Of a DNA stretch of 64,000 nt, positions 1 through 64,000 are shown piece by piece. How positions within the stretch are numbered: position 1 is the first letter of the stretch; each line of letters begins with the position of its first letter. The translations under genes and the position numbers were made by a program. The DNA is taken from the sequence record OQ828465.1. One strand, 5' to 3'. A model generated the notes under the pieces. The model searched no databases. It saw nothing but the letters and a program-made list of their open reading frames with translations, and was not told where the DNA came from.

Positions 1-1380
1 ATGCCTACGATTTCTCTTTCCAAGTTCTATAGTGATCAAGTATTACCTGCTTTCCGATACAAAGTAGGTGAAGAGGATATGATCAGTATTCTCGATCCAC
101 TTGGTCGACCTGCACCTGCAAAGGTAGATGGTAAGCGACTAGTGGTACCTACTAAAGATTGGCTTCGTAAAGGGCTAGGCGATGATTACATCGCCTTCCA
201 CCCGCTATCTGAAAAGATCTCTCGGCTAGGTACTTCTCAAGTACTACAGCATATGCAGCGTCAAGTTAAGGCTAATCTAATGTTTACTGTGAAGTATCTT
301 ACTTCACGTATTTTAGAAGTAGCTGCCGACTCCACTCTGCATAAAGACATTCCACCAGAATGTTCAGACTTCCTAAAGAAACTATCCGGTGCTAAGCCAG
401 ATACCATTGAGTGGTTTAATAAGGTTGTCAAAGCTGCTGAAAAACGTTCACGTTTTGTAAGCGTGTATCTAAAAGCAAATGGTAAATTTGATGGGAAGAC
501 AGTTAACCGTATCTGCGTTATTCGGTTCCCTATCGTAGAGGATCTTTATTCTAAAGATGATATCCTTGGAGTAAATGTACCTAAGAAACAGCGGCCAGTT
601 CTAATCGAACTATTTAAACTAGTTGTACCATTTGGTGATTCACCAACTGAATATTCAGCAGGAACAGTTGAGCGGGTAGCACCTTATTTTGTATGTCTTA
701 TCCAGGCATTTAACAAAATCACTACTCAACTAAATAGTGTTATTGATAAGTATCGCCTGATCTTCGATGATGCTATTCAACCTTATTCAAAAGTTGATGA
801 GAAGGTGATTGCTGATTTTGCAAAGATGCAACGTGAGATCCCCTCTCTTGATGGTAATGAAGGAGTCAGCAATGAAGTAGAAGAAGAAGCTTCTGAAACT
901 GTAAACCCAGTTGCCCAAATTCCTGTCCAGAAAAAGGATAGTGTAGTTAAAGTGGGTAATACTGCTAAAGAACAAACTACTTCTACACGTGTACCAGTAG
1001 GCACAACTGTGAATGTTAATCCATCTATGAGTCAAGCTGTAGCAATGACTCAGGCACCTCAACGTCCCGCACAACAAGTTCAAACTAGCAATAAAGCATC
1101 TATCCAAGATCTTCTAAACGCTGGGCAGAAAAACCAATTTGCTCAACCCGGAATGATGCAACAACCTGTTATGATGAACAATAACTTTGCAATGCCTGGG
1201 ATGATGCAGCCACAGCAACCAATGATGGCTAATATGCATCCGCAAATGATGCAACTCATGGGCAATCAAATGCCGATGGGTGGTGGATTTGCACAAGCAC
1301 TAAACCCCGCTCTAGCTGGTAATGGTAACACCGCGATGATGAATCTAGGTGGAAACCAAATGATGGGTCGTCTACTGTAA
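1..1380 (+). CDS. Conserved jumbo-phage protein with Q/M/P/G-rich disordered C-tail; position fits phiKZ gp70 (possibly SSB-like)
   Basis: 459-aa ORF: folded ~290-aa N-terminus, acidic linker, low-complexity tail. Identity rests on recalled synteny upstream of the nvRNAP beta gene. Confidence 0.55.
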   Translation: MPTISLSKFYSDQVLPAFRYKVGEEDMISILDPLGRPAPAKVDGKRLVVPTKDWLRKGLGDDYIAFHPLSEKISRLGTSQVLQHMQRQVKANLMFTVKYLTSRILEVAADSTLHKDIPPECSDFLKKLSGAKPDTIEWFNKVVKAAEKRSRFVSVYLKANGKFDGKTVNRICVIRFPIVEDLYSKDDILGVNVPKKQRPVLIELFKLVVPFGDSPTEYSAGTVERVAPYFVCLIQAFNKITTQLNSVIDKYRLIFDDAIQPYSKVDEKVIADFAKMQREIPSLDGNEGVSNEVEEEASETVNPVAQIPVQKKDSVVKVGNTAKEQTTSTRVPVGTTVNVNPSMSQAVAMTQAPQRPAQQVQTSNKASIQDLLNAGQKNQFAQPGMMQQPVMMNNNFAMPGMMQPQQPMMANMHPQMMQLMGNQMPMGGGFAQALNPALAGNGNTAMMNLGGNQMMGRLL

Positions 1381-1391
1381 CACGGCATAAA

Positions 1392-1415
1392 CCAGGGGGC
1401 CTAAGGGTCCCCTGG
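1392..1415. terminator. Bidirectional intrinsic terminator between convergent genes
   Basis: CCAGGGG...CCCCTGG stem, preceded by CATA. Confidence 0.75.
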
Positions 1416-1421
1416 CTTGCT

Positions 1422-1796
1422 TTAAAACTTTTTAGTTTGATATAAGCTAACGAGGTGTTGAATCATGTCGTTATTCGGTATGATTAAATAGCTGGTGTAA
1501 TCATTAGCTGAAGGATCCCTTAGAACTTTACCAAAATCATAAGGGCTAACTAAACCATTAACACGCATTTGAATCCACCACATATCAGGATTGACACGGC
1601 GTTCTGCCATGTATCCATAAAAGTTTCCTTCGAACTGGTAATACAGTTCAGGTGGAATCTGAATACGTGTGGATCTGACATTACGTAAGATATTCAAATG
1701 AGTCTCAATAATTAATCTGAACCCTGGTTCATAATAAACAGATTCACCTGAATCTGGCTGATTAGCTAACAGTGTGAATGCCATAATAAATTCCAA
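1422..1796 (-). CDS. Hypothetical protein, possibly LysM-like baseplate-wedge (T4 gp53-type) fold
   Basis: 124-aa ORF; segment WWIQMRVNGLVSPYDF resembles the gp53/LysM-type pattern (inference). Confidence 0.5.
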   Translation of the reverse strand: MEFIMAFTLLANQPDSGESVYYEPGFRLIIETHLNILRNVRSTRIQIPPELYYQFEGNFYGYMAERRVNPDMWWIQMRVNGLVSPYDFGKVLRDPSANDYTSYLIIPNNDMIQHLVSLYQTKKF

Positions 1797-1805
1797 TAAA
1801 TTTTA

Positions 1806-1822
1806 TTTAAGATCTATATCAT
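1806..1822 (+). promoter_or_regulatory. phiKZ-type early promoter variant (TTTAA...TATATCAT)
   Basis: tttaagatcTATATCAT has the same layout as tttaagatcTATATTAC at 58538. Confidence 0.5.
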
Positions 1823-1945
1823 TGATTTGTAATTAGTAAACAGGAGGTATGAGATTGGTGATACCAGACATTGAAGTCTTACAAAAGGCTATATCTAAAA
1901 ACAGCGCAAATAAGAAATATAGTAGTACTGCATCTTGTCTAATTA

Positions 1946-3139
1946 ATGGTGATAAACAAAATGGCTGAACTAGGTAAACGTGAAATTGATCTAACCCTAT
2001 TAGGGCATACTGGTTTAGATCCTTGGTATGGCACTACCTCATCTGCACGGGGTGCTATGTTTGTAACACATATTGGCCAGGCACCAGAAGTAAATGGAAA
2101 TGAATCGCGTTATTTCCTAACGGGTGCTGAATTAGAGTATGCCAAGTATACACATGATGTTCGTTTTCCTGAGGATTGTCGTGTACTACATGTTCTTAGA
2201 AAATATCCAACGGGTATTGGTAAAGACAGTATTAGATCTAACCCGGTAACAACTATTATCTACGAAAACTATTTTGACAAATATAAAACCATTGGTGTCT
2301 TACATGTTCCCGAGTACATGAGTCATCACCAAGACTTTGGTTATGAACTTGTAAAGAATCGAGAAGTGTGGGAAACCATTGCCCCAAATGAAATGTTCTC
2401 TAAAGACACAGTGATTGCACAGTCTGGTGCAGTTAAGAAAGACGGTACTTTAGGGATGGGTGTTAATGCTAATGTTGTATTCCTATCTGCCGCTGGTACC
2501 ATTGAAGATGGATTCGTAGCTAATAAGAATTTCCTTAAAAGGATGATGCCAACTAGTTATAGCACGGCTGTAGCTAATGCTGGTAGGAAAGCTTTCTTCT
2601 TAAACATGTATGGCGATGATAAGGTCTATAAACCATTCCCAGACATTGGCGATGTTATCCGACCAGATGGTGTAATCTTCGCCATCCGTGACCATGATGA
2701 TGATCTAGCTCCTGCCGAGATGACTCCTAGGGCACTTCGTACACTAGATAGAACTTTCGATAGAGCTGTTATTGGCACACCTGGTGCGAAGGTTATTGAT
2801 ATTGATATTTGGCGTGATGAGCGTGTAAATCCATCCCCTACTCCAACAGGAATGGATGCACAACTAGTTAAATATCATACTCATCTTAGCAGTTATTATC
2901 GAGAACTATTAAAGATCTATCGTGGTCTATTAGCACGTCGTAAAGATGATCTACATATCACTGAGGAATTTGAACGTCTTATTGTAACTGCACAGATGTT
3001 CCTACCTCAACCTGATAATGTCCGTAAACTATCTCGATTCTATCGACTAGACCCACTAGATGAATGGCGAGTCGAAGTAACTTACAAAGCCCAAAAGATG
3101 CCTGCTGGTGCTTTCAAGATGACTGATTTTCATGGTGGT
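1946..3139 (+). CDS. rpoB: Non-virion RNA polymerase beta subunit C-terminal part, exon 1 (gp71-like)
   Basis: Ends ...FKMTDFHGG, matching the first half of the beta motif GDKxxxRHGNKGVI; continues in exon 2. Confidence 0.9.
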
Positions 3140-3446
3140 AATTAATATCCATCCATCTCTCAGGAATGGATATTGTCAAATTGCCTGCTTGATCTCGAAA
3201 GAGTCAAGTAAATCCTCTCTAATTGCTGGGACATCTCAATGAGACAATCAGCAGCGAAGCTTTCCAGAAATGGATTGAACGTTCAACGACTATCCGGTTA
3301 CGCGGAGTACACTCAAGCGAGTGGAAATGGGAGGGACCTGACCACCTAGGGTGAAGGTTAAGATATAGTCTGGTCTGCATGGTGACATGCAGCTGCCTGC
3401 AATACGAGAGGCGGGGTAAGCGTAGCGAACTTACCTGAACATAACG
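3140..3446 (+). ncRNA. Group I self-splicing intron, 307 nt, no endonuclease ORF
   Basis: P AATTGCTGGGA 3221, Q AATCAGCAG 3246, R GTTCAACGACTA 3281, S AAGATATAGTCT 3360. Exon ends in U3139, paired to G3183 in P1 (GGTAATT/AATTGCC). Intron ends in G3446. Splicing gives in-frame HGG|KGVICKVMEDEDMP. Confidence 0.93.
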
Positions 3447-4370
3447 AAGGGCGTCATCTGTAAGGTAATGGAAGATGAAGATATGCCTATTGACGAAAAT
3501 GGTAATAGGGCAGATCTAATTATCTTTGGTGGTTCAACCATGCGTCGTTCAAATTATGGTCGAATTTATGAACATGGTTTTGGCGCAGCTGCACGAGATC
3601 TAGCTCAACGCCTACGCGTTGAAGCTGGACTAGATCGACATGCCAAACCAACCCAGCAACAACTAAATAGTGTAATGGGCAATACGCAATGGGTTGATTA
3701 TGCATTTAAAGAACTATTAGGTTTCTATGAGATCATTGCTCCAACAATGCATAGTAAAATGATGGAACACCCAAATCCAGCAGAACATGTTAAAACAGTA
3801 CTAATGGATGGATTCCCATATATCTACGCACCAGTTGATGATCCAGTGGATCTAATGGCAGCAGTCAACAAATTAATTAATAGCGATAAGTATCGACCAC
3901 ACTATGGGAAGGTATCTTATCGAGATCAAGCTGGTAAGTGGGTAACAACTAAAGATAATGTCTTAATGGGTCCACTTTACATGATGCTACTAGAAAAGAT
4001 TGGTGAAGACTGGTCAGCAGCAGCATCTGTAAAAACACAACCATTTGGTCTACCTTCTAAGTTAAACAATGCTGATAGGGCTAGCACACCTGGTCGAGAA
4101 ACAGCTATCCGGTCATTCGGTGAATCTGAAACTCGGTCATATAACTGTACAGTTGGTCCAGGTCCGACTGCTGAAATCTTAGACCAAACTAATAACCCAT
4201 TGGCGCATGCTGCGGTTATCGAGTCTTGGCTAACAGCAGAAAAACCTTCATCTGTACCAGTTGCAGTTGATCGTGAAAAGATTCCATTTGGTGGATCTCG
4301 CCCAGTAGCTATGTTTGATCACCTGCTTGAATGTAGTGGTATTGCATTAGAATATGCCCCTGATCATTGA
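3447..4370 (+). CDS. rpoB: Non-virion RNAP beta subunit C-terminal part, exon 2 (gp73-like); spliced product ~705 aa
   Basis: KGVICKVMEDEDMP and ADLIIFGGSTMRRSNYGRIYE are beta-subunit motifs; in frame with the track ORF at 3468. Confidence 0.9.
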   Translation, partial: KGVICKVMEDEDMPIDENGNRADLIIFGGSTMRRSNYGRIYEHGFGAAARDLAQRLRVEAGLDRHAKPTQQQLNSVMGNTQWVDYAFKELLGFYEIIAPTMHSKMMEHPNPAEHVKTVLMDGFPYIYAPVDDPVDLMAAVNKLINSDKYRPHYGKVSYRDQAGKWVTTKDNVLMGPLYMMLLEKIGEDWSAAASVKTQPFGLPSKLNNADRASTPGRETAIRSFGESETRSYNCTVGPGPTAEILDQTNNPLAHAAVIESWLTAEKPSSVPVAVDREKIPFGGSRPVAMFDHLLECSGIALEYAPDH

Positions 4371-4400
4371 TCAGGGGTTTAATAATACAAGAGGTAAATA

Positions 4401-6434
4401 ATGAATCTTAATCGTTATAAAGCGCGTGATCTTCTAAATCTAAGTTATGATGATTTATGGTCACTCCCTTCAGAATGGCATCTAATCGAATTTGATGATG
4501 GTAAAACGGTTGTGTCAGTTGACCGTATTACCAAATTATCCGTTCTGTGTTGGTATCCTCTTAAACATTATAAAGATTGCCCAATTCCATCTGATCACCA
4601 TATCGATTTCAATCGCATCTTAACTGATAACCCTAAAGATTATCTAAATGTTGAAGGTGGCCGAGTAACATCTAAGGCCATGGTTAAGCATTTAAATAAG
4701 GCTATTTGGAACATCTATGATTGGTCAGGTGAAACAGTAGATCCTGAAGTACTATCTAAACTGGCTATTGAAGGTAAGAACTGGCTGTATAATCAGACCA
4801 CTGTGAAACTGTCTGAATATCTAGCAACCTTGTCGATGTTTGATATTGCTGAAGTATATAATCATCCCAAGGTACGTGAGGCTAACCATAATATCGAACC
4901 AACTACTTATGGTATCGAAAAAATTAGTTATGGTAAAGTCAAAGAAGTATTTAATGATCCTACCCAATTCATTGGTAACAGCATCATTGAAGGTCTTCGT
5001 TCTGGTACTCAGAAAACTGAACAGCTTCTACAAGCATTTGCTTGGCGGGGCTTTCCAACTGACATTAACTCAGATATCTTTAAATATCCGGTAACAACTG
5101 GTTATATTGATGGTATTTGGAATCTGTATGAGAATATGATTGAATCTCGTTCAGGTACTAAAGCGCTACTATATAACAAAGAACTACTGCGAGTAACTGA
5201 ATACTTTAACCGGAAATCTCAGCTTATTGCACAATATGTCCAAAGGCTACATCCTGGTGATTGTAAGACCACAATCTTAGCTGAGTATCCTGTAACTAAG
5301 TTAACTTTAAAAGCATTCAAAGGAAAATATTATCAAAAAGAAGATGGTAAACTAGACTGGATCCGTGGAAATGAAACACACCTAATTGGAACTAAACAGA
5401 AATTCAGGTCTGTATTTGGATGTAATCATCCAGATAGTCAGGGTATCTGTATGACTTGTTATGGCCGACTAGGTATCAATATTCCAAAAGGAACTAATAT
5501 CGGTCAGGTTGCTGCCGTATCGATGGGTGACAAAATTACTTCAGCAGTATTGTCTACTAAACACACCGATGCGTCTTCTGCTGTAGAACAATATAAACTT
5601 GGCAAAATTGAAAGTAATTATTTAAGAACAGGTGAAATCCCAGAGACACTATATCTAAAGAAAGAACTTACTCAGAAGGATTATCGTTTAGTAATCGCAC
5701 GGTCAGAGGCAGAAAACCTTGCTGACATTTTAATGATTGATGACCTTACTGCATATCCAGCTACTTCAGCTACTGAACTAACCAGCCTGGCCCTAGTCTA
5801 TGATGATGAGGTGAATGGTGAATGTGGTGATGTTCTGACTGTGTCGCTGTATAACCGTAGGGCTAGTCTATCTATTGAAATGCTAAAGCATATTAAGATG
5901 GTCCGTTGGGAACTAGATCAGCGAGACAATATCGTCATTAGTCTTCGTGGTTTTGATTTTAACCTACCATTCTTAACGCTACCAAATAAGCACGTAAACA
6001 TGTATGAAGTAATGAAACGATTCCAAAGTTTCTTACATTCCGGTAGTGACTCAGCCGAGGCAGGTAAACTAAGCACTGAGAAAGTTGGATATACGTCTAA
6101 AACGTATCTTAAAAACTACAAGTCACCAATTGAAGCACTACCTGTATTTGCAACAATGGCTAATGAAAAGATTAGCCTTAATATTTCCCATTGTGAGATC
6201 TTGATATACGCTATGATGATCCGTTCAGCTCAATATCGAGACTATCGCTTACCTAAACCCGGTATTAATGGCCAATTTGAAAAATATAATAGGCTAATGC
6301 AATGTCGTAGTTTAGGTGGTGCGATGGCTTTCGAAAAGCAGCATGAGCCACTAAATAACCCAGGCAGTTTCCTTAACAAGATGAGGAATGACCATCCATA
6401 TGACTTACTAGTTAAAGGTGGTAAACTGCGATAG
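4401..6434 (+). CDS. rpoC: Non-virion RNAP beta' C-terminal subunit (gp74-like)
   Basis: Zn site CNHP..GICMTCYG and trigger-loop-like NIGQVAAVSMGDKITSAVLSTKHT. Confidence 0.88.
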   Translation: MNLNRYKARDLLNLSYDDLWSLPSEWHLIEFDDGKTVVSVDRITKLSVLCWYPLKHYKDCPIPSDHHIDFNRILTDNPKDYLNVEGGRVTSKAMVKHLNKAIWNIYDWSGETVDPEVLSKLAIEGKNWLYNQTTVKLSEYLATLSMFDIAEVYNHPKVREANHNIEPTTYGIEKISYGKVKEVFNDPTQFIGNSIIEGLRSGTQKTEQLLQAFAWRGFPTDINSDIFKYPVTTGYIDGIWNLYENMIESRSGTKALLYNKELLRVTEYFNRKSQLIAQYVQRLHPGDCKTTILAEYPVTKLTLKAFKGKYYQKEDGKLDWIRGNETHLIGTKQKFRSVFGCNHPDSQGICMTCYGRLGINIPKGTNIGQVAAVSMGDKITSAVLSTKHTDASSAVEQYKLGKIESNYLRTGEIPETLYLKKELTQKDYRLVIARSEAENLADILMIDDLTAYPATSATELTSLALVYDDEVNGECGDVLTVSLYNRRASLSIEMLKHIKMVRWELDQRDNIVISLRGFDFNLPFLTLPNKHVNMYEVMKRFQSFLHSGSDSAEAGKLSTEKVGYTSKTYLKNYKSPIEALPVFATMANEKISLNISHCEILIYAMMIRSAQYRDYRLPKPGINGQFEKYNRLMQCRSLGGAMAFEKQHEPLNNPGSFLNKMRNDHPYDLLVKGGKLR

Positions 6435-6454
6435 ACGTGGAGGACGTGAGGTTT

Positions 6455-6471
6455 GGGGAGCACTGCTCCCC
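6455..6471 (+). terminator. Hairpin after the gp74-like gene
   Basis: GGGGAGC-ACT-GCTCCCC; T-run lies further downstream. Confidence 0.55.
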
Positions 6472-6492
6472 TTACCGATCGTTGATTTTTTT

Positions 6493-8031
6493 ATGAAACC
6501 GATTCTTACAGCAGAACGATACACCCATGGTGTTCGTTTATCCGGTTACGATCGGGAAACATACTTAAAGATGACTGGATATCTTAATAAACTGGTTTTA
6601 AAAGAACCTAAGAAGATACCTGGTCAACGCACCATAATGGAAATAAAGAAAAAATATTATGGTGAAACAGAAGATGGTAAATCTGTATTCATCCATCGTG
6701 AATGTCTTCAAGAACTTATTAATTATCTAGCCGATAAGAATATACCATCTACTAGAATTGAAATTGTAGATATTCCTGTACCAACAGCTGTTAAAGTAGA
6801 CTATACTTTATTTGAACATTATGTTCTAAGGGATTATCAGGAAACCATCCGCGAAGATATTCTAAGACCACATTTACATTCAGCACGTGTTGATTTACAG
6901 ACTGGTAAAGGTAAAACCTTAACTAGTTTAGCTTCAGTTGCAGTAATGAAAGAACGTGGTGTTGTTATGATTCCACCTAAATATTTCGGTATTTGGGAGA
7001 AAGCATTAAAAGAAACATTTGTTGGTTATGAAGATCAGCTAGGTATAAAATATTTAAAAGTATCTGGATCTGCTGAGTTACAGAATCTAATTAATCGCGG
7101 ACTAGAGAATGATTTAGAGGGTGTTGAAATTATTCTCATTAGTTCTACAACATACCGTGCATATATCGATACTTTTGAACGATTAGGTGAAAAAATCGAT
7201 GTAGTTGGATTTAATGTACCACCACCTAGATTCCATGAGGTTATTGGAGCAGGTTGGCAGATCAATGATGAGATTCAAGAAGATCCAGGATTAGTATTTC
7301 GTACTGATCTATATACCAATGTCAATAAACAAATCTATTTATCAGCTACTCCATACACTGGTAATCAGTTTGTTACTAAAATGATTGATGTCATGCTACC
7401 TGCCACTACAAAGTGTAGGTTACCTGCATATGACTCATACATCAATGTTATTGGCTTGTTATATAGTGAACCAACTATTAAACCTAAGGACTATTTAACT
7501 CCATTTAAAAATACATATAACCATGCTCGTTATGAAACAGTAATGATGAAGAATCCTAGGCGACTAGACTTCTATTTAAAGATGGTTAAACGTATTGTAG
7601 ATGGCGTTTATATAAAGGATCGTATTGAAGGTCAGAAATGTTTGCTATTATGCGCGACTGTAAACTTTATCGATGTACTGACAGCTTATCTTAAGAAACA
7701 ATATCCAGATCTTCAGATTAATAGACATGTTTCGGGTAGTCCGTATGATAGATTAATGACTAATGATATCACTGTATCAACTATTAAATCATCTGGTACT
7801 GGTGTTGATATTAGGAATTTAAGGGAAGTTATTCTATTACAAGCAACTGACTCTAAAAAGGACAGCATCCAAATTCTTGGACGACTAAGACCATTGAAGA
7901 ACTGGCCTGATGTAATACCAAGGTTAACATTCATGGTTTGTAATAACATACCTCATCATTGCAGATACGCTAGAAATAAAGAAAATCATTTCATGGGTAA
8001 AACTAAAAGTATGCGCATGATGCGTTTATAG
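6493..8031 (+). CDS. SF2 (UvsW-like) DNA helicase (gp75-like)
   Basis: Motifs QTGKGKT, DEIQ, SAT, QILGRLR; likely start ATG 6493 (track start 6418). Confidence 0.85.
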   Translation: MKPILTAERYTHGVRLSGYDRETYLKMTGYLNKLVLKEPKKIPGQRTIMEIKKKYYGETEDGKSVFIHRECLQELINYLADKNIPSTRIEIVDIPVPTAVKVDYTLFEHYVLRDYQETIREDILRPHLHSARVDLQTGKGKTLTSLASVAVMKERGVVMIPPKYFGIWEKALKETFVGYEDQLGIKYLKVSGSAELQNLINRGLENDLEGVEIILISSTTYRAYIDTFERLGEKIDVVGFNVPPPRFHEVIGAGWQINDEIQEDPGLVFRTDLYTNVNKQIYLSATPYTGNQFVTKMIDVMLPATTKCRLPAYDSYINVIGLLYSEPTIKPKDYLTPFKNTYNHARYETVMMKNPRRLDFYLKMVKRIVDGVYIKDRIEGQKCLLLCATVNFIDVLTAYLKKQYPDLQINRHVSGSPYDRLMTNDITVSTIKSSGTGVDIRNLREVILLQATDSKKDSIQILGRLRPLKNWPDVIPRLTFMVCNNIPHHCRYARNKENHFMGKTKSMRMMRL

Positions 8032-8046
8032 TAAATGGCATAAATG

Positions 8047-8070
8047 ATCCCTCCCTTAGTTGGGAGGGAT
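8047..8070 (+). terminator. Intrinsic terminator
   Basis: ATCCCTCCC/GGGAGGGAT followed by TATGC and a T-run. Confidence 0.85.
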
Positions 8071-8102
8071 TATGCTTTTTTTATTTTTTGTATTTAAAGC
8101 AT

Positions 8103-8119
8103 TTTAAACAGTATATCAC
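8103..8119 (+). promoter_or_regulatory. Early promoter variant (TTTAAACAG-TATATCAC)
   Basis: One mismatch from the TATATTAC phiKZ early motif; same upstream ttaaacag as at 44757 and 45945. Confidence 0.7.
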
Positions 8120-8148
8120 AAATGTGATAAAACTATAGGGTATTTACA

Positions 8149-8214
8149 ATGAAGAAAAAATTGATTATGATTACAATTGTAGTTATAGCTTATAAACTAT
8201 GGGAGTGGAAATAA
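8149..8214 (+). CDS. 21-aa single-TM micropeptide (not in track)
   Basis: MKKKLIMITIVVIAYKLWEWK; ATAGG-type SD; TAATG-coupled to the next gene. Confidence 0.5.
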   Translation: MKKKLIMITIVVIAYKLWEWK

Positions 8215-8471
8215 TGTATACAGTTGATCAGATCTTTGGTGCAACATGGCTTCTAGTCAGTACTTTGATCTTAGTTGATATTCTTCTAACATGCATGCTG
8301 ATATTTATTATTAAAACATATCTTGAGTTTAAAGATATCTTTAATAAAAGTGCATGCCAGTACGCTATGCTTTTTCTCTCCGTAAGCATTGTATTAGTTA
8401 CCATATGGGTAAGTACTATTGTTAGTTGCTGGACTAACTATTCACTGACATGTACAACTTATCTATTTTGA
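8214..8471 (+). CDS. Small multi-TM membrane protein
   Basis: Hydrophobic ORF; likely start ATG 8214 via TAATG overlap (track start 8199). Confidence 0.65.
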   Translation: MYTVDQIFGATWLLVSTLILVDILLTCMLIFIIKTYLEFKDIFNKSACQYAMLFLSVSIVLVTIWVSTIVSCWTNYSLTCTTYLF

Positions 8472-8483
8472 TGAGGTGTCTAT

Positions 8484-8675
8484 ATGGCTCGGGTATTGTT
8501 ATTTTTAGTACCACTATTAATTGCATTTAGTGGATTAATAACTTCAATTATATTTCTTGCTGCTGCTAAAACAATCAAACAAAAAGCAATGATTGTAAGT
8601 GGCTTGATTTGCAGTATGTTTACCCTTATGTTAGGGTTGTGGTTATTTAATATGATAATCATGCATATTAAATAG
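8484..8675 (+). CDS. Small two-TM membrane protein
   Basis: 63 aa, SD GAGGTG, two hydrophobic helices. Confidence 0.65.
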   Translation: MARVLLFLVPLLIAFSGLITSIIFLAAAKTIKQKAMIVSGLICSMFTLMLGLWLFNMIIMHIK

Positions 8676-8730
8676 ACATGCTATGTAAGAACAATTGATC
8701 ATTGTTCTCTAATAATAAGAGCATCCCACT

Positions 8731-8925
8731 ATGGTCTTTTTGTGTCAACTTATAGTAATAGCCCTTGTGGCTAGTATGGGATATAAAAGTTATCAGATTT
8801 ATCTTTATGTCAAGTTTGACTTAGATAAAGATAGTATTAAATCCCGGTATGTTCGCCAAAAGACACTGCTTGTTGTTTTATATGGCTTCTTTGCTTTATT
8901 CCCATTAGGATATCTGATGGTTTAA
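8731..8925 (+). CDS. Small two-TM membrane protein
   Basis: 64 aa, two hydrophobic helices, followed by a terminator. Confidence 0.6.
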   Translation: MVFLCQLIVIALVASMGYKSYQIYLYVKFDLDKDSIKSRYVRQKTLLVVLYGFFALFPLGYLMV

Positions 8926-8929
8926 TAAA

Positions 8930-8960
8930 TATTACCCCGCCTTTTATTGGTGGGGTAATA
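8930..8960 (+). terminator. Intrinsic terminator
   Basis: TATTACCCCGCC/GGTGGGGTAATA. Confidence 0.75.
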
Positions 8961-9020
8961 TGCCATCTTTATATCAAAAGACTTTTGAATATCATATCCC
9001 ACCCTGATAAGGAGTAGACC

Positions 9021-9164
9021 ATGCAAGTACGAATTGAGGTAATCAATAGTGAGGGCAATCTGGATATCGAAGAACGGGTTGATATCCGCCCAATGAAGGG
9101 GTTAACGGCCTGGATGGTCGCTCTAGCTATCAAAGGTCTTGTAGCTAGCTTTGCACGTAAGTAA
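9021..9164 (+). CDS. 47-aa protein with C-terminal amphipathic helix (not in track)
   Basis: AAGGAG SD, ATG 9021, MQVRIEVINSEGNLDIEERVDIRPMKGLTAWMVALAIKGLVASFARK, own terminator. Confidence 0.7.
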   Translation: MQVRIEVINSEGNLDIEERVDIRPMKGLTAWMVALAIKGLVASFARK

Positions 9165-9175
9165 GGCGACATAAA

Positions 9176-9197
9176 CCCCTCTCCACATGGAGAGGGG
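9176..9197. terminator. Bidirectional terminator
   Basis: CCCCTCTCC-ACAT-GGAGAGGGG between convergent genes. Confidence 0.8.
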
Positions 9198-9214
9198 CCT
9201 GTCTTTATTTTTTT

Positions 9215-9718
9215 TTATTTAGTTAACGGCTTGTTTAATTCATTTAACTGGTTATTGTTATTAACAGCTTCATTATGGGTAATATTTCTACATAATTCAA
9301 TTATGTATTCTACCTCAGAATAAGCTAATTCAAAGAATTCAGTTAATGACATATTAGATAAGCTACCTACTTTATACTTGAAGAAATCTCTAGTCAGTCT
9401 CCTTCTCAACCCACCTTCGATAAAGTCCTCTTTAGGATTTACCTTATTTAACCACATGGGTCCGTTTTCTGGTGAACCGATATCGTAATCAAGTAGATAT
9501 GCTTCTCTTGTTAAACGTGCTGCTGTAGACGGTCTTACTGCCCCTACTGTCGATAATAGTCTATCTAAGTGTGTATCATCTTCAGTTAACTTATCATAAC
9601 CAAAGTTTGGATGTAGGATGTGACCACTATCTTCCTTGAAAGTGGCCTCAAGACGACTATATCTCAGATCATTAACTACACCATCCGGTTTGACTTCGAG
9701 GCCGCCAAAGTAAAAAAA
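9215..9718 (-). CDS. gp76-like frame; probably translated as a -1 frameshift extension of the gp77-like gene
   Basis: Frame is open from 9730 to 9215 but the first ATG is at 9457; it overlaps T_TTT_TTT at 9718-9712 in the upstream gene. Confidence 0.65.
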   Translation of the reverse strand, partial: FFYFGGLEVKPDGVVNDLRYSRLEATFKEDSGHILHPNFGYDKLTEDDTHLDRLLSTVGAVRPSTAARLTREAYLLDYDIGSPENGPMWLNKVNPKEDFIEGGLRRRLTRDFFKYKVGSLSNMSLTEFFELAYSEVEYIIELCRNITHNEAVNNNNQLNELNKPLTK

Positions 9719-11277
9719 GTTGACAGCATGTCAATAGGGATTAAGTGTGGGAAACGTTCTTTAAATTTAGTAGCAGCAGGTGACTCACATACTGGACAAT
9801 TCCAACTTGTAATTGCAATCATTCCAATTAGTTGTGAATCAATGAAGTTACTCACCGCATTAATAAAGCGGTCATTATATTCCGGTGTGGATAGAATATT
9901 AGTTAAGAACTTTTCAATAGTTTCACGATTAGTGGTTGCAGTACGAATATTGTCTTCAGAACTTTCACCATCGTCATCTTCACGTACTTTAATTTCTTTA
10001 ACAAAATGTGAGAACTGACGGGCAATAGAGATCTTTTGTAAACGTGCAATATACTGAGAACGTTGCGGACCATCGACTGGTTCATTAAAACTACCTTGAG
10101 TCATATCGATAATTGAGTTAATCCAACTATCACCAGACTCTCGGCGATCAGCAATTGTACACATCTCAAGAACAACACCAACGTCACCAAACATTTCAGT
10201 TACTTGAGTTTCAATACGGAATCCTTCTTTATAAGTCTTAAGATCAGATTCAGTACATGCATTAAACTTACGTGCAATATATTTCTTTTGTTCTTCTGAG
10301 AATGCCAGTAGATCATATTGAACAAGCGTTGACATATTAAGTTTCGCTGTTTCAATATGGTTACATGTATTGGCATCTGCAATGCATGGATAACTATAAT
10401 TAAATCCATCTGGATACATAGTCGCCGCTAGTGCATGATGTAAGAATGGTTCATCAGCTACTGAGATAACATGCTCTAGGTCAGTTGGAGTGTTGAACTT
10501 ATAGTTGGATTGAATAACACATGCAAGTGCTAAATTACTAACCATGTTAAGTAACACAGCTGCCATGTTTGAGAACAGCATACCTTTTGATTCAGCGCCT
10601 AGCCGGATCTTTAATTGTGCTAGACGTGCTTGTAGGGCAGCTACTTCAGTACCAGTAGGTGCACGTAGTTTTACCCAAATACCTGAATGAGGTAGGAAAG
10701 TATCATATGGCGTACCGATGTTAGCTTTACGTGTTAGGAAAACTAGAGTTTCATCATCGGTCATTTTACGACCACTGGTATTAAATACAGGTCGGCCAGG
10801 TCGAATGATCTTTTCACCATAAGGAATTTCACTAGACCATTCAGAACCTTCTCGGGCAGTTGCACCGATTGGTGCATCTTCAACAATAGAGTGAGCTAAG
10901 CCTTCCAGAATAGCAGCTGTCCACTTTACACCGTCACTAGTGTCATCTACTTTATTATCAGCAAATGCTTTAAATAGTTCTTTATTGTGATCCAGGAAAT
11001 TATAAACAGTCTGGGGATTCTCACGTAGTAAAGTAAGAATGCTAGCACTATCTTTAATAGCCGGTTCAGAAGCATCCCGGATATTTCCAGTTTTAGCATT
11101 ACGTGGAATACGTAGTTTAATTTCTTTTTGATCAGGAACGAAAGGTGGAGTTTCCACCTCGTCATTATTTTCAATACTAGAGTCAGGATCGTGTTGCGCA
11201 TTGATCTCATCAATTTGATCTAGTAAATTCTCTTCTGGAGTATCATCGTACTCATTATCGAAGTCAGCAGTAGCCAT
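9676..11277 (-). CDS. Conserved gp77-like protein; candidate tail/baseplate assembly chaperone
   Basis: 533 aa, acidic N-terminus, Cys pairs (CIADANTC, CPVC), slippery site 11 codons before the stop. Confidence 0.7.
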   Translation of the reverse strand: MATADFDNEYDDTPEENLLDQIDEINAQHDPDSSIENNDEVETPPFVPDQKEIKLRIPRNAKTGNIRDASEPAIKDSASILTLLRENPQTVYNFLDHNKELFKAFADNKVDDTSDGVKWTAAILEGLAHSIVEDAPIGATAREGSEWSSEIPYGEKIIRPGRPVFNTSGRKMTDDETLVFLTRKANIGTPYDTFLPHSGIWVKLRAPTGTEVAALQARLAQLKIRLGAESKGMLFSNMAAVLLNMVSNLALACVIQSNYKFNTPTDLEHVISVADEPFLHHALAATMYPDGFNYSYPCIADANTCNHIETAKLNMSTLVQYDLLAFSEEQKKYIARKFNACTESDLKTYKEGFRIETQVTEMFGDVGVVLEMCTIADRRESGDSWINSIIDMTQGSFNEPVDGPQRSQYIARLQKISIARQFSHFVKEIKVREDDDGESSEDNIRTATTNRETIEKFLTNILSTPEYNDRFINAVSNFIDSQLIGMIAITSWNCPVCESPAATKFKERFPHLIPIDMLSTFFTLAASKSNRMV

Positions 11278-11288
11278 TTAAAACTCCA

Positions 11289-11783
11289 TTATTGTTGAAT
11301 TAGTTTTTCGTCCCAACCAGCTTCTCGAAGAGTGCCGATCATCGCTAGGATTACACCATCAATACCGCGTTCAATAGCACCTTCAATACCAGTGTATTTA
11401 GTAACAAGTTCACTGATGAGTTTTAGTTCATCTTCATTATTTGCTGGACCAGCCTTACCTTGATGTTGTGCATATAGGACACTGATAATTTTAGTTAGTC
11501 GATTAAGGTCAGCAATAACTGTTTGTAGGTTCTTTTGGAATCCAGTAGGATCAGATAACGTCGGAATGATTTCATTGATCTTATTAATAACTGGATTAAT
11601 GAATACTTCAGTTTGTAGAATACGCTTACCTACAGAACCTGCTAGTACATTGACAACATCCCAACCATCGCGGTTAAGAATATGATCAGCTGCGGCAGCT
11701 GATGCTCCAACTGCACGTTCAAATAGACGTAGAGTCTTTTCCTGTTCTTTAGTTAGAGTTGGTTCTTTAGCTTTATTTGACAT
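11289..11783 (-). CDS. Hypothetical protein (gp78-like)
   Basis: 164-aa helical ORF with SD GGAG. Confidence 0.75.
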   Translation of the reverse strand: MSNKAKEPTLTKEQEKTLRLFERAVGASAAAADHILNRDGWDVVNVLAGSVGKRILQTEVFINPVINKINEIIPTLSDPTGFQKNLQTVIADLNRLTKIISVLYAQHQGKAGPANNEDELKLISELVTKYTGIEGAIERGIDGVILAMIGTLREAGWDEKLIQQ

Positions 11784-11953
11784 CTTGTTATACTCCGATA
11801 GAGGCTTAATTTAATATTTGCCAATATAAATTGACAAATGAAAAAATGATTAGTTCAACATATATTTAACACATTTGGTAATTTTACACTATATTAAAGA
11901 ATAACTATCTGTCCAACCCTATGTTAATAATTCCGTATAAAAAGGATATCGTC

Positions 11954-12811
11954 ATGAAAGATTTCATTGATAGTTATCTTACGCCTCTTATACATGAAGA
12001 GCGTAAAGAAGTTATCCTAGACTGTGTAGCATCTTTTGAAAAGATCAATTATGTTGCAGCTCTAGATGAACTAAATACAGTATGTCAGATTCAATCAGGT
12101 ATCTCAGATAATGCAATGCTTCTTTCTCGCATTGATGATATCATTCGCATTGCACAAGATGAAATTCTAAATGAACATCTTATTAAAATTAGTGATGAAG
12201 CAACTCAGGCTGAACGGCAAGCTGTTGTTAATACACTCCTTAGTTTAGAAGATTACATTATTCCAGATGAAGTGAATGATATTCTGTTAGCCGAATATTC
12301 ACCCGAAGAGACGTTAGCACATCTGGTAGAACTTATCGATACAAGTGTAGATTTCTTAAATATCATTGACTTAATTGAAAGTGTATCACCAACACTTATT
12401 AGTAATATTACATCATTTATTCAGTCAGTACTTACTACCCGTGGTCAAGCATATGGAAATGTAAGTAATGTCGAACGGATTAATTTAATTAATCGCCTTA
12501 TTCGTATTCATACGCGCGCATCATTTAAGTTAGCTATGGAACTAGTTAATGCGGGATTACGTGTTGGTAAAAGGAATATTGATGACCTATTACAAATTTC
12601 ATTTGGCCCATTAGATGCTATGACACCTATTGAAGTTGCTAAAGAAATTGTCGGATTGGTATTAATTTCAAATACTGAACAGAATGAAATTAGTAGAACG
12701 GTAATGAGTATTATAGATGATTTCACATCTAACAATATTGAACGATCTATTATGGAAAATGAAGCTAAAAAGATTTTAAATAGCATAGGTGATACTAATG
12801 AAATTACGTGA
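11954..12811 (+). CDS. Hypothetical, probably virion protein (gp79-like)
   Basis: Likely start ATG 11954 after AAAGGA (track start 11921). Confidence 0.7.
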   Translation: MKDFIDSYLTPLIHEERKEVILDCVASFEKINYVAALDELNTVCQIQSGISDNAMLLSRIDDIIRIAQDEILNEHLIKISDEATQAERQAVVNTLLSLEDYIIPDEVNDILLAEYSPEETLAHLVELIDTSVDFLNIIDLIESVSPTLISNITSFIQSVLTTRGQAYGNVSNVERINLINRLIRIHTRASFKLAMELVNAGLRVGKRNIDDLLQISFGPLDAMTPIEVAKEIVGLVLISNTEQNEISRTVMSIIDDFTSNNIERSIMENEAKKILNSIGDTNEIT

Positions 12812-14147
12812 TTATTTTCTAATGGGTATCAATGCTGGATTAGATAAGAAACGAGCATGGGTTAACGTTTTATTTAATATCGTTTATAACCCAAATGATG
12901 GTGGTGAATATCTATACAAGCCATATTTCAAAGATGGTAAAATGTTCTTCTATAAAGAAGGCGATTCTAATGATGAAGTTGTTTATATCGACGATTATAT
13001 TGAAGGTAAACAACCATTAGCATTTCGAGATGAATTCATTTTACAACCTGGTGAAATTGAAAACTATAAAGGACCAGGTGCATTAAGAACAACTTATGGT
13101 AACGTTTTTGTTAACCATTTAGTATTATGTTTACCTTTCGGTGATCTGTTCCCATTCCAATCTGGTTATTTCGATATTGGTAAAGTTGAGAAAGAAATTC
13201 TTAACCGCATGATCGATGATCCAATTGATGATGATAATCCACCGCGTGCAACTGATGGTAAGCTATATGTATGGCAATATCGGATGTTTGCAGATCATTG
13301 TTTAGCATTGCCAGCATATGCTAGTACCTTGGTAACATCCATTACTGAGAAATCAATGACCTCTGCACCAGACAGAGATAAGTTACGTAAAGAACTAGAA
13401 GAGAAATATAAAGATCGGTTAGATGATCCGGCTGTTATTGCAGAAATGGGTAATGCGTTAATCAAGCTAGATGAGGACTATCTAAAAGACGATCCTTCTT
13501 ATGAGTTCTATGACACTAAACATAGTAAATTATTTGGTGGCGTGCGTAAGAAAGTATTTGGTATGTTTGGTGGGGAAGCACCATTCCAAGATGGTACATC
13601 GGTTGAATATATCGGTAAATCATTGGAAGAAGGCATTGACACTGACCATATGCCAGTAATGAATAACTCATTACGTTATGGCTCATATAACCGTGGTGCA
13701 CAAACAGCCCTTGGCGGTGAGTCAACTAAAACGATTTATCGAATGGTTGGTACAGTCAGGATTATTATGGAAGACTGCAACACATGGATAGGTATTCCAA
13801 CCACTGTTCATCAATTTAATAAGAAAGATTTCATTGGCTTGTCTTATGTTAAGAATGGGAAATCTATCCTTATTGAAGAAACTAATATTGATGAACTAGT
13901 TGGCACTGAGATTGAACTACGTGGTCCAATGACATGTAAGGCCGGTGGTGATCCAGCTAATGGTGTAATAGGTAGAGGTAAGAACGTATGCGCTGTCTGT
14001 ATGGGTAAACAAATGTCAGAGAACCCCAATGGCATACCGGCAGCGGCAGCAGGTGTAGGTGGTCGATTCCTATCCATCTTCATGTCTAAAATGCACAGTG
14101 CTGTTCTTAAGACTGTTAAATGGTCTTATCGCGATCGCATCAGTTAA
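12789..14147 (+). CDS. rpoC: Virion RNAP beta' middle/C-terminal fragment (gp80-like)
   Basis: LRGPMTC...VCAVCMG Zn site and GVGGRFLSIFMSKMH trigger-loop-like motif. Confidence 0.85.
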   Translation: MILMKLRDYFLMGINAGLDKKRAWVNVLFNIVYNPNDGGEYLYKPYFKDGKMFFYKEGDSNDEVVYIDDYIEGKQPLAFRDEFILQPGEIENYKGPGALRTTYGNVFVNHLVLCLPFGDLFPFQSGYFDIGKVEKEILNRMIDDPIDDDNPPRATDGKLYVWQYRMFADHCLALPAYASTLVTSITEKSMTSAPDRDKLRKELEEKYKDRLDDPAVIAEMGNALIKLDEDYLKDDPSYEFYDTKHSKLFGGVRKKVFGMFGGEAPFQDGTSVEYIGKSLEEGIDTDHMPVMNNSLRYGSYNRGAQTALGGESTKTIYRMVGTVRIIMEDCNTWIGIPTTVHQFNKKDFIGLSYVKNGKSILIEETNIDELVGTEIELRGPMTCKAGGDPANGVIGRGKNVCAVCMGKQMSENPNGIPAAAAGVGGRFLSIFMSKMHSAVLKTVKWSYRDRIS

Positions 14148-14152
14148 AATAG

Positions 14153-14178
14153 ATGGAGAAGTTACTCAGCTTCTCCAT
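14153..14178 (+). terminator. Hairpin after the gp80-like gene
   Basis: ATGGAGAAG/CTTCTCCAT. Confidence 0.6.
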
Positions 14179-14212
14179 TATTTAGGTTATAATCAATCGA
14201 AGGAACTATTAA

Positions 14213-15739
14213 ATGGCTAAGAAACGTTTTGATCTGAACCGTCGTGCTGAACGTGGTATGACTCCGCAAATCGCAGTATATGACGAAGTGGGCTACCTTC
14301 CGAAAGAAGAACCCGTTGTAGAGACCACTGAGAAAGAAGAAGTGGTGCATGGTAACGTATCCCAAACTGACATCCAAAAGACTACCGTAAGTCTGTCGGC
14401 ACCAGCTTTTGATCCACGGCTCTCCAGCATCGGCAATTTCGTCTTTGCCACTAATACAGACGGCCAGAAAGAATATGTTGTTCGGCAGGAAGACGATGTG
14501 TCAGTAACTGAACCTACTCCTCTTGCAGAAGGCGCTGTTTACGGCGAACCTAATTGGGAAGGCATTCGTACTACTTACAATATCCCAGAATCCTGGACCA
14601 ATGAAGACATTGCTGCTTGGGAATCTGTAGGTGGTCCTGCTAAAGGTAAAACTGAACTCGGCAACTTTGTATTTGACCCAACCCGTAAATATCGTCCTTA
14701 TGATGAATGGTCAGATGATGAACTAATCGATGCTGCTAACCATCGTCTAACTGGTGTAGTTAATGATATCGCCGATATTGCTGATGATATTTTAACTAAA
14801 CGGGCTAAAGAGAATGAGACTACTGAGGAAGTAATTGTACCGGTAGTTAATGAAGATACACTGAAACAAGATATTCGCAATACTGAAGACAGTATCAAGC
14901 TTGAAGAATTAGTCAAGCAACTGCGTATTCACACTAGTGATATTCCACTAGATTGGTCTACCCAAGAAGTGGTTGATTTTGTTAAACAAGGTATTACTCC
15001 ACCAAAAACACTACGTGGTAGTTGGGTTAATAGTGTTATTCGTGATAATGCTCCACCTACCGATTGGACGACAGCAGAGCTTGAAGACTGGGCTGAAGGA
15101 CTTATTAAAAATAGTAATCTGATAAAAGATTTTAAAATTGCTATTGAGTTACGCGATCGCTTATTCTTACCTACCACTAGTCAAGATATTGAAACTATTG
15201 TTGAACAATGGAAAGTATTCTCTGGTAAAGATGATATTAAACCAACCGGGGAAGTTAAAATCTTGAATAGTGAATCAACATCTAATGAACCTGTACTTCG
15301 TAAAGGTATGACCAAAATGAACCAAGTATTTATCGAATCTCGTCTAGAGCAGTTTGCCACTGGTGCTAAACCTGGTGACTATATCACTATCGAACGTGGT
15401 GGCGATGCACAAAAGAAACTAGATGATGTATTCAACTACGTAATGACAATCGAAGATATTGAAGGCTTTAAATCAGGCATGGATATTATCTTTGATTTCG
15501 TTAAGAAAAATCGTAATACTCTATTTAGTGAATCTAACGCACTTCGCTTTGTTGCTACTCTACCTACTCAGAATAACCGTCAAGAAGCACACATTAATCT
15601 TCTTACTCTATTCTGCCTATTTACTAGTGATGTATCAGATGCGCTTTATCAGGTAGATATCAACTATCTTGCACGTTTCATCCCTGAAGGTAAACGGCAA
15701 CTCGTTCTACACTTCTTCCGGCAGAAAGCTGGTATGTAA
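14213..15739 (+). CDS. Hypothetical protein with internal Trp-containing repeats (gp81-like)
   Basis: 508 aa; four W(S/T)xx(E/D) helices. Confidence 0.8.
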   Translation: MAKKRFDLNRRAERGMTPQIAVYDEVGYLPKEEPVVETTEKEEVVHGNVSQTDIQKTTVSLSAPAFDPRLSSIGNFVFATNTDGQKEYVVRQEDDVSVTEPTPLAEGAVYGEPNWEGIRTTYNIPESWTNEDIAAWESVGGPAKGKTELGNFVFDPTRKYRPYDEWSDDELIDAANHRLTGVVNDIADIADDILTKRAKENETTEEVIVPVVNEDTLKQDIRNTEDSIKLEELVKQLRIHTSDIPLDWSTQEVVDFVKQGITPPKTLRGSWVNSVIRDNAPPTDWTTAELEDWAEGLIKNSNLIKDFKIAIELRDRLFLPTTSQDIETIVEQWKVFSGKDDIKPTGEVKILNSESTSNEPVLRKGMTKMNQVFIESRLEQFATGAKPGDYITIERGGDAQKKLDDVFNYVMTIEDIEGFKSGMDIIFDFVKKNRNTLFSESNALRFVATLPTQNNRQEAHINLLTLFCLFTSDVSDALYQVDINYLARFIPEGKRQLVLHFFRQKAGM

Positions 15740-15746
15740 ACATATT

Positions 15747-15764
15747 GCCTCCCCTAGGGGAGGC
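15747..15764 (+). terminator. Intrinsic terminator
   Basis: GCCTCCCC-TA-GGGGAGGC, then TTTATG. Confidence 0.8.
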
Positions 15765-15840
15765 TTTATGCTGATTATTACTTTTACTAGACACTAATAT
15801 AGTACGTAGATAAATATCAATATGTGCTGAGGTTATAGCA

Positions 15841-17757
15841 ATGTCTAATGAACAACAGGTTACAAATAAGAAAAAGATTAAGGGCATTGAAGCCAAACAT
15901 ATTACTTATTGTACTGATCAATTTGGTAAGTTTACAGATGCGCATTTCGTTAAAGAACGAATTCATTTTGAAGATGGTACAACTGCAAATAATTTAAGGA
16001 TGTGGGAAAACTACCAGCGTCCTTTTTGGATTACCTCAAAAGGAATGCGTAACCATAAAGAAAAGAAAGATTACGAATATGAGCGTAACTTAGTTAAATA
16101 CATGTCAACTCAAATTGACATGAAACGTAAGATTAGTAAAATCCTAGGTGACTATTCGGCTAGATCTCTTCGTCAACTAGCGCGTAGTCCTTACCTATAT
16201 GGCAGTGATGTTAGTTCAACCTGTTATCTGAAGCATGATTATCAAGAACGTTATCCTGGTCTAATCTCTCTAAACACTGTTGCTGGCGGTGACATCGAAA
16301 CCAACGTTTATGAAGCTGAGAACGATGGTCAGATTATCTGTATGTCAGTTACACATAAGAACAAAGCTTTCTTAGCCTATTTAAAACGATGGGTTAGTGA
16401 TATTGAAGATCCAGTGAAAGAGACATTAGAACAAGCACAAAAAGAAGAGGTGCTATCGCATCTAATTAAAGAACGTGGTCTAGATATTGAAGTAATGGTT
16501 GTTGAAACACCAGTGGATATTATTATTGAATGTTTTAAACGACTACATATCTGGAAACCAGATTTCTTCGCATTCTGGAATATTAGCTTCGACATTGGCA
16601 GAATCTTAAAAACATTAGAACATTATGGCGTTAATCCAGCTGATGTTTTTTCTGATCCATCGGTACCTAAGAATTATAGGTATTTCCATTTTAAGATTGA
16701 CGAACCTATGACCACCACTGCATCTGGGGTCACTAAATCTAAAGGACCGGAGGATCAATGGCATTGGATTACAGCACCCTCTAGTTTTCAATGTATCGAT
16801 TCTATGTCAACTTATCGAGTAACTCGATTAGCTAAAGGACGTGATCCTAACTATCGGTTAGAGTCTATTCTTAGAAAAGAACTAAACATCGATAAATCCA
16901 CGACCATTAAAAATGATAAGGACTTAGAAGATTTTATTGAAGGTTTTAATAAACAACTAGTTGACCGACCAGGCGGCGTTATTACTAAATATATTAAAAA
17001 TGTAGGTAGTAATGAATGGGTACCGGTGGATGATTTTATATTAAATGATAACTTTACCTATGGTGATTCTATTAGATATGTAATGGAATTTGGTAAGTTA
17101 ACCTTTAAAGAAACTGCACATCTTGGTGGTATCGATTGGCACCGTGAGATGCAGACTAAGCATAAAATCAAATATGGTCTTTATAACATCATCGACTCCA
17201 TTCGACTAGAACAACTTGATGAACAAGTAAATGACCTTGGTCGCTCTATAAGTCTATTCTCTAAGGCATCTGACTATAAGAACTTTAGTTCTAACCCAAA
17301 ACGACTATGTGACGATATGCACTTCTGGTATTTGAATAGACCAGAGCCATGTGTCATTGGTTCAAGTTCAGATCAGATGGTGCATGAACTTGATCAATAT
17401 GTTATTGGCCATAATGATTGGATTGTTACACTACCATCATACATGGCAGGTCCAAATGGATTGCAGTGTGTTAAAGATTTACCGAATTATAAAACCTTAA
17501 TCTTCTGTCATATCGCCGACCTTGACATCGTGTCGACATATCCTAACGTTAGTCAGATTCTAAATATTGCACGTGAAACATGTGTGATGGAATTCTCAAT
17601 GATGGAAGGAATTAGTGAACACCATCGCCGTGAAGTTGGCGTAAACTTAACAGGTGGTAGGGTTAATGCTATTGAAATCACACAGAAGATCATGGGTGCT
17701 CCTAAAATGGACACCCTGCTAGAGAAGTTTATTAATACCTATAAGAACCCAAAGTAA
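15841..17757 (+). CDS. Split family-B DNA polymerase, 3'-5' exonuclease/motif-A subunit (gp82-like)
   Basis: Exonuclease motifs GDIET, WNISFD, YNIID and PolB motif A DIVSTYP; phiKZ-like phages are known to have a split PolB. Confidence 0.8.
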   Translation: MSNEQQVTNKKKIKGIEAKHITYCTDQFGKFTDAHFVKERIHFEDGTTANNLRMWENYQRPFWITSKGMRNHKEKKDYEYERNLVKYMSTQIDMKRKISKILGDYSARSLRQLARSPYLYGSDVSSTCYLKHDYQERYPGLISLNTVAGGDIETNVYEAENDGQIICMSVTHKNKAFLAYLKRWVSDIEDPVKETLEQAQKEEVLSHLIKERGLDIEVMVVETPVDIIIECFKRLHIWKPDFFAFWNISFDIGRILKTLEHYGVNPADVFSDPSVPKNYRYFHFKIDEPMTTTASGVTKSKGPEDQWHWITAPSSFQCIDSMSTYRVTRLAKGRDPNYRLESILRKELNIDKSTTIKNDKDLEDFIEGFNKQLVDRPGGVITKYIKNVGSNEWVPVDDFILNDNFTYGDSIRYVMEFGKLTFKETAHLGGIDWHREMQTKHKIKYGLYNIIDSIRLEQLDEQVNDLGRSISLFSKASDYKNFSSNPKRLCDDMHFWYLNRPEPCVIGSSSDQMVHELDQYVIGHNDWIVTLPSYMAGPNGLQCVKDLPNYKTLIFCHIADLDIVSTYPNVSQILNIARETCVMEFSMMEGISEHHRREVGVNLTGGRVNAIEITQKIMGAPKMDTLLEKFINTYKNPK

Positions 17758-18125
17758 TATATCAGTGGAAGCGCCGAGGAGGATATGAATGTTCATCTGT
17801 TGGTGACAAAAGATTCTCGGCTCTTTACGCAAGGCTTCCTGATGGCAGAACAATTGAGGAAGCTTGGCAGTTAGATTGTAAAGGATATCGCATATACTCC
17901 AACCATTGGAAAGCTGGTAAAGGAAAACCACCACTAGACGGGTATAATCCCAAATATGATGATTATAAAAATCTGTGGAAAGTATGGGCGGTATCTAATA
18001 AACATCTAATGGATGAATTGCGTCAGAATGCAAAAGAACATGATAACTATCTTTCTGATGTTTTTGCTTCTACTGATATTTCACAGGCACGTGCTCTAGC
18101 AGAACTACTTAATGAAGGATATTAA
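17754..18125 (+). CDS. Hidden ~122-aa ORF without a canonical start; NADAR-like motifs
   Basis: Open frame VIYQWKRRGGYECSSVGDKRFSALYARLPDGRTIEEAWQLDCKG...ARALAELLNEGY*; fills the gap before the terminator. Confidence 0.65.
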   Translation, partial: VIYQWKRRGGYECSSVGDKRFSALYARLPDGRTIEEAWQLDCKGYRIYSNHWKAGKGKPPLDGYNPKYDDYKNLWKVWAVSNKHLMDELRQNAKEHDNYLSDVFASTDISQARALAELLNEGY

Positions 18126-18197
18126 AAAATGGAAGGTATTCCTAATTAAATATTATCAATTGATCATTACTGCTAACATAAACTTCGACACATCATA

Positions 18198-18222
18198 AAA
18201 CCCTCCCATTACGGGAGGGTTT
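18198..18222. terminator. Bidirectional terminator
   Basis: AAACCCTCCC/GGGAGGGTTT between convergent genes. Confidence 0.85.
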
Positions 18223-18228
18223 ATTTCG

Positions 18229-19743
18229 TTAACTAATTTGGTATTTTAAATTCTGATTACCGTTTAGAACATAAATCTTACCGTCATTATTAAACGTATT
18301 GGCAAAACCTGCATCCACTAAACCAGTTTCTAAATTACCTAAATTTATCCATCGTGCTAATCGTGGTTCATAATACTTAATTGGTGCGTTATTTTGATTT
18401 TCACCAGCGATTACATAAAGTTCACCAGATGGGCGTATATTAATAGCTGCACCAAGAGGTATACCTGTAGTTATTGGTTTGGACCAATTATTGTTGGTTT
18501 GATTGTACGATATGATTCCAGTGTTAACACCAGCACCAACCGTACCACCAATAACGCATACGCTATTATTATAAATACTCACTGAATAATCTTGGGTATA
18601 TTCCCCAGTATCATTAAATGCTGCACCACTGGTATATGTATCTGTAGTTGGATTGTACATTAATGTAAATCCACGATTATTTGTCGCAGTTGTATCAGCT
18701 GCACCTAATATGTAGATTAACCCATTAAGACTAGTTCCACGTGCATACCGGCAAGCTATCGTGCCTGGTGATTTTATTTCCCATGTATTAGTTGCAGGAT
18801 CATAACACTGCATATCTTTAGTAAGTACACCATCTGTGGCACTTTCACCACCATAGAAATATACTTTACCATTAAATGCAACAGCCGAGCATTGTTTAAC
18901 TGCTATAGGCGTACCAGTTGGTTGTAATGTTGTTAACTTACCCGTGACTAAATTCAGTGTACGTAGAGCAGTATTAGCATTATTCTTACCACCGTAATAA
19001 TAGACTAAGTTACCTATTTGGGCACCTGCTGCCATTTCGTTATCAGTTTCAAAATCAGTAAGTTTAATAACATTATCTTTAACGAATGGATATGTACCAC
19101 TAGCATAAACCACTGGACGCCAACCTTGGGTTGCAGCACCCGTTTCACTACTTGACGAGCTAGTTATATCAATCGCATAGTAGCCACGATAGAGCTGGTC
19201 ATTAACTGGATCACTACCTGGGTCTCTTCCCCAGTTAGTAGTACCATCAGTGCTAATACCACCAGCGACCGCTTGGTTAATACCTAAGTCATTATCTGTA
19301 AATTTATAAGGCCAGTTAGCACCATTTAAATTAGATACGTGAACATTATAAAGTAACCTTTGCCATTCTGATGTGGCACCAGCCATTGTTAATAAACCAA
19401 ATTTATAAATGTTCCCCATAAATCTAACTTCATAGTCACCATTACGGAGTCCGGCATTATTAAGCCGTGATTTTTGTATTGATTTACGAGCTGGTTTCTT
19501 TGGTATGTAACAAGTAACATTTTTATTAGAGAACTTTAACCATGGTTGTCCATCATTGATTACTGTTCCAAATGTCATATTAACTAATTTAGCTGCATCA
19601 TCATAACCAAATAATTCTGAAGATGTTGTTTCACCATACAAACCTAATTCCCTTGTCCCAGCTATCAGTGTTTTAGGACCTGGATAAGGATCGGAATATA
19701 TAGGCGTATTTGTTAGTCCAGAAGACAACAATAACTCAAACAT
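18229..19743 (-). CDS. Virion protein with C-terminal Kelch beta-propeller (gp83-like)
   Basis: Six Kelch-like blades (VYYYGG, VYFYGG, IYILGA, VCVIGG, LYVIAG, IYVLNG). Confidence 0.75.
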   Translation of the reverse strand: MFELLLSSGLTNTPIYSDPYPGPKTLIAGTRELGLYGETTSSELFGYDDAAKLVNMTFGTVINDGQPWLKFSNKNVTCYIPKKPARKSIQKSRLNNAGLRNGDYEVRFMGNIYKFGLLTMAGATSEWQRLLYNVHVSNLNGANWPYKFTDNDLGINQAVAGGISTDGTTNWGRDPGSDPVNDQLYRGYYAIDITSSSSSETGAATQGWRPVVYASGTYPFVKDNVIKLTDFETDNEMAAGAQIGNLVYYYGGKNNANTALRTLNLVTGKLTTLQPTGTPIAVKQCSAVAFNGKVYFYGGESATDGVLTKDMQCYDPATNTWEIKSPGTIACRYARGTSLNGLIYILGAADTTATNNRGFTLMYNPTTDTYTSGAAFNDTGEYTQDYSVSIYNNSVCVIGGTVGAGVNTGIISYNQTNNNWSKPITTGIPLGAAINIRPSGELYVIAGENQNNAPIKYYEPRLARWINLGNLETGLVDAGFANTFNNDGKIYVLNGNQNLKYQIS

Positions 19744-19844
19744 TTTGTGTGCGCCTCTTTTATAATACGTAGTGCATAAGATTGAATTCTATACAACGCA
19801 GCCTTATCTTTATGATTATAAATTAATACTGGTAGAGATATAAA

Positions 19845-21086
19845 ATGCTACATACGATAGAAATCTCTAATGAAGTGTTAGATGTGAATGTTAAGCGTGA
19901 CTTAGGTCCATTGATCGAAGAACATCTAACCAAGATTCGTGATAAATTAGATAATCAACAGAGAATAGATATTAATGATTTTAGGTCACTGAGTGATGAT
20001 GTTTCTAAGATCCTCAATATGAATATAGAGTTTACACACCTGGATGATCAGGGTATAATGGGTGGTGCATACACATCCTTTACAGTTGGACATACTGGTA
20101 GTAAATTTGACAATATTAATCGAGTTACTTTAGCAACTGAGCAAGGTGTCAATACATTCATTAATATTGATTTAACAAATTTAAAAGTTACGGGTGAGGC
20201 TGTTTCAACTTTTAAATACAAGGTCGGTTTATCTATTGGTTTATTATCGGCTATTAACCGTGTTAGTATAGCAGAAGCTACTGCCATTACATTACATGAA
20301 ATTGGGCATTGTTGGGAAACACTGGCTACAATGGGTGACTACGTCTATCTTAACTATGCACTTACTGAAGGTATACTTATCTTACAGGGTAGGAAAGCTA
20401 ATAAGTATAAGATTCAATTATTGGATGAAACATGGTTAAAGAAAAACGTTGATCCAGCCGATTATGAGAAGTTTGCTAATGATAGGACTGAAGGAAATAT
20501 TCGTAAAGTCATTCTATCATCATTTAAGAAAGCGCAACGTCCGCATTTAACTGGTGATGTTCAATCACGTAAACGCGATGAACAATTAGCTGATTTATTC
20601 GCCACTCGATTAGGTTATGGAAGGCCACTGGCAACGGCATTAACTAAATCAGGTCGGTATTATAATGACCGTGAATATAAATCTGTTTCTAGCCATATTA
20701 CTGCTGAGGTATTCAAAGGTCTATTTATGATCATTGGTTTACCTGTTACACTAGGTATCATTGCCGGTAATTTAAAAGTTGGATATGATCCAATTAGTTC
20801 ACGTTATGACAAACAACGACAACGTTTAATGAAAATTAAACAAGATCTAGTAGCACAACTTAAATGGGTAAAGGACTCATCACTAAAACCAGGAATTGAT
20901 GATGACATTAAAGTAATTGATTCATTGATAAATGATTTAGCTAATGAGTGGACCATTTTTGATAAAATTTTAGATTTCCTTAGTCCCCAGCGTCGTAAAG
21001 ATAAACGGGCTACTGAATTAGAAGATACTTTAGAAAGTCTATTAAATAATGACTTATTTGTAAGAGCCTACCGCTTAACTAAATAG
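19845..21086 (+). CDS. Head-associated protein with zincin metalloprotease motif (gp84-like)
   Basis: ITLHEIGH plus downstream DEQLADLFATRLGYG. Confidence 0.7.
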   Translation: MLHTIEISNEVLDVNVKRDLGPLIEEHLTKIRDKLDNQQRIDINDFRSLSDDVSKILNMNIEFTHLDDQGIMGGAYTSFTVGHTGSKFDNINRVTLATEQGVNTFINIDLTNLKVTGEAVSTFKYKVGLSIGLLSAINRVSIAEATAITLHEIGHCWETLATMGDYVYLNYALTEGILILQGRKANKYKIQLLDETWLKKNVDPADYEKFANDRTEGNIRKVILSSFKKAQRPHLTGDVQSRKRDEQLADLFATRLGYGRPLATALTKSGRYYNDREYKSVSSHITAEVFKGLFMIIGLPVTLGIIAGNLKVGYDPISSRYDKQRQRLMKIKQDLVAQLKWVKDSSLKPGIDDDIKVIDSLINDLANEWTIFDKILDFLSPQRRKDKRATELEDTLESLLNNDLFVRAYRLTK

Positions 21087-21097
21087 AGAGAAAAATC

Positions 21098-21547
21098 ATG
21101 CAACAATTAGGTTTTGAACTTTCCCGTATTCTAAAGCAACTGCCTAACTTAGGTGGTTCTGATCGTAAAACCCGCGCAATGCTCCTAGCTAATGCGGTGG
21201 CATTACAGATTCCATTTGAGATTTTACTTGATTTCAATGAACAACAGGATAAAGCTGTTGCTAAATTTAAGAAAATCTTAAGTAAAGTTAATGAGAATAT
21301 TGCAGTTGATACTAAACTAGCCGTAACCTATTTTAACAATATTCTTCGCATTCGCCAAAGTCTTATCAACGGTATTACTGATCCATGTCTTGTCAAAGCT
21401 GTACTGACATCTGATACCGCTAATGATTATCTAACTGTCGATGATATCAATATTGTCTCTGCCGTTGTTAATGGCTCAGATTATAACCGTATCCAAGCAG
21501 ACATGGGTAATGCATTAAATCAATTAATCGGTAGTATTGATGAGTGA
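21098..21547 (+). CDS. Virion protein (gp85-like)
   Basis: 149 aa within the structural operon. Confidence 0.7.
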   Translation: MQQLGFELSRILKQLPNLGGSDRKTRAMLLANAVALQIPFEILLDFNEQQDKAVAKFKKILSKVNENIAVDTKLAVTYFNNILRIRQSLINGITDPCLVKAVLTSDTANDYLTVDDINIVSAVVNGSDYNRIQADMGNALNQLIGSIDE

Positions 21548-22826
21548 GGTTAAACCCATGTCTCATGTTAAAGAAGTAGATGTCGAAGAGGAAAAACTTT
21601 TCTTTGATGAGAACCAACCAGAGATGGTTGAAGGCGAAGAAGAGACTGTTTCAAGTGCCTCGGCTCCTGAAATTTTAGCTAAGATGTGTGTAGCTGTCGA
21701 AGCGATTCATCAGCTATCTGATATTTATGCAATCACTAAACTTGAAGGCGTATCAAAACCAGATGTTGATGGTATTCGAGCATTAGTTAAGCGCATGAGC
21801 ACTGAAGGGTTTGAAGCTCCTAAGAAAGCAGTAGCTTCACTTGAGCAATATGCTTCTATGTTTACACCAACCCGTAGTACTCTTAATGTGACTATTTCTC
21901 AAGAGGCAGTGATGGCTACCATCATTAATACTCTTAAGACTTGGTTTGAGAAACTAATGGAACTATTTGCTAAGCTGATGCGTTGGATTAGTGATTTTAA
22001 GAAGCGTGATGTTGTTGTAGCAACTCGTTATGGAAAGATTGTCCGGGCAGTTGATCAAGCACGTACTCTCTTTCAAGAGTTACTAGTTAAAAATCGATTA
22101 GGTAATCGAAAGGATGCATTACTAGAAAAGTTTGATGCAATTGCACAATCAATCATTGATGATCCTAAAATCCTAGCTAGTCGTGTATATGCTGCTGCAT
22201 TTGGTAGTGTATACTACCAGAAAGAAATCATTAATATTAATAATGAAGCACGTACTGAACTAGGTACAATGGAAAAGCTAGTTGGCACTATCATTGAATA
22301 TGTTAATTACAATGGTGATGATTATCGTGCACTTATGCCTATCGCTAATATCCGTGAGATTGGTAAACTAGCTACCCGGTGCAATGAACTATCTACAGTG
22401 TATCCTGATCGTTCAAGCATTCCAGATTTCCCTGATAAGAATTTCTGGAAAAACTCACATCTGTTAAAAGATCGTTTTGTCGCACCACTTGATGATTTGT
22501 TAAAAGCATATCGCAATAGCAGTGATACTCTACGTAAGTTAAAGCAACTATCACGTAATTATAGTCAAGAAACTATTGATGCTATTGGTGAGTCTGTTCA
22601 ATTAATCAACACTTCCCTTGAAGGTATGCGTCGTATTACTGATACGATGTTTGAATATTCTCAAGCACAATATCTAGCAGCTAGTTGCGTACTTAACTAT
22701 TATGGTAAGTGTGCACAAGTAGTTAGTGAAGATTATAAGATCCATGGCTTCAATGATGCTATTCGCGAATGGCAGCGTCGATTTGATAAAGTCATCGATG
22801 ACTTTAAACGTGGTTATGCAATGTAA
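21537..22826 (+). CDS. Internal head protein (gp86-like)
   Basis: Acidic propeptide with x-x-E prohead-protease-type sites (AVEA, SLEQ). Confidence 0.7.
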   Translation: MMSEVKPMSHVKEVDVEEEKLFFDENQPEMVEGEEETVSSASAPEILAKMCVAVEAIHQLSDIYAITKLEGVSKPDVDGIRALVKRMSTEGFEAPKKAVASLEQYASMFTPTRSTLNVTISQEAVMATIINTLKTWFEKLMELFAKLMRWISDFKKRDVVVATRYGKIVRAVDQARTLFQELLVKNRLGNRKDALLEKFDAIAQSIIDDPKILASRVYAAAFGSVYYQKEIININNEARTELGTMEKLVGTIIEYVNYNGDDYRALMPIANIREIGKLATRCNELSTVYPDRSSIPDFPDKNFWKNSHLLKDRFVAPLDDLLKAYRNSSDTLRKLKQLSRNYSQETIDAIGESVQLINTSLEGMRRITDTMFEYSQAQYLAASCVLNYYGKCAQVVSEDYKIHGFNDAIREWQRRFDKVIDDFKRGYAM

Positions 22827-22839
22827 AATACAACATAAT

Positions 22840-22859
22840 GCCCTCCCCTAGGGGAGGGC
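22840..22859. terminator. Bidirectional terminator
   Basis: GCCCTCCCC-TA-GGGGAGGGC. Confidence 0.85.
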
Positions 22860-22867
22860 TTATGACC

Positions 22868-26839
<3,972 letters not shown>

Positions 26840-26875
26840 TTATAACTCTCTGCAAACCCATATAGGAAGAGAAAA

Positions 26876-28039
26876 ATGCCATTACCTGTAATCGCCGGAG
26901 CAGTAAGTTCTGCTCTGATGACTGTTGCTGCTGATCAAGGTGTACGTGGTCTAATGCAGACTGTCCTACAAGCCACTAAAAATGGTGTAGAGATTTCTTC
27001 TCTAACCGATCTAGCACGTCCAACTCGTGTTGAACCATTGGTCATCGTAGACCAAACCTTAGTTGATCAACCTTACATGAAAGACGTTATGAAATTTGTT
27101 TCATCGTCTTTTACTGGTTATTATCTACAAGCTGTTAATATGCTTCTAGGTGTGGATAAGATTGATACTTTAAAAGTATTCGATACTATTAATCCTAACC
27201 GTACAGGTGTAACTCGCACTAGTGTATTCTCTGCCGAAGAGTATTCTGATGGTCTTCCTTCATTAGAGTCTTTTGAGAAGCCTGTGCATTTACCAAATAT
27301 CGTCGCTGAACACTCACATGAGCGTTGGGTAGCTTCAATGGAAGCGAATGACGAAAGTACAAGTGCACAAAGTATTTCTAGTGGTGATACACAAAAGATT
27401 TATGAAGTTGAAAACCTTGCCGTTGGTAAGCTGGTTAACGTTGATGTTAAATCAGGAAAGCAGAAAGCTAAAATTCCTGTTATGATCCGTTTAATTCCAG
27501 CCGCTGTTAGTCCTCAGATTATTGCGCACATCTTTAGTGCTGGTGGACGAGATACTTGGCTACATCGCCTATTTCTAGTAAAAACTGGTCAAATTAAATT
27601 CTGGCGTGACTTCGTTCTAGGTCAAGATATGATCGATGAACATTATCGCATTCTAATGAATGATAAATCAGGTGTTTATAAACAAATCACCGATCGCCGC
27701 CGTAACAACTGGAAACAATCAGTTCGCAGTGGTACGGTTTCATTAGCAGATGCATCAAATATCGCGATTGTATCAACTTCAACTCTTAAAGCTGCTTCTA
27801 ATTCTCTTTATGGTCGTATTGATGATTTCGCCACTCGGCAAAAGATCTTTGACAATAGCTATCTAATGATGCTTGTTGTTATTGATGACCGTTATGAGCG
27901 AGTAACTATTTATCATCGTGGGGTTGATCTATCTACATCTCACCGACTTGATGAAATTAAAATGGCTGAAAAGAATAAAGGTCCGGATATCACTGAGATC
28001 TTTAAAATGATGAATAAAACCATGTCTACCAATATTTAA
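26876..28039 (+). CDS. Internal head protein (gp89-like)
   Basis: 387 aa; SLES and SMEA cleavage-type motifs. Confidence 0.75.
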   Translation: MPLPVIAGAVSSALMTVAADQGVRGLMQTVLQATKNGVEISSLTDLARPTRVEPLVIVDQTLVDQPYMKDVMKFVSSSFTGYYLQAVNMLLGVDKIDTLKVFDTINPNRTGVTRTSVFSAEEYSDGLPSLESFEKPVHLPNIVAEHSHERWVASMEANDESTSAQSISSGDTQKIYEVENLAVGKLVNVDVKSGKQKAKIPVMIRLIPAAVSPQIIAHIFSAGGRDTWLHRLFLVKTGQIKFWRDFVLGQDMIDEHYRILMNDKSGVYKQITDRRRNNWKQSVRSGTVSLADASNIAIVSTSTLKAASNSLYGRIDDFATRQKIFDNSYLMMLVVIDDRYERVTIYHRGVDLSTSHRLDEIKMAEKNKGPDITEIFKMMNKTMSTNI

Positions 28040-28046
28040 GGACTGA

Positions 28047-28979
28047 GTGATGAGAATTATTGATTATGTACGTGAACTCGCACCAGTTACTGAACGTCGT
28101 GAACTATTAAATCAAATCCGTTCATTACGTGAAGAATATGATGCAACTCTCGCACCAATTATTGACGATGTAGGTGAAGTATTTGGTAATATGCAACTTA
28201 AATCAGATTTAGGTATGCGGTTATCTACTGAACTACGGCGAGCGATTAGTTTTAATACTGAACCGATTAAACTAGTACTGGATACTCTTTCAAATATTCG
28301 TGGTAGCTTTGATATGATCGAAAGCGAAATCCGGCGTTTATTTGCTATTCAGTTTACTAACTCTAATCTAACCTTTGACCGTGCAAACATGTTACGTTTT
28401 GTTGATGGTCTTAGTTTCTATATTCGTTATGGCCGTAAGCTACTACTAAATCTAATTGCACAAGAAGCAATGAAATTAGGTAAGGCTACAGAATTAAAAT
28501 CATCTCGTGCTGAGAAAGAATGGCTATACACTAATATGGCGCAATTCATTACTCTGTATCCAGCAATGAGTCTTAAGACTAATGAACTGAAACAACGCTT
28601 AAGTCGTGCATCTAGTGCTGAAGTCAATGAAGGTACTTATGATGTAGCTGTGAGTGCTCTCTCTATAGCTCAACGTGATCCACTTAACATGGATGGCTTC
28701 TCACCTCGTCAGAACCCGTTCGTGCTATTTGGCAAGTTCTTAGCTGAGTATCAGGTTGAACGTTTTAAAGAAGCTGAGCAAGAATTCCTTGCACTTCAAC
28801 TACGTTTACAAGAAATGCGGGAAATGCAAAGTAATGGTAAAGTGGATGCACGCCTACAGAAGCTTATTAAAGAGTATGAAATTCGTATCTCTGATTATAA
28901 CTATCGCCTAGGTATGATCCAAGATCGCGCATCTGAGTTCTTTGCTAACCATCGTGATCTACTATCTCTTGGTCACTAA
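28047..28979 (+). CDS. Internal head protein (gp90-like)
   Basis: 310 aa, helical/coiled-coil; synteny. Confidence 0.75.
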   Translation: MMRIIDYVRELAPVTERRELLNQIRSLREEYDATLAPIIDDVGEVFGNMQLKSDLGMRLSTELRRAISFNTEPIKLVLDTLSNIRGSFDMIESEIRRLFAIQFTNSNLTFDRANMLRFVDGLSFYIRYGRKLLLNLIAQEAMKLGKATELKSSRAEKEWLYTNMAQFITLYPAMSLKTNELKQRLSRASSAEVNEGTYDVAVSALSIAQRDPLNMDGFSPRQNPFVLFGKFLAEYQVERFKEAEQEFLALQLRLQEMREMQSNGKVDARLQKLIKEYEIRISDYNYRLGMIQDRASEFFANHRDLLSLGH

Positions 28980-29524
28980 TGGAGGACATTGATATGCCAG
29001 CAACTAATGCTGTACGCCCATTTGGTCGTAATTACTCAGGTGGTCAACAACAGGCCATTTCACGGTTCACTGCTCGTCCCGGTGATCCTCAAGTTGAAGA
29101 ACTATATCTTATCTTTACCAACTTTCCTGCACAAACTGCATATTGGGAATTCCATAAGAAAGTTCTAGCTTGTGCTATTCGTCTTTTTAGCGGAAACTAT
29201 AATTGGTTTATTCTACAGGACAATAATAGTAATATTGATAGTTATAATTATCAATTCCTATTAGATACTGTTCGATACATTGCTACGGGTCATCGACGTA
29301 TTTCAATTACCCAATGGCCAATGTTACTAGCTACTGAACCAGATGCTGGTGCACAACTCATTGAACCGCGCGCTGAAATTGCTACTCTCTTTAATGAGTT
29401 AAAATTAGATCTAGATACTGTTTCAATGATCCAGAATTGGGTTAAACACAAAAACGGTATGAATGATCTAATGTATACCCTACATCTACTATTTGGATCT
29501 GTAGAAGTAATAGATAAGGACTGA
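28979..29524 (+). CDS. Virion protein (gp91-like)
   Basis: 181 aa, TAATG-coupled. Confidence 0.7.
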   Translation: MEDIDMPATNAVRPFGRNYSGGQQQAISRFTARPGDPQVEELYLIFTNFPAQTAYWEFHKKVLACAIRLFSGNYNWFILQDNNSNIDSYNYQFLLDTVRYIATGHRRISITQWPMLLATEPDAGAQLIEPRAEIATLFNELKLDLDTVSMIQNWVKHKNGMNDLMYTLHLLFGSVEVIDKD

Positions 29525-29533
29525 GGACTATCT

Positions 29534-30856
29534 ATGACTAATAATTCACTTAGTCATTCGGTCTTACTTGAATCAATCGACGGGGACAGCCCCGTCGATA
29601 TGATCGCTACATGCGATGGATATCTAAAAGAATTATTGCCATCAATTGAAGATATTCAAAGTAGATTAGAATGCACTGAAAAAGACATTTTAGTTAAAAC
29701 CTATACCGATGGCTTATTTCAAAAATATGCAGATAACCAAGATGTTGTTAGTGAACACATTCTAAAAACTGAGAATGTGTCATTAGAAGACCTATCTAAG
29801 ACAGCACGAAATACCTGGGATGAAATGAAAAAATCCCAAGCAAAGCATCGAGATGAGTTAAAAGAGTATGCACGTGTTATTACACAAGGTAATCAACGTA
29901 CTCTTGAACGAATAAACATGCTTTTAGAAAGAGCTGAAAATATTAAGCATGAGCCATTTAAGCAAGAATTAAAATTTAAAAATACTAAACGATTTAGTAT
30001 TGATGGTAAATTCGAACCGACTACAGTTGATCCGATACTCATGCAAGTTAACAACTTGATAGCTTTCTATGATAAATCCCTACTCTTGTATATCCAATCT
30101 GTAGCGGATATCCTTAGGAAATTATCATTTGATGAAAAATGGACTGATAGAGCTGCACAAGACTTTAGTAAGTTTAATGTTAAGAACTGGATGAAGGGTG
30201 CAGTACCTATTAAGAAAGATGATAGATTTAGAGTAAGTTCTACAGTTTATCGTAGTATGCCAGTTCAAGGTAATAAGACTTTATTTGGCGCAGGGCCAAC
30301 TGAAACACAGACTGAAGAGATCAGGGATTGGGATTTTTTAGTAAATACTGTCCGTGATTTTGCCTTTAAGTTTTATACTATTCCTACTATGAAGGATGCA
30401 CCTGAAGGTAACAATACCTTTAAGGTTAATGATACGAGTTCAATTGGAAGACGGTTAGTATTATTAAGCGAAATGGCTAAACGTATAGATGCTAGAAAAG
30501 ATTATGCAACTAAACTAGATTTTGAATTTGGTAGGTTAATGCAGTTAGCCGAGACTAATCGTCAACAAGCTGGTAGGATTCGGGCACAACAATCTAATAT
30601 GCGAAATCGTCAAGCAAAAGTTCAAGATCCGGATGCACCTGATGGCATCCCTGCTATCTCAAATATCATTAATTCAATTACATTAATGATCAATAATGTA
30701 AGTCGCGTTGTAACAGATTTTAGTAATGCTCTTGCTGGTTTAGTCAGAGTAATGGGTCGACTAGTATTCGTGACCGAGTTAGAATTAAAAGCTTACCAGC
30801 GTCCAATTCAAAGACCTACGCAAGAACAAGTAAATAATCCCTCCCAGGTAAGGTAA
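29534..30856 (+). CDS. Internal head protein (gp92-like)
   Basis: 440 aa; LLES and SLED motifs. Confidence 0.75.
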   Translation: MTNNSLSHSVLLESIDGDSPVDMIATCDGYLKELLPSIEDIQSRLECTEKDILVKTYTDGLFQKYADNQDVVSEHILKTENVSLEDLSKTARNTWDEMKKSQAKHRDELKEYARVITQGNQRTLERINMLLERAENIKHEPFKQELKFKNTKRFSIDGKFEPTTVDPILMQVNNLIAFYDKSLLLYIQSVADILRKLSFDEKWTDRAAQDFSKFNVKNWMKGAVPIKKDDRFRVSSTVYRSMPVQGNKTLFGAGPTETQTEEIRDWDFLVNTVRDFAFKFYTIPTMKDAPEGNNTFKVNDTSSIGRRLVLLSEMAKRIDARKDYATKLDFEFGRLMQLAETNRQQAGRIRAQQSNMRNRQAKVQDPDAPDGIPAISNIINSITLMINNVSRVVTDFSNALAGLVRVMGRLVFVTELELKAYQRPIQRPTQEQVNNPSQVR

Positions 30857-30861
30857 TTAAC

Positions 30862-32169
30862 ATGTCTCTACTTAAAATGCTAGACAAACTATCACTTGAA
30901 TCAATTGAAGATCAAGGCACTACGATTCATGGTGATGTTGAATTAGTCGTTGAAAATGAAACTTCTGCTGATGTATCATCCGTTTTAGCAGAAGTAGATC
31001 AGATTGAGAATAATCCCGTAGAAGAAGTTCTTGATGCAGATGATGCTGTTCAACCCACTGCATTAGATACTGAAGTGACTATTGTTCAAGCTGAAGATGA
31101 ATTAGGCCTAATTGAAGATGCTAAAGAAGCACTTGAAAAGTTCCAAGGTCTTTTACTTCAAGCTGGTGAAGATGGTATCTCTCGTCAAGCAGCTGCCTTC
31201 ATGCATGTTGGCATGGAATCAATTGATCGTATCCTAGGTATTGAAAAATCTGGACTCACTGCCGCGCTTGAGAATTACGATGCTTCTCCACGCAGCGCTA
31301 TTCAGAAAGCAGCAGTTATCTCTCTTGAGGATCTCAAAGAGAAACTAAAAGAAGCAGGTAAGAAAGCTTTAGAGATTATCAAGAAGATTGTTGCAATGAT
31401 AAAGCAGAAGATTAAAGATTTTAATCCTAAGCTGATTGCACTCGATATGCGTATTACTAAAACTATTGATGCTATTAAATCACTCAAAGCCGGTGATCTA
31501 AAGAAAGAAGAAATTAAGTTCACTCCTTCTGAGTATATGGTATCTAGTAGTGGCTTTATTGCAAATAATCCGAAGACTATTGCAGACTTCATGACTGTAT
31601 TCTCAACTCAGTATGTATCTGCTCTTAGGAAATATGGCGAACTTGGAGTACGTTATCTCAAAGGTGACAAGTCTATTGATATTGATCAAGTCACCAGTGA
31701 TTTACAAGCTAAGATGGCTGAAGATATTAATAAAGCCGTTGAGAAAGCTCCTGGTAATGTTAAGTTAGAAGTTACTTCTTCTAAGTCGGGTGTGAATAAG
31801 TGGGAAGTTGTTGAGGGTGATGGGGAAACGGATCTACATGAAGTTGAAGTTGATGTCCGTGCACCGAGTAAAATCTTAGCACATCTTAATATTCTTAAAG
31901 GTCTTGTTATTAAACTACAGGACTTTAATAAGATTGATTACAAGATTGCTGAGAATCTTGAAAAGGCCCTAGCTGATTGGAATCCTGACGAAGCAGGTAT
32001 GTCAAAAGAAACAGCGCGTGATGCACTGAATATTGGTGGCATTGACAATAGTGCACTAGTTAACTATATTGCTAAATGTATCGCTGCGCAATATACATTT
32101 ATTGTTAAATATGAACTAGCTGCATATGGCAAAGAAACTTCTAAAGCATCTGAGAATGATGAGAAGTAA
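30862..32169 (+). CDS. Inner-body/ejection protein, paralog family (gp93-like)
   Basis: GISRQAAAFMHVGMESID family motif; SLES, ALEN, SLED sites. Confidence 0.8.
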   Translation: MSLLKMLDKLSLESIEDQGTTIHGDVELVVENETSADVSSVLAEVDQIENNPVEEVLDADDAVQPTALDTEVTIVQAEDELGLIEDAKEALEKFQGLLLQAGEDGISRQAAAFMHVGMESIDRILGIEKSGLTAALENYDASPRSAIQKAAVISLEDLKEKLKEAGKKALEIIKKIVAMIKQKIKDFNPKLIALDMRITKTIDAIKSLKAGDLKKEEIKFTPSEYMVSSSGFIANNPKTIADFMTVFSTQYVSALRKYGELGVRYLKGDKSIDIDQVTSDLQAKMAEDINKAVEKAPGNVKLEVTSSKSGVNKWEVVEGDGETDLHEVEVDVRAPSKILAHLNILKGLVIKLQDFNKIDYKIAENLEKALADWNPDEAGMSKETARDALNIGGIDNSALVNYIAKCIAAQYTFIVKYELAAYGKETSKASENDEK

Positions 32170-32179
32170 CAAACATAAT

Positions 32180-32201
32180 GAGGAACCCTTCGGGGTTCCT
32201 C
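32180..32201 (+). terminator. Intrinsic terminator
   Basis: GAGGAACCC-TTCG-GGGTTCCTC. Confidence 0.85.
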
Positions 32202-32238
32202 TTATGCTATGTAATTAAGTATTCTTGAGGAATTGTAA

Positions 32239-33756
32239 ATGAACTTAAATAAGTTACTTGATAGTTTAGAAGGTTATGGTGTTGTCGAAGTAAAAGAAAA
32301 AGTCGCGAAAGCCAAACTAAAGCACGCTGCTACAGACGACAAGCAAATATCTAAAGAACCAGAAGAAGCTGCCAAATTAATTGATGAATTACCAAATGAT
32401 GTAAAAGCAACTAATAATGGGTTAGATGTTGAAGAAGCACATAAACCTAATATCCATTGGAAATCAGATCGTGGTTTAGTTACTGAAGTTGATTCATTTG
32501 GTAAAACATACGTCGCATCAGAAGAATATCCAGCATCACCCCATGATACCCGAGAAAGTCCTGATAATAGACCTACACCAGTGGATGGTAAAGATTTAGA
32601 TAGTGATGATGATCATTTAAATATCTTTGCGTATGATGCACCTCCATCTCAAAACATGACATATCAGCTAAATCAATTACTGCATGCGCGTACTAGTTTA
32701 GAATGTTTTATAGATTTATTAAATACCGCTGGTGATAGAGGTATTACTAAACAATCAGCTGCTTTTATGCACGTTACATTAGAATCAATTGATAAGCTTA
32801 TCGGCTTTGAAAAGATTAGTATTGAAGATTTTAATGCAACCCCTAGCAGCGCTATGCGTTTTGTAAATATTTCTCAAGAAGAAATAAAAGAACGTATTGA
32901 AAGTATAGGTAAAAAGATACTTGCTTTAATAGTCCATGTTATTGAACAAGCTAAAGTAGCGGCACAGCGTGTACTAACTGGAATCAAATCAGTTGAAGAT
33001 AAAACTGATGAGTTAATTGAAAAAGCGAAAAGTTTAATCAATAAGCCAACTGTATCAAATGAAAGGGTAACACCTGATTTTGATATGTCAATTAAAATTG
33101 ACAATCCTAAAATGTTATTCATTGGTGATGAATTTGTTTTAGACGATTTAACTAATGAAACAAAAGTTAGTCAATTTCTAGCTAAAGAATGGCCAAATAT
33201 AGCTAGATCAAACATTGATAAAGTAGTTAAATTAATTAAAGACTACGACTTAGAAGATAATGAACTAGATAAGTTTAAAGAGGCTTTTGAATTTATTGGT
33301 GAAGCTAATCAGTTAGATAAAGTAAAAGATACTTCTCTACCTGGTAATAGTAAACTTATATTCCAGAAAGATAAATATGCTCCACGACTTGGTGAAGATA
33401 AACATGGTGATGGTCCAGATACAATCACGATCGAGCCAAGGCCGCCTGTTGAAGTGCGTAAAACATTAGAAGTTAATAAAGAAGCTATTCGTCGTTTAGG
33501 TGATCTATTTAAAGCTGAAAAAGATGTCCTTGAACAACTGAAGAAGGTTGCACAGGGCATTGAGGACATGGAGCTACGTAGGTCTAAAGCTATTTGGAAA
33601 GGTGCTCGTGATGATGCAAATGAGATTATATCTTTAGTTAATGGCTTTATTACCGATATGTCACCAGAATACGCAACACTAATTAGTTACCTATTACGTA
33701 TTGCAAAGCAACGAAATGCTGTTTGTAATATGGAATTAGAAAGATATGGCCAATAA
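32239..33756 (+). CDS. Internal head protein, paralog family (gp94-like)
   Basis: GITKQSAAFMHVTLESID motif. Confidence 0.8.
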   Translation: MNLNKLLDSLEGYGVVEVKEKVAKAKLKHAATDDKQISKEPEEAAKLIDELPNDVKATNNGLDVEEAHKPNIHWKSDRGLVTEVDSFGKTYVASEEYPASPHDTRESPDNRPTPVDGKDLDSDDDHLNIFAYDAPPSQNMTYQLNQLLHARTSLECFIDLLNTAGDRGITKQSAAFMHVTLESIDKLIGFEKISIEDFNATPSSAMRFVNISQEEIKERIESIGKKILALIVHVIEQAKVAAQRVLTGIKSVEDKTDELIEKAKSLINKPTVSNERVTPDFDMSIKIDNPKMLFIGDEFVLDDLTNETKVSQFLAKEWPNIARSNIDKVVKLIKDYDLEDNELDKFKEAFEFIGEANQLDKVKDTSLPGNSKLIFQKDKYAPRLGEDKHGDGPDTITIEPRPPVEVRKTLEVNKEAIRRLGDLFKAEKDVLEQLKKVAQGIEDMELRRSKAIWKGARDDANEIISLVNGFITDMSPEYATLISYLLRIAKQRNAVCNMELERYGQ

Positions 33757-33843
33757 ATATATCTAAGTGTTCATTTTTATCTAAGTACCTAATTCTATGG
33801 TTTATTGTTAAACGCGCGCAAAGAAATTCCTTGAGGAAATAAC

Positions 33844-35487
33844 ATGACATTTAAACTCAATGAGTATCTAGATAGTCTAGAAGACTATACTGAGGTACCT
33901 ATTCCTGAAACAGCAGTTGATAAAGTAGCAGCCATGACTAGTGGCGATTGTATTTCTGAAGACGCTGTACCTGAAAATACTATTCAAGATGTGACTGACA
34001 ATAATGTTGGTGTAACACCAACTGCACCAGTGGATGCAGATACCACTATTGTTAATACTCCTAATAATGGCGTTATTGTTGAGACTCCAGCTGCTACTCT
34101 AGTTGAACAACCAGCTGTACCAGTTACCGTAGTTGAAACAGATGTAGTAACAGAAGTACCCCCTATTCCTGAACAACCTAATATTGCTGTTGAAACAGTT
34201 ATTCCAGCAGGTGCCGAAGGAGAAGAACCACAAGGTGGTGAAACAGTAACTCAGCAAATCGCTGATCAGGCTGCCAAAGATAGTTCTATTCCACTAGCGC
34301 ATAATGGCGTGGTGCCACAGATCGCTGTTGCAGTGGATATGGATAAACCTACTGATTTCATGGACATTGGTAATGCACAAGTAGTTACTACAGCAGTGCA
34401 AGATATTAATCAAGGTCTAAATACCGCATATGCCCTAGAGTCGATTAAAGCTCTTGTTCGACAAGCTGGTATTAATGGTATCAGTCAAAGTACAGCTGCA
34501 TTTATTCATTCTGCACTCTTACCACATCGTCATGTACTTGGTGATAATACTTTAACTAGCTCATTAGAAAACTATACGACTGGTGGTAAAAGTCATTTAT
34601 ATCCAGTTAAGATTTCAACTGAGGATATTAAAGAGTTAAGTCGTAAGGCGCTTGCTTATATCAAGAAAGCTATTGCTAAACTACGTGAAATTATTAGCCA
34701 CGTATGGGATAGTCTTAAGAATAGTGTACCGCGTGTGAGTGTAAAAGTTGATGAACTCATTTTAGCTATCCAAAATGCTAAGTTTGAAAATATACCCAGT
34801 GAATTAACGGTTCCTGTTAAAAATGGTGGACCCGTATTTGCTAATGGTAAATTCATTCAGCCTTCAGCTAACGTTGGATATGGCCCTATCGTTAAATGGA
34901 TGGCATCTGTATATGCAAAAGACTATGCTACCTACCTAACGAATATTGGTACTGTGCTTAAAGCTTGGGATCCAGAGCGTAATGATGCTAGTGAACTAGT
35001 TGAGAAGATGGACAAACTTCAAGATGGACCTCTCAAACACTACGCTAGTACATCTAACACTTTACCGGGTAATAAGCTTGTAACTACGACTGCTACTCAA
35101 GTATATCTAACGGATGATGAGACAGCCGCAGAACCTGGCAATGAAGTGACTTTAAAGAACTTTGATAAGAGTCAAGCTAAGAAAGAAGCGGTAGCTCTAC
35201 GTAATCTGGTTGATGATGCAGCTGATGTTATCACTGGCGGTCGGAATATTGTTAAAGCCATTAAGCAACTTGAAGATGATGTTGATCAACTTTCACGGAA
35301 ACTAGAGAGTGATAAAATCGACGATGTTTCTAAAGAACAGATCGAAGAAGTATCACGTAAGGTAGCATCTATTATTACAGATAGTGCACCTAAACATGAC
35401 TCCATTATTCGTGAAGCAATGCGTTACGCAAATACTGCAACTGGACTTTATAATAGTGTAATTAACACTAAATTCCAAGCAGAATAA
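33844..35487 (+). CDS. Inner-body protein, paralog family (gp95-like)
   Basis: GISQSTAAFIH motif; SLED, ALES, SLEN sites. Confidence 0.8.
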   Translation: MTFKLNEYLDSLEDYTEVPIPETAVDKVAAMTSGDCISEDAVPENTIQDVTDNNVGVTPTAPVDADTTIVNTPNNGVIVETPAATLVEQPAVPVTVVETDVVTEVPPIPEQPNIAVETVIPAGAEGEEPQGGETVTQQIADQAAKDSSIPLAHNGVVPQIAVAVDMDKPTDFMDIGNAQVVTTAVQDINQGLNTAYALESIKALVRQAGINGISQSTAAFIHSALLPHRHVLGDNTLTSSLENYTTGGKSHLYPVKISTEDIKELSRKALAYIKKAIAKLREIISHVWDSLKNSVPRVSVKVDELILAIQNAKFENIPSELTVPVKNGGPVFANGKFIQPSANVGYGPIVKWMASVYAKDYATYLTNIGTVLKAWDPERNDASELVEKMDKLQDGPLKHYASTSNTLPGNKLVTTTATQVYLTDDETAAEPGNEVTLKNFDKSQAKKEAVALRNLVDDAADVITGGRNIVKAIKQLEDDVDQLSRKLESDKIDDVSKEQIEEVSRKVASIITDSAPKHDSIIREAMRYANTATGLYNSVINTKFQAE

Positions 35488-35506
35488 TGATAAGTGACGA
35501 CATATC

Positions 35507-35530
35507 GACGGGGCTCGGAAGAGTCCCGTC
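35507..35530 (+). terminator. Intrinsic terminator
   Basis: GACGGGGCTC-GGAA-GAGTCCCGTC. Confidence 0.8.
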
Positions 35531-35548
35531 TTATGTTAGGAGTTAGCA

Positions 35549-36664
35549 ATGGAATTAATTGATATTTATAAAGATACTCCAGATGAAATGATTATTGATC
35601 TTGATGAACCTAAAAGACTTGCAGATTTATTATCAGGCGATGAAGCGTTAGCTAGGCGAGTGATGGATCTATTAGGCGGTATGGAAGATTATAATCAGAT
35701 CCAAGGGGTTATCAAAGAATTAGAGGATGTTGTATCTACTGAAGATATTAGTGATACTATTAAACATGTTATTGATCGAGTTATAAAACTATTTGTTACC
35801 ACTATTGAGAAACTGATGGATAGTGGAGTAGTGCTAGCAGCTACTGCTGAATATGTTGCAATTCGAGCAGAAAACTTACGAGTTAACAGTCGTGCTAGAA
35901 CTCGTAAAAATAAGAATCCTACATTTCTAATTACAACTCGTATTCAGAACTTAAGTGTTAGATATAAACCTATTACCAATAGTGCTAATTTGTTATCTCA
36001 CTTACGCGTATTGGAGACAGTAGTTGATGGGTATATCAATGGATTAGACAATGTGATTCTAAGGCCAGCTAATATCATACCTTCGTATATGAATCCAAAT
36101 GCTAGTCCAGATGCTTTAGCAGAACTACTATTAAATAGTGCCCCAACTAAAATAACCACACCATCTGTTTATCGCGATCAAGGTAATCGATTTGTATCAT
36201 TGCATTTGCTAGGTAATCATCAAATTGTAATTAACTATAATCCCGATAAGAATGCAAGTGCTTATGATCAGTGTAGGGATATTTCTTCACGGTTAGTTCC
36301 ATCTGAAGAAACCCCTAGACCACTACCAGTCGAAATAGAATTTGAACATTTCAACCATCAAGTTACTGAAAGTATTATTGATCGAGTTGTTAAGGTAGTT
36401 GATAAGATCAATCGTGCAAATGCTGCATCAATGCGTACTCGTCGAAATGAACGGTTAAGGACTCTTAAAGGTGCATTAATCAGGTTTAGAGATGAACTAA
36501 CACGTGCTCGTAATGAAGGGCGACCTGATAGAGAAATACAAGAACTTGTTTCATTGGTAGAAACATATGTTGATTGGTTGGCTATTCCTTATCACGACCT
36601 ATTTAAATTAACATGTCGTAATTTGACTGCCATACTCAATGTATGCGATGAAAATCTAAAGTAA
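35549..36664 (+). CDS. Internal head protein (gp96-like)
   Basis: 371 aa; GMED and STED sites. Confidence 0.75.
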   Translation: MELIDIYKDTPDEMIIDLDEPKRLADLLSGDEALARRVMDLLGGMEDYNQIQGVIKELEDVVSTEDISDTIKHVIDRVIKLFVTTIEKLMDSGVVLAATAEYVAIRAENLRVNSRARTRKNKNPTFLITTRIQNLSVRYKPITNSANLLSHLRVLETVVDGYINGLDNVILRPANIIPSYMNPNASPDALAELLLNSAPTKITTPSVYRDQGNRFVSLHLLGNHQIVINYNPDKNASAYDQCRDISSRLVPSEETPRPLPVEIEFEHFNHQVTESIIDRVVKVVDKINRANAASMRTRRNERLRTLKGALIRFRDELTRARNEGRPDREIQELVSLVETYVDWLAIPYHDLFKLTCRNLTAILNVCDENLK

Positions 36665-36763
36665 GATTCCAGCGCAATATTTTGAATGTTAACGTTCGTC
36701 GCTTGGAGTTATGACTAAGACGAATAGCATAACTCATAAACTCTGTACAGAAGGTATATTAAC

Positions 36764-39214
36764 ATGATGGTAAATATTCACAAATATGTAGCCAGCCTTG
36801 AGAACCAAGATGGTACGGCTGTGGAACAGGATGTATCCAAAGTCGAGACATCTGTTAAAGATGATCATGAACTAGTTCAAGATTTAAAGAAAGATAATGA
36901 TGCATCTGCAACTATTGAGAATGAAACTGTTAAAACAGATACTGATATTATCTCTGCTGAAGAACATGAAGAAACAGCACATGCTGCTGATAAGTCAGCA
37001 GTAATTGTTGAAGAAGTTGTACCAGAAGAAACTGTTGTTGAGGAAAGTATTCCTGAACCGCTAGCTACCACTAGTGTCGAAGAAGGCGAAGAAGCAGTTA
37101 AAGTTGCTGAAGCTGAAATCGCTGAAGAAATCGGTACAATTTCTGAAGGCGGTAAAGAGGTTTTAGATTCAACCACTGAAATTATTGAAGCTGCACAAGA
37201 TGCGGCTGATGATACTGAACTAGTACCTGTTGCAGAAGCACCTGGTGAAACAGCAGTGGAATTAACCCCCACTGAAGAAACCCCACTTGGTGACGAAACT
37301 CCACCGCCTGCACCACTATCTGAGGAACTTCCAGCTGGTGATGAACCTGTTTCATCAACCATGGATACACTACCAGATGAAGTGTTAGATGCTGGTGAAG
37401 TTGTAAGTGAAGCAGTCCCTGGTATTGATGACGATGTAACTCCTGAAGAAGCCGGTGCTGAGCAAACAACTGCTGATGAAAGTTCCAATGATGAACCTGA
37501 GACAGAGATCACTGAAACAGAAGAAGTCGAAATTACTGAACCAGCTGTAGCTGATGCTGAAACAGAAGTTGTTGAAACCGTAGAAGATACGCCGGATACA
37601 ACTGATAGTGAAGTAGCTGAAGTAGTAGAGGCGGAATCTGAAAGTGTTCCTGCTGAAGCTGAACCAGATGAAATCGTAGCAGTTGATGAAGAAGTAGCTG
37701 TAACTGATCCAATTGTAGAAGAAGCTGCCGAAACAGCAGAAGTAGCTGAAGAAGGCTTAAGCGAATTGGAAGAAGTTCGGGATGAAGCTGAAGAAGAATT
37801 AACTAATGATGACAGTGATTCTACTGATGTATTAATCAATGAAGCTGAAACTGAAGAAACAGTTGCTGAAACCGAAACGGCATCTACTATTTCCGAACCA
37901 ACAATTGAAGAAGGTGCTGTTGAAGACGACAGTGAAACAATTGTTGCAGAAACAGATGATGACGTTTCAGAAGATGACATCGAAGAAAAGTTAGCTGAAG
38001 GTGAAATTGACATCCCGGATGTTGACGTAGAAGTAACTGAAGATGATGTTGAAGAAGCTGACGAGACTGCTGATGAGGCAGTTGAAGAAGCCGATAAGCT
38101 TGAAGATGACATTGAAGATGGTAAGAAAACCATTGGTCAATTACTTGAAGAGCAGGCATCAAATGAATCCATGCTTGAGATTCTACATTATGGCCTAGAA
38201 CATAAGCAATATAGTCCTCAGTTCATCGTACATGCTAATAGCTGTTTAGAACGCCTGCATAACGCCTTTGATGTCTATTCACCTGGTGTTCCAGCAATGG
38301 AAGATTATGGTTATGGTAATCTAGAAGATTACTATAAGGCGATGGTTACTTCGCTAGAATCATTTAATAGCACTATTGGTAAGTTTGTTCGAAATATTAT
38401 CGACAACATTGCTGAAGGTGCAAATGCATCCATCCATGTTAAAGCTAACCAAAAAGAACTAGCCGCAGCTAATACTAAAGCTGACCAACTTCTAGTTAAG
38501 CTTAAAGATACTGATAATTTTGAAAATAAAGAAATCAAAATTAATGGTATTCTAAAAGGTGATGATAATCTAGTACGCGGTGTTGCTGGAGAAGTTCGTC
38601 GTATTAGCGATATTATTAACAAATGCTTCAAAATCGATGGTGAATACATCGAACGTTTAGTTGGTCACCTATCAACTGCTATTGAAGCTGATAGTGAAGA
38701 AGCTATTGATAAGGCTCTAGAAGAAGCAACTAAATTAGAAGTACCTGTTAAGAAATATCCTGAGAGTTCATTTATCAGTGGAAAACTAGAAGGTAGTTTT
38801 ACCTTCGAGAAGTCTGGCCGTGATGTAACTGGTCGCACTAGTAAAGATATTGAACGATTAGCTGCTATTGCACTTCCAACTGGTGAATGGGGTGCTACCG
38901 GTACTGCTACTGCTAAAGTTAGCCGTAAGGACGTTACTGAACTAATGAAACTTTCTAAAGTTCTAATTGGTCTTGGTAATGCCTCTCTAAAAGTTAGCGG
39001 TAACCGCGGTGTACGTCGTCTTGACCAAGCTAACCGTGATATCTCTAAAGTGGCTAGCATGGATAGTAAAGCCGGTAAAAAGAAAGTCCGGCAACTAGCT
39101 AGTGCAGTATGGGAAGTTGTTGGCCAATCGGCTGAAAACCACACCGTTCTAGTTGATTACATTGTAGCTCTTACCAATGCAATTAACACTGCTGTGAATC
39201 GTGCCATTAAGTAA
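36764..39214 (+). CDS. Inner-body protein with very long acidic propeptide (gp97-like)
   Basis: 816 aa; ~450-aa E/D/T/V-rich region; SLEN, AMED, SLES sites. Confidence 0.8.
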   Translation: MMVNIHKYVASLENQDGTAVEQDVSKVETSVKDDHELVQDLKKDNDASATIENETVKTDTDIISAEEHEETAHAADKSAVIVEEVVPEETVVEESIPEPLATTSVEEGEEAVKVAEAEIAEEIGTISEGGKEVLDSTTEIIEAAQDAADDTELVPVAEAPGETAVELTPTEETPLGDETPPPAPLSEELPAGDEPVSSTMDTLPDEVLDAGEVVSEAVPGIDDDVTPEEAGAEQTTADESSNDEPETEITETEEVEITEPAVADAETEVVETVEDTPDTTDSEVAEVVEAESESVPAEAEPDEIVAVDEEVAVTDPIVEEAAETAEVAEEGLSELEEVRDEAEEELTNDDSDSTDVLINEAETEETVAETETASTISEPTIEEGAVEDDSETIVAETDDDVSEDDIEEKLAEGEIDIPDVDVEVTEDDVEEADETADEAVEEADKLEDDIEDGKKTIGQLLEEQASNESMLEILHYGLEHKQYSPQFIVHANSCLERLHNAFDVYSPGVPAMEDYGYGNLEDYYKAMVTSLESFNSTIGKFVRNIIDNIAEGANASIHVKANQKELAAANTKADQLLVKLKDTDNFENKEIKINGILKGDDNLVRGVAGEVRRISDIINKCFKIDGEYIERLVGHLSTAIEADSEEAIDKALEEATKLEVPVKKYPESSFISGKLEGSFTFEKSGRDVTGRTSKDIERLAAIALPTGEWGATGTATAKVSRKDVTELMKLSKVLIGLGNASLKVSGNRGVRRLDQANRDISKVASMDSKAGKKKVRQLASAVWEVVGQSAENHTVLVDYIVALTNAINTAVNRAIK

Positions 39215-39224
39215 CAAACATAAC

Positions 39225-39245
39225 GGGGAGCCTTCATGGCTCCCT
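39225..39245 (+). terminator. Intrinsic terminator
   Basis: GGGAGCC-TTCAT-GGCTCCC, then TTTT. Confidence 0.85.
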
Positions 39246-39279
39246 TTTATGCTGTTAGACCATGATCTTATGATCTTAA

Positions 39280-42335
<3,056 letters not shown>

Positions 42336-42339
42336 TACC

Positions 42340-44315
<1,976 letters not shown>

Positions 44316-44329
44316 TATTTAGGTGTATT

Positions 44330-44752
44330 ATGGAACAACTATTTATACGAGTTGATGTGAGGTGGTCACAACAATTCTTTTCTGAATTAAAACAATACTT
44401 TAATTATACCGCAAAAGATGAAGATGATCTTAACTACTTGATCATTCTTTATATTAAAGAACGACATAATTTCTTTTGGACATGTGTTCCAGATAGATAC
44501 AATGATGTAATGTGTAGTTTCTATAAATCAATTTGTGGTTATCCAATAAATCCTAATATCATTGCAAATAGATTTGATCAACTCTATCGTGAGATTATGA
44601 ATAGCTTATTACAAATAAAAGGTATTATCAAAGATATAGTTGCTGTTAAAACAAAAGAAGGGGATATCGAGGGATTCATTATACATTCTGAATCACTACC
44701 TAGGTCCTATCCAAGACCTACTAATTGGAAAGGTGTATTTGAAAGATCTTAA
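44330..44752 (+). CDS. Hypothetical protein
   Basis: Likely start ATG 44330 after AGGTG (the track's GTG 44306 lies inside the hairpin). Confidence 0.65.
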   Translation: MEQLFIRVDVRWSQQFFSELKQYFNYTAKDEDDLNYLIILYIKERHNFFWTCVPDRYNDVMCSFYKSICGYPINPNIIANRFDQLYREIMNSLLQIKGIIKDIVAVKTKEGDIEGFIIHSESLPRSYPRPTNWKGVFERS

Positions 44753-44764
44753 ACAGTATATTAC
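44749..44764 (+). promoter_or_regulatory. Early (virion RNAP) promoter
   Basis: TTAAACAG-TATATTAC, the established phiKZ early motif. Confidence 0.85.
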
Positions 44765-44791
44765 ACATATGAACTAATGTGGAGTATATAC

Positions 44792-44917
44792 ATGGAAAAC
44801 ATCCCTTTAAATAAACCTAAACAACCGGTAGTACCTGAAACATGGATAAAACTTCATCATGTGGTCGTGTTATTCATTCTCTCACTAATAGGAACTTTAA
44901 TCTTCAATGGTATTTAG
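44792..44917 (+). CDS. 41-aa C-terminal TM micro-protein (not in track)
   Basis: GGAG SD; MENIPLNKPKQPVVPETWIKLHHVVVLFILSLIGTLIFNGI. Confidence 0.65.
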   Translation: MENIPLNKPKQPVVPETWIKLHHVVVLFILSLIGTLIFNGI

Positions 44918-44925
44918 GAGGACAT

Positions 44926-45318
44926 ATGTCATTTATAATTGCTATATGTCTAGCAGTAATGGTAATAGGTATTTTTACTATTGGATCTAAAGTTAGAGCT
45001 TTATGGTATCTTATAAATGGTAAAACTTTAAATGAGCATAAGAAATGGCGCGCAGACTTCAATGAAGTAATTCAATGGCTTCATGAAGGTGCTTTCTTTA
45101 CTAAATCAGGTTTATTTAAAGATCAAGCTATCTCGATTAGATTGTGTGAGCTATCGCGCAGTAAGAAATTATTCCCAATGCTACGGCGTTCTAAGTTCGA
45201 AGTTATAACTGCTAAGGTATTTAGGGAAATAACTGGTGAGCCTTCAGAGTATAATTATTACTTGAAATTTAATAAGGCTTATATTGGCTTCTACAACGCT
45301 AATCCAGAAATCCAATAA
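44926..45318 (+). CDS. N-terminally membrane-anchored protein
   Basis: Likely start ATG 44926 after GGAGG; N-terminal TM helix. Confidence 0.7.
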   Translation: MSFIIAICLAVMVIGIFTIGSKVRALWYLINGKTLNEHKKWRADFNEVIQWLHEGAFFTKSGLFKDQAISIRLCELSRSKKLFPMLRRSKFEVITAKVFREITGEPSEYNYYLKFNKAYIGFYNANPEIQ

Positions 45319-45337
45319 GCCTGGAAATGCACCCAAT

Positions 45338-45373
45338 CTAATGAGAAGGTCTATGTTTTGATCTTCTCATTAG
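45338..45373 (+). terminator. Long hairpin
   Basis: CTAATGAGAAG...CTTCTCATTAG with TATG in the loop. Confidence 0.55.
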
Positions 45374-45398
45374 TACTCTTGTAGAAGGAGCCATTATC

Positions 45399-45887
45399 AT
45401 GGCTGAATTTATTATAGGTAAAGATATATTCAATGTACCTGGTGATCTTTATCTAATCACTGTTAATGTTGTTGGCGTCATGGGCGCTGGTTTAGCCAAA
45501 TCGTTTAAAGAAAAGTATCCTGAACTTTTTGAAAGATACAAACACGATTGCAAAAAGAGAATTATTACTATTGGTAATCCGGTTATTTACAAAGCATCCG
45601 ATGGTAAACGTTTCATGATGTTTCCTACTAAGGATAACTGGCGGAACCCATCTCAAATTAGTTTCATTGAACGTGGTCTAGAGTGGATGATGGAGAACGT
45701 ATCGGATTCTGCGGAAAATGAAGAAGACTGTATTCATCCAGATTGGAAAATTATCATACCACCTCTAGGGTGTGCTAATGGTGGATTAGATTTCTCTGAT
45801 GTTAGAACTATCATTGAAGATTGGTCTAATCACATGCCTAACCAGATTGTGGTTGTTTATCCACCGTGGATAGATTCATCGGTTTAA
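45399..45887 (+). CDS. Macrodomain protein, DarG/TARG1-like ADP-ribose hydrolase (gp104-like)
   Basis: VNVVGVMGAGLAKSFK, FPTKDNWRNPS, IPPLGCANGGL motifs. Confidence 0.88.
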   Translation: MAEFIIGKDIFNVPGDLYLITVNVVGVMGAGLAKSFKEKYPELFERYKHDCKKRIITIGNPVIYKASDGKRFMMFPTKDNWRNPSQISFIERGLEWMMENVSDSAENEEDCIHPDWKIIIPPLGCANGGLDFSDVRTIIEDWSNHMPNQIVVVYPPWIDSSV

Positions 45888-45892
45888 CATTG

Positions 45893-45912
45893 GCCTTCCC
45901 TCAGGGGAAGGC
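45893..45912 (+). terminator. Intrinsic terminator
   Basis: GCCTTCCC/GGGAAGGC, then TTTATG. Confidence 0.8.
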
Positions 45913-45934
45913 TTTATGTCGTATATTCAAACCA

Positions 45935-45952
45935 TTTTAAACAGTATATTAC
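45935..45952 (+). promoter_or_regulatory. Early (virion RNAP) promoter
   Basis: TTTTAAACAG-TATATTAC. Confidence 0.85.
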
Positions 45953-46010
45953 ATTTGTGACAATACTGTAAACATTATCATACAACTTAATGTAAATAGG
46001 TGGAAATAAA

Positions 46011-46457
46011 ATGGCAAAGACTAAAAAGCAGAAAGTGCAAGAGGCGATTACTCGTAAATTGATCAAGTTCTATAGTGATACATTTCCGGAGTTGATGAAA
46101 GCTATTGAAAACTGTGATAGCAGTGGCGAAGAGCATAACCTCCACAATGTATTTGATAATTATAAGAAAACCATTAAAATGGCAGAAGAAGCCAAGGTTG
46201 ACCTTAGTCTTTATGGAGTAAATTTAATTGACAAGGATACATACACGAGTCTTTTGTGGTTTATCGAAGGTTGCTATGTATGGGACATGATTAAAAAACT
46301 TAACAAAGCAAAATATGACAATGTTCCTGAACTGGCCAGAATTACACAATGGGATGAACTGGATGACGCAAAGAAACTTCAATTCAATAAAAGTCGAGAT
46401 TACATCATCAAACGACTGAAAGAAGTAACGACTTGTGAACATTTCAGAAACTATTAA
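46011..46457 (+). CDS. Hypothetical early protein
   Basis: 148 aa, ATAGG SD. Confidence 0.75.
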   Translation: MAKTKKQKVQEAITRKLIKFYSDTFPELMKAIENCDSSGEEHNLHNVFDNYKKTIKMAEEAKVDLSLYGVNLIDKDTYTSLLWFIEGCYVWDMIKKLNKAKYDNVPELARITQWDELDDAKKLQFNKSRDYIIKRLKEVTTCEHFRNY

Positions 46458-46491
46458 ATAGTTTTAATATTAGTAAATAGGAATATTTATT

Positions 46492-46830
46492 ATGAAATTC
46501 AATACGATTGCAAAAGGTGTATCTTTTCTTCTGGCCACTGCATCACTGGCTGGAACTGGGTATGTTATCTACAAGAAGGCTAAAGAGACTAAAGCCAACT
46601 TTGACAAACTCATGGGTTTCAGGGATCAGTTTAAAAGTATTTCAAAAGAGTATGGTGAATCAGATGAGTTCATGATGTTCGTCAATGCTGCAATGACTGA
46701 GACAATGGATAGTGCTGTTGCTGAGAGCAATATTGAAAAACATCGACTGGATGTAATTCGTGATAAGCTGTCGACCATTTATGGTGATGATTATACGAAT
46801 CAAGTATTCGATACAGTTCGTAAGATGTGA
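46492..46830 (+). CDS. N-terminally anchored helical protein (paralog cluster)
   Basis: 112 aa, N-terminal hydrophobic helix followed by KK. Confidence 0.75.
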   Translation: MKFNTIAKGVSFLLATASLAGTGYVIYKKAKETKANFDKLMGFRDQFKSISKEYGESDEFMMFVNAAMTETMDSAVAESNIEKHRLDVIRDKLSTIYGDDYTNQVFDTVRKM

Positions 46831-46839
46831 AAATGGATA

Positions 46840-46856
46840 GGGCCTCATTGAGGCCC
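46840..46856 (+). terminator. Hairpin
   Basis: GGGCCTCA-T-TGAGGCCC. Confidence 0.6.
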
Positions 46857-46937
46857 CATTCAAATATAATTACAATAATAAAATTATATTTGAATGAGTT
46901 TGTTAAATCTTAAATTAATGTAAAAAGGAAAATACAA

Positions 46938-47099
46938 ATGAATATTGATAAAGTTAAACTTCAAAAACTTATCGCAGATGTACCTGAGGCACCTAAACCT
47001 AAGAAGATCGTAAATGTCATCACCAAATATGCGGAGATAGCATTAGGAGTATATGTTGGTATTGTAATAGCTAAACGTGTTCTAAATATCAAGTTTTAA
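46938..47099 (+). CDS. 53-aa protein with C-terminal TM helix (not in track)
   Basis: AAGGA SD; MNIDKVKLQKLIADVPEAPKPKKIVNVITKYAEIALGVYVGIVIAKRVLNIKF. Confidence 0.7.
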   Translation: MNIDKVKLQKLIADVPEAPKPKKIVNVITKYAEIALGVYVGIVIAKRVLNIKF

Positions 47100-47144
47100 T
47101 ATAATCGAAATAAATCTACATTCATTAACTAATAGGATATTATC

Positions 47145-47462
47145 ATGCTTTCCATTATCGGCAATGTTGTAAAAACTGGTCTCATGCTGGCCGGCACCAT
47201 CTACGTGTTCGAAGTCGGTGTGACTGTTTATAATGAAATTAAATTAGAAAAGAATATCCGTGAAAAAGTAAAGGGCTATTCTGAGCATATCAAAACTAAT
47301 TCAGATAATTGCACCGTGGAAGTAATGGCGGACTTAATTGAAGCAGAGCTTATGGATGTCATTAATGATGGATTGAATATGTTTAACACCATCAGTGATA
47401 AACATCGAATTAAATCAAAAATCCGTAACTGGATTAAGGATGCAATTAACAATGAACTCTAA
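47145..47462 (+). CDS. N-terminally anchored helical protein (paralog cluster)
   Basis: 105 aa. Confidence 0.75.
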   Translation: MLSIIGNVVKTGLMLAGTIYVFEVGVTVYNEIKLEKNIREKVKGYSEHIKTNSDNCTVEVMADLIEAELMDVINDGLNMFNTISDKHRIKSKIRNWIKDAINNEL

Positions 47463-47892
47463 GCTATCTCTTACATTAGGGATGGTAAGTGGAGCCGTGC
47501 TCGGTAAGCTTGCTTGGGATTCTAGAGAAAAACTTTATGAATTCTATTATGGACGAATTATTATCCATAAACTGAAAGCTTATCAAAAGACCATGGATGT
47601 CGATAAACTACCGTTCCATCCAGCAACAGCAATGGCCCATTATCTTAAGGCTAGCATTAATGCATCCAAGGAGACACTTGTGTCACTGGATCTTCTTGAG
47701 AGCATTAATGAAGTAGGGCTTAAATATATTGAATCAGTGCGATGCCGTTATGATACTGCATGGCAAATGAGTCTGCACAGGAGGCTTGTCAAACGGCAGA
47801 AAGAGATTGAAGAAGAGAATCGTCGTATCGAAGAAGAAGAACGACGTAATCGGAAACAACTTGATCTGTTCGATGATGTGTCAGATGTGTAA
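47452..47892 (+). CDS. N-terminally anchored protein with charged coiled-coil tail
   Basis: Likely start ATG 47452 or 47440 (track start 47395). Confidence 0.7.
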   Translation: MNSKLSLTLGMVSGAVLGKLAWDSREKLYEFYYGRIIIHKLKAYQKTMDVDKLPFHPATAMAHYLKASINASKETLVSLDLLESINEVGLKYIESVRCRYDTAWQMSLHRRLVKRQKEIEEENRRIEEEERRNRKQLDLFDDVSDV

Positions 47893-47900
47893 CTGATAAT

Positions 47901-47918
47901 GGGAGTCTTCGGACTCCC
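47901..47918 (+). terminator. Intrinsic terminator
   Basis: GGGAGTC-TTCG-GACTCCC, then TTTT. Confidence 0.85.
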
Positions 47919-47979
47919 TTTTATTTTCTACATCGTATTATTTTTTAATCACTTCAATAAACGTAAATAGGTATACAAA

Positions 47980-48336
47980 ATGAATATTGATAAAGTATCA
48001 CTCTGTCTTGGTATTTTTGTTGGTTCAGTTACAATGTGTGCAGTTGGTAAAATCTATCATAAAACTGTTATTGATGTAAAAATCAATAAGTTGCGTAATG
48101 CTGCTTCAGTGTCTAATGAAATTCTTACAATGCTTTCTAAGCGTGCCTCTGTTATTCGCGCTGAGGTTATGCCAACCGCAGAAGACTTTATCGATTGTGA
48201 AGGTAAAGTACACAACAAACTCACTGAAGAGTTACAGGACATCGTCGCTGGTTTTAAAGTAGCGCCTGAACACGGGGCTAGTGTTAATACACGTATTAAT
48301 GATTGGTTCCTACAAACGTTCCCAACTGTTTACTAA
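47980..48336 (+). CDS. N-terminally anchored helical protein (paralog cluster)
   Basis: 118 aa. Confidence 0.75.
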   Translation: MNIDKVSLCLGIFVGSVTMCAVGKIYHKTVIDVKINKLRNAASVSNEILTMLSKRASVIRAEVMPTAEDFIDCEGKVHNKLTEELQDIVAGFKVAPEHGASVNTRINDWFLQTFPTVY

Positions 48337-48346
48337 TAGGTGATAT

Positions 48347-48769
48347 ATGTCAAAAGTAGTATTTCCTAATGGTCTACTAATAGCGCTCATGCAAAACTTC
48401 GATCACACTCTCGAATGTTTTGATCATGATGTTAGTGTTTTTAAAAAGGCACTCAGTGACCTAGATAATAAAATTAAAGGTGGTATTAAGTCACTTGATA
48501 ATGATTACCCTAATGCTAAAATTGCATTAGAACGCATTCTTGAAGAACTTTTTAAAAGAGGATTACATATCCCTGGGCCTTCTGGAAAAGCATTTGTCAT
48601 TGAAAAAGTTCACATTGTAGATAGCACAGGTGTGGCTAAGGCATACCGTGTCAGTTACAATGATGAAAAAGCTATGCCTGAATATGTATCAGCCGATAAT
48701 GTATGGGGTGCACTAATTTCATATCAAAAACGTAGTCGTAGTGCAAATCCATTCAAACCAACTGCGTGA
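48347..48769 (+). CDS. Hypothetical protein
   Basis: 140 aa, ATAGGTG SD. Confidence 0.75.
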   Translation: MSKVVFPNGLLIALMQNFDHTLECFDHDVSVFKKALSDLDNKIKGGIKSLDNDYPNAKIALERILEELFKRGLHIPGPSGKAFVIEKVHIVDSTGVAKAYRVSYNDEKAMPEYVSADNVWGALISYQKRSRSANPFKPTA

Positions 48770-48840
48770 AAAGGATCTGATGGTTAAAGCCATAATCCAT
48801 TATCGTATTACATAATACCTGCAAAAGAAGGAATAAGTCA

Positions 48841-49092
48841 ATGAGCGAATCTAAAGAAGTTATCAACATGGTGGAATGTTTTATCAGTGAATCTTACATG
48901 GAGCCAGGTGTTGACCACAATCGTCGGATTTTGATGCGTGAATACGGGATCAACCCTAACAGCGGTATACCACTTCGGGGGAACTGGGTTCTGCGTAACA
49001 TGCTCACTGGGGAATTTATCGACAATGATAAATACCTCAACGATATTGTTGAACGTAATTCCATCCAATTCGAACGCAATACCTTCGTCTAG
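48841..49092 (+). CDS. Hypothetical protein, paralog of 50086..50361
   Basis: REYGINP..RG.WV.R...TG.FID shared motif. Confidence 0.75.
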   Translation: MSESKEVINMVECFISESYMEPGVDHNRRILMREYGINPNSGIPLRGNWVLRNMLTGEFIDNDKYLNDIVERNSIQFERNTFV

Positions 49093-49127
49093 CTATAATT
49101 AATCCAAATCTGAAAATAGGTCAAACC

Positions 49128-49511
49128 ATGAACGAACACATTCAAAAGAAAATCAACCAGGGTACTGGCAGACTGGCTATGTGCAACTTCGACAAAATGA
49201 ACTATGTTCAGGGTCGTGAGTACTATGCTATCTCAGATAGTGGTTTACTTGAACAAATCGTTGCTCTATGCGCAGTTCAGTGGCCTCAGGAAATGGCCAA
49301 CTACCTGCATGATGAAAGCGCTCTGTTCTGGGCTCTTTTCGACCGTGGTATCGTAGCTGATGGTAAACCTCGCGCCGACCGTAAAGACTTCATCTACGAA
49401 CGCCTTGGTTTCATCCACAAGAAGAAGTTCAAAAAATACGGCTTGTCTATTCTACAGCGTGCGCGCACCCGCTCGATGGCTAGTTTTGAGAAAGCTCAAG
49501 AGACTTGCTGA
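49128..49511 (+). CDS. Hypothetical protein
   Basis: 127 aa; codon choice resembles the highly expressed capsid gene. Confidence 0.75.
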   Translation: MNEHIQKKINQGTGRLAMCNFDKMNYVQGREYYAISDSGLLEQIVALCAVQWPQEMANYLHDESALFWALFDRGIVADGKPRADRKDFIYERLGFIHKKKFKKYGLSILQRARTRSMASFEKAQETC

Positions 49512-49546
49512 GCTATGCTGCAACACCAATACGAGGATCGTTAATT

Positions 49547-50044
49547 ATGAACCGCATGATTCCTGCAAATGAGCGTGACAGTGAACTCAGTCTCTATGGC
49601 TATTTGACCTCTGTTGTAACTGGTGGGGTTGCTTGGGATTATAACCCTATCGTTCTGCTGGAGAAGATGTGTAATCGTGATGATGAGGCCATCTGCATGG
49701 GTGAACCCAATTACGATCAATTACGTTTGATCGGTGCAAGGGGTATGTTCGAACAGATCTCTGAAAACATCCTGTCTCGCAATGAACAAATCATGGATGG
49801 TGTTCGTGATTTCTTCAAAGATGGTCTCCAGTTGAAAACCAATGTAGATGACATGTTGGTGAGACTGAATTATCAAACTGTGCATAACGGGACTGATATG
49901 GGTGAGGTGATCATGGTAAACTTGTTCAAAAAAATTGATGGTGATTATGTGGTTGCTCATAAGTGCACATATGACCCTCAAGATTGGAAACATGCGTTAT
50001 ATTACTTCACCAATGCCTCCATGATCAGTCAAAAACAAAAATAA
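49547..50044 (+). CDS. Hypothetical protein
   Basis: Likely start ATG 49547 after GAGG (track start 49505). Confidence 0.7.
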   Translation: MNRMIPANERDSELSLYGYLTSVVTGGVAWDYNPIVLLEKMCNRDDEAICMGEPNYDQLRLIGARGMFEQISENILSRNEQIMDGVRDFFKDGLQLKTNVDDMLVRLNYQTVHNGTDMGEVIMVNLFKKIDGDYVVAHKCTYDPQDWKHALYYFTNASMISQKQK

Positions 50045-50085
50045 ATATCATGCATATCCCTTCAGGTAATTTTAGAGAGGTTAGT

Positions 50086-50361
50086 ATGAGCAATAAAGAT
50101 GTATCAATGATCCCAGTTTATGAAAATCACTTTGTCACTACTGGTGCTACTCCACGACATGAAGCAATTGTGGTATGTCGTGAATATGGTATTAATCCAT
50201 TAGATGATGCACCATTTCGGGGTTCATGGGTGATGCGCTACCGAGAGACTGGAAAATTCATTGATTGTTCCAGGGATATTGATGATTTAGCTAAGAAATA
50301 TAATCTGACCATTCATAAACCAACCATTGAATTATACACCAGCACGTATATTGGTCAATAG
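50086..50361 (+). CDS. Hypothetical protein, paralog of 48841..49092
   Basis: Likely start ATG 50086 after GAGG. Confidence 0.7.
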   Translation: MSNKDVSMIPVYENHFVTTGATPRHEAIVVCREYGINPLDDAPFRGSWVMRYRETGKFIDCSRDIDDLAKKYNLTIHKPTIELYTSTYIGQ

Positions 50362-50365
50362 AAAA

Positions 50366-50390
50366 AAACCACCCTATATAAGGGTGGTTT
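50366..50390 (+). terminator. Hairpin/terminator
   Basis: AAACCACCCT-ATATA-AGGGTGGTTT. Confidence 0.75.
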
Positions 50391-50406
50391 ATAAAAGAGG
50401 TGAAAT

Positions 50407-50670
50407 ATGCATAAACTTAATCCTGGTTGTTATCCATTAACTATAAATCCTAATGGTAAGTTTCTGAATAAAGACGATTTACGGAATCTTCCCAATGGGA
50501 TTTATGTAACTTCTCCGTTACATGGTCCTAGGGTATATAGCCATGATCGACGCGTTATGGTTGATGGTGATTATTGTTATCTAATCACTGCACCGAACAT
50601 AAAATTCAAGGTAAGTGATTTCTTTAAATATAATGTAGTTTATTATCCGAGCATTTACCTCAAGAGGTAA
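50407..50670 (+). CDS. Hypothetical protein, paralog of 51026..51253
   Basis: NLPNGIYVTSPLHGP...DRR motif. Confidence 0.7.
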   Translation: MHKLNPGCYPLTINPNGKFLNKDDLRNLPNGIYVTSPLHGPRVYSHDRRVMVDGDYCYLITAPNIKFKVSDFFKYNVVYYPSIYLKR

Positions 50671-50677
50671 TAAATAA

Positions 50678-50962
50678 ATGGCAAACGAATGCACTCCCGG
50701 TGTCTGGGATACACTAGTTGACTCGACAAAAGAAACTGAAAACCTACGTATCCGTTCCCAACTCATGCGGGCTCTCACCCGTACTATAAAGGGCTGGGAT
50801 CTTCCGCAAAAAGACGCTGCTGCTCGCCTACATGTTACGCAACCGAGATTGAATGATCTTCTCAAAGGCAAGATTGACAAGTTCTCTCTGGACGCCCTGG
50901 TAAACCTACTGGACGCGGCTGATCTGACTCTTGAGATATCAGTGATCCCACGTGCAGTATAA
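50678..50962 (+). CDS. XRE-family HTH protein, HigA-antitoxin-like
   Basis: VWDTL...LRIRSQLM...QKDAAARLHVTQPRLNDLLKGKIDKFSLDALVNLL. Confidence 0.85.
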   Translation: MANECTPGVWDTLVDSTKETENLRIRSQLMRALTRTIKGWDLPQKDAAARLHVTQPRLNDLLKGKIDKFSLDALVNLLDAADLTLEISVIPRAV

Positions 50963-51025
50963 ACCATGGGTCCGCAGCTTGATACGGCCATCGGGTGGTT
51001 TCATGACAGCAAGGAAATAAAGAAA

Positions 51026-51253
51026 ATGACAACTGATAAAAAGTTTAGTATTAAAGAACTCGGATGGGAAAAAGCCACTAATCTACCCGATGGTGAATAC
51101 TACACTATTCCTAAACATGGACCACAAAACTGGCGGTATGATCGCAAGATTATCAAAACCAAGAACAGTGTAAAACTGGTAAATGAACCAGATTATAGCT
51201 GGTCAGCCCCATTCTTTTTCGAGGCAAATAACTTGTTAATCGAAGAACCATGA
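51026..51253 (+). CDS. Hypothetical protein, paralog of 50407..50670
   Basis: NLPDGEYYTIPKHGP...DRK motif; likely start ATG 51026. Confidence 0.7.
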   Translation: MTTDKKFSIKELGWEKATNLPDGEYYTIPKHGPQNWRYDRKIIKTKNSVKLVNEPDYSWSAPFFFEANNLLIEEP

Positions 51254-51411
51254 CTATGAAACGATCACCAGGTTATTTTAAAAGAGTAGTAAAAGAACTA
51301 ACTGAGCGAGAGAACATTATACATCAGAAAGTTCTTAAATACATCAATGATAATCCGAATATTTCTTATAAAGAAGCACGTCAGATAGTAACTAAGGAGA
51401 TTATAAAGTGA
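51250..51411 (+). CDS. 53-aa basic protein (not in track)
   Basis: ATGA overlap upstream and GTGA overlap downstream; MTMKRSPGYFKRVVKELTERENIIHQKVLKYINDNPNISYKEARQIVTKEIIK. Confidence 0.7.
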   Translation: MTMKRSPGYFKRVVKELTERENIIHQKVLKYINDNPNISYKEARQIVTKEIIK

Positions 51412-51620
51412 CTATTTCAATTCCTGCATCAGTTCGTGGTGAGTTTGGAATTTATTACAAAAACAATAAGAATCTTCGCCTGGGTCAGGCATGGCATAAT
51501 TACATGCGTCTTGAAAATATCCAAAATGAAATGGATAAAGAATGGGCTGATAAACTCTGGAATGCTTCTGATAAAGAAGCAGCTGACATGGTTGATGAAG
51601 CCACTAATTGGACTATGTAA
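51408..51620 (+). CDS. Hypothetical protein
   Basis: 70 aa, GTG start after AAGGAG. Confidence 0.7.
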   Translation: MTISIPASVRGEFGIYYKNNKNLRLGQAWHNYMRLENIQNEMDKEWADKLWNASDKEAADMVDEATNWTM

Positions 51621-51659
51621 CTAAACAATATTCAATATAGTAAATAAGGAGAAATACAA

Positions 51660-51803
51660 ATGACCAATGAAGAAATTATCGCAGATGAAAGTAAATGGGC
51701 CGATGACAGTGAGGCGGTCGGCTGTGAACCAGTTGATCTGTTTATTGATTTTTACTGGGTAGAGCCCGCTCATCATACCCAAGAAGGAAAAGAGGATAAT
51801 TAA
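51660..51803 (+). CDS. 47-aa highly acidic protein (not in track)
   Basis: AAGGAG SD; 14 D/E against 2 K. Confidence 0.7.
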   Translation: MTNEEIIADESKWADDSEAVGCEPVDLFIDFYWVEPAHHTQEGKEDN

Positions 51804-51804
51804 C

Positions 51805-52080
51805 ATGGGTGAATATACACAGAATGGTATTCGTTATTTTCGTCCGGATGATACCGAAGATACCTTTTATGTCTTGGGTGATTGTTATGTGGCCAATACT
51901 ATCGCCGATATTATCAAGATGGCAACTAAGAAATGGGGTGATGGTATTACTCTTGATATGATTAATATCAGTACTGAATATATCCATACAAGTTGTCTAG
52001 GGTATGATGAGTACGACCCTAGCGATTATAGTAATTATCTATGCATCTCTCGTATTAGGGAACCATCGCTGGTTAAATAA
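51805..52080 (+). CDS. Hypothetical acidic protein
   Basis: 91 aa. Confidence 0.7.
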   Translation: MGEYTQNGIRYFRPDDTEDTFYVLGDCYVANTIADIIKMATKKWGDGITLDMINISTEYIHTSCLGYDEYDPSDYSNYLCISRIREPSLVK

Positions 52081-52093
52081 ATCAACGACATAA

Positions 52094-52115
52094 GCCCTCT
52101 CCTTCGGGAGAGGGC
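52094..52115 (+). terminator. Intrinsic terminator
   Basis: GCCCTCTCC-TTCG-GGAGAGGGC. Confidence 0.85.
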
Positions 52116-52245
52116 ATTTATTCAGTTAAACATTTAAGAATAAAAGAATTAGCCCTACTGCTGCAACAGTAGGGCTATATGCCGTTGAGTAAAAAATACT
52201 CAACATTTTCGCCCAAATGGGCTTGGATTAACAAGAGGAACCATC

Positions 52246-52551
52246 ATGTTAATTCCAGTTACCGCTAACAATGTTAGCCCTGACCTGCACAGAATGCAGG
52301 ATGTGGGTTTCTTTTTCAAGAGACCCGATGGATCAACCCATAGCATGTCAGTTGCGAAAATACACGCTGATAATGTTATCCAATGTCGAGATCGTAAAGG
52401 TCACTTCATTGGTTATTGGGCTGGTCCTACGATAGGATACGTCAACAACGCAAGTTTAGCCGTATCCATCAACCCCTTCGACAATTTCATAGTAACGGAC
52501 ACTGACATGGATCAGAAGAAGTTCTATGTAACCGAAAGGAGAAGCCTATGA
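52246..52551 (+). CDS. Hypothetical protein
   Basis: 101 aa, AAGAGG SD, structured leader. Confidence 0.75.
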   Translation: MLIPVTANNVSPDLHRMQDVGFFFKRPDGSTHSMSVAKIHADNVIQCRDRKGHFIGYWAGPTIGYVNNASLAVSINPFDNFIVTDTDMDQKKFYVTERRSL

Positions 52552-52559
52552 TAAACAAC

Positions 52560-52579
52560 CCCTCTCCTTCAGGAGAGGG
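52560..52579 (+). terminator. Intrinsic terminator
   Basis: CCCTCTCC-TTCA-GGAGAGGG. Confidence 0.8.
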
Positions 52580-52599
52580 ACTTATCTGAATTCTTTTTT

Positions 52600-53160
52600 T
52601 GTTTAAGTGAGAGCCGCCCGCTAAAGCGGCTCCCAAGTGGAGTTAAGTCTCCCGCTAAAGAGACACTCCAGTATACATGGGGTAGCGACTCCTCATGTAG
52701 ATATCCTAATTAATCTCTTTAGCTAGTAATCAATACCAGTTATCACTCGTTGATAATTGATTTGTTTATTAACTAATTTGACTTAATCAGAATAATCAAT
52801 ACATATTGTTAATAACCTAGTATATTATTACCAGTATCATTGAGTAATACTGGTAATCAAATATTACTCATGAATATTACCTAATGTGGAACTGATGAAT
52901 CGGATCGCCCCGTAGGGGCTTTTATTTCATAATAAACTATACCGAAGGTATATCCTTATTCTAATAATAAACAATATTAGCATTATTCTAATAGCGTTAG
53001 CTAATACATACTGTCTCCCTAAAAGGAGACACAGTGTAGATTATATTTTTTTTAATTAAAAAATAATAAGTCTAGAGATAGACTTTCTTTATGCCTTTAA
53101 TACCTTCTAATTTGCTCTATAATCGATTTTATTCATTATCTACTAGCATATTAGCCATAC
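52600..53160. repeat. ORF-free array of about ten inverted repeats; candidate origin or structured RNA
   Basis: Hairpins at 52611, 52638, 52674, 52740, 52827, 52907, 52938, 52988, 53012 and 53069. Confidence 0.7.
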
Positions 53161-53167
53161 GACATAA

Positions 53168-53187
53168 AAGCCCTCCTATGAGGGCTT
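53168..53187 (-). terminator. Terminator for the minus-strand dnaB-side genes
   Basis: AAGCCCTC-CTAT-GAGGGCTT. Confidence 0.75.
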
Positions 53188-53194
53188 AAATGCT

Positions 53195-53431
53195 TTATTT
53201 TTCATTAGTCGGATATAGGAGTACAATAGACTCTGCGCATACTTTAATAACTTGGATATTTTCACTGTCATTATTTTTTGATTGTTTATTTTTAACGCAG
53301 TATTCAAATTGTTGGGATTTGAGTTTATATACGTTATTGTTCTCTTCTCCCAGTATTCCTCCAAATACCAATCCTAGGATAAATATTAATAAACCACCAA
53401 TAAAGATAATATAAACATTACCATAGTACAT
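53195..53431 (-). CDS. Small membrane-anchored protein
   Basis: 78 aa, N-terminal TM helix. Confidence 0.65.
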   Translation of the reverse strand: MYYGNVYIIFIGGLLIFILGLVFGGILGEENNNVYKLKSQQFEYCVKNKQSKNNDSENIQVIKVCAESIVLLYPTNEK

Positions 53432-53432
53432 A

Positions 53433-53801
53433 TTACATTAACTCCTTTACATCATCTGGAATAGATTCACACCGATCTAAATCCCAGTAGATGTGTGTAT
53501 AGTGATCTTGGTTTACGATACTGATAAAATCCCCATTAGGATCGGGTAATGGTTTACGGATAATATCAACGTAAATAGTGTAATATAAATAAAGATCACT
53601 GATGAGTTCATCAATGTTTAAATTATTACCCTCTGCATATTTCCCATATTTAAAATAATGGGCTTCTTCTGCTACAGCATAACGGATTTTATCGTAATTT
53701 TGTGATGCGGCATATACACGTGCAAATAGAGGGCGATTAAACTTTCTACATTCACTAATATTTTTTCTTAAAGTATTTACTAAATTATCAATTGCACTCA
53801 T
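53433..53801 (-). CDS. Hypothetical protein
   Basis: 122 aa, ATAGG SD. Confidence 0.7.
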   Translation of the reverse strand: MSAIDNLVNTLRKNISECRKFNRPLFARVYAASQNYDKIRYAVAEEAHYFKYGKYAEGNNLNIDELISDLYLYYTIYVDIIRKPLPDPNGDFISIVNQDHYTHIYWDLDRCESIPDDVKELM

Positions 53802-53826
53802 TTAGATTACCTATTAAAATTATAGT

Positions 53827-53846
53827 GCTCTCCCCGAAGGGAGAGC
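53827..53846 (-). terminator. Terminator after dnaB
   Basis: GCTCTCCC-CGAA-GGGAGAGC (TTCG loop on the minus strand). Confidence 0.85.
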
Positions 53847-53855
53847 TTTATGTTG

Positions 53856-55403
53856 TTAATATCCCCAGTCATCTCCACCAGTTGCTTGCATGTTACTAAG
53901 ACTTGGTACGAAATCCATGTAATTGTTTTCTTCTTTATCGATATCCCATCTAATACCACCAATACGGTCTGGATCAAACGGCATAACAAAATAGTGATGC
54001 TTACTATCACTTACAACGTTACGGTGTTTACCACGTTGTACAGTTAGATAATACTTACCACTTACTTTAACAATGTGGAAGAAGAATTCCAGATCAGGTT
54101 CTTGCCCAAGTCGACGACAACCATCATAGTAACCTTTGTTAGCAACTTGTTTAACAAAGTCTTCTGGTGGGATATTATCCCTGATTAGTTCTAGTGCCTG
54201 AGAACTTAACTGGTGTGGACTAAAGAATGTAATACCACGTGGCGCAGTATAATTACGCATTCGCCTAAATAGGAGACGAACGTCATCACCTGCTACACTG
54301 GTTACTAATCCAGTTTTAGGCAACATGTTTAGATAATCTACGCAGAGATATTGTAGTTCATAACCACGTGCTTGATATGTATCTAGATAGTTAACTAAAC
54401 CAGCAATCGTAAATTCAGTCGGGTCAAAACGGTACATTACTGGCTCGAAACCATTTTCACGAAGACGAGCTGATACATATTCAGCTGCTTCAGCTTTACT
54501 AATGGAACTACGATCTACCTTGATACCTGTTTCATTTTCGTAAATATACTCATAAATGAAAATAAGGTTATCCGGAATCTCATTCTCAAGAGTAATAAAC
54601 ATTACTAATGGTTTCTTATTGATATCACGCATGTATGGTTTATTAAATAGACATACATGACAAAATAGACTCATAGAAACGCCAGATTTATATTGGTGTT
54701 GTAGGCCACCACCAATAATGAATTCACCACGTTTTAATGCACCTAGATCACCAAGCATACGGTTAAAGCCTTTCCATCCAGTTCGGAAAGCACCATTTGG
54801 TGAAAGAATGGTTTTAGCTTCTTCGAAGAATCCTTCAATAGAATCTAAATTACCAAAATCAAGTGCACCCATTTCAGCTGGGTGTTTCTCTTCAGCACGG
54901 GCGCGAATATATGGGTCAGCTCTGGTTGCCATTTCATTAATGATTGCCGGAATATCAGCAGAGCCTCTATTGAAAAGAATTTTTGATGAACATTCTTTTA
55001 CAATAGCTTTTACCTTTTCATCAGCTAAGTAGCTATTTAGATCACGACGATATGATGTTACACGCATAGCTAATGCCATGCCATTTGGAAATTCTTCTTC
55101 TACCGCATTTTTAACAGCATCGTATAGATAACTTTCTTCACGACAACATACTTGTAGTGATTGTAATACCTGTTGGGTAGCTGGGAAATATGTTTTCTGT
55201 TTCTTATTTAGATCCACTAGTAGATTACGAAGATCTAAAAATGTTTGCCGACCATGATCTACATCTAATGTACCACCCTTATCATTTAGAGTATCAAGAA
55301 TCTCGGTAACCAATTCATTGGATGGTTCCACAGGAGAATCTTCTCGATTTTCTAAACATAATAGAGTGATACATGAAACGAGTAATTGTTTTGGACTTGA
55401 CAT
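53856..55403 (-). CDS. dnaB: Replicative DnaB-like helicase (gp118-like)
   Basis: Variant Walker A GGLQHQYKS, ITLENE, Walker B LCVDYLNML, SPHQLS, RGKHR. Confidence 0.88.
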   Translation of the reverse strand: MSSPKQLLVSCITLLCLENREDSPVEPSNELVTEILDTLNDKGGTLDVDHGRQTFLDLRNLLVDLNKKQKTYFPATQQVLQSLQVCCREESYLYDAVKNAVEEEFPNGMALAMRVTSYRRDLNSYLADEKVKAIVKECSSKILFNRGSADIPAIINEMATRADPYIRARAEEKHPAEMGALDFGNLDSIEGFFEEAKTILSPNGAFRTGWKGFNRMLGDLGALKRGEFIIGGGLQHQYKSGVSMSLFCHVCLFNKPYMRDINKKPLVMFITLENEIPDNLIFIYEYIYENETGIKVDRSSISKAEAAEYVSARLRENGFEPVMYRFDPTEFTIAGLVNYLDTYQARGYELQYLCVDYLNMLPKTGLVTSVAGDDVRLLFRRMRNYTAPRGITFFSPHQLSSQALELIRDNIPPEDFVKQVANKGYYDGCRRLGQEPDLEFFFHIVKVSGKYYLTVQRGKHRNVVSDSKHHYFVMPFDPDRIGGIRWDIDKEENNYMDFVPSLSNMQATGGDDWGY

Positions 55404-55542
55404 TTTTATAGATTTCCAATTGTGAAATTAAGAGATGTACAGTGTATCATTTAGATAGCTAGTAATTTTAGTGAATGTATTTGCTATATTGCTATGTAGA
55501 CAGTTCCCAAAAGCCTAAAGTTACAATATAGGTACTTTCACA

Positions 55543-56076
55543 ATGACCCAAGTTCTGGTTATGCCAAAAGCTGTTTTTGAATCATATAAAACAGCAGGTG
55601 TACAATTTAACAAATTGTTAGACACCAACTATATAGTTTCCGAAACCTCCGTAAATGATCTTGCGGAGATACATCAGGCTTTAACTGCTTTCCCCTTTCT
55701 ATTACCAGAAAAACTAGATATTAAGTTAGCAGTAAGCCCGATAATTAAAGTTGCTGAGCTAGGTGAAATAGACGGTCCTGAACAATTTAAGATGAAGGAT
55801 TTACACAATCGTTTAGAGAGCCGCCTAGCGACTAATGAACTTAGGGATGCAGGTAACCGTAATTTAGTGTACGATTATTACCTATATCCTGTAGATGAGA
55901 ATCTGTGGGTTGCGGTGCAGCAGAGTGCGCACATTGCAAGTAGCGATCCTAGACGTGTCTCAATTCAACTTAACCATACTTTCTTTGATAGTATGATAAA
56001 TGAAATGTTGAACACCCGCCCACGTGAATCCGTGGCGTCAACACAAATTTTTACCTATTATTTGGAGAGCTGCTAG
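55543..56076 (+). CDS. Head-associated protein (gp119-like)
   Basis: 177 aa upstream of the major capsid gene. Confidence 0.65.
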   Translation: MTQVLVMPKAVFESYKTAGVQFNKLLDTNYIVSETSVNDLAEIHQALTAFPFLLPEKLDIKLAVSPIIKVAELGEIDGPEQFKMKDLHNRLESRLATNELRDAGNRNLVYDYYLYPVDENLWVAVQQSAHIASSDPRRVSIQLNHTFFDSMINEMLNTRPRESVASTQIFTYYLESC

Positions 56077-56148
56077 GTTGATTCCGGAAAAGATGCTTAG
56101 TAGACCCAAATTTTTAAACCAAAAACTCATCCTACGTAGGAATAAAAA

Positions 56149-58392
56149 ATGAGCGTACATGCCCTAAGAGAACTGTTTAAACACAAAGGCGAAAAGAAAT
56201 ACGAAGTCTTCTCAATGGAAGATTTCATTGGCCGCCTAGAAAGTGAAATTGGTCTAAATGACAGCATTGTTAGTCAAGGTCGTTCCCTTGTTAGCACCAT
56301 TTCACATGAAAACTTCGGTACCGTACAAGCTACCGACGTTCAAGATGCTGCTGCAATTTATAACAAAATGCAAATGCTCGTTAACGACTATGGTTTCGAA
56401 CGAGTAAGTTCCAGTGATCCTCAAGTACGTGCTCGTGAAGAACGTGTTCGTGAGAACCAGATCACTGCTGCTACCATGGCTGCTATCGCCTGTGCTGATG
56501 AAACTAAATATATCCGTGCACTACGTGGTATTACCAAAGCTAAAGCTTCTAACGAAGATCATGTTAAGGTTGTACAGCATCAGTTCAATGGCCCTGCTGG
56601 TGGTATTCAAGTATTCGAAAATGGTGTTGGCCTAGAGAACTATAACGAGAAGTCACAGCGTGATTTCCGTGTTGTAACTATTGGTTATAACCTAGCTGCT
56701 AGCCGTCAGGATGAATTCGCTGAGCGTATCTATCCGACCACCGTTATCAACCCGATTGAAGGTGGTGTTGTTCAGGTTCTTCCTTACATCGCTGTAATGA
56801 AAGACGTTTACCACGAAGTATCCGGCGTTAAGATGGATAACGAAGAAGTGAACATGGTAGAAGCCTATCGTGATCCTTCCATCCTCGACGACGAAAGCAT
56901 TGCACTAATTCCTGCCCTAGATCCGGCTGGTTCCAATGCTGACTTCTTCGTAGACCCGGCTCTTGTTCCTCCGTACACCATCAAGAACGAGCAGAACCTA
57001 ACTATCACTACTGCTCCGCTAAAAGCGAACGTACGTCTTGATCTAATGGGTAACTCCAATGCTAACCTACTCATCCAGCGTGGCATGCTTGAAGTTTCTG
57101 ACACCATTGATCCGGCTGGTCGTCTAAAGAACCTATTCGTTCTACTCGGTGGTAAAGTTGTTAAGTTCAAGGTTGACCGTCTACCTCGCGCTGTGTTCCA
57201 GCCCGATCTAGTTGGTGATACCCGGAACGCTGTTATCCGTTTCGATAGCGACGATCTAGTTGTTAGTGGCGATACCACTTTCATCGATGGTTCAGCTGAC
57301 GGTGTTATCAATGATCTTAAGACCGCTAAACTAAGCCTACGTCTAAGCGTTGGTTTTGGTGGTACAATCAGCCTATCCAAAGGCGATTCTAAGTTTGGTG
57401 CTACCGACACTTACGTCGATAAAGTTCTAAACGAGGATGGTCAGGTAATGGATAATGCTGACCCGGCTGTTAAAGCTATTCTAGATCAGCTAACTGACCT
57501 AGCGGTTATCGGTTTCGAACTAGACACTCGCTTCACCAACACTAACCGTCGTCAGCGTGGTCACCTACTACAGACCCGTGCGCTACAGTTCCGTCATCCG
57601 ATCCCGATGCACGCTCCTGTAACTCTACCGATGGACACCATGACCGATGAAGGTCCGGGTGAGGTTGTTAAAGCTCTAACTGTTAACACCAACATCCGTA
57701 ACAGCAACAACGCTGTTAAGCGCATGCTTAACTACCTTGCTCAACTACGTGAAGTTGTACACAATGGTTACAACCGTCCGAAGTTTGGTATCATCGAAGG
57801 TGCACTATCCGCTGTAATGCGTCCGACCTATCGTTACAAAGAACTAGATCTTGAGAAAGTCATCGACACCATCAAGTCTAAAGATCGTTGGGACGACGTT
57901 TGCGCTGCGATCCTAAACTGTGTTAAAGCTGAGCTATTCCCGGCTCACCGTGATTCCAACATTGAAGCTGCCTTCCGTGTTATCTCCGGTAACCAGGATG
58001 AAACTCCGATGTATCTCTTCTGCTCCGACAAAGAGATTGCTAACTATCTAATGACTAAAGGTGACGACCGTACTCTAGGTGCTTATCTCAAGTACGATAT
58101 CGTTTCCACCAACAACCAGCTATTCGATGGTAAGCTAGTTGTAATTCCGACCCGCGCAGTACAACAAGAAAACGACATCCTCTCCTGGGGTCAGTTCTTC
58201 TACGTATCTACTGTTATCGCTGACCTACCGATCACCCGTGGTGGTCACCAGGTTACTCGCGAAATCGCGGCCATTCCGTTCAACCTACACGTCAACAACA
58301 TTCCGTTCGCACTAGAGTTCAAGATCACTGGCTTCCAGAAAGTCATGGGCGAAACTCAGTTCAACGGTAAGCTTGCTGATCTTAAGCCGTGA
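56149..58392 (+). CDS. Major capsid protein (gp120-like)
   Basis: 747 aa, strong codon bias, propeptide sites SMED, SHEN, GLEN; recognised as the phiKZ-type MCP. Confidence 0.92.
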   Translation: MSVHALRELFKHKGEKKYEVFSMEDFIGRLESEIGLNDSIVSQGRSLVSTISHENFGTVQATDVQDAAAIYNKMQMLVNDYGFERVSSSDPQVRAREERVRENQITAATMAAIACADETKYIRALRGITKAKASNEDHVKVVQHQFNGPAGGIQVFENGVGLENYNEKSQRDFRVVTIGYNLAASRQDEFAERIYPTTVINPIEGGVVQVLPYIAVMKDVYHEVSGVKMDNEEVNMVEAYRDPSILDDESIALIPALDPAGSNADFFVDPALVPPYTIKNEQNLTITTAPLKANVRLDLMGNSNANLLIQRGMLEVSDTIDPAGRLKNLFVLLGGKVVKFKVDRLPRAVFQPDLVGDTRNAVIRFDSDDLVVSGDTTFIDGSADGVINDLKTAKLSLRLSVGFGGTISLSKGDSKFGATDTYVDKVLNEDGQVMDNADPAVKAILDQLTDLAVIGFELDTRFTNTNRRQRGHLLQTRALQFRHPIPMHAPVTLPMDTMTDEGPGEVVKALTVNTNIRNSNNAVKRMLNYLAQLREVVHNGYNRPKFGIIEGALSAVMRPTYRYKELDLEKVIDTIKSKDRWDDVCAAILNCVKAELFPAHRDSNIEAAFRVISGNQDETPMYLFCSDKEIANYLMTKGDDRTLGAYLKYDIVSTNNQLFDGKLVVIPTRAVQQENDILSWGQFFYVSTVIADLPITRGGHQVTREIAAIPFNLHVNNIPFALEFKITGFQKVMGETQFNGKLADLKP

Positions 58393-58473
58393 GCTGGAAA
58401 GGGTTACCGTTATCTAGAAAATGGGACTATCCGTTATTTGGAAGACGGTAATGCCCGGAAGTTAGAAGAGTAA
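58393..58473 (+). other. In-frame 26-codon extension behind the MCP UGA (candidate readthrough)
   Basis: AGKGYRYLENGTIRYLEDGNARKLEE*; the terminator starts only after the TAA. Confidence 0.55.
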
Positions 58474-58482
58474 CAGACATAG

Positions 58483-58502
58483 GCCCTCCCTTCGGGGAGG
58501 GC
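58483..58502 (+). terminator. Intrinsic terminator of the MCP transcript
   Basis: GCCCTCCC-TTCG-GGGAGGGC, then TTTATG. Confidence 0.9.
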
Positions 58503-58528
58503 TTTATGTTGTATTACATTAAAAAAAG

Positions 58529-58545
58529 TTTAAGATCTATATTAC
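58529..58545 (+). promoter_or_regulatory. Early (virion RNAP) promoter
   Basis: TTTAAGATC-TATATTAC upstream of the gp121-124-like genes. Confidence 0.85.
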
Positions 58546-58588
58546 AGTAATGATCATGATCTTCTAATTTAAAAATAGGTTAATCCAA

Positions 58589-59041
58589 ATGAACGTTCAA
58601 TTATTTCCAGAAGTCATCGAAAGATGGCAAGATGCCCTAAGGGTATCTCTTATAGAAAAAAATACCATGGTAGATAATAAGATGTCTACCGTAGATGATG
58701 ATAAATACATTAATACTTTCTTTGAAGAATTCCATCCTGTTCAGGATGTCTTTATGCCCAAAGGGCTAGAGGACTTTATTACTGATTATGCCAAGAAAAA
58801 CATTGAGGAGATCCTTCAAGAAAAACAGTTTAAGCGGGCCACCGAAAAGTTATATTGTTCGAGTGACCCGCATAAATGGCAGAAATCAAGTAATAAGGAA
58901 AAGAGTGAATCCTTTAAGGGAAGGTCCGTACATCAAACTAAAAAGAGGCTCCCCAACATTGTAGATTTGGAGGCCGTTGTGATTAAGGTAGATTTCAATG
59001 GTAACACTAAAAATTGCGGGGCTTACTCAAGTATCAGTTAA
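58589..59041 (+). CDS. Hypothetical protein (gp121-like)
   Basis: 150 aa, ATAGG SD. Confidence 0.7.
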   Translation: MNVQLFPEVIERWQDALRVSLIEKNTMVDNKMSTVDDDKYINTFFEEFHPVQDVFMPKGLEDFITDYAKKNIEEILQEKQFKRATEKLYCSSDPHKWQKSSNKEKSESFKGRSVHQTKKRLPNIVDLEAVVIKVDFNGNTKNCGAYSSIS

Positions 59042-60080
59042 GCCTACTATCGATCACCCGTATGATAAGAAATCGGGAACTGCATACACTAAGGGTGATC
59101 CATACGCTAATTGGAATCTCCCTGTCTCACGTTTTGTTGAGTATCGGAATGAATCATTTCATCGTATTACTGTAGTCGATTCATCTGGTCACGCTATCAA
59201 TATTGGGACATCCCGTAAGTATGTAATGTCTAATAGACTAGTAGTTAAGGTCATTTACCGATGGAGTGGTGATGATAGTTTTAACTATGAAGTTATGGCT
59301 AAATCTATTCCAGGTTTTACACCTGAGGAAATGTTAGAATATATTCAGTCATTTAGTCGACAGACATTCGATCAGTTTAATAACCAGCTATCTGAGATTA
59401 CTATTTGGTATTCAATTGACTTATCAAAACTAGTAGATCAGTATCATGGTGGTTGGATTCAGAGTTTAGGTATCCAAGTATTTAAAACTGAGTATAGTCA
59501 GTATTTTGAATTTTATCCAAATAGAAATATTAGTCCTCCTGGTTACAGCGGACTTAGTCCAGAAGAAGAAGCACTTTCTAATCAAGTATGGAATGAAACA
59601 TATTCTTTAACGTATAATACTGACATCAATAAACCAGATAAATTGTTTTATGTAATGGCTGGCAGAATTATGGCCATTGAGTCAATCTATAATCCATCAT
59701 TAGATCCTGGTCTTATTGTTAATATCCGTGGTAAGCATGGATGTATTAGTCATAATGGCGAAAAGAGATATGTAATACCTCCTGAACAGTTCCATGAAAA
59801 TGGTTTCTTTAGAACACATGAAGAAGCTGCTGCAATGGTTGGAATTAAAGATAAGAAAGTTATTGAACGTCTTAAGACTGCGCTCTTAACAGCGGCTGAT
59901 ATTAAGGAAAGGGAAGCCCAGGAAAAAGCAGCTGGTACGTTTGATAAAGAATTCAAACCAAAAGATGTTGTATTGATTCATGGTCTAAAATGGGGTGATC
60001 TAAACTCCATTGCCTCTGATCTAGTATCATCCATTAAAATTGTAGGTTCACTGATGGATTTAATTTTGCCAAAAGTTTAG
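58998..60080 (+). CDS. Conserved hypothetical protein (gp122-like)
   Basis: 360 aa. Confidence 0.75.
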   Translation: MVTLKIAGLTQVSVKPTIDHPYDKKSGTAYTKGDPYANWNLPVSRFVEYRNESFHRITVVDSSGHAINIGTSRKYVMSNRLVVKVIYRWSGDDSFNYEVMAKSIPGFTPEEMLEYIQSFSRQTFDQFNNQLSEITIWYSIDLSKLVDQYHGGWIQSLGIQVFKTEYSQYFEFYPNRNISPPGYSGLSPEEEALSNQVWNETYSLTYNTDINKPDKLFYVMAGRIMAIESIYNPSLDPGLIVNIRGKHGCISHNGEKRYVIPPEQFHENGFFRTHEEAAAMVGIKDKKVIERLKTALLTAADIKEREAQEKAAGTFDKEFKPKDVVLIHGLKWGDLNSIASDLVSSIKIVGSLMDLILPKV

Positions 60081-60089
60081 GAGTTTATA

Positions 60090-61721
60090 ATGCCGGATCC
60101 ATTTCTAATTGAAAAGATTCGTGAAAATACGCCTTGCATGAATCCAACACTAGCAAATGGTATCACAGTCGAACACACCATGACTCGTGATCCAAATACT
60201 GGTGTTAATATGACCAGGCGTTATATTGATTCTTTATTTGATATCAGTTCAGTTCTATTTCCCGATGGCTTCAAATATGAAGGCAATCGTGCATGTACAC
60301 CGCTTAAGCATTTTGAAGAGATTACTCGGGAATATAATGCTAAGCGTATTGCCAATATTGCTCCAACTGACATGTACATGATTGACCTAATGTTTAGTTA
60401 TAAAGGGGAAATGCTTTATCCTCGTCCAATGTTGTTACCAGCTTTTAAGAGAGGCAATATGGTAACTATCAATGGTGCGAAATATATCGGTTCACCAGTA
60501 TTAACTGATGTTGGGTTCTCTGTACTTAATGATAGCATCTTCATCCCGTTTCGTCGTACTAAGCTAACCTTTAAACAAACTGACCACCATTACATGTGCA
60601 ATGGTCAGCGTAAAATCATGTATGTGATCTGGTCACAGATTCACAATGAAATGGCTAAGCGTACTAAACGAGATCTGGATAATCGACCACATATTGAGTC
60701 ATGTTTAGCTCATTATTTCTTCTGTCAGTTTGGAGTAACTCAAACTTTCAAACAATGGGCTAATGTAGATGTTAAGTGTGGACTGCTGTCTGATTTTCCT
60801 GAAGAAGAATATCCACGTGAAAAGTGGAATATTTATTCCAGTGCAACATTAAAAGGCAAACATCCCACCGGTGAAATGGTTCTTGTTATACCTCGTCATC
60901 AAGAATCTATTTTTGCCACACGACTTATCGCTGGTTTCTGGTATGTGGTCGATGCATTTCCAATGCGGTTTACTCGACCTGAATATGTAGATAGTACCAA
61001 CTTATGGCGTGTTATCCTAGGTCACATGGTGTTTGGTGATTTTGAGCACCAAGGTAAAGTAGAGGAAAACATTGATTCACACCTACACAGTTTCTGTAAT
61101 TCACTAGACGAAATGACTATTGAAGAACTTAAAACAGTTGGTGTCAATGTAAGTACTATTTGGGAACTTCTTTACGAGATCATGACTAGTTTGGCTCATC
61201 ATCTTTATGCTACTGATATTGATGAAACTAGTATGTATGGTAAAAGGTTAACAGTACTGCATTACTTGATGTCAGAGTTTAACTATGCTGTAAGTATGTT
61301 TGGTTATATGTTCCAGTCTAGGCGTGATCGTGAATGGACTGTACAAGAGCTAAACGAAGGTTTAAAACGTTCTTTTAAACTACAGACAGCTATTAAACGA
61401 TTAACAGTGGACCATGGTGAACTCGATACAATGAGTAATCCAAACTCCAGTATGTTGATTAAAGGGACATCTATCCTAGTTACACAGGATCGCGCTAAAA
61501 CAGCTAAGGCTCATAATAAGTCTCTAATCAATGACTCATCTAGGATTATTCACGCATCTATTGCTGAGGTAGGTCAATATAAAAACCAACCTAAGAACAA
61601 CCCGGATGGTCGAGGTAGGCTTAATATGTATACCAAAGTGGGTCCAACTGGACTAGTTGAACGTCGTGAAGAAGTGCGTGAAATAATTGACAACGCTCAA
61701 TTAATGTTCCGTGCAAAATAA
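60090..61721 (+). CDS. rpoB: Non-virion RNAP beta subunit N-terminal part (gp123-like)
   Basis: VTINGAKYIGSPVL matches the beta 'FiiNGseRV' region; synteny. Confidence 0.8.
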   Translation: MPDPFLIEKIRENTPCMNPTLANGITVEHTMTRDPNTGVNMTRRYIDSLFDISSVLFPDGFKYEGNRACTPLKHFEEITREYNAKRIANIAPTDMYMIDLMFSYKGEMLYPRPMLLPAFKRGNMVTINGAKYIGSPVLTDVGFSVLNDSIFIPFRRTKLTFKQTDHHYMCNGQRKIMYVIWSQIHNEMAKRTKRDLDNRPHIESCLAHYFFCQFGVTQTFKQWANVDVKCGLLSDFPEEEYPREKWNIYSSATLKGKHPTGEMVLVIPRHQESIFATRLIAGFWYVVDAFPMRFTRPEYVDSTNLWRVILGHMVFGDFEHQGKVEENIDSHLHSFCNSLDEMTIEELKTVGVNVSTIWELLYEIMTSLAHHLYATDIDETSMYGKRLTVLHYLMSEFNYAVSMFGYMFQSRRDREWTVQELNEGLKRSFKLQTAIKRLTVDHGELDTMSNPNSSMLIKGTSILVTQDRAKTAKAHNKSLINDSSRIIHASIAEVGQYKNQPKNNPDGRGRLNMYTKVGPTGLVERREEVREIIDNAQLMFRAK

Positions 61722-61756
61722 ATTAAATCTTTAACTACTTAATAGGTATTATTCAC

Positions 61757-63922
61757 ATGAACTATGCACAGTACAATCTACCTGTCGATTTTGAGAGTGT
61801 AGATACCAGTACTTTCGATCCTAACCTACCTAATGGGAATTATCTGTTTAGCCTACCGCTACAGTTATCACCACATCAACAACATCCTCAACTACAACCA
61901 TATTTCAATGGTGTAATTGGGCTGTTCCGGCTGAATGCTCAAAATGCTGCTACTACCACCCAGCTTCATGCATTTGCGTATAATCTGCTATCTAGTAATG
62001 GTTTTCAGAATAACTATTATCAGCAGTGGGCTCAGAAAGTTATTGACTTTCTAGAGTTTCTATTTATTCATCGTCAAATGGTGAATAACCCACAGCAGGC
62101 AATGCAGCAAGCTGCATCTCTAGTATGGTCTGGTTTTGTTGGTAAATGTGCTCAAACCTTCCCGCAGCTACAAAGTCTAGTTCAACATCTAATGCCGAAT
62201 ATCCAACAGGCACTTGGTGTAATCGGGCAGATTGAATCAGATATCCAAAAGATGCGTATGGGTGGTAACACCATGATGCAGGGTGGATATCAACAACCTG
62301 GTGTACAGCCTGGAAGTTTCCCTGGGATGGGTGCAGCAATGGGTCGTCCTGGCATGAGTTCACAACTACCTCCAATTAACGCAGGTATCCAACAGACCTA
62401 TGGTCAACCGGCTACCATGGCTAATCCGCAGCTGAACATTCCAGGGGCATATACACCAACAACTAATCATGACGCTGGTCCATCAATTGCAAATGCTGCA
62501 TATGACGTACCTGGTTCTTCTCCTTTCCTGGAAAACAAACCAGTCATGCAACCTAAAGACTCTTGGGGTGCCACTGTTGAAGTATCTCCAAATAGTAGTT
62601 ATGATACAATCCCTGGTGGAGGTGATGTAATGATTCTACCTGAACTACAACAAAATGCAAATACTGTAACTAATGATAATACGGATCTACCCATCCCTCA
62701 AGATGTGAAAGAACTCGTATTCGATCCGAACTATTATGTACCCAATGGATTTGTAATTAATAAAGATCGTCCGATGGATGTTATCTATAATCCAGGTGGC
62801 ATTGAAATCCGACCTGCTCATCTAGTTGCAGATAAACCTGATTGGGTACGTACTGCTAGTTCAGCTAATCCATACAGCATCCTAATGGATCCGGCAGTAT
62901 ATTGTCGCTTCCTTGCTAAATGGCCTGATAACACTGTACATGAAGTATATCGTAAGTGGGAGAATCACATGGAAATGGATTATCTAAAGCATGAGCTTCA
63001 AGATGATCTCCGTCGTCAAGCACATCGTGGTGGTGGTGCGCGTACTGCAACCAGTTATAAGCTATCTACCATTATGGGTGATGCCAAACCGGTTAAAGAA
63101 GTAGCCGAAGAGTTTTCACCAAATGATGCTGGGTTAACTGATAATCGTGAACATGATCCAGTTATCCTAGAAGGTTATATTGCTTGTGCAAATAATCTTG
63201 AAGCAGAAGCTGGTGCACTCAATGCAGTTCGTGAAGCACTTGAGCTAAGCGAAGATGATGTAGTTCCAGCACATGAGTATCGCGCAGCATCATCCCATCC
63301 ATTTGATGCTTCAACTGAAGTCATGTATGAGATCGAGGATATTCGAAAAGAACCCGATCCGCATCTAATTGCAAAGCGCCTTAAGCAACTAATGCTAGAT
63401 GGTAAGCTGGCTCAACGCTACTATCGGTTCCTAGTTGAAAGGCTCACCAGTGCAGTTAATGAGTTCCTGGCTGATTCAATGAGTCAGAAGGTAACCATTG
63501 ATGACTTCTGTGAAGATATCGGTGACCTTATCGCATATCTGATCGGTAAGAAGGGTAAGTCAGTAGCTGATAAATTTACCGCTAGTATTCCGTTTATTGT
63601 TGGACGGAGTATGTGTGTTAATATTGATCCAGAAGAAGGTAATTCTATTCTAGATCTATCAGTGCGTTTCCAAACTGGCTGGCGCCTTGAGGAACTATCC
63701 TGCCTAAATATTTATACCGAGAAAGCAGTGCTTATCAGTAAACTTACTGAACCTAAGATTACTCAAGTAATCATGGGAATGGCAAAGCGTCTAAATAGCT
63801 CTAAAGATTCAGATGATGCACGTACCCACAAAATGTACATTATCACTGCTGATGGATCTTATCTACAAGTTATTCGTGGCGCTCTTGTTGATAATGCTGT
63901 TCTACTTAAGCTTATCAAATAA
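61757..63922 (+). CDS. Conserved protein with Q/G/M/P-rich internal region (gp124-like)
   Basis: 721 aa. Confidence 0.75.
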   Translation: MNYAQYNLPVDFESVDTSTFDPNLPNGNYLFSLPLQLSPHQQHPQLQPYFNGVIGLFRLNAQNAATTTQLHAFAYNLLSSNGFQNNYYQQWAQKVIDFLEFLFIHRQMVNNPQQAMQQAASLVWSGFVGKCAQTFPQLQSLVQHLMPNIQQALGVIGQIESDIQKMRMGGNTMMQGGYQQPGVQPGSFPGMGAAMGRPGMSSQLPPINAGIQQTYGQPATMANPQLNIPGAYTPTTNHDAGPSIANAAYDVPGSSPFLENKPVMQPKDSWGATVEVSPNSSYDTIPGGGDVMILPELQQNANTVTNDNTDLPIPQDVKELVFDPNYYVPNGFVINKDRPMDVIYNPGGIEIRPAHLVADKPDWVRTASSANPYSILMDPAVYCRFLAKWPDNTVHEVYRKWENHMEMDYLKHELQDDLRRQAHRGGGARTATSYKLSTIMGDAKPVKEVAEEFSPNDAGLTDNREHDPVILEGYIACANNLEAEAGALNAVREALELSEDDVVPAHEYRAASSHPFDASTEVMYEIEDIRKEPDPHLIAKRLKQLMLDGKLAQRYYRFLVERLTSAVNEFLADSMSQKVTIDDFCEDIGDLIAYLIGKKGKSVADKFTASIPFIVGRSMCVNIDPEEGNSILDLSVRFQTGWRLEELSCLNIYTEKAVLISKLTEPKITQVIMGMAKRLNSSKDSDDARTHKMYIITADGSYLQVIRGALVDNAVLLKLIK

Positions 63923-63928
63923 GCATGA

Positions 63929-63950
63929 AAGCCCCTCTTCGGAGGGGCTT
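63929..63950 (+). terminator. Intrinsic terminator
   Basis: AAGCCCCTC-TTCG-GAGGGGCTT. Confidence 0.85.
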
Positions 63951-64000
63951 ATTTATGAGTAATGTATAGTTTAATCAAATATTGTAAAAAAGGAGTAATA

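Follow-up and report, generated by a model that had tools for sequence, protein, structure and literature searches.

A family-wide T-run and a candidate -1 frameshift at the end of the gp77-type core gene of nucleus-forming jumbo phages

Two reading frames at the end of gp77

The window analyzed here is a stretch of 64,000 nucleotides from sequence record OQ828465.1 and represents DNA of a phiKZ-species phage. Within it, the last 19 codons of the 533-aa open reading frame orthologous to PHIKZ077 (gp77) are overlapped by a second frame, which is displaced by -1 and continues well beyond the frame-0 stop (Table 1). A single T7 run lies inside the overlap; it is an all-T heptamer in the register X_XXY_YYZ of frame 0, and ribosomes that remain in frame 0 would reach the stop 11 sense codons past the two phenylalanine codons that it covers. 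From the run onward, the -1 frame comprises 165 codons, to which we refer as the C-terminal extension (phrog_12109). The overlap has the same sequence in reference phiKZ as in the window. The two-frame layout is thus real and conforms to the original prediction, including the sizes of the two parts (522 and 165 residues, the T7 run corresponding to Phe521 and Phe522) and the lack of any ATG, GTG, or TTG in the -1 frame until position 9457, where an ATG lies 85 codons past the run. The downstream partner had, however, been named gp76; it is in fact PHIKZ076.4, gp76 itself being encoded on the opposite strand.

Table 1. Features of the gp77 locus in the window
Feature	Position	Strand	Remarks
PHIKZ078 orthologue, 164 aa, phrog_14050	11289..11783	minus	Upstream gene in the same strand block; synteny kept family-wide
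Frame-0 ORF, 533 aa	9676..11277	minus	PHIKZ077 orthologue, phrog_4585; core gene of phiKZ-like (nucleus-forming) jumbo phages
Frame overlap, 55 nt, with the T7 run as proposed slip site	9676..9730	minus	Phe521-Phe522 in frame 0
Open stretch of the -1 frame (171 sense codons and a stop)	9215..9730	minus	Stop at 9215-9217
PHIKZ076.4, separate 80-aa gene in databases, equal to the last 80 codons of the -1 frame	9215..9457	minus	ATG not conserved in relatives
G+C-rich hairpin with T-tracts on either side	9176..9197		Just past the -1 frame stop

In every annotated relative, the locus is flanked by genes for the gp75 helicase, gp78, the gp79 head protein, and RNA-polymerase subunits. The G+C-rich hairpin past the -1 frame stop is likely a terminator closing a gp78-gp77-extension operon, and no terminator-like site was found between the frame-0 stop and position 9457. 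T7 runs are depleted in the AT-rich window (15 observed versus 31.7 expected); a lone T7 run in an AT-rich genome nevertheless means little by itself, and it is the comparative evidence that lifts the two-frame observation far beyond chance.

Conservation of the run and of the coding constraint around it

We read the locus in 88 relatives, namely, 21 annotated phage records and 67 IMG/VR contigs, which include phages of Pseudomonas, Erwinia, Salmonella, Ralstonia, Vibrio, and Aeromonas. Aligning the orthologs, as had been suggested along with the original prediction, revealed that both the T-run and the -1 reading of the overlap are kept in all 88, with the -1 frame open past the frame-0 stop and followed by a homologous continuation of ~155-190 residues that has no conserved start codon. 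The layout is therefore conserved family-wide, as is the switch in coding constraint at the run described below. Broken down by group, the -1 frame is open past the frame-0 stop in 10 of the 11 Pseudomonas-clade lineages, in all 6 distant genera, in all 4 of the most distant relatives, and in each of the 67 analysable IMG/VR loci, with open lengths among relatives of 154-246 codons. In the eleventh Pseudomonas-clade lineage, RVTF4, the frame also passes the frame-0 stop and is interrupted after 83 codons by a further frame break.

The run itself, 5 to 8 T's long, falls on the same Phe-Phe pair in every lineage, with Val-Phe or Phe-Leu in four IMG/VR loci. Its frame-0 register is N TTT TTY in 63 of the 67 IMG/VR loci and GTT TTT in the other 4; the conserved Phe-Phe codons would also fix this register. 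Across 72 distinct ORFs, the run is T7 in 27, T6 in 23, T8 in 15, and T5 in 7, and the first U of the heptamer is absent from many of them. Elsewhere in the same genes, TTT accounts for a median of 27% of Phe codons, and for 0 of 14 in Xoo-sp14; these codon counts indicate that the T-run is retained against codon bias, also in genes that seldom use TTT for Phe.

Homopolymers are notorious for indels, both in sequencing and by mutation, and a two-frame layout of this kind could, in principle, reflect a sequencing error in the run or a recent frameshift mutation that broke a gene. We consider such an origin extremely improbable. The length of the T-run is the same in 47 independently sequenced phiKZ-type genomes, and none of the 47 has an indel over the 519-nt region; an indel in the A7 run (the same run on the plus strand), which would have spoken against the original prediction, is thus absent. 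The layout recurs in all 88 relatives read, across many genera, and both parts of the locus evolve under purifying selection, as detailed below. When the extension served as query in a full HMMER scan over 1.84 billion proteins, 39 proteins of 45-175 aa were obtained, not one of which was an in-frame fusion of the gp77 part with the extension. Sequencing error and recent pseudogenization are accordingly rejected, being refuted by the distribution of the layout.

The changes accumulated between close relatives trace the boundary between the two frames. Upstream of the run, the differences within close pairs fall at the frame-0 wobble position (counts by position of 15, 3, 0; 13, 2, 0; and 15, 3, 1), whereas downstream they fall mostly at the -1 wobble position (1, 0, 6 for the closest pair and 8, 3, 11 for Psa21/D6). 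In the closest pairs, the few differences located between the run and the frame-0 stop are likewise at the -1 wobble position. In these alignments, then, the coding constraint changes from frame 0 to frame -1 at the run. Within the overlap past the run, conservation is about the same in either frame, a pattern that fits two functional products. Past the first possible start codon, pN/pS ranges from 0.14 to 0.43 (five pairs); before it, four pairs have values of 0-0.5 and the SA002/RAY pair ~1.0. Judged by these ratios, both parts are under purifying selection. Polymorphism before the ATG within the phiKZ clade amounts to only 1 synonymous and 1 non-synonymous difference, too few for a selection test.

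The same comparisons bear on whether the locus simply consists of two separate genes, with no recoding, the second being translated from a lineage-specific or non-canonical start or by re-initiation past the frame-0 stop, and the overlap representing a compact junction. All 24 annotated records examined call two genes and none contains a joined CDS; in 201phi2-1, the annotated start of the small gene overlaps the frame-0 stop, as in coupled genes, and some lineages have a TTG or GTG 8-25 codons past the run. In addition, one RNA data set has ~6 times as many counts on PHIKZ076.4 as on PHIKZ077 (PMC12571901), which could mean a separate 3' transcript. Despite these points, we regard two independent genes as a distinctly unlikely arrangement. 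Among 16 lineages, the first ATG, GTG, or TTG lies anywhere from 8 to 85 codons past the run, and no start is conserved; phiKZ, RAY, Phabio, and PCH45 have none for 85, 68, 56, and 51 codons, respectively, yet conserved residues occur in that very stretch. The starts that gene callers assign to the small protein range from query position 6 to 83, i.e., are scattered over ~80 codons, whereas protein similarity in the -1 frame sets in 1-6 residues after the open frame begins, ahead of all annotated starts. With a second gene that starts downstream, there would also be no reason for TTT to be kept against codon bias, or for 88 of 88 relatives to have no stop in the -1 frame as far back as the run (the chance being ~0.5 per lineage, by a rough estimate). 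The position of the closest-pair differences between the run and the stop speaks against two separate genes as well.

Proposed recoding on the T-run

Collectively, the comparative sequence evidence strongly supports a -1 shift on the T-run that links the gp77-type ORF with the open frame beyond it, as had been proposed for the window, and it speaks just as strongly against this conserved downstream stretch being an independently started gene. We found no earlier description of a gp77-type frameshift in the literature searched. The locus displays a slippery motif in register, a long -1 open stretch without a start of its own, and conservation accompanied by a switch in constraint, all of which are expected of a frameshift site. 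On these grounds, we think it probable that a programmed -1 ribosomal shift on the T-run gives rise to a short isoform of 533 aa and a long isoform of ~687 aa; that the shift occurs on the ribosome, in particular, we infer from sequence.

Most ribosomes would read frame 0 to its stop and produce the 533-aa protein, while a fraction would slip back by one base on the U-run within the overlap. The A-site Phe-tRNA would then re-pair with UUU in the -1 frame, and the P-site tRNA could re-pair as well where a U precedes the run, as it does in the window. Shifted ribosomes would decode 165 more codons, so that the long isoform would lack the final 11 residues of the 533-aa protein and carry a Gly-rich linker and a helical domain in their place. 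By analogy with other such pairs, the gp77 core would be common to both isoforms and an additional binding module would be present in the long form only, with the ratio of the two set by the shift. Should the long isoform be made in this way, PHIKZ076.4 is the end of the extension rather than a gene with its own start.

Both the tetramer Z_ZZN and the heptamer X_XXZ_ZZN are defined -1 shift motifs in Escherichia coli (PMC4066793). The all-U heptamer is a weak shifter in that host (PMC5009743), and the long form may therefore be rare. Furthermore, with only T5 in 7 of the 72 distinct ORFs and no first U of the heptamer in many, the classic two-tRNA slip is not universal in the family.

Frameshift sites are commonly assessed for a stimulatory RNA element as well, and here our search, which covered local, pseudoknot-free 3' structure, found none. 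The hairpin immediately 5' of the site to which the original prediction had drawn attention does exist in phiKZ as a 6-bp inverted repeat; however, its local fold is not unusual (z = -1.5, with 16 of 200 shuffles as stable), and the repeat was not seen in relatives among the codons examined or aligned just 5' of the run. As a stimulator it is thus rejected. Downstream of the run, RNAalifold recovered only 4 weak pairs from 10 Pseudomonas-clade sequences, single-sequence folds from 13 lineages had z values from +0.2 to -2.4 with nothing consistent among them, and the pairing energy of nucleotides +4 to +15 in 16 lineages was no better than that of shuffles (mean z of +0.32). In the two best downstream folds, those of PA1C (z of -2.4) and Psa21 (z of -2.0), the 5' arm is formed by a conserved G+C-rich stretch past the run, a pattern that does not generalise to other lineages. 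No Shine-Dalgarno-like element was apparent by eye in the codons just before the run.

The main rival to a ribosomal shift is slippage by RNA polymerase, whereby the phage enzyme would stutter on the T-run and ribosomes would read the altered mRNA normally, yielding the same long isoform. Phages related to phiKZ transcribe with their own unusual multisubunit polymerases, which may favor such slippage. The conserved element is, moreover, a homopolymer, with 7 or 8 T's in 42 of the 72 distinct ORFs, no ribosomal stimulator was found, and U7 runs, depleted in the window, are avoided in genes partly because of such slippage (PMC4066793). Against this stands the register of the run, kept in frame 0 as N TTT TTY in nearly all IMG/VR loci, which matters for the re-pairing of tRNAs and not for a polymerase, although conservation of the Phe-Phe pair would hold the register too. 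Run length also weighs on the other side: runs of about 9 are typical of productive slippage by bacterial polymerases, for which the 5 or 6 T's present in 30 of the 72 ORFs are short. Overall, we deem transcriptional slippage unlikely, albeit the strongest of the competing readings.

If the recoding takes place as proposed, the public genomes examined mis-annotate a member of the set of roughly 70 core genes that nucleus-forming jumbo phages (Chimalliviridae and relatives) have, and what is listed downstream as a small "hypothetical protein" would represent the C-terminal domain of another gp77 isoform, the longer one. Retention of the recoding signal from Pseudomonas to Vibrio hosts, and against codon bias, would imply that the isoform ratio matters for these phages. 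A ribosomal shift or its transcriptional equivalent predicts a ~78 kDa species and peptides encoded upstream of the annotated small-gene start, and it bears on studies in which "gp77" or "gp076.4" is cloned or knocked down alone. Antisense oligomers against PHIKZ077 have been found toxic to the host (PMC12571901), which renders that experiment uninformative; the proteins tabulated with the same work are the annotated ones only.

Predicted products and comparison with known systems

In the structural model of gp77, which is confident (pTM 0.80), residues 1-41 are acidic and disordered, and the last helix (residues 517-532) covers the slip site. Four Cys residues are conserved, at positions 298, 305, 494, and 497. 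The extension is modeled as a Gly-rich, low-confidence segment followed by a helical domain at the end, with a pLDDT of 57.5. Foldseek returned no match for the extension and none for gp77 among solved structures, and for both parts as well as gp78, searches of Pfam, NCBIfam, and PDB sequences were empty, while PHROGs gave unnamed families only. Against the predicted structures of BFVD, on the other hand, the gp77 model had at least 9 Foldseek matches to T4-like proteins of ~225-285 aa whose names designate them as a baseplate hub assembly protein, chaperone, or subunit. For the majority, the matches have E values of 1e-4 to 6e-2 and probabilities of 0.89-1.0 (one has E 0.5 and probability 0.44), and the target TM-scores, with predicted structures on both sides, are ~0.43-0.58.

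The fold of gp77 may thus weakly resemble that of T4 gp51-type baseplate-hub assembly proteins, which we treat as a lead only. The comparison with T4 gp26/gp51 put forward in the original prediction is borne out to the extent of these weak, repeated matches, but sequence-level searches detected no homology between gp77 and the gp51-type chaperones, and the locus has no hub-gene neighbours. To our knowledge, no frameshift occurs in T4 gene 51. T4 gp51 is required for hub assembly and is not in the particle (PMC3004832). The gp77 protein is twice as long and is not encoded beside hub genes. The weak but repeated matches nevertheless make a morphogenetic-chaperone role in a wider sense possible, and if the resemblance in the models holds, it is the first, and only, functional lead for this orphan core gene. 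The gp77 orthologue of Churi is listed among the non-structural proteins and is present already 15 min after infection; the record of 201phi2-1 has no mass-spectrometry note on its gp77 orthologue.

The original prediction had labeled the locus a lambda G/GT-type tail-chaperone pair, an assignment that fails on size, location, and similarity. Lambda G has about 140 residues, and in that family a small protein (about 100-150 aa) is roughly doubled, whereas here a protein of 533 aa would be extended to ~687 aa. Neither part has a match to a tail-chaperone family in Pfam, NCBIfam, PHROGs, the PDB sequence search, or Foldseek. Pairs of the G/GT type are flanked by the tail tube gene (or sheath and tube genes) on one side and the tape measure gene on the other (PMC8570332), whereas gp77 lies among helicase, RNA-polymerase, and head-protein genes. 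The likeness is one of layout: in lambda, and as proposed for gp77, the upstream ORF is left by a -1 shift shortly before its stop, a short tail is exchanged for a second domain, and short and long forms with a common N-terminal part result. Neither lambda product is found in the virion (PMC5009743), and the Churi orthologue of gp77 is listed as non-structural.

A bolder reading would make the T-run a family-wide device that sets the ratio of an essential assembly factor, the isoforms of which cooperate like G and GT, the core binding one partner and the extension recruiting a second, with a core related to the T4 gp51 hub-assembly chaperone and a slip made perhaps by the phage's non-canonical RNA polymerase. 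This combination strikes us as a long shot; were the phage polymerase indeed to slip, no programmed transcriptional recoding would have been assigned to enzymes of this kind before.

Two further systems offer partial parallels. In E. coli dnaX, too, a homopolymer-like heptamer is the site of a -1 shift from which two isoforms of a non-structural protein, tau and gamma, result (PMC7412058, PMC5009743). The dnaX shift, however, truncates the protein, is aided by strong flanking stimulators, and gives about equal amounts of the two forms, whereas that of gp77 would extend the protein and no stimulator was found. The other parallel is with the 10A and 10B products of phage T7, where ribosomes shift by -1 at a low level shortly before the gene ends and thereby lengthen the C-terminus, with no nearby stimulator evident. 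The product of T7 gene 10 is the capsid protein, of which both forms are in the virion, whereas gp77, listed as non-structural in Churi, has no relation to it in sequence or fold. The T7 shift involves a terminator element located more than 200 nt downstream (PMC5009743); a terminator hairpin also follows the gp77 extension, ~500 nt downstream of the overlap.

Architecture and conservation of the two-frame locus

Across the 2.8 kb surrounding the locus, identity is 100% with Pseudomonas phages PaZh_1 and PA_ZH1 and 95-100% over 47 phiKZ-type records; the 533-aa ORF is PHIKZ077 of reference phiKZ. The small downstream ORF, originally called gp76-like, is PHIKZ076.4 in the reference phage, not gp76. 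Frame 0 and the -1 frame overlap by 55 nt, and we place the slip site no more finely than within this overlap, which holds a single T7 run in heptamer register with frame 0. Beyond the run, the -1 frame lacks ATG, GTG and TTG for 85 codons, the earliest being the ATG at 9457; a recount of frames and codons bore out the sizes given for the proposed fusion (522 + 165 residues). The window has about half the number of T7 runs seen in shuffled sequences (15 versus 31.7), and a lone run is no proof on its own.

Features of the gp77-type locus in the window
Feature	Coordinates	Strand	Remark
gp77-type ORF, 533 aa	9676..11277	minus	
-1 frame, 171 sense codons	open from 9730 to stop 9215-9217	minus	
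G+C-rich hairpin with T-tracts on both strands	9176-9197		between the -1-frame end (minus) and small plus-strand ORFs; looks like a bidirectional terminator common to convergent transcription units
132-aa ORF antisense to the gp77-type gene	9620-10018	plus	annotated in no record; most likely spurious
47-aa ORF adjoining the locus	about 9021-9164	plus	

With the -1 piece as query, tblastn gave matches in 68 Pseudomonas-phage records. Distant matches, at 34-40% identity (phiPA3, 201phi2-1, PA1C, Psa21, D6, Phabio, Noxifer, Viktualia, and HPP-Temi), each span two annotated genes and begin at residue 1-6 of the -1 open frame, upstream of all annotated starts. The gp77 family itself comprises 226 phage records, with Pseudomonas, Erwinia, Salmonella, Serratia, Ralstonia, Klebsiella, Vibrio, Aeromonas, and others as hosts. 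We compared junctions in 11 Pseudomonas-clade lineages, 6 distant genera (Xoo-sp14, Goslar, RSF1, SA002, RAY, and PCH45), 4 more distant phages (phiEaH2, a SPN3US-like Seoulvirus, Halocynthia phage JM-2012, and Aeromonas phage D6), and 71 IMG/VR contigs, 67 of them analysable. The predicted conservation of the T-run and of the -1 reading of the overlap held in all four sets: a run of 5-8 T lies at the same Phe-Phe in frame 0 (Val-Phe or Phe-Leu in 4 IMG/VR loci), the frame-0 stop follows 10-46 codons later, and the -1 frame is open from the run or earlier. Of 72 distinct ORFs, 27 have a T7 run, 23 a T6, 15 a T8, and 7 a T5. The -1 frame ends with the small downstream "gene" (154-246 codons), with the sole exception of Pseudomonas phage RVTF4 (PQ015378.1), the only relative with an interrupted extension; there, the frame closes after 83 codons and homology resumes in another frame, that of the annotated small CDS, an additional break due to an assembly indel or to genuine decay.

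A joined CDS appears in none of the 24 annotated records. In Erwinia phage RAY, annotated gp266 (2832-3380) reaches 136 nt back into gp267 through a start codon upstream of the run, which shows that its annotators saw the open -1 frame and took it for a gene overlap.

Start codons and selection across the change of frame

A sequencing indel in the homopolymer had been named as a possible undoing of the frameshift reading. Such an error is ruled out: the 519-nt region spans exactly 519 nt in 47/47 phiKZ-type genomes, and the overlap of the window is that of reference phiKZ. Nor is a normal ATG for the downstream frame conserved among the orthologues: depending on the lineage, the earliest possible start codon comes 8 to 85 codons beyond the run. 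When 1.84 billion representative proteins were scanned in full by HMMER, the extension matched 39, all of 45-175 aa and with N-termini at query positions 6-83, none of them a long protein carrying the extension in frame. The search with gp77 brought up proteins of 485-633 aa and no others. The two-frame state is thus the native, universal one. Two extension fragments, filed as "hypothetical protein" under Klebsiella pneumoniae (96 aa, from a 288-nt contig, with 90% identity to phiKZ) and Escherichia coli (109 aa, 143 contigs), are probably jumbo-phage DNA within bacterial assemblies.

The run is retained in all ORFs compared, despite TTT being the minority Phe codon elsewhere in the same genes (median share 27%; below 35% in 47 of 72 ORFs, outside the run); the Xoo-sp14 gene, at 63% GC, uses TTT for 0/14 Phe codons outside it. 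Differences between close pairs, tallied at -1-frame positions 1, 2, and 3, sit at the wobble position of frame 0 over the 120 nt preceding the run (15, 3, 0; 13, 2, 0; and 15, 3, 1 in three pairs) and mostly at the -1-frame wobble position after the overlap (1, 0, 6 in the closest pair; 8, 3, 11 in Psa21/D6). The overlap is nearly invariant in close pairs, its few changes lying at the -1 wobble position. Ahead of the first possible start, pN/pS is 0 to 0.5 in Pseudomonas pairs and ~1 in SA002/RAY, where this stretch is a poorly conserved linker. Aligned extensions share conserved residues, such as a His and a Gly within the first 40, which precede the first start codon in phiKZ, Phabio, RAY, and PCH45. 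Since conservation between the run and the frame-0 stop is about equal in both frames (phiEaH2 versus SPFM21: 16/21 identical residues in frame 0, 17/21 in frame -1), the pattern fits dual coding, with short and long isoforms both in use.

Candidate mechanisms of the shift

The ribosome would slip by -1 within the 55-nt overlap and read on into the extension, yielding the long form. The run conforms to the -1 shift motif defined as a Z_ZZN tetramer or X_XXZ_ZZN heptamer (PMC4066793); the full heptamer occurs in the window and in 9/17 lineages compared, elsewhere only the A-site tetramer is present, and the P site holds a UUU or GUU codon. The main rival, transcriptional slippage at the run, would give the same long protein. 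Many runs are just T5 or T6, which speaks against it. The fixed register of the run suits tRNA re-pairing, though conserved Phe-Phe codons would explain the register too. For ribosomal slippage, RNA folding and pairing comparisons across lineages found no conserved stimulator; the inverted repeat noted just 5' of the run is present in the window, where the local fold is unremarkable, and was not seen in the relatives' codons aligned there. In E. coli, shifting on an all-U heptamer is weak (PMC5009743), so the long form probably makes up a minor share, unless helped by a pseudoknot, a phage factor, or long-range pairing of the kind seen in T7 gene 10. RNA counts (PMC12571901, supplementary file 7) are ~6-fold higher over PHIKZ076.4 (9215-9457) than over PHIKZ077; the excess may be a stable terminator-protected 3' fragment or stem from an internal transcript start.

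Predicted structure and comparison with tail-assembly chaperones

The original prediction viewed the locus as a lambda G/GT-type pair. The logic of decoding is alike, with a shift near the 3' end, a common N-terminal part, and an extra domain added. Membership of that family fails on position, size, and similarity. As had been supposed, the frameshift appears to be undescribed in phiKZ-like phages: a full-text literature search outside subscription journals found no earlier description for gp77-type genes, and the part of the 2016 review (PMC5009743) available to us mentions neither phiKZ nor jumbo phages.

The 533-aa part and the extension were searched and modelled separately. Pfam, NCBIfam, and PDB sequence searches gave no matches, and PHROGs only unnamed families. 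In the AlphaFold model of the 533-aa part (pLDDT 78.8, pTM 0.80), disorder covers residues 1-41, and the slip site falls within the last helix (517-532), whose end the long form is therefore predicted to lack. The extension model has a Gly-rich low-confidence segment followed by a helical domain (pLDDT 70-83 across the final ~65 residues). Cys 298, 305, 494, and 497, two pairs that at least 90% of 20 family members share, suggest a structural metal site bridging distant parts of the chain.

Foldseek found no match to the 533-aa model among solved structures and, in BFVD, its own family followed by several T4-like proteins of ~225-285 aa named baseplate hub assembly protein, chaperone, or subunit (E mostly 1e-4 to 6e-2, one 0.5; probability 0.89-1.0, the same one 0.44; TM-score ~0.43-0.58 on target). 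Both gp51 and gp26 of T4 serve as chaperones of hub assembly; the particle does not contain gp51 (PMC3004832). The likeness of the gp77-type core to the named hub assembly proteins is one of predicted structures on both sides, without sequence support, and we regard it as a lead. The orthologue in phage Churi, gp256, is listed as a non-structural protein detected 15 min after infection. Other records call the adjoining 47-aa ORF hypothetical, and its label "baseplate hub protein" in the Churi record (1522-1665) is probably an artefact of annotation, if a curious one beside the gp51-like fold matches of gp77.

What the first reader, a model, noticed from the sequence alone, without database searches (positions are those of the whole stretch)
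17742..18125. Hidden ORF without a canonical start behind the DNA polymerase subunit: -1 slippery site or ATA start, with NADAR-like motifs
Seen: an open frame 17745-18125 (VIYQWKRRGGYECSSVGDKRFSALYARLPDGRTIEEAWQLDCKGY...LSDVFASTDISQARALAELLNEGY) fills the gap before the terminator. It has no ATG until its last 39 codons, so the track missed it. The polymerase gene's last two codons form the X_XXY_YYZ heptamer C_CCA_AAG (17748-54) directly before TAA, and -1 slippage enters this frame, giving a ~761-aa fusion. Alternatively TAATA is a one-base variant of the TAATG coupling used at 8212, 28977 and 40924, giving an ATA start or a lost start. Inference: FSxLY...DG..TIEEAWQ...K resembles the NADAR/YbiA pattern FSNFY...DG..TxEHYYQAxK. 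Established: NADARs remove guanine ADP-ribose placed on DNA by DarT1. A de-ADP-ribosylase coupled to the replicase would be a novel anti-defence design.
Basis: partly seen in the sequence, partly recalled or inferred. Interest (0 to 1): 0.8.

Follow-up and report, generated by a model that had tools for sequence, protein, structure and literature searches.

The report
Frameshift fuses polymerase to NADAR-like domain
In this phiKZ-type giant phage, the gene for one DNA polymerase subunit ends in a conserved ribosome "slip" signal that most likely adds, to a fraction of polymerase molecules, a 122-residue domain related to enzymes that remove ADP-ribose from DNA; no genome record or paper examined here describes this product.

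Summary
The window is a phiKZ-type phage. The DNAP-N gene (phiKZ gp82 homologue, 15841-17757) ends in C_CCA_AAG followed by TAA. The -1 frame is open from there for 125 codons and has no ATG/GTG/TTG for 88 codons.

The hidden ORF ("X", phrog_9995) is a real gene under purifying selection. Of 35 non-redundant polymerase-linked X loci:
- 20 carry C_CCA_AAG, G_GGA_AAG or A_AAA_AAG in the slippery phase. These are the three best bacterial -1 heptamers.
- Most of these 20 have no start codon for X.
- Other lineages reach the same fusion through a +1/-2 junction, an in-frame TAG, or one uninterrupted ORF.
- Elsewhere X is fused to the replicase's third subunit, Rhc.

An ATA start is therefore unlikely to be the main route.

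X itself matches no Pfam family. Its sister subfamily (hhalign probability 99.8%) hits Pfam NADAR-DarT1 in 49 of 62 members, and its model's top PDB match is the Geobacter NADAR 8bat (probability 0.90). Fold searches with X also favour NADARs.

Most likely reading: a programmed -1 frameshift makes a minor DNAP-N–NADAR-like fusion that acts at the replisome inside the phage nucleus. Neither translation of the fusion nor enzyme activity has been shown. No paper found describes it.

The parts
15841..17757 (+). [quoted passage not shown]
   Evidence: ORF. phrog_3011 'DNA polymerase', E = 2.7e-241. Annotated as DNA polymerase in PA7 and phiKZ RefSeq. Role of gp82 from bioRxiv 10.64898/2026.09.30.755723.
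17748..17754 (+). Slippery heptamer C_CCA_AAG in the X_XXY_YYZ phase of the polymerase frame; proposed -1 frameshift site
   Evidence: It is conserved in phase in 11 non-redundant relatives and replaced by G_GGA_AAG in one. The 30 nt upstream are only 31% identical pairwise. It is among the three most efficient -1 heptamers in E. coli (PMC4066793). It is the only in-phase heptamer of this class in the window.
17755..17757 (+). 0-frame stop codon TAA directly behind the heptamer. It ends the 638-aa product and may be part of the shift signal.
   Evidence: In 11 of the 12 C_CCA_AAG or G_GGA_AAG relatives the stop follows with 0 nt between, and in one with 3 nt. A stimulatory role is inferred, not tested.
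17745..18125 (+). Open -1 frame (stop included) that encodes domain X. The 122 conserved codons are 17757-18122. No ATG/GTG/TTG occurs before 18009.
   Evidence: phrog_9995, E = 1.7e-55. More than 500 homologues and 844 clusters at 50% identity. dN/dS is 0.07-0.21 among lineages without a start codon. AlphaFold model pLDDT 96.7. NADAR link.
18009..18125 (+). Mini-ORF annotated in public records (PHIKZ082.1, 38 aa). It is only the C-terminal piece of X, called from its first internal ATG.
   Evidence: phrog_33573 (38 positions) matches X residues 86-123.
17765..17830 (+). Predicted RNA hairpin starting 10 nt after the heptamer; a weak candidate stimulator that is not conserved
   Evidence: -22.5 kcal/mol, z = -2.3. 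Across nine relatives there is no consensus structure (-2.1 kcal/mol).
18198..18222 (.). Terminator-like hairpin between the polymerase/X unit and the convergent virion gene (18229-19743, minus strand)

Best explanation
Shown by sequence and comparison:
- The DNAP-N gene ends in a conserved high-efficiency -1 slippery heptamer placed directly before its stop codon.
- The -1 frame encodes a conserved, selected 122-residue domain (X) that has no start codon of its own.
- In related phages the same polymerase–X linkage is kept by different recoding signals, or by plain in-frame fusion.
- X belongs to a family whose sister branch is recognisably a DarT1-associated-type NADAR.

Inferred mechanism:
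- Most ribosomes terminate at TAA and make the 638-aa DNAP-N.
- In a minority, the tRNAs on CCA-AAG slip back one base to CCC-AAA, perhaps helped by slow decoding of the adjacent stop. These ribosomes read on to a 761-aa DNAP-N–X protein.
- Since DNAP-N forms the replicase with DNAP-C and Rhc inside the phage nucleus, the fusion both imports X and places it at the replication fork.

Inferred function: X is a compact NADAR-superfamily hydrolase that removes ADP-ribose-type base adducts from template DNA. The DarT1 guanine adduct is the obvious candidate. This would complement the nuclear macrodomain AdfM (phiKZ gp104), which counters DarT2.

My confidence by step: a recoding-made fusion exists, about 0.8; X is a NADAR-superfamily domain, about 0.7; X de-ADP-ribosylates DNA, about 0.4.
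For: Site:
- (anatomy).
- unique in-phase heptamer in 64 kb.
- heptamer pairwise identity 0.91, against 0.31 for the 30 nt upstream. The third base of the preceding codon always matches the heptamer, although the amino acid varies (N, P, S, L, A, V).
- L019 changes Pro-Lys to Gly-Lys but keeps the pattern as G_GGA_AAG.

Census of 35 non-redundant polymerase-linked loci:
- 12 have C_CCA_AAG or G_GGA_AAG at the stop.
- 8 have A_AAA_AAG 24-96 nt before it; none of these 8 has a start codon for X.
- 10 have a +1-frame junction with an invariant GAAAAGAAG.
- 2 have X in frame behind TAG.
- 1 is a single 836-codon ORF (L096).
- Only 2 have X with its own overlapping start and no heptamer.
- A canonical start lies within two codons of residue 1 in 11 of 34 linked loci, whereas 78 of 79 stand-alone loci have a canonical start in the open frame up to residue 1 (Fisher p about 1e-14).

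Heptamer efficiency: PMC4066793 names exactly these three heptamers as the most efficient in E. coli.

Selection: dN/dS 0.07-0.21 among start-less lineages.

Independent fusions:
- P0343 is phrog_3011 polymerase plus X in one 698-aa protein, next to a PhiKZ_MCP gene.
- P0263 is the polymerase C-terminal part plus X.
- X–Rhc fusions are L087, P0274 and P0301.

NADAR link:.

Domain partners: DUF4326 and SLOG, which PMC9503650 reports as typical partners of NADAR and Macro domains.

Biological context: DarT2 reaches chimallivirus DNA, and phiKZ imports AdfM to counter it (PMC13309987).
Against: - No protein-level evidence exists. The literature searches found no mention of a frameshift or of X. 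The Grad-seq supplements held no entry for this locus.
- No conserved stimulatory RNA structure or upstream SD-like element was found. Bare heptamers of this class shift at only about 0.3-4% in E. coli, so the fusion may be rare.
- Five lineages with the heptamer also have ATG or GTG at X's first codon, so free X may be made there too.
- X itself gives no significant Pfam or PDB sequence match.
- hhalign against a YbiA-type NADAR alignment gave probability below 2%.
- X's own Foldseek matches to NADAR are sub-threshold: E = 5 for 8bau in the PDB, and E 0.4-8, probability at most 0.51, for the NADAR-named BFVD models.
- The Pfam hits of the sister subfamily cover only profile positions about 48-101 of 212, and most fall below the 27-bit gathering score.
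- X is about 40 residues shorter than a NADAR core.
- No DarT gene is nearby.
Confidence: 0.7

Rival explanations
1. X is made as a separate 122-aa protein. Ribosomes that terminate at the polymerase TAA re-initiate at the overlapping AUA (TAATA), a weakened form of the TAATG coupling; no frameshift occurs.
For: - TAATG couplings exist elsewhere in the window.
- PhiPA3 has TAATG at this junction. 201phi2-1, Viktualia, L097 and HHBS36_1 have GTG at or next to X's first codon.
- L100 (ATGA overlap) and L167 (GTG) have X behind the polymerase with its own start and no heptamer.
- Outside chimalliviruses X is usually a stand-alone protein with an ATG.
Against: - The homologous codon is GTA, ACA, ACT or GTT in relatives that keep the heptamer.
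- All eight A_AAA_AAG lineages begin X 24-96 nt upstream of the polymerase stop with no start codon at all.
- This reading does not explain the nucleotide-level conservation of the heptamer across different amino acids, nor the in-frame fusions.
- From general knowledge, not tested here: AUA is a very poor bacterial initiator.
Confidence: 0.12
2. The fusion is made, but X is not an ADP-ribose hydrolase. It could be a docking, nucleus-import or nucleic-acid-binding module. Or it could act on another substrate linked to primer removal, since it is also found fused to RNase H-type (Rhc) and exonuclease proteins.
For: - Direct profile and fold comparisons of X with NADAR are sub-threshold.
- X is shorter than NADAR.
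- The X domain inside protein L055 (residues 1067-1128) gave a weak hit to an 'inactive DUF488-N3' model.
- Fold hits also include DUF4326 proteins.
- Its fusion partners Rhc and a phrog_107 exonuclease are RNA-primer or R-loop enzymes.
- Chimalliviruses lack an identified primase.
Against: - Twenty-six invariant columns, including charged residues E11, D17, R19, E34, K42 and D101, suggest catalysis rather than mere docking.
- The sister subfamily hits only NADAR-DarT1 in Pfam and the Geobacter NADAR in the PDB.
- E34 to K42 and the sister's E33 to K40 match the spacing of the Glu/Lys pair reported as catalytic in T4 AdfN. An invariant Asp follows the last strand, as reported for DarT1-associated NADARs.
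Confidence: 0.25
3. In phiKZ-type phages X is an untranslated relic whose start codon decayed; the open frame persists by chance or because the loss is recent.
For: There is no canonical start for 88 codons. Annotators skipped it in all records inspected.
Against: - The frame is intact and 98-100% conserved in the 31 phiKZ-type genomes listed.
- It is 57-88% identical in distant genera that also lack a start.
- dN/dS is 0.07-0.21 with saturated dS.
- All family-invariant residues are retained.
Confidence: 0.03
4. The frame change happens at the RNA level, through transcriptional slippage by the phage RNA polymerase, not on the ribosome.
For: The A_AAA_AAG lineages contain a run of six A's, which is near the range where slippage can occur (general knowledge).
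Against: The window's site (CCCAAAG) and the G_GGA_AAG variant have no homopolymer longer than three. What is conserved is the phase-specific X_XXA_AAG pattern, which matters only for tRNA re-pairing.
Confidence: 0.03

Closest known systems
Phage lambda G/GT (tail assembly chaperone) -1 frameshift and its relatives in tailed phages
   Same: A -1 shift on an X_XXA_AAG heptamer near the 3' end of a phage gene yields a minor C-terminally extended product at a fixed ratio. From my own knowledge, lambda uses G_GGA_AAG, the variant seen in L019.
   Different: Here the gene is a replicative polymerase subunit, not a morphogenesis gene. The extension is an enzyme-like domain that exists as a free protein in other phages. 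The heptamer abuts the stop codon.
E. coli dnaX (tau/gamma) frameshift
   Same: It is a recoding event in a replicase gene on A_AAA_AAG, the heptamer used by eight of the related lineages. It gives two forms of one replisome subunit (my own knowledge; heptamer efficiency from PMC4066793).
   Different: dnaX shifting truncates the protein and depends on an upstream SD-like element and a downstream hairpin. Here shifting extends the protein, and no conserved stimulator was found.
T4 AdfN (gp30.3), a phage NADAR that removes DarT1 ADP-ribose from DNA
   Same: It is a small phage-encoded NADAR-superfamily protein without the N-terminal extension of DarG1, with a catalytic Glu/Lys pair seven residues apart (bioRxiv 10.1101/2024.07.11.602962). 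X has invariant E34/K42, and its sister family E33/K40.
   Different: AdfN is a free early protein recognisable as NADAR, with His as the third catalytic residue (PMC11125620). X is about 40 residues shorter, is not detected by the Pfam NADAR models, has Asp at the corresponding place, and is tethered to the polymerase.
DarT1-associated NADAR antitoxin (DarG1; Pfam PF22397; Geobacter lovleyi NADAR, PDB 8bat)
   Same: This is the closest detectable family. It is hit by 49 of 62 sister-subfamily members and is the sister model's top PDB match (probability 0.90). Its last-strand acidic residue is Asp, as is X's D101.
   Different: No DarT toxin gene is adjacent. X lacks the N-terminal extension. 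The window protein itself does not reach significance.
PhiKZ AdfM (gp104), the nuclear DarG2-like macrodomain
   Same: It is a chimallivirus DNA de-ADP-ribosylase that must act inside the phage nucleus (PMC13309987). X would be its counterpart for a different adduct.
   Different: AdfM is a free macrodomain protein imported by PicA, with shown activity. X is a different fold, is delivered as part of the polymerase, and its activity is unknown.
Macro/NADAR domains embedded next to the RNA polymerase in polyproteins of positive-strand RNA viruses
   Same: An ADP-ribose-processing domain is physically coupled to the viral replicase (PMC9503650).
   Different: There the coupling comes from a polyprotein in eukaryotic RNA viruses. 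Here it comes from ribosomal recoding in a DNA phage.

Membership tests
Bacterial -1 programmed ribosomal frameshift site (X_XXZ_ZZN type) | Slippery heptamer in the correct phase of the upstream frame | tested here: met
   C_CCA_AAG at 17748-17754 in the phase of the polymerase frame. It is one of the three most efficient heptamers in E. coli.
Bacterial -1 programmed ribosomal frameshift site (X_XXZ_ZZN type) | A -1 frame open from the heptamer that encodes a selected protein | tested here: met
   The frame is open for 125 codons from the heptamer. phrog_9995, E = 1.7e-55. dN/dS 0.07-0.21.
Bacterial -1 programmed ribosomal frameshift site (X_XXZ_ZZN type) | The site is conserved among relatives beyond what the protein sequence requires | tested here: met
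   Twenty of 35 junctions carry V_VVA_AAG in phase. Heptamer identity is 0.91 against 0.31 for the flank. The preceding codon's third base always fits the pattern. One lineage shows a CCC to GGG swap.
Bacterial -1 programmed ribosomal frameshift site (X_XXZ_ZZN type) | Stimulatory element (downstream structure or upstream SD-like sequence) | tested here: not met
   There is no consensus structure across nine relatives, only a weak window-specific hairpin, and SD-like motifs upstream are not conserved. The adjacent stop codon is conserved, but its effect is only inferred.
Bacterial -1 programmed ribosomal frameshift site (X_XXZ_ZZN type) | A trans-frame protein product is observed | not testable with these tools
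   No proteomic or ribosome-profiling data for this locus were found.
NADAR superfamily (Pfam PF08719 / PF22397) | Significant sequence or profile match to a NADAR model | tested here: inconclusive
   Window protein and 52 close relatives: no NADAR hit at E <= 1. hhalign against a YbiA-type alignment: probability below 2%. Sister subfamily (hhalign probability 99.8% to X): 49 of 62 members hit PF22397 at E <= 0.01, best 3.4e-8, and 4 of 120 carry the precomputed annotation.
NADAR superfamily (Pfam PF08719 / PF22397) | [quoted passage not shown] | tested here: inconclusive
   X model (pLDDT 96.7): the only PDB hit with TM above 0.4 is the NADAR 8bau (TMq 0.42, E = 5). In BFVD, 10 NADAR-named proteins appear among the sub-threshold hits listed (probability up to 0.51, TMq 0.27-0.55), alongside 7 DUF4326-named ones. 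Sister model: top PDB hit is the NADAR 8bat, E = 0.058, probability 0.90, TMq 0.46.
NADAR superfamily (Pfam PF08719 / PF22397) | Catalytic Glu and Lys, plus an acidic or His residue in the last strand | tested here: inconclusive
   E34, K42 and D101 are invariant in 53 sequences. The sister subfamily has E33 and K40 invariant and D95 in at least 90% of sequences, with E33 to K40 at the +7 spacing of AdfN E36/K43. D101 follows the last strand of the model. The equivalence rests on sub-threshold alignments.
NADAR superfamily (Pfam PF08719 / PF22397) | ADP-ribosyl-base glycohydrolase activity | not testable with these tools
DarTG1 toxin-antitoxin module (DarG1 antitoxin) | Encoded next to a DarT1 ADP-ribosyltransferase gene | tested here: not met
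   The neighbours are the polymerase subunit and virion genes. X would be an orphan, phage-borne relative, not an antitoxin of a module.
phrog_9995 (phage protein family of unknown function) | Full-length match to the family profile | tested here: met
   Residues 3-123 match profile positions 2-123 of 124, E = 1.7e-55.
Stop/start-overlap translational coupling (TAATG / ATGA type) | A canonical start codon overlaps the upstream stop | tested here: not met
   The window has TAATA, and there is no ATG/GTG/TTG in frame before 18009. The feature is met in PhiPA3 (TAATG) and L100 (ATGA).

The most novel reading that the evidence does not exclude
Pseudomonas-type nucleus-forming phages carry a DNA de-ADP-ribosylase built into their replicase. 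It would be a compact NADAR riding on the polymerase (or on Rhc) that clears DarT1-type guanine adducts from the template as the fork meets them, inside a compartment the free enzyme might not enter. Its dose would be set by translational recoding. Evolution has re-solved that recoding at least four ways (-1 on three heptamers, +1/-2 on GAAAAGAAG, in frame behind TAG, hard-wired fusion). This implies strong selection for the linkage itself and for a sub-stoichiometric amount.
Probability: 0.35. Interest if true: 0.9.

Novelty: new variant of a known kind. Interest (0 to 1): 0.8.

Why it matters
PhiKZ is the model nucleus-forming jumbo phage. [quoted passage not shown]

A conserved recoding signal that adds a fourth, enzyme-like module to DNAP-N would change that parts list. 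It would also explain an "empty" 370-nt gap that is mis-annotated in every record inspected here from the 47 matching genomes.

It would add a replicative DNA polymerase to the short list of phage genes that use programmed frameshifting. It would offer a natural series in which one fusion is kept by different recoding mechanisms.

If the domain is an active NADAR, phiKZ-type phages would hold a second anti-DarT activity beside AdfM. That activity would be delivered by piggy-backing on the polymerase. This bears on how proteins reach the phage nucleus and on how DNA-ADP-ribosylating defences are countered.

Tried and rejected
- **Direct annotation of X.** Pfam gave nothing relevant, PDB sequence search gave only noise, and Pfam on 53 relatives gave no NADAR.
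- **Profile comparison with a tool-fetched NADAR.** The comparator was Stenotrophomonas phage AXL1 YbiA, accession taken from PMC9206674 and expanded to an alignment. hhalign probability stayed below 2%, so I do not claim direct profile homology to YbiA-type NADARs.
- **Conserved downstream RNA stimulator.** Rejected.
- **Upstream SD-like stimulator.** Present in some lineages only.
- **Sequencing error or strain-specific lesion.** Rejected.
- **Global TAG reassignment to explain the in-frame TAG junction of L080.** The 6-kb locus gives no clear answer.
- **Link between X and the polymerase 'little finger' insertion**, which Basu et al. suggest binds a lineage-specific partner. Rejected: L028 and P0343 have X, but their tblastn/BLAST alignments skip polymerase residues of about 345-414, which cover most of the 350-415 insertion.
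- **Domain content of the 1.4-6-kaa proteins that carry X.** Five proteins of 1,360-2,291 aa were scanned and gave no Pfam hit at all.
- **Literature.** I searched for a phiKZ polymerase frameshift, gp82.1, NADAR in chimalliviruses, ribosome profiling, and the Grad-seq supplements. Nothing was found.
- **Noise hits.** The low-TM (about 0.14) PDB hits below the NADAR are noise and were not followed.

Two disclosures:
1. All comparisons use sequences fetched by tools.
2. A notebook entry and the printout describe how the uninterrupted relative L096 differs from its neighbours at the junction. I have not repeated it here and have deleted nothing.

No trans-frame sequence was built, saved or searched.


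Full report
**What the window is.** The 1-kb stretch around the finding is 100% identical to Pseudomonas phages PA7, SL2 and many other phiKZ-like genomes. There are 47 matching records, 40 of them at least 99% identical.

The upstream ORF (15841-17757, 638 aa) is the phiKZ gp82 homologue (phrog_3011 'DNA polymerase', E = 2.7e-241). A 2026 preprint shows that gp82 is DNAP-N, one half of a split B-family polymerase. The other half is gp50 (DNAP-C), and a third subunit is gp155 (Rhc, an RNase H–clamp protein). Residues 589-638 of DNAP-N belong to a 'palm insertion' domain. That work expressed the annotated coding sequences only and does not mention a frameshift.

**Observation.**
- The polymerase frame ends AAC CCA AAG TAA, so C_CCA_AAG lies at 17748-17754 in the slippery phase.
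- The -1 frame is closed by a stop at 17742-17744 and is then open to 18125.
- Its first ATG/GTG/TTG is at 18009.
- The codon overlapping the stop is ATA.
- Public records annotate only the last 38 codons (PHIKZ082.1), or spurious mini-ORFs, or nothing.
- A terminator-like hairpin follows at 18198-18222.

**The ORF is a real, selected gene.**
- Its 122 codons ('X') match phrog_9995 from end to end (E = 1.7e-55).
- There are more than 500 homologues and 844 clusters at 50% identity.
- An alignment of 53 sequences has 26 invariant columns.
- The AlphaFold model is confident (pLDDT 96.7).
- Among lineages that lack a start codon, dN/dS is 0.07-0.21 with saturated dS.
- tblastn finds X behind the polymerase gene in PhiPA3, 201phi2-1, Viktualia, the PS119XW group, Phabio, Noxifer, Psa21 and D6.
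- It is a stand-alone gene at the left end of the genome (coordinates 1.2-7.0 kb) in Achromobacter and Delftia phages, and elsewhere.

**The junction in relatives.** I fetched annotated phages, 80 IMG/VR loci and 80 metagenome loci. For each I located the polymerase stop, X's frame, heptamers and start codons. Forty-eight loci have the gp82-type polymerase directly upstream, giving 35 non-redundant junctions:

| Junction type | Count | Notes |
|---|---|---|
| C_CCA_AAG in phase, 0-3 nt before the stop, X in -1 frame | 11 | includes the window |
| G_GGA_AAG in the same place | 1 | L019 |
| A_AAA_AAG in phase, 24-96 nt before the stop, X in -1 frame | 8 | no start codon for X in any |
| X in the +1 frame, invariant GAAAAGAAG | 10 | Tepukevirus-like |
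| X in the same frame directly behind TAG | 2 | L080, L148 |
| Polymerase and X as one 836-codon ORF | 1 | L096 |
| X with its own start overlapping the stop, no heptamer | 2 | L100, L167 |

The codon homologous to X's first residue is ATA, ATG, GTG, GTA, ACA, ACT or GTT in the heptamer-at-stop group. A canonical start lies within two codons of residue 1 in 11 of 34 linked loci, whereas 78 of 79 stand-alone loci have a canonical start in the open frame up to residue 1 (Fisher p about 1e-14).

**The heptamer is conserved as nucleotides.**
- The 30 nt upstream of it are 31% identical pairwise, which is random. The heptamer is 91% identical.
- The residue before Pro-Lys varies (N, P, S, L, A, V), yet its third base always fits the X_XX pattern.
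- L019 changes Pro-Lys to Gly-Lys while keeping the pattern.
- Sharma et al. 2014 name exactly C_CC.A_AA.G, G_GG.A_AA.G and A_AA.A_AA.G as the most efficient -1 motifs in E. coli. They shift at about 0.3% bare, up to 3.7% in a good 3' context, and up to 54% with a pseudoknot (PMC4066793).
- In the whole window this is the only in-phase heptamer of that class in any long open frame.

**Independent support for a fused product.** In the 1.8-billion-protein library:
- P0343 is a 698-aa protein with a phrog_3011 polymerase followed by X. It is encoded next to a PhiKZ-type major capsid gene.
- P0263 joins the polymerase C-terminal part to X.
- In other phages X is fused to the N-terminus of full-length Rhc homologues (L087, P0274, P0301). 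These match phrog_3265, the family of phiKZ gp155, and L087 aligns with gp155 along its whole length at BLASTP E = 1e-28.
- In L043, X is fused to a phrog_107 exonuclease.

X is therefore repeatedly attached to replisome proteins.

**Mechanism.** I conclude that a programmed -1 ribosomal frameshift on C_CCA_AAG makes a minor 761-aa DNAP-N–X alongside the 638-aa DNAP-N.

What I could not find is a conserved stimulator. The consensus structure energy is only -2.1 kcal/mol. A window-specific hairpin is weak (z = -2.3). SD-like motifs upstream are sporadic. The one conserved neighbour is the stop codon, which abuts the heptamer in 11 of 12 cases. That it promotes slippage is inference. Efficiency is therefore unknown and may be low.

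Re-initiation at AUA cannot be excluded for phiKZ itself. It does not explain the relatives. In lineages that have both the heptamer and an ATG or GTG, free X may be made as well.

**What X is.** Direct tests failed.
- No Pfam hit was found for X or for 52 relatives.
- There was no PDB sequence hit.
- hhalign against a NADAR alignment was negative, at probability below 2%. That alignment was built from a tool-fetched phage YbiA.

Fold searches were suggestive.
- In the PDB, the only hit with TM above 0.4 is the NADAR 8bau.
- In BFVD, after four family members, 10 NADAR-named and 7 DUF4326-named proteins appear among the sub-threshold hits listed.

A bridge then appeared through remote homologues of X in Rhodobacter phage RcJoli and Rhizobium phage RHph_Y5A.
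- They gave sub-threshold hits to Pfam PF22397 'DarT1-associated NADAR antitoxin'.
- Their subfamily has 1,530 proteins, 4 of the 120 listed carrying that annotation.
- It is homologous to X at hhalign probability 99.8%, E = 1e-29.
- Forty-nine of 62 members hit PF22397 at E <= 0.01 (best 3.4e-8), and no other family is hit.
- The subfamily model's top PDB match is the Geobacter lovleyi NADAR 8bat (probability 0.90, TMq 0.46). Everything below it is noise.

Residues and context agree.
- X's invariant E34 and K42 (sister E33 and K40, seven residues apart) fit the Glu/Lys pair reported as catalytic in T4 AdfN.
- The invariant D101 after the last strand fits the Asp reported in the last strand of DarT1-associated NADARs.
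- X is fused to DUF4326 and SLOG domains. These are described as habitual partners of NADAR and Macro domains in phages (PMC9503650).

I therefore regard X as a compact, divergent NADAR-superfamily domain (confidence about 0.7). Its substrate is unknown.

**Biological sense.** DarT2 can modify chimallivirus DNA despite the nuclear shell, and phiKZ imports the macrodomain AdfM (gp104) to reverse it. That paper reports no chimallivirus NADAR (PMC13309987). A NADAR-type module carried on the polymerase would enter the nucleus with it and meet adducts at the fork. This is inference. A non-catalytic or primer-related role remains a live alternative.

**Novelty and verdict.** Frameshifting and phage NADARs are both known. 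A recoding-made replicase–NADAR-like fusion, conserved through several interchangeable recoding solutions, was not found in any paper searched. I rate it a new variant of a known kind, with interest 0.8.

Noticed in passing
L008, L009, L021, L026, L030, L035, L105, L117, L127 (Tepukevirus-like phages such as D6 and Psa21, plus metagenome relatives); not in the window: [quoted passage not shown] The nonamer GAAAAGAAG is invariant at the junction. The codon at X's first residue is GTG, TTG, CTG, ACG, TCG or CGG. In L030 the X frame opens only two codons upstream, so any shift must occur on the nonamer. A -2 slip of tRNA-Lys (AAG to AAA) or a +1 shift would fit; neither is established.
   Followed up: partly
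L080/L081 (around 2995-3001) and L148 (around 2046-2064): In two unrelated metagenomic lineages X follows the polymerase in the same frame directly behind a TAG stop, with no start codon. This suggests stop-codon readthrough or amber suppression. The short loci did not show whether TAG is reassigned genome-wide.
   Followed up: partly
L096 (359-2869); P0343 / L175 (3001-5097); P0263 / L176 (3001-3711): Polymerase and X are encoded as single uninterrupted ORFs (836 aa, 698 aa, and a 236-aa C-terminal piece) in three separate chimallivirus-like lineages. L096 is a single metagenome contig, so an assembly artefact there cannot be excluded.
   Followed up: partly
L087 (2983-4761); P0274; P0301: X is fused to the N-terminus of full-length homologues of Rhc (phiKZ gp155, phrog_3265), the RNase H–clamp subunit of the chimallivirus replicase.
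   Followed up: yes
L003 (PhiPA3) 1911-2216; L080 about 2304-2674: The PhiPA3 DNAP-N gene is interrupted by a group I intron (Rfam RF00028, 71.7 bits) right after the codon equivalent to the catalytic Asp562. This is why GenBank annotates gp085 as ending early. L080 has an insertion of about 370 nt at the same position, with no Rfam hit.
   Followed up: partly
L179 (Rhizobium phage RHph_Y5A) 410-781; L180 (RcJoli) 371-742; L181 (MD18) 371-721: Members of the NADAR-DarT1-like sister subfamily are unannotated in three deposited phage genomes. In RHph_Y5A the gene (TTG start) sits immediately upstream of the DNA polymerase gene and overlaps it by 14 nt.
   Followed up: partly
P0257, P0303, P0282, P0307, P0335, and loci L045, L051-L053, L060, L064, L068, L075, L079: X also occurs inside very large proteins (about 1,400 to over 6,000 aa), often in mid-sized (48-100 kb) viral contigs. 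The five proteins scanned (1,360-2,291 aa) had no Pfam match at all. Their nature is unknown.
   Followed up: partly
window 17776-17791: A strong SD-like GAGGAGG is followed by two ATGs, both out of frame with X. One record annotates a 30-aa ORF from it. The GGAGG encodes the conserved Gly-Gly of X, so it is probably not a start signal.
   Followed up: no
L178 (Bacillus phage SP-15) 1-853: A distant X homologue (SP15_003) lies directly behind, and overlaps, a DUF1273 gene (Pfam PF06908, as noted in the record's own annotation).
   Followed up: no

Follow-up and report, generated by a model that had tools for sequence, protein, structure and literature searches.

The closest described counterpart of the locus analysed here is a small RNA of phage phiKZ, variously called 5'UTR_gp40, 5'UTR-p40 and TU089, a published ncRNA detected by Northern blot and by ONT-cappable-seq (Gerovac 2021 mBio, PMC8545117; Putzeys 2024 microLife, PMC10914365). 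TU089 is a 197-nt minus-strand unit without a gene, running from promoter P060's transcription start site (TSS) at 114922(-) to the 3' end T053 at 114725(-) (PMC10914365). Grad-seq Northern blots display an RNA of ~180 nt plus a longer transcript, a band of ~880 nt (PMC8545117), and the 715-nt unit TU088 spans p40-p39 (PMC10914365). T053 has no U-tract and was not called intrinsic by ARNold, and the phiKZ intrinsic terminator motif, derived from 61 sites, is a GC hairpin followed by TTAT (Putzeys 2024, PMC10914365). The virion and non-virion RNA polymerases of phiKZ are multisubunit enzymes. Its early promoters take the form of AT-rich duplex motifs such as GAGATCTATATTAC, and the late-type promoter rule, as quoted in the literature, is a TATG that carries the +1.

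The window, the whole 64,000-nucleotide stretch of record OQ828465.1 that was analysed, comes from a phiKZ-type Pseudomonas jumbo phage, that is, a giant phage. Its hairpin-rich gap, on the downstream side of the dnaB operon, is flanked by PHIKZ117.2 (p40) and PHIKZ117.3 (p41). Several phiKZ-like isolates match the region at 100% identity; for phiKZ 114670-115319 the figure is 97.8%, with 14 sites at which phiKZ and the window phage vary. A constant offset of 62120 converts phiKZ coordinates into window coordinates, and it places the P060 TSS at 52802 (-) and the T053 3' end at 52605. We think that the region is probably a transcription control spacer separating two units of the minus strand, dnaB-p42-p41 and p40-p39, the latter reportedly annotated as a unit by Ceyssens and colleagues. 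Published phiKZ data, transferred to the window, establish where the RNA starts and ends, on which strand it lies and how long the transcripts are. These transcript data come from phiKZ, not from the window isolate.

Table 1. Features of the hairpin-rich region, in window coordinates.
Feature	Position	Strand	Basis or remark
Bidirectional terminator hairpin CCCTCTCC-TTCA-GGAGAGGG	52560..52579	.	TTAT-containing tail on both strands
5'UTR_gp40/TU089 ncRNA, 197 nt	52605..52802	-	phiKZ transcript map, transferred
Hairpin C, GAGCCGC/GCGGCTC	52611..52632	-	invariant in 11 phiKZ-like genomes
Hairpin B, nested stem, apical CUUUAGCGGG same as hairpin C	52638..52670	-	repeat families D1, D2
Hairpin A, RNA loop with CGCUA (plus strand TAGCG)	52674..52699	-	invariant in 11 genomes
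Middle promoter P060	52803..52852	-	published; also seen by dRNA-seq (PMC10914365)
Hairpin I, 11-bp perfect stem, 9-nt loop	52827..52857	.	P060 -26 to -56
Conserved core, 75-nt	52897..52972	.	invariant in 11 phiKZ-like genomes (52972 varies)
Canonical phiKZ-type terminator GCCCC-GTA-GGGGC then TTTTATTTC	52907..52928	+	motif match
Hairpin TATACC-UUCG-GGTATA then GTTTATTAT	52929..52952	-	candidate second minus-strand terminator
Two GAATAAGGA-related boxes, exact (52953-61) and degenerate GAATAATGC (52980-88)	52953..52988	-	alignment
Hairpin TGTCTCC/GGAGACA, related to hairpin B	53012..53031	-	repeat and alignment
AT palindrome (53044-65) and AAGTCTA-GAGA-TAGACTT (53068-85)	53044..53085	.	hairpin scan, folding
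Operon terminator of dnaB-p42-p41, AAGCCCTC-ATAG-GAGGGCTT then TTTTATGTCGT	53157..53187	-	motif match

A sequence-only reading of this DNA had described an ORF-free array of inverted repeats bounded by terminators, and the description holds. The 624 nt from 52552 to 53175 form the window's longest stretch without ORFs of at least 60 aa in the six frames, the second-longest being 322 nt. Perfect hairpins with a stem of at least 5 and a loop of 3-9 number 14 in 52552-53194; dinucleotide shuffles give 5.4±2.0, and 0/500 reached 14. Stems of at least 7 occur 7 times in the same interval versus 0.5 in the shuffles. Folding of 52586-53160 gives z-scores of -7.2 (plus strand) and -6.6 (minus strand), compared with a mean of -0.9 (sd 1.5) for 150-nt background windows of the same phage; comparably strong folding is found at several other intergenic spots of the window. 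Every hairpin named earlier was found at exact coordinates or within 1 nt, including the AT palindrome, its GAGA-looped neighbour, and two GNA triloops, GCCCC-GTA-GGGGC at 52907-19 and TATACC-GAA-GGTATA at 52938-52. The two hairpins said to share a loop, GAGCCGC/GCGGCTC (52611-32) and GTCTC/GAGAC (52647-64, nested within TGGAGT/ACTCCA), both carry the 8-nt CCGCTAAA, and the 9-mer CCGCTAAAG has exact copies in the 64 kb only at these two hairpins. The stem at 53012-31 does resemble the second of them, at 80% identity (repeat family D1). The claim of two further hairpins displaying TAGCG survives in part: the copy at 52683-87 is part of a loop, that of the 9-bp hairpin 52674-99, but the copy at 52992-96, although present, is in no convincing hairpin loop.

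The left third of the array is a known RNA, already published in phiKZ. A folded ncRNA had been offered as the second choice of the sequence-only reading, and for this part it was right: the last three stem-loops of 5'UTR_gp40 correspond to the CCGCTAAA hairpins plus the first of the TAGCG hairpins. Transcript data had been proposed as the check for a discrete RNA, and the published phiKZ maps provide one, of 197 nt on the minus strand. The locus (upstream of PHIKZ117.2), the strand and nearly the whole sequence are those of phiKZ, and the TSS motif, the four stem-loops and the 3'-end site are all present in the window. The P060 elements comprise an A-rich stretch, a TACT spanning roughly -20 to -17, and a TATG at 52805-52802 whose G is the +1, and the hairpin that precedes T053 is likewise in place. 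Northern probe JVO-18831 matches 52736-52764 with one mismatch (52738); since the probe has plus-strand sequence, the RNA that it detects is of the minus strand. Inside the RNA, the window phage and phiKZ differ at six positions, of which 52738 is the probe mismatch and 52664 restores a base pair; at the latter, where the inner stem of hairpin B has its base, six strains have a non-compensated change.

The phiKZ papers describe a two-stemmed fold, whereas four stem-loops are predicted in the window: a long AU-rich hairpin (52701-52797) and then A, B and C. For the 198-nt span, the predicted fold reaches -67.9 kcal/mol (z = -5.5) on the minus strand and -60.1 on the plus strand. The minus strand is thus 7.8 kcal/mol more stable, and only there do G.U pairs lengthen hairpins B and C. 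In hairpin C, two extra G.U pairs on the RNA strand leave a UAGC tetraloop, and T053 lies 6 nt past this hairpin. The CGCUA in the loop of hairpin A is complementary to the UAGCG that B and C carry in theirs, and a loop-loop contact of A with B or C may be envisaged from this complementarity.

Neither of the 5'UTR_gp40 papers (PMC8545117, PMC10914365) comments on the twin CUUUAGCGGG loops. The two identical loops are placed where most P060 transcripts stop, which suggests, as a role that can be tested, that they may serve the unusual RNA polymerase of phiKZ as an attenuator or as a site for factor binding. Premature-termination leaders and cis-acting antitermination RNAs are known analogues, among them 5'UTR attenuators, the nut boxB of lambda and the put RNA of HK022. 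The likeness to such leaders lies in the tandem stem-loops, with most transcripts stopping and some reading through; it would be functional only, and in the window leader two hairpins share an identical apical sequence. Unlike the enzymes of the attenuator, lambda and HK022 systems, the polymerase here is the non-canonical phiKZ nvRNAP. Because T053 is without a U-tract and is not intrinsic by ARNold, the 3' end at 52605 may instead mark processing or exonuclease arrest and not termination.

Terminators were assessed by a GC-rich stem, a short loop and a tail of the form B-Y-TTAT-K-Y-Y-G-T. The hairpins at both borders, 52560-79 (bidirectional) and 53168-87 (minus strand), are indeed terminator hairpins, as had been claimed, and together with 52907-19 they share the GC stem, the 3-4-nt loop and the TTAT-containing tail of the phiKZ type. 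The left one is placed between the 3' end of the ncRNA and the start of p40, and its variation among strains is confined to the loop (52569 and 52570). The operon terminator, 53157-87 (-), and the plus-strand terminator 52907-28 form an inverted pair (repeat pair I7). The tails of these two both read GGGCTTTTAT(T/G)TC and fit the phiKZ motif, with one extra T ahead of TTAT. No plus-strand transcription is known that 52907-28(+) would stop. N4 hairpin promoters have purine-centred triloops and need an N4-type single-subunit virion RNA polymerase. The GNA triloops had been likened to these promoters, but the hairpins that bear them agree with the terminators of phiKZ itself, in which TTAT follows a GC hairpin; the analogy does not fit the polymerases that the literature describes for phiKZ, which are multisubunit, with early promoters that are double-stranded and AT-rich.

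Since the mapped RNA and the terminators account for most of the hairpins named earlier, we take the array to consist of RNA-level signals for the phage's own RNA polymerases. Transcription of the dnaB operon would stop at the canonical phiKZ terminator, 53187-53157. A 226-nt AT-rich stretch with further hairpins and a conserved core would follow, bounded at its other end by the opposite-facing terminator 52907-28 (+). We infer that the facing terminators act as insulators, in which case the core would hold back-to-back termination signals that keep read-through from reaching the next promoter; alternatively, the core may be a weak promoter of the middle type. P060 transcripts would start at 52802, and most would stop at 52605 after four stem-loops, giving the 197-nt RNA; a minority would pass hairpin C and the terminator 52560-79 to form the 715-nt transcript over p40-p39. 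In the phiKZ tables, T053 is the sole 3' end listed in the region, 52907-19(+) and 53168-87(-) are not among the published 3' ends, and no TSS or 3' end is listed at 115000-115299 (ONT-cappable-seq, PMC10914365). The roles proposed for 52907-53157 are accordingly putative.

The same interval bears on a rival that we consider rather unlikely, namely that 52929-53157 holds a small minus-strand unit of its own. This would be either an sRNA ending at the UUCG hairpin and GUUUAUUAU or a weak middle-type promoter that starts at about 52927 and adds a longer 5' leader to P060 transcripts, with A-rich, TACC and TATG elements. Segment 52929-52952 is a candidate for the TAC box of such a promoter, which would end in TATG with its G at 52927. 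The layout of the core is that of listed phiKZ middle promoters (P014, P027, P060), an A-rich stretch and TAC(T/C) ~20 nt before TATG; at the equivalent place, a true TACT occurs in PhiPA3; the loop on the minus strand is UUCG; and from 52927 to T051 there are 841 nt, nearer to the ~880-nt Northern band than the 715 nt of TU088, although sizes from Northern blots are rough. The sequence-level conservation over three genera would also fit a promoter better than a terminator. However, TATG is not kept in Pawinskivirus or PhiPA3, dRNA-seq is credited with P060 alone, and ONT-cappable-seq places no TSS or 3' end in the interval, the site of the UUCG hairpin included.

The core is alignable in Pawinskivirus and PhiPA3, with conservation of ~90%. 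At 52914-52972, identity to eight Pawinskivirus-type genomes is ~90%, while DnaB is only ~63% identical. Conservation of this kind, at the level of sequence, exceeds what terminators usually need. In the hairpins it is the pairing that is kept: among Phikzvirus, Pawinskivirus and PhiPA3, the stems change while pairing is maintained in the operon terminator, the hairpin at 53012-31 and the UUCG and GC hairpins of the core. The GC hairpin (52907-28) has the stem CCTCC/GGAGG in the other genera, by compensatory changes, and the UUCG stem is AATACC/GGTATT in Pawinskivirus and GAGTTAC/GTAACTC in PhiPA3. The equivalents of the operon terminator in PS119XW and PhiPA3 have different stems and the same tail, TTTATGCCGTA. 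As equivalents of 53012-31, PhiPA3 has GCCTCCC/GGGGAGGC, Pawinskivirus GGCGATG/CATCGCC and HPP-Temi GGCGAGG/CCTCGCC; in HPP-Temi the hairpin follows a different gene, has the canonical TTATTATTTCGT tail and serves as the terminator of that gene. Pawinskivirus lacks the left half of the region. In the AT palindrome, the T and A runs vary in length among strains, with indels at 53045-53058.

These comparisons also weigh on the proposal that the core is a DNA operator cluster for a phage DNA-binding protein, formed by three adjacent palindromes (GCCCC..GGGGC, TTTATT-N4-AATAAA and TATACC..GGTATA) and the GAATAAGGA boxes. All three genera retain the 16-bp palindrome TTTATT-N4-AATAAA, the core is invariant among phiKZ-like phages, and PHIKZ114, which encodes an HTH DNA-binding protein, is 2 kb from the region. 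The boxes are repeated, with similar spacing in Pawinskivirus and two or three copies in PhiPA3; the exact GAATAAGGA 9-mer has one site in the window (52953-61). Nevertheless, we find an operator cluster improbable. The AT palindrome TTTATT-N4-AATAAA is an automatic outcome of two facing terminators that share T and A tracts, and the flanking stems vary between genera with their pairing kept, as expected under selection on folding and not under selection on protein base contacts.

The principal claim of the sequence-only reading, that oppositely oriented loop motifs mark a bidirectional origin or priming centre, finds no support, since there are no iterons, GC skew has no inflection and the element is absent in D6 and RVTF4. 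An origin here would require that the AT-rich DNA beside dnaB unwinds and that hairpins or promoter-derived RNA prime synthesis. T4 oriF and oriG, the models for the latter, combine a middle promoter with a downstream unwinding element. The locus resembles them in having a middle promoter directed into very AT-rich DNA close to replication genes, here that of an essential DnaB-like helicase. The phiKZ Tn-seq study gives counts gene by gene and not for intergenic DNA. It is the window's longest non-coding stretch, with GC falling to 19-27% (lowest 0.02-0.3% of windows); facing terminators shield it from transcription on both sides; the inverted hairpin loop described below shows that DNA repeat arms interact in vivo; and the literature searched defines no origin for phiKZ. 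Yet equally AT-rich DNA surrounds many phiKZ promoters, and comparable spots that are AT-rich and hairpin-rich occur elsewhere in the window, where 5-8 sites in the 64 kb are similarly AT-rich. A search of the region for repeats returned only short two-copy direct repeats, not iterons or initiator-type arrays. GC skew, proposed earlier as a check, follows gene orientation only: the cumulative curve makes no lasting turn at the region, dipping over the minus-strand genes of 52000-58000 and then resuming. D6 and RVTF4 have the same dnaB-capsid synteny and only ~48 nt at the site, and half of the region is missing in Pawinskivirus, as noted above. The N4 hairpin-promoter analogy clashes with the multisubunit polymerases of phiKZ, and the majority of the hairpins named earlier correspond to RNA elements that have been mapped or to terminators of the canonical type. 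We therefore regard an origin as very improbable. As the unknown phiKZ origin the array finds no support, its most striking hairpins being a mapped small RNA and ordinary phage terminators, and correcting that reading prevents a wrong annotation.

Under the preferred account, a transcription control spacer, one part of the locus keeps an interest of its own. There is some chance, which we put low, that the 226-nt stretch 52929-53157 and the 75-nt core form a distinct unannotated element, be it a small RNA gene, a protein landing pad or a replication start. If the stretch is a DNA site, it would need to stay free of transcription. This element, stretch and core together, is invariant in phiKZ-like phages and kept in Pawinskivirus and PhiPA3, even with the neighbouring gene swapped (HPP-Temi). 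No published transcript explains the short non-coding core, which nucleus-forming jumbo phages of three genera have in common. When IMG/VR and the JGI metagenomes were scanned for the core pattern, only the known isolates PA7 and PhiPA3 came up and no new relatives, and an IMG/VR search for the DnaB locus with a single protein found only PA7.

Upstream of the P060 start, the loop of hairpin I (52838-46) is exactly inverted in four strains, PA7, 30-1, SL2 and FBPa36, in which five linked substitutions turn CATTGAGTA into its own reverse complement. The second matching places seen in some records are most likely hairpin I on the opposite strand, where the loop is inverted. Other starts were considered around this promoter. 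Positions 52927 and ~52897, guessed as the TSS of the ncRNA from TATG positions and Northern sizes, were dropped, as the published tables give 52802. Early promoters at the plus-strand ATATTAC heptamers 52860-66 and 52874-80 were rejected, the longer motif AAAAA..TTGAGATCTATATTACTAA of listed early promoters being absent. Searching k-mers for promoter motifs yielded nothing informative. There is no enrichment of TATATTAC, AATATAAT or GAATAAGGA in the window.

Rfam covariance models gave 0 matches at E<=1 in 52550-53200, and the sole match over 50000-56000 is a sub-threshold sar at 52147-52204; a tRNA/tmRNA scan found none. The reference annotation of the genes that adjoin the region is doubtful. 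Third-codon-position periodicity, worked by hand over 52200-52551, cannot pick the coding strand, because the wobble positions of the plus-strand ORF and of p39/p40 coincide. By BLASTP, the plus-strand ORF, of 101 aa, has no similarity to the syntenic PS119XW gene, and PHROGs returned phiKZ-specific families only. In several strains, p39 carries stop codons and the ORF on the opposite strand is intact.

The hairpin-rich, ORF-free gap at about 52600–53160, near dnaB, was proposed by the sequence-only reading to be a replication origin or priming centre or, failing that, a folded ncRNA. Support for this interpretation is partial and comes solely from its ncRNA alternative, which is already published and not new. 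Apart from one conserved core (52897–52972), the rest of the gap carries ordinary transcription signals. Several phiKZ-like Pseudomonas aeruginosa jumbo phages, vB_PA32_GUMS and PhiPizzaParty among them, match the 651 nt around the gap at every position (100% identity); for phiKZ 114670–115319 the identity is 97.8%. Subtracting 62120 converts phiKZ coordinates to those of the window, a relation that holds to about 53040.

All the hairpins listed in the sequence-only reading are present, and its description of a hairpin-packed gap is confirmed by hairpin counts, folding and an ORF scan. Perfect hairpins (stem of at least 5, loop 3–9) number 14, against 5.4 ± 2.0 expected from 500 dinucleotide shuffles, and seven have stems of at least 7 (0.5 in shuffles); neither count was equalled in any of the 500. 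The folding energy of 52586–53160 has z = −7.2 (plus strand) and −6.6 (minus), the background of sampled 150-nt windows of the phage having a mean z of −0.9 (sd 1.5). Across all six frames of the window, 52552–53175 is the longest span without an ORF of at least 60 aa (624 nt; runner-up 322 nt). The neighbouring hairpins 52611–32 and 52647–64 have the 8-nt loop CCGCTAAA in common, and exact copies of the 9-mer CCGCTAAAG occur in these two hairpins only in the 64 kb scanned.

Features of the gap and its surroundings (window coordinates unless marked phiKZ; promoter, 3′ end and transcript data from PMC10914365)
Feature	Position	Strand	Remarks
PHIKZ117.2 (p40)	52413–52508	minus	phiKZ reference annotation; one flank
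PHIKZ117.3 (p41)	53195–53431	minus	phiKZ reference annotation; other flank
DnaB-like helicase gp118	53856–55403	minus	just past p41
P060	phiKZ TSS 114922; transferred, 52802	minus	middle promoter, also detected by dRNA-seq; G of a TATG
T053	phiKZ 3′ end 114725; transferred, 52605	minus	not classed intrinsic
TU089	P060 to T053	minus	197 nt, contains no gene
TU088	P060 to T051 (phiKZ 114207)	minus	715 nt, spans p40 and p39
AU-rich long hairpin	52701–52797	minus	ncRNA fold; apex is the Northern probe target
Hairpin A	52674–99	minus	ncRNA fold
Hairpin B	52638–70	minus	ncRNA fold
Hairpin C	52611–32	minus	ncRNA fold
11-bp perfect hairpin, 9-nt loop	52827–57		−26 to −56 of P060
Terminator-type hairpin	52907–28	plus	GCCCC-GTA-GGGGC then TTTTATTTC
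UUCG hairpin	52952–52929	minus	TATACC-UUCG-GGTATA then GTTTATTAT; directly opposite the 52907–28 signal
dnaB operon terminator	53187–53157	minus	AAGCCCTC-ATAG-GAGGGCTT then TTTTATGTCGT
Stem 53012–31			window TGTCTCC/GGAGACA; Pawinskivirus GGCGATG/CATCGCC; HPP-Temi GGCGAGG/CCTCGCC; PhiPA3 GCCTCCC/GGGGAGGC
Stem 52938–52			window TATACC/GGTATA; Pawinskivirus AATACC/GGTATT; PhiPA3 GAGTTAC/GTAACTC
Stem 52907–19			window GCCCC/GGGGC; Pawinskivirus and PhiPA3 CCTCC/GGAGG

Gerovac et al. 2021 (PMC8545117) described a phiKZ ncRNA of ~180 nt, the first 180 nt of the p40 5′UTR, beside a longer ~880-nt transcript. Their Northern probe JVO-18831 matches 52736–52764 with one mismatch and has the plus-strand sequence; therefore, the detected ncRNA lies on the minus strand. 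Exact ends come from the supplementary tables of the ONT-cappable-seq study of phiKZ by Putzeys et al. (PMC10914365), in which P060 is the only TSS, and no 3′ end is listed, within phiKZ 114726–115299. The predicted minus-strand fold of 52802–52605 has four stem-loops (−67.9 kcal/mol, z = −5.5; plus strand, −60.1 kcal/mol). Two extra G.U pairs form in each of hairpins B and C on the RNA strand, at positions that would be C.A mismatches on the plus strand; both hairpins close with a UAGC tetraloop and have the apical sequence CUUUAGCGGG in common. The CGCUA loop of hairpin A is complementary to UAGCG of hairpins B and C, making a loop–loop contact possible. Hairpins A and C do not vary among 11 phiKZ-like genomes. 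T053 lies 6 nt past hairpin C and no U-tract is present, so non-canonical termination may produce this end, or an exonuclease may stop at hairpin C. The folded-RNA proposal thus holds for the first three loop-motif hairpins, which form the 3′ half of the published RNA.

Three elements lie in the 50 nt upstream of 52802: a stretch rich in A, a TACT (about −20 to −17) and the TATG (−3 to +1). Their layout matches that of listed phiKZ middle promoters. In PA7, 30-1, SL2 and FBPa36, the loop 52838–52846 of the upstream hairpin is present as its exact reverse complement (five linked changes). The loop has flipped between its inverted arms, showing that the arms interact in vivo at the DNA level and that loop orientation matters little for function. 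The inverted loop probably also explains a second BLAST "place" in these four records.

The plus-strand signal at 52907–28 and the dnaB operon terminator face each other 226 nt apart, share the tail GGGCTTTTAT(T/G)TC and agree with the terminator motif published for phiKZ (GC hairpin, then TTAT; PMC10914365). The T and A tracts of the 52907–28 and UUCG hairpins combine into a palindrome, TTTATT-N4-AATAAA, and 52897–52971 is invariant within the 11 genomes. In the simplest reading, the core would consist of back-to-back terminators shielding P060 from read-through and antisense transcription, although conservation is high outside the stems (GAATAAGGA boxes, TCCTTATTCTAAT) and no plus-strand transcription is known for the plus-strand signal to stop. 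Alternatively, the core may be a middle-type promoter starting at G 52927, its elements being a stretch rich in A, a TACC (about −22 to −19) and the TATG; from there to T051 is 841 nt, nearer the ~880-nt band than TU088. However, the published tables list no TSS at this site, and the TATG is not kept in Pawinskivirus or PhiPA3.

The dnaB–capsid synteny is common to Pawinskivirus (PS119XW and others), PhiPA3, D6 and RVTF4, with gaps of ~420 nt, ~800 nt and, in D6 and RVTF4, only ~48 nt. BLAST identity to eight Pawinskivirus-type genomes (~90%) is confined to 52914–52972, the DnaB proteins being ~63% identical; PhiPA3 and Pawinskivirus are 85–86% identical across parts of the first ~350 nt. On the minus strand, three genera have the same order: operon terminator, variable AT-rich stretch, GC-rich hairpin, linker with two or three GAATAAGGA-like boxes, hairpin, GTTTATTA, two variable bases, AAATAAAA and GC hairpin. 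The three stems compared in the table changed sequence between genera and retained pairing, the pattern expected from selection on folding, seen here in only three lineages, too few for a statistical test of covariation. In HPP-Temi, the equivalent of window hairpin 53012–31 follows a different gene and has a canonical TTATTATTTCGT tail, so it serves as that gene's terminator. At 498–760 there (positions of that locus), a "virion structural protein" gene replaces the p42-type gene adjoining the core, which is unchanged and hence acts as a self-contained unit. In PhiPA3 8640–8925 (positions of that locus), sequence alignable with the P060 promoter region (AAAAATATACT) leads into a 21-codon ORF that has a GAGGAG ribosome-binding site and no equivalent in phiKZ, and then into a strong hairpin with a TTTATGTCGT tail. 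The DnaB-like helicase gene of PhiPA3 is interrupted at 5170–7012 by ~1.8 kb with a putative endonuclease gene (record annotation), an insert that resembles an intron or a homing element.

A bidirectional origin or priming centre is unlikely here, and the analysis found nothing in its favour. The repeat search found no iterons in the gap; skew follows gene orientation, the cumulative curve dipping only across a short minus-strand block and then resuming without a lasting turn. The GC minimum (19–27%) is not unique, similar AT-richness occurring at 5–8 other intergenic spots in the window, some about equally structured. The element is absent from D6 and RVTF4 and half-absent from Pawinskivirus. 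No phiKZ origin is defined in the searchable literature. The suggested analogy to N4 vRNAP hairpin promoters does not fit phiKZ, whose polymerases, according to the literature, are multisubunit enzymes acting at duplex promoters.

In the reference annotation, p39 and p40 are minus-strand genes within 52200–52551; both lack a Shine-Dalgarno sequence, and the p39 frame is broken by stop codons in four genomes (the window phage, Churi, Koomba1 and ANB1). On the opposite strand, a 101-aa ORF (52246–52551, original gp117) with a strong AAGAGGA site is intact in 11/11 genomes. The evidence on the coding strand conflicts, as the published maps contain minus-strand transcripts alone at this site; most of TU088 may be non-coding or antisense. 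PHIKZ117.3 (p41; 78 aa, hydrophobic N-terminus) loses most of its length to a 196-nt deletion (53221–53416) in SL2 and ANB1 and is frameshifted at 53273 in NK1; it is dispensable, in agreement with phiKZ Tn-seq tables (per-gene counts only), in which insertions are tolerated in 117.1–117.4 and not in gp118. A bidirectional-looking terminator hairpin lies at 52150–52177, with linked strain changes near its loop (52161–52166). The strongest-folding plus-strand 150-nt window sampled, 52201–52350 (z = −7.0), surrounds the published late TSS P059 (52336). A 13-codon ORF (52548–52589), with an ATGA overlap with the 101-aa ORF stop, runs through a terminator hairpin and is probably fortuitous.

What the first reader, a model, noticed from the sequence alone, without database searches (positions are those of the whole stretch)
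58387..58502. Possible UGA readthrough adding a repeat-bearing 26-aa tail to the major capsid protein
Seen: after the MCP stop (CCG TGA, 58390-92) the same frame continues AGKGYRYLENGTIRYLEDGNARKLEE TAA (58473), and the terminator begins only after this second stop. The tail holds an 8-residue-period repeat, RYLENG / RYLEDG / RKLEE. The first two copies differ by synonymous or conservative changes (CGT TAT CTA GAA AAT GGG vs CGT TAT TTG GAA GAC GGT), which suggests selection on the protein rather than the DNA. Established: minor C-terminally extended coat proteins exist (Qbeta A1 by UGA readthrough, T7 10B by frameshift). Inference: a minority of capsid subunits may carry this tail as a docking peptide for decoration or fibre proteins.
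Basis: partly seen in the sequence, partly recalled or inferred. Interest (0 to 1): 0.85.

Follow-up and report, generated by a model that had tools for sequence, protein, structure and literature searches.

The report
Leaky-stop tail on phiKZ capsid protein
Just past the stop codon of the giant phage phiKZ's main shell protein lies a short, well-preserved in-frame coding stretch. It is almost certainly made when ribosomes occasionally read through the stop, so a few shell subunits would carry a small extra peptide that also ends another virion protein.

Summary
The phiKZ-type major capsid gene (56149-58392) ends in TGA. The same frame runs 26 more codons (58393-58470) to TAA, just before the terminator.

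Comparison with relatives strongly favours translation:
- All 24 distinct relatives with such a tail, from at least seven genera, end the capsid gene in TGA. The tail is 24-30 codons and every length difference is a whole codon.
- Six columns are (nearly) invariant amino acids encoded by varying codons.
- All 12 clade members without a tail end in TAA, mostly TAAT. One relative has TGA followed in frame by an Ig-like (Big_2) domain.
- A tree needs at least six changes of tail state, and each matches the stop codon.
- A profile built only from the C-terminal ends of virion protein gp143 (DUF7941 family) finds this stretch alone among all 2263 six-frame segments of the window (E 1.7e-12).

Best explanation: programmed leaky UGA readthrough makes a minor, C-terminally extended capsid subunit that displays a small beta-meander module at capsomer centres. 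A docking function is inferred, not shown. No peptide or ribosome-footprint evidence exists, and no published report was found.

The parts
56149..58392 (+). Major capsid protein gene (phiKZ gp120 type), 747 codons plus the TGA stop
   Evidence: ORF list. 100% identical to phiKZ-type records annotated as major head protein. PDB 8y6v gp120 matches over 747 aa. Pfam PF25620 PhiKZ_MCP is on record for the homologues.
58390..58392 (+). First stop codon, TGA, the proposed leaky (readthrough) stop. The next base is G here; in relatives it is A in 16, G in 7, C in 1 and never T
   Evidence: TGA is present in all 24 tail-bearing loci. All 12 tail-less clade members have TAA.
58393..58470 (+). Readthrough extension: 26 in-frame codons encoding the repeat-bearing tail
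   Evidence: Translation. Codon-level conservation. Profile of gp143 C-termini hits only this segment of the window, E 1.7e-12. phrog_2935 C-terminal end matches at E 0.083.
58408..58425 (+). Repeat copy 1 (RYLENG)
   Evidence: Arg, Glu and Gly columns are invariant in 19 of 19 relatives.
58432..58449 (+). Repeat copy 2 (RYLEDG)
   Evidence: Arg 18/19, Glu 18/19, Gly 19/19.
58456..58470 (+). Truncated repeat copy 3 (RKLEE), the C-terminal end of the extension
   Evidence: In 8 of 47 phiKZ-type records the tail is one residue shorter.
58471..58473 (+). Second stop, TAA, ending the extension
   Evidence: In relatives the second stop varies (TAA 15, TGA 6, TAG 3), unlike the first.
58403..58452 (+). 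Predicted 50-nt imperfect RNA hairpin (about 20 pairs) starting 10 nt after the TGA. A possible aid to readthrough; its status is uncertain
   Evidence: (z -2.9). Controls give only weak evidence that the structure is selected beyond what the peptide dictates.
58481..58504 (+). Intrinsic terminator hairpin of the capsid transcript, followed by a T-rich run
   Evidence: A hairpin is present at the same place in relatives.

Best explanation
The capsid gene ends in a deliberately weak stop. Most ribosomes terminate at UGA and make the normal 747-residue protein.

A small share decode UGA with a near-cognate tRNA (in bacteria usually tRNA-Trp) and translate 26 more codons to the UAA. This yields a minor capsid subunit with a C-terminal tail.

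The tail is a three-repeat mini-module. It has three short strands, each centred on an arginine, joined by Glu-Asp/Asn-Gly turns. It is an old paralogue of the C-terminal end of virion protein gp143 (DUF7941 family).

The capsid protein's C-terminal arm lies at the capsomer centre. The tail would therefore be displayed sparsely at the centres of some hexamers, most likely as a protein-protein docking site.

Shown here: the conserved frame, selection at the amino-acid level, the link between tail and stop codon, and the homology to the gp143 end. Inferred: that the extended protein is made, its low abundance, the inserted residue, outward display and the docking role.
For: 1. Open frame. All 24 distinct tail-bearing loci from at least seven genera have TGA followed by 24-30 open codons that end just before the terminator. 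These include Phikzvirus, Miltoncavirus, Pawinskivirus, Phabiovirus, Serwervirus, Tepukevirus, Noxifervirus and metagenomic contigs. The other two frames carry 30 and 24 stops in the first 19 loci.

2. Amino-acid selection. Arg, Glu and Gly columns are invariant or nearly so, while their codons vary: Gly uses all four GGN codons and Arg uses both CGN and AGR. All length differences are whole codons. Mean pairwise BLOSUM score per column is 2.22 in frame 0 against 0.79 and 1.07 in the other frames. Nine disjoint pairs all beat position-shuffled substitutions (z 1.95-4.6, combined 8.7).

3. Stop-codon link. Of 36 clade members, 24 have TGA plus a tail, 1 has TGA plus an in-frame Big_2 ORF, and 12 have TAA and no tail. 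There are no exceptions. An NJ tree needs at least 6 changes of extension state, each matched by the stop codon. The second stop varies freely. In phage ORFs of at least 100 codons, TGA accounts for only 37 of 171 stops.

4. Context. The base after the stop is never T in the 24 tail loci, but is T in 8 of the 12 tail-less TAA loci.

5. The peptide is real elsewhere. gp143-family proteins (7 genera, 46 database homologues) all end in the same triple repeat inside an ordinary ORF. An HMM of those ends finds only 58393-58470 in the window (E 1.7e-12).

6. No suppressor tRNA. None of phiKZ's seven tRNAs is a suppressor, and the window has none.

7. Structure. The C-terminal arm (728-747) forms the central six-helix bundle of hexamers and touches the outer protein gp244 in pentamers (PMC11297242; PMC13250141).
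Against: - There is no direct evidence that the extended protein exists. No peptide, footprint or density was found in the papers searched.
- The cryo-EM model (8y6v) ends at residue 747.
- Overall pN/pS of the tail is only moderately low: 0.65, against 0.29 for the last 60 capsid codons and 0.47 for the last 15. Synonymous sites are near saturation.
- The tail alignment was built on frame-0 translations, which favours frame 0 for distant pairs.
- Twelve clade members do without the tail, so it is dispensable.
- The stretch also folds into stable RNA hairpins, so some of the conservation could be at the RNA level.
- gp143 itself has not been placed in any virion map, so the docking partner is unknown.
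Confidence: 0.8

Rival explanations
1. The stretch is a non-coding RNA element of the capsid mRNA's 3' end, such as stabilising hairpins or part of the termination signal. The apparent peptide is a by-product.
For: Every tail folds better than dinucleotide shuffles (z -0.3 to -4.5, mean about -1.8). RNAalifold keeps a 5-pair stem with some two-sided changes. The third base of the variable codon before each Arg codon is mostly C.
Against: - An RNA element does not need a fixed reading frame, whole-codon indels, wobble-only variation at invariant Gly, Glu and Arg columns, or a TGA in front of it.
- The same peptide ends a real protein, gp143.
- Synonymous recodings of the same peptides fold almost as well (mean z -0.57, 15 of 23 negative), so most of the structure follows from the peptide.
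- Rfam gives no match.
Confidence: 0.05
2. UGA is decoded as selenocysteine, directed by the hairpin that starts about 10 nt downstream (a bacterial SECIS-like element).
For: UGA is strictly kept. A hairpin starts 4-10 nt after it in 16 of 24 loci. From general knowledge, Pseudomonas species can make selenoproteins.
Against: No RNA family match even at E 10. The apical loops and even the helices differ between subgroups. The relative with the Big_2 extension has an unrelated downstream sequence. Nothing in a surface peptide suggests a redox role.
Confidence: 0.04
3. The tail is a dead relic: an ancestral longer capsid protein was cut short by a nonsense mutation and the remainder is no longer translated.
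For: More distant relatives have longer in-frame C-terminal ends.
Against: Mean nucleotide identity in the tail is only 56%, yet the frame and key residues persist. The longer ends of distant relatives are low-complexity and unrelated to the repeat. Where the tail really is lost, the stop has become TAA. In one such locus (L034) an out-of-frame remnant of the tail is visible.
Confidence: 0.03
4. Readthrough happens but serves regulation, and the peptide itself has no function. For example, ribosomes entering the region might modulate the terminator, mRNA decay or expression of the next gene.
For: The second stop lies 8 nt before the terminator hairpin in the window. The region is highly structured.
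Against: A purely regulatory transit would not conserve specific residues or resemble the end of gp143. The Big_2 case points to display of a folded domain.
Confidence: 0.05
5. The stretch is a separate small gene with its own start, or a small ORF in another frame as two GenBank records annotate.
For: The Viktualia and HPP-Temi records carry a short 'hypothetical protein' call over this region.
Against: No in-frame ATG, GTG or TTG is conserved in the tail. The other frames and the opposite strand are full of stops. The Viktualia call's coordinates put it in a different frame from the conserved one.
Confidence: 0.03

Closest known systems
Qbeta A1 (readthrough coat protein of an ssRNA phage)
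   Same: The coat gene ends in a leaky UGA. A minority of ribosomes continue in the same frame, and a few extended subunits would be built into the shell.
   Different: Here the phage is a 280-kb dsDNA jumbo phage with a T=27 HK97-fold capsid. The extension is only 24-30 residues rather than a large domain. It is dispensable in 12 clade members. The product has not been observed.
Frameshift-derived extended capsid proteins of dsDNA phages (T7 10B, T3, Lactobacillus A2, Listeria A118/A500/PSA)
   Same: Two capsid products come from one gene by recoding at its 3' end. The extension is a surface module, often Ig-like (review PMC5009743). The relative L043 carries a Big_2 Ig-like domain in the equivalent place.
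   Different: No frameshift is needed: the extension is in the zero frame behind a stop codon. That review lists no readthrough case for a dsDNA phage capsid gene.
C-terminal end of gp143 / phrog_2935 (DUF7941 family virion protein, also described as a holin regulator)
   Same: The same triple repeat sits at the extreme C-terminus (HMM E 1.7e-12). The AlphaFold2 model predicts a three-strand meander.
   Different: In gp143 the module follows a globular DUF7941 domain and is made constitutively. On the capsid protein it stands alone behind a stop codon. The two copies within one genome are no more alike than copies from different genomes, so they are old paralogues and not recent copies.
Stop-codon reassignment in crAss-like and Lak phages (suppressor tRNAs)
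   Same: In-frame stop codons in late or structural genes are read as sense.
   Different: Here there is a single conserved site, no suppressor tRNA, and TGA serves as an ordinary stop in 37 of 171 long ORFs.

Membership tests
Programmed stop-codon readthrough (leaky UGA, Qbeta A1 type) | An in-frame open reading frame directly after the stop, conserved in relatives | tested here: met
   24 of 24 tail-bearing loci have 24-30 open codons. The other frames carry 30 and 24 stops in the first 19 loci.
Programmed stop-codon readthrough (leaky UGA, Qbeta A1 type) | The identity of the stop codon is conserved as the leaky type and is linked to the extension | tested here: met
   TGA with an extension in 25 of 25 loci; TAA without one in 12 of 12. 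At least 6 independent co-changes. My arithmetic from these counts, ignoring phylogeny: Fisher p about 8e-10.
Programmed stop-codon readthrough (leaky UGA, Qbeta A1 type) | A protein-coding substitution pattern in the extension | tested here: met
   The constraint is concentrated in six columns; overall pN/pS is 0.65.
Programmed stop-codon readthrough (leaky UGA, Qbeta A1 type) | A weak termination context or a 3' stimulatory structure | tested here: inconclusive
   The base after the stop is never T in tail loci, against T in 8 of 12 tail-less loci. A hairpin starts 4-10 nt downstream in 16 of 24 loci. Synonymous-recoding controls give only a weak excess of structure.
Programmed stop-codon readthrough (leaky UGA, Qbeta A1 type) | The extended protein is detected and present as a minor virion component | not testable with these tools
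   No proteomic or ribosome-profiling data could be reached, and the papers searched do not mention it.
Frameshift-derived capsid extensions (T7 10B type) | A slippery site and an extension in the -1 or +1 frame | tested here: not met
   The extension is in the zero frame. The +1 and +2 frames are closed by stops.
Bacterial selenocysteine insertion (UGA plus SECIS) | A conserved SECIS hairpin with a conserved apical loop at a fixed distance from the UGA | tested here: inconclusive
   Hairpins are present but differ in form between subgroups. No Rfam hit at E up to 10. SelB binding cannot be tested.
gp143 / phrog_2935 C-terminal repeat module | A triple Arg-centred repeat at the extreme C-terminus | tested here: met
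   HMM of gp143 ends against the six-frame window gives a single hit, E 1.7e-12. PHROG hit on profile positions 157-179 of 180.
gp143 / DUF7941 protein family | The globular DUF7941 domain | tested here: not met
   The capsid tail holds only the terminal module. In gp143 itself the domain is present (Pfam; Foldseek hit to a chain of the phiKZ peripheral baseplate entry 9xqd, E 1e-6).

The most novel reading that the evidence does not exclude
The sparse readthrough tails are the points on the head that engage gp143 or other DUF7941 proteins through the shared terminal module. A random subset of hexamers would then carry flexible filaments or adaptor proteins that icosahedral averaging cannot show. 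gp143 has also been reported to tune the holin. Accumulating capsids could therefore titrate gp143 and tie lysis timing to head assembly.
Probability: 0.1. Interest if true: 0.9.

Novelty: new variant of a known kind. Interest (0 to 1): 0.8.

Why it matters
phiKZ is the model nucleus-forming jumbo phage, and its capsid has been solved at near-atomic resolution and mapped by proteomics. Even so, this product is unannotated in 45 or more GenBank records and absent from the structural papers I could read.

If confirmed, it would be the only case I know of in which a dsDNA phage uses stop-codon readthrough, rather than frameshifting, to make a second capsid protein. I did not find one in the recoding review (PMC5009743) or in my literature searches.

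It would also add a sub-stoichiometric, symmetry-breaking component to a capsid thought to be fully described. It would give a first clue to what the conserved C-terminal end of gp143 does. Finally, the evolutionary signature found here (stop-codon identity co-varying with a downstream in-frame module) offers a simple way to screen other phage genomes for hidden readthrough products.

Tried and rejected
**Searches and tests that led nowhere**
- Rfam scan of 58200-58700: nothing meaningful.
- Pfam on the tail alone and on two relatives' tails: no hit.
- Search for capsid homologues in which a sense codon replaces the stop: none of 119 database homologues carries the repeat at its end.
- Suppressor tRNA: none.
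- Co-evolution or gene conversion between the tail and the gp143 end of the same genome: rejected (permutation p 0.99).
- Do tail-less phages also lack gp143 or its end? The pattern-based scan did not return the relevant contigs, so this is inconclusive.
- RNA structure as a selected readthrough stimulator: suggestive against dinucleotide shuffles and against the gp143 coding control, but weak against synonymous recodings. I left it open.
- Structure prediction of the tail itself: not possible. It has 26 residues and the tool's minimum is 30.
- Thomas et al. 2012 proteomics paper (PMC3323674): not held.
- A second TGA in the window followed by a long in-frame ORF (28979-29524): the next gene starts three codons later in the same frame, so this is ordinary.

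1. In my reasoning I once wrote out from memory a short peptide of a known phage protein (the T4 fibritin foldon) and two remembered protease cleavage motifs.
2. My first notebook entry contains a consensus-like pattern of the tail across relatives. This report gives column counts instead.
Full report
**What is in the window.** The window is a phiKZ-type Pseudomonas jumbo phage. A 721-nt stretch around the finding is 100% identical to phage KTN4 and others and 99.4% identical to phiKZ.
- The 747-codon major capsid gene runs 56149-58392 and ends in TGA (58390-58392).
- The same frame continues for 26 codons (58393-58470) to TAA (58471-58473).
- A strong terminator hairpin follows at 58481-58504.

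One open stretch of 26 codons would occur by chance about 30% of the time at this base composition. The case therefore rests on comparison with relatives.

**Relatives.** I collected the 3' end of the capsid gene and its downstream region from four sources:
- GenBank phages of six further genera: PhiPA3, PS119XW, Phabio, 201phi2-1, Psa21 and Noxifer, plus Viktualia (taxonomy line gives no genus);
- IMG/VR contigs;
- metagenome contigs;
- contigs encoding database homologues.

Within the clade whose capsid C-terminal part is at least about 53% identical to phiKZ, there are 36 distinct loci.
- **24 loci** have TGA followed by 24-30 open codons carrying the same repeat, ending just before the terminator.
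- **1 locus** (L043) has TGA followed in frame by a 203-codon ORF that begins with a Big_2 Ig-like domain (Pfam E 4.9e-8).
- **12 loci** have no tail, and all 12 end in TAA. In one of them (L034) the tail-coding stretch is broken by one deletion, which leaves an out-of-frame remnant.

There are no exceptions. Ignoring phylogeny, that is a Fisher p of about 8e-10 (my arithmetic from the counts). On a neighbour-joining tree of the capsid proteins, with the variable end trimmed, at least six changes of extension state are needed. Each goes with the matching stop codon.

The second stop varies freely (TAA 15, TGA 6, TAG 3). TGA ends only 37 of 171 long ORFs in phiKZ-type DNA. The base after the stop is A 16, G 7, C 1 and T 0 in tail loci. 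It is T in 8 of the 12 tail-less loci. From established E. coli work, a stop codon followed by U terminates most efficiently.

**Is it coding?** In an alignment of 19 non-redundant tails, mean nucleotide identity is only 56%. Even so:
- Four columns are invariant (Arg, Glu, Gly, Gly) and two are 18 of 19 (Arg, Glu).
- Both invariant Gly columns use all four GGN codons. The Arg columns use both CGN and AGR.
- All length differences are whole codons.
- Frame 0 gives a mean pairwise BLOSUM score of 2.22 per column. The other frames give 0.79 and 1.07 and hold 30 and 20 stops in this alignment.
- In a test that keeps each pair's substitutions but scatters them over the sequence, all nine disjoint pairs score better than the simulations (z 1.95 to 4.6; combined 8.7).

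Two caveats apply. The alignment was made on frame-0 translations. Overall pN/pS is a modest 0.65 with saturated synonymous sites, so the constraint is concentrated in the repeat's key positions.

**The peptide exists elsewhere as real protein.** A tblastn search with the tail found second matches in Noxifer and Phabio, inside an annotated virion structural protein. That protein is the gp143 family (phiKZ gp143, 201phi2-1 gp228, PhiPA3 gp162). The 201phi2-1 record notes that gp228 was found in virions by mass spectrometry.
- In all seven genera, and in 46 database homologues, it ends in the same triple repeat at the extreme C-terminus.
- A profile built only from the last 30 residues of seven gp143 homologues was run against all 2263 stop-to-stop segments of the window's six frames. 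It hit only 58393-58470 (43.7 bits, E 1.7e-12). The next best segment had E 0.64.
- The PHROG of gp143 matches the tail end-to-end at its own C-terminus (E 0.083).
- Tail and gp143 end from the same genome are no more alike than those from different genomes (permutation p 0.99). Tails resemble tails more than they resemble gp143 ends. The two are therefore old paralogues kept separately, not recent copies.

An AlphaFold2 model of gp143 (45-sequence alignment, mean pLDDT 89) places beta-bridges on either side of each of the three arginines. The Glu-Asn/Asp-Gly stretches form the turns, which gives a small three-strand meander (pLDDT 74-85 there). The model's globular part matches a chain of the phiKZ peripheral baseplate entry 9xqd (Foldseek E 1e-6). 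This agrees with the weak Pfam DUF7941 hits.

A 2026 preprint lists phiKZ gp126, gp127 and gp143 as DUF7941 proteins. It proposes that such proteins form head-to-tail filaments used in host recognition (10.64898/2026.04.21.720040). Another paper describes gp143 as a non-essential regulator of the holin gp142 (PMC12894885; TnSeq preprint). gp143 is not placed in either phiKZ structural paper.

**How it most likely works.**
- *Shown:* a conserved in-frame module behind a conserved UGA; no suppressor tRNA among phiKZ's seven tRNAs or in the window.
- *From established knowledge:* UGA is the leakiest bacterial stop and is usually misread by tRNA-Trp at roughly 0.1 to a few percent.
- *Inferred:* most ribosomes stop, and a few read on to the UAA. 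With 27 capsid chains per asymmetric unit (about 1,600 subunits per head), 1-5% readthrough would give some tens of tails per head.

The cryo-EM paper shows that the C-terminal arm (728-747) forms a six-helix bundle with a 9-angstrom pore at each hexamer centre. In pentamers the arm reaches the outer protein gp244 (PMC11297242; PMC13250141). A tail would therefore emerge at capsomer centres, probably outside, and icosahedral averaging would erase it. The Big_2 domain in the same in-frame slot of L043 fits a display site. What the tail binds is unknown. Docking of gp143 or other DUF7941 proteins is the most attractive guess.

**RNA structure.** The phiKZ tail RNA folds into a 50-nt hairpin starting 10 nt after UGA (z -2.9).
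- All tails fold better than dinucleotide shuffles (mean z about -1.8).
- They fold better than the gp143 sequences that encode the same motif (mean z -0.46; 14 of 15 pairs).
- The first helix starts 4-10 nt after the stop in 16 of 24 loci.
- However, the helices differ between subgroups, and RNAalifold keeps only five pairs.
- Synonymous recodings of the same peptides fold nearly as well (mean z -0.57).

A stimulatory structure is therefore possible but not established. As a sole explanation, RNA structure fails on the frame, codon and stop-codon evidence.

**Other rivals.** I judge selenocysteine insertion, a dead relic, a purely regulatory readthrough and an independent small ORF each to be unlikely. 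The reasons are given in the rivals section.

**Known or new?** All 45 annotated phiKZ-type records (two more have no annotation) list no feature under the tail. Two related records have short automatic ORF calls there. The one I checked (Viktualia) has coordinates that put it in a different frame from the conserved one. Full-text searches found no mention of readthrough of this gene. A comprehensive recoding review lists frameshift-derived capsid extensions in T7, T3, A2, A118, A500 and PSA, but no readthrough case in a dsDNA phage. Only open-access literature could be searched. I file it as a new variant of a known kind: a recoding-derived minor capsid protein, here made by UGA readthrough in a jumbo phage.

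There is no direct evidence that the product exists. Twelve relatives live without the tail, so it is accessory.

Two slips:
None was used.
2. My first notebook entry holds a consensus-like pattern of the tail. It was not used again, and nothing was deleted.

Noticed in passing
L073:2501-3034 (phiKZ gp143, outside the window); homologues L070, L071, L074-L077, L078-L097: All gp143-family proteins (DUF7941; annotated as virion structural protein and also reported as a holin regulator) end in the same triple Arg-centred repeat as the capsid tail. gp143 is not placed in the published phiKZ virion maps.
   Followed up: yes
L043:2966-3580 (metagenomic relative, Logan SRR24755511): The capsid gene ends in TGA, followed in the same frame by a 203-codon ORF that starts with a Big_2 Ig-like domain. 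An ATG two codons after the stop could also allow separate initiation.
   Followed up: partly
window 58500-58512, also 15762, 22830, 45910, 52173, 53844: The motif GGCTTTATGYYGT occurs 6 times in the window against 0.2 expected. At 58500 it forms the 3' side of the terminator hairpin plus the bases after it. The same TTATGCCGT-like string follows the capsid terminator even in distant relatives (Deimos-Minion, RP31, LucasX). It may be a combined terminator and late-promoter signal.
   Followed up: partly
window 58536-58545: TCTATATTAC, between the terminator and the next gene (58589), is conserved at the same place in most relatives. It occurs only once exactly in the window, and at one mismatch it is no more frequent than chance. 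It looks like a promoter for the gp121 homologue.
   Followed up: partly
P0061-P0119 and L025-L028 (more distant capsid homologues): Many relatives at 25-70% identity have longer in-frame C-terminal ends that are low-complexity (rich in Thr, Pro, Gly, Asp and Glu) and very often finish in Pro. This is a different, constitutive kind of C-terminal appendage at the same structural position.
   Followed up: no
window 58468-58470; L099: In 8 of 47 phiKZ-type records the tail is one residue shorter, because the last Glu codon is a stop in those isolates. The tail then ends as in Phabio and Psa21.
   Followed up: yes
window 28979-29524 and 29534-30856: Another TGA-terminated ORF is followed in frame by a long ORF. 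The next gene simply starts three codons later in the same frame behind its own ribosome-binding site. This is ordinary.
   Followed up: yes
L072:1478-1576 (Viktualia); HPP-Temi record: Automatic annotation in two relatives places a short hypothetical ORF over the tail region. The Viktualia call's coordinates put it out of frame with the conserved reading frame, so it is probably a gene-caller artefact.
   Followed up: partly
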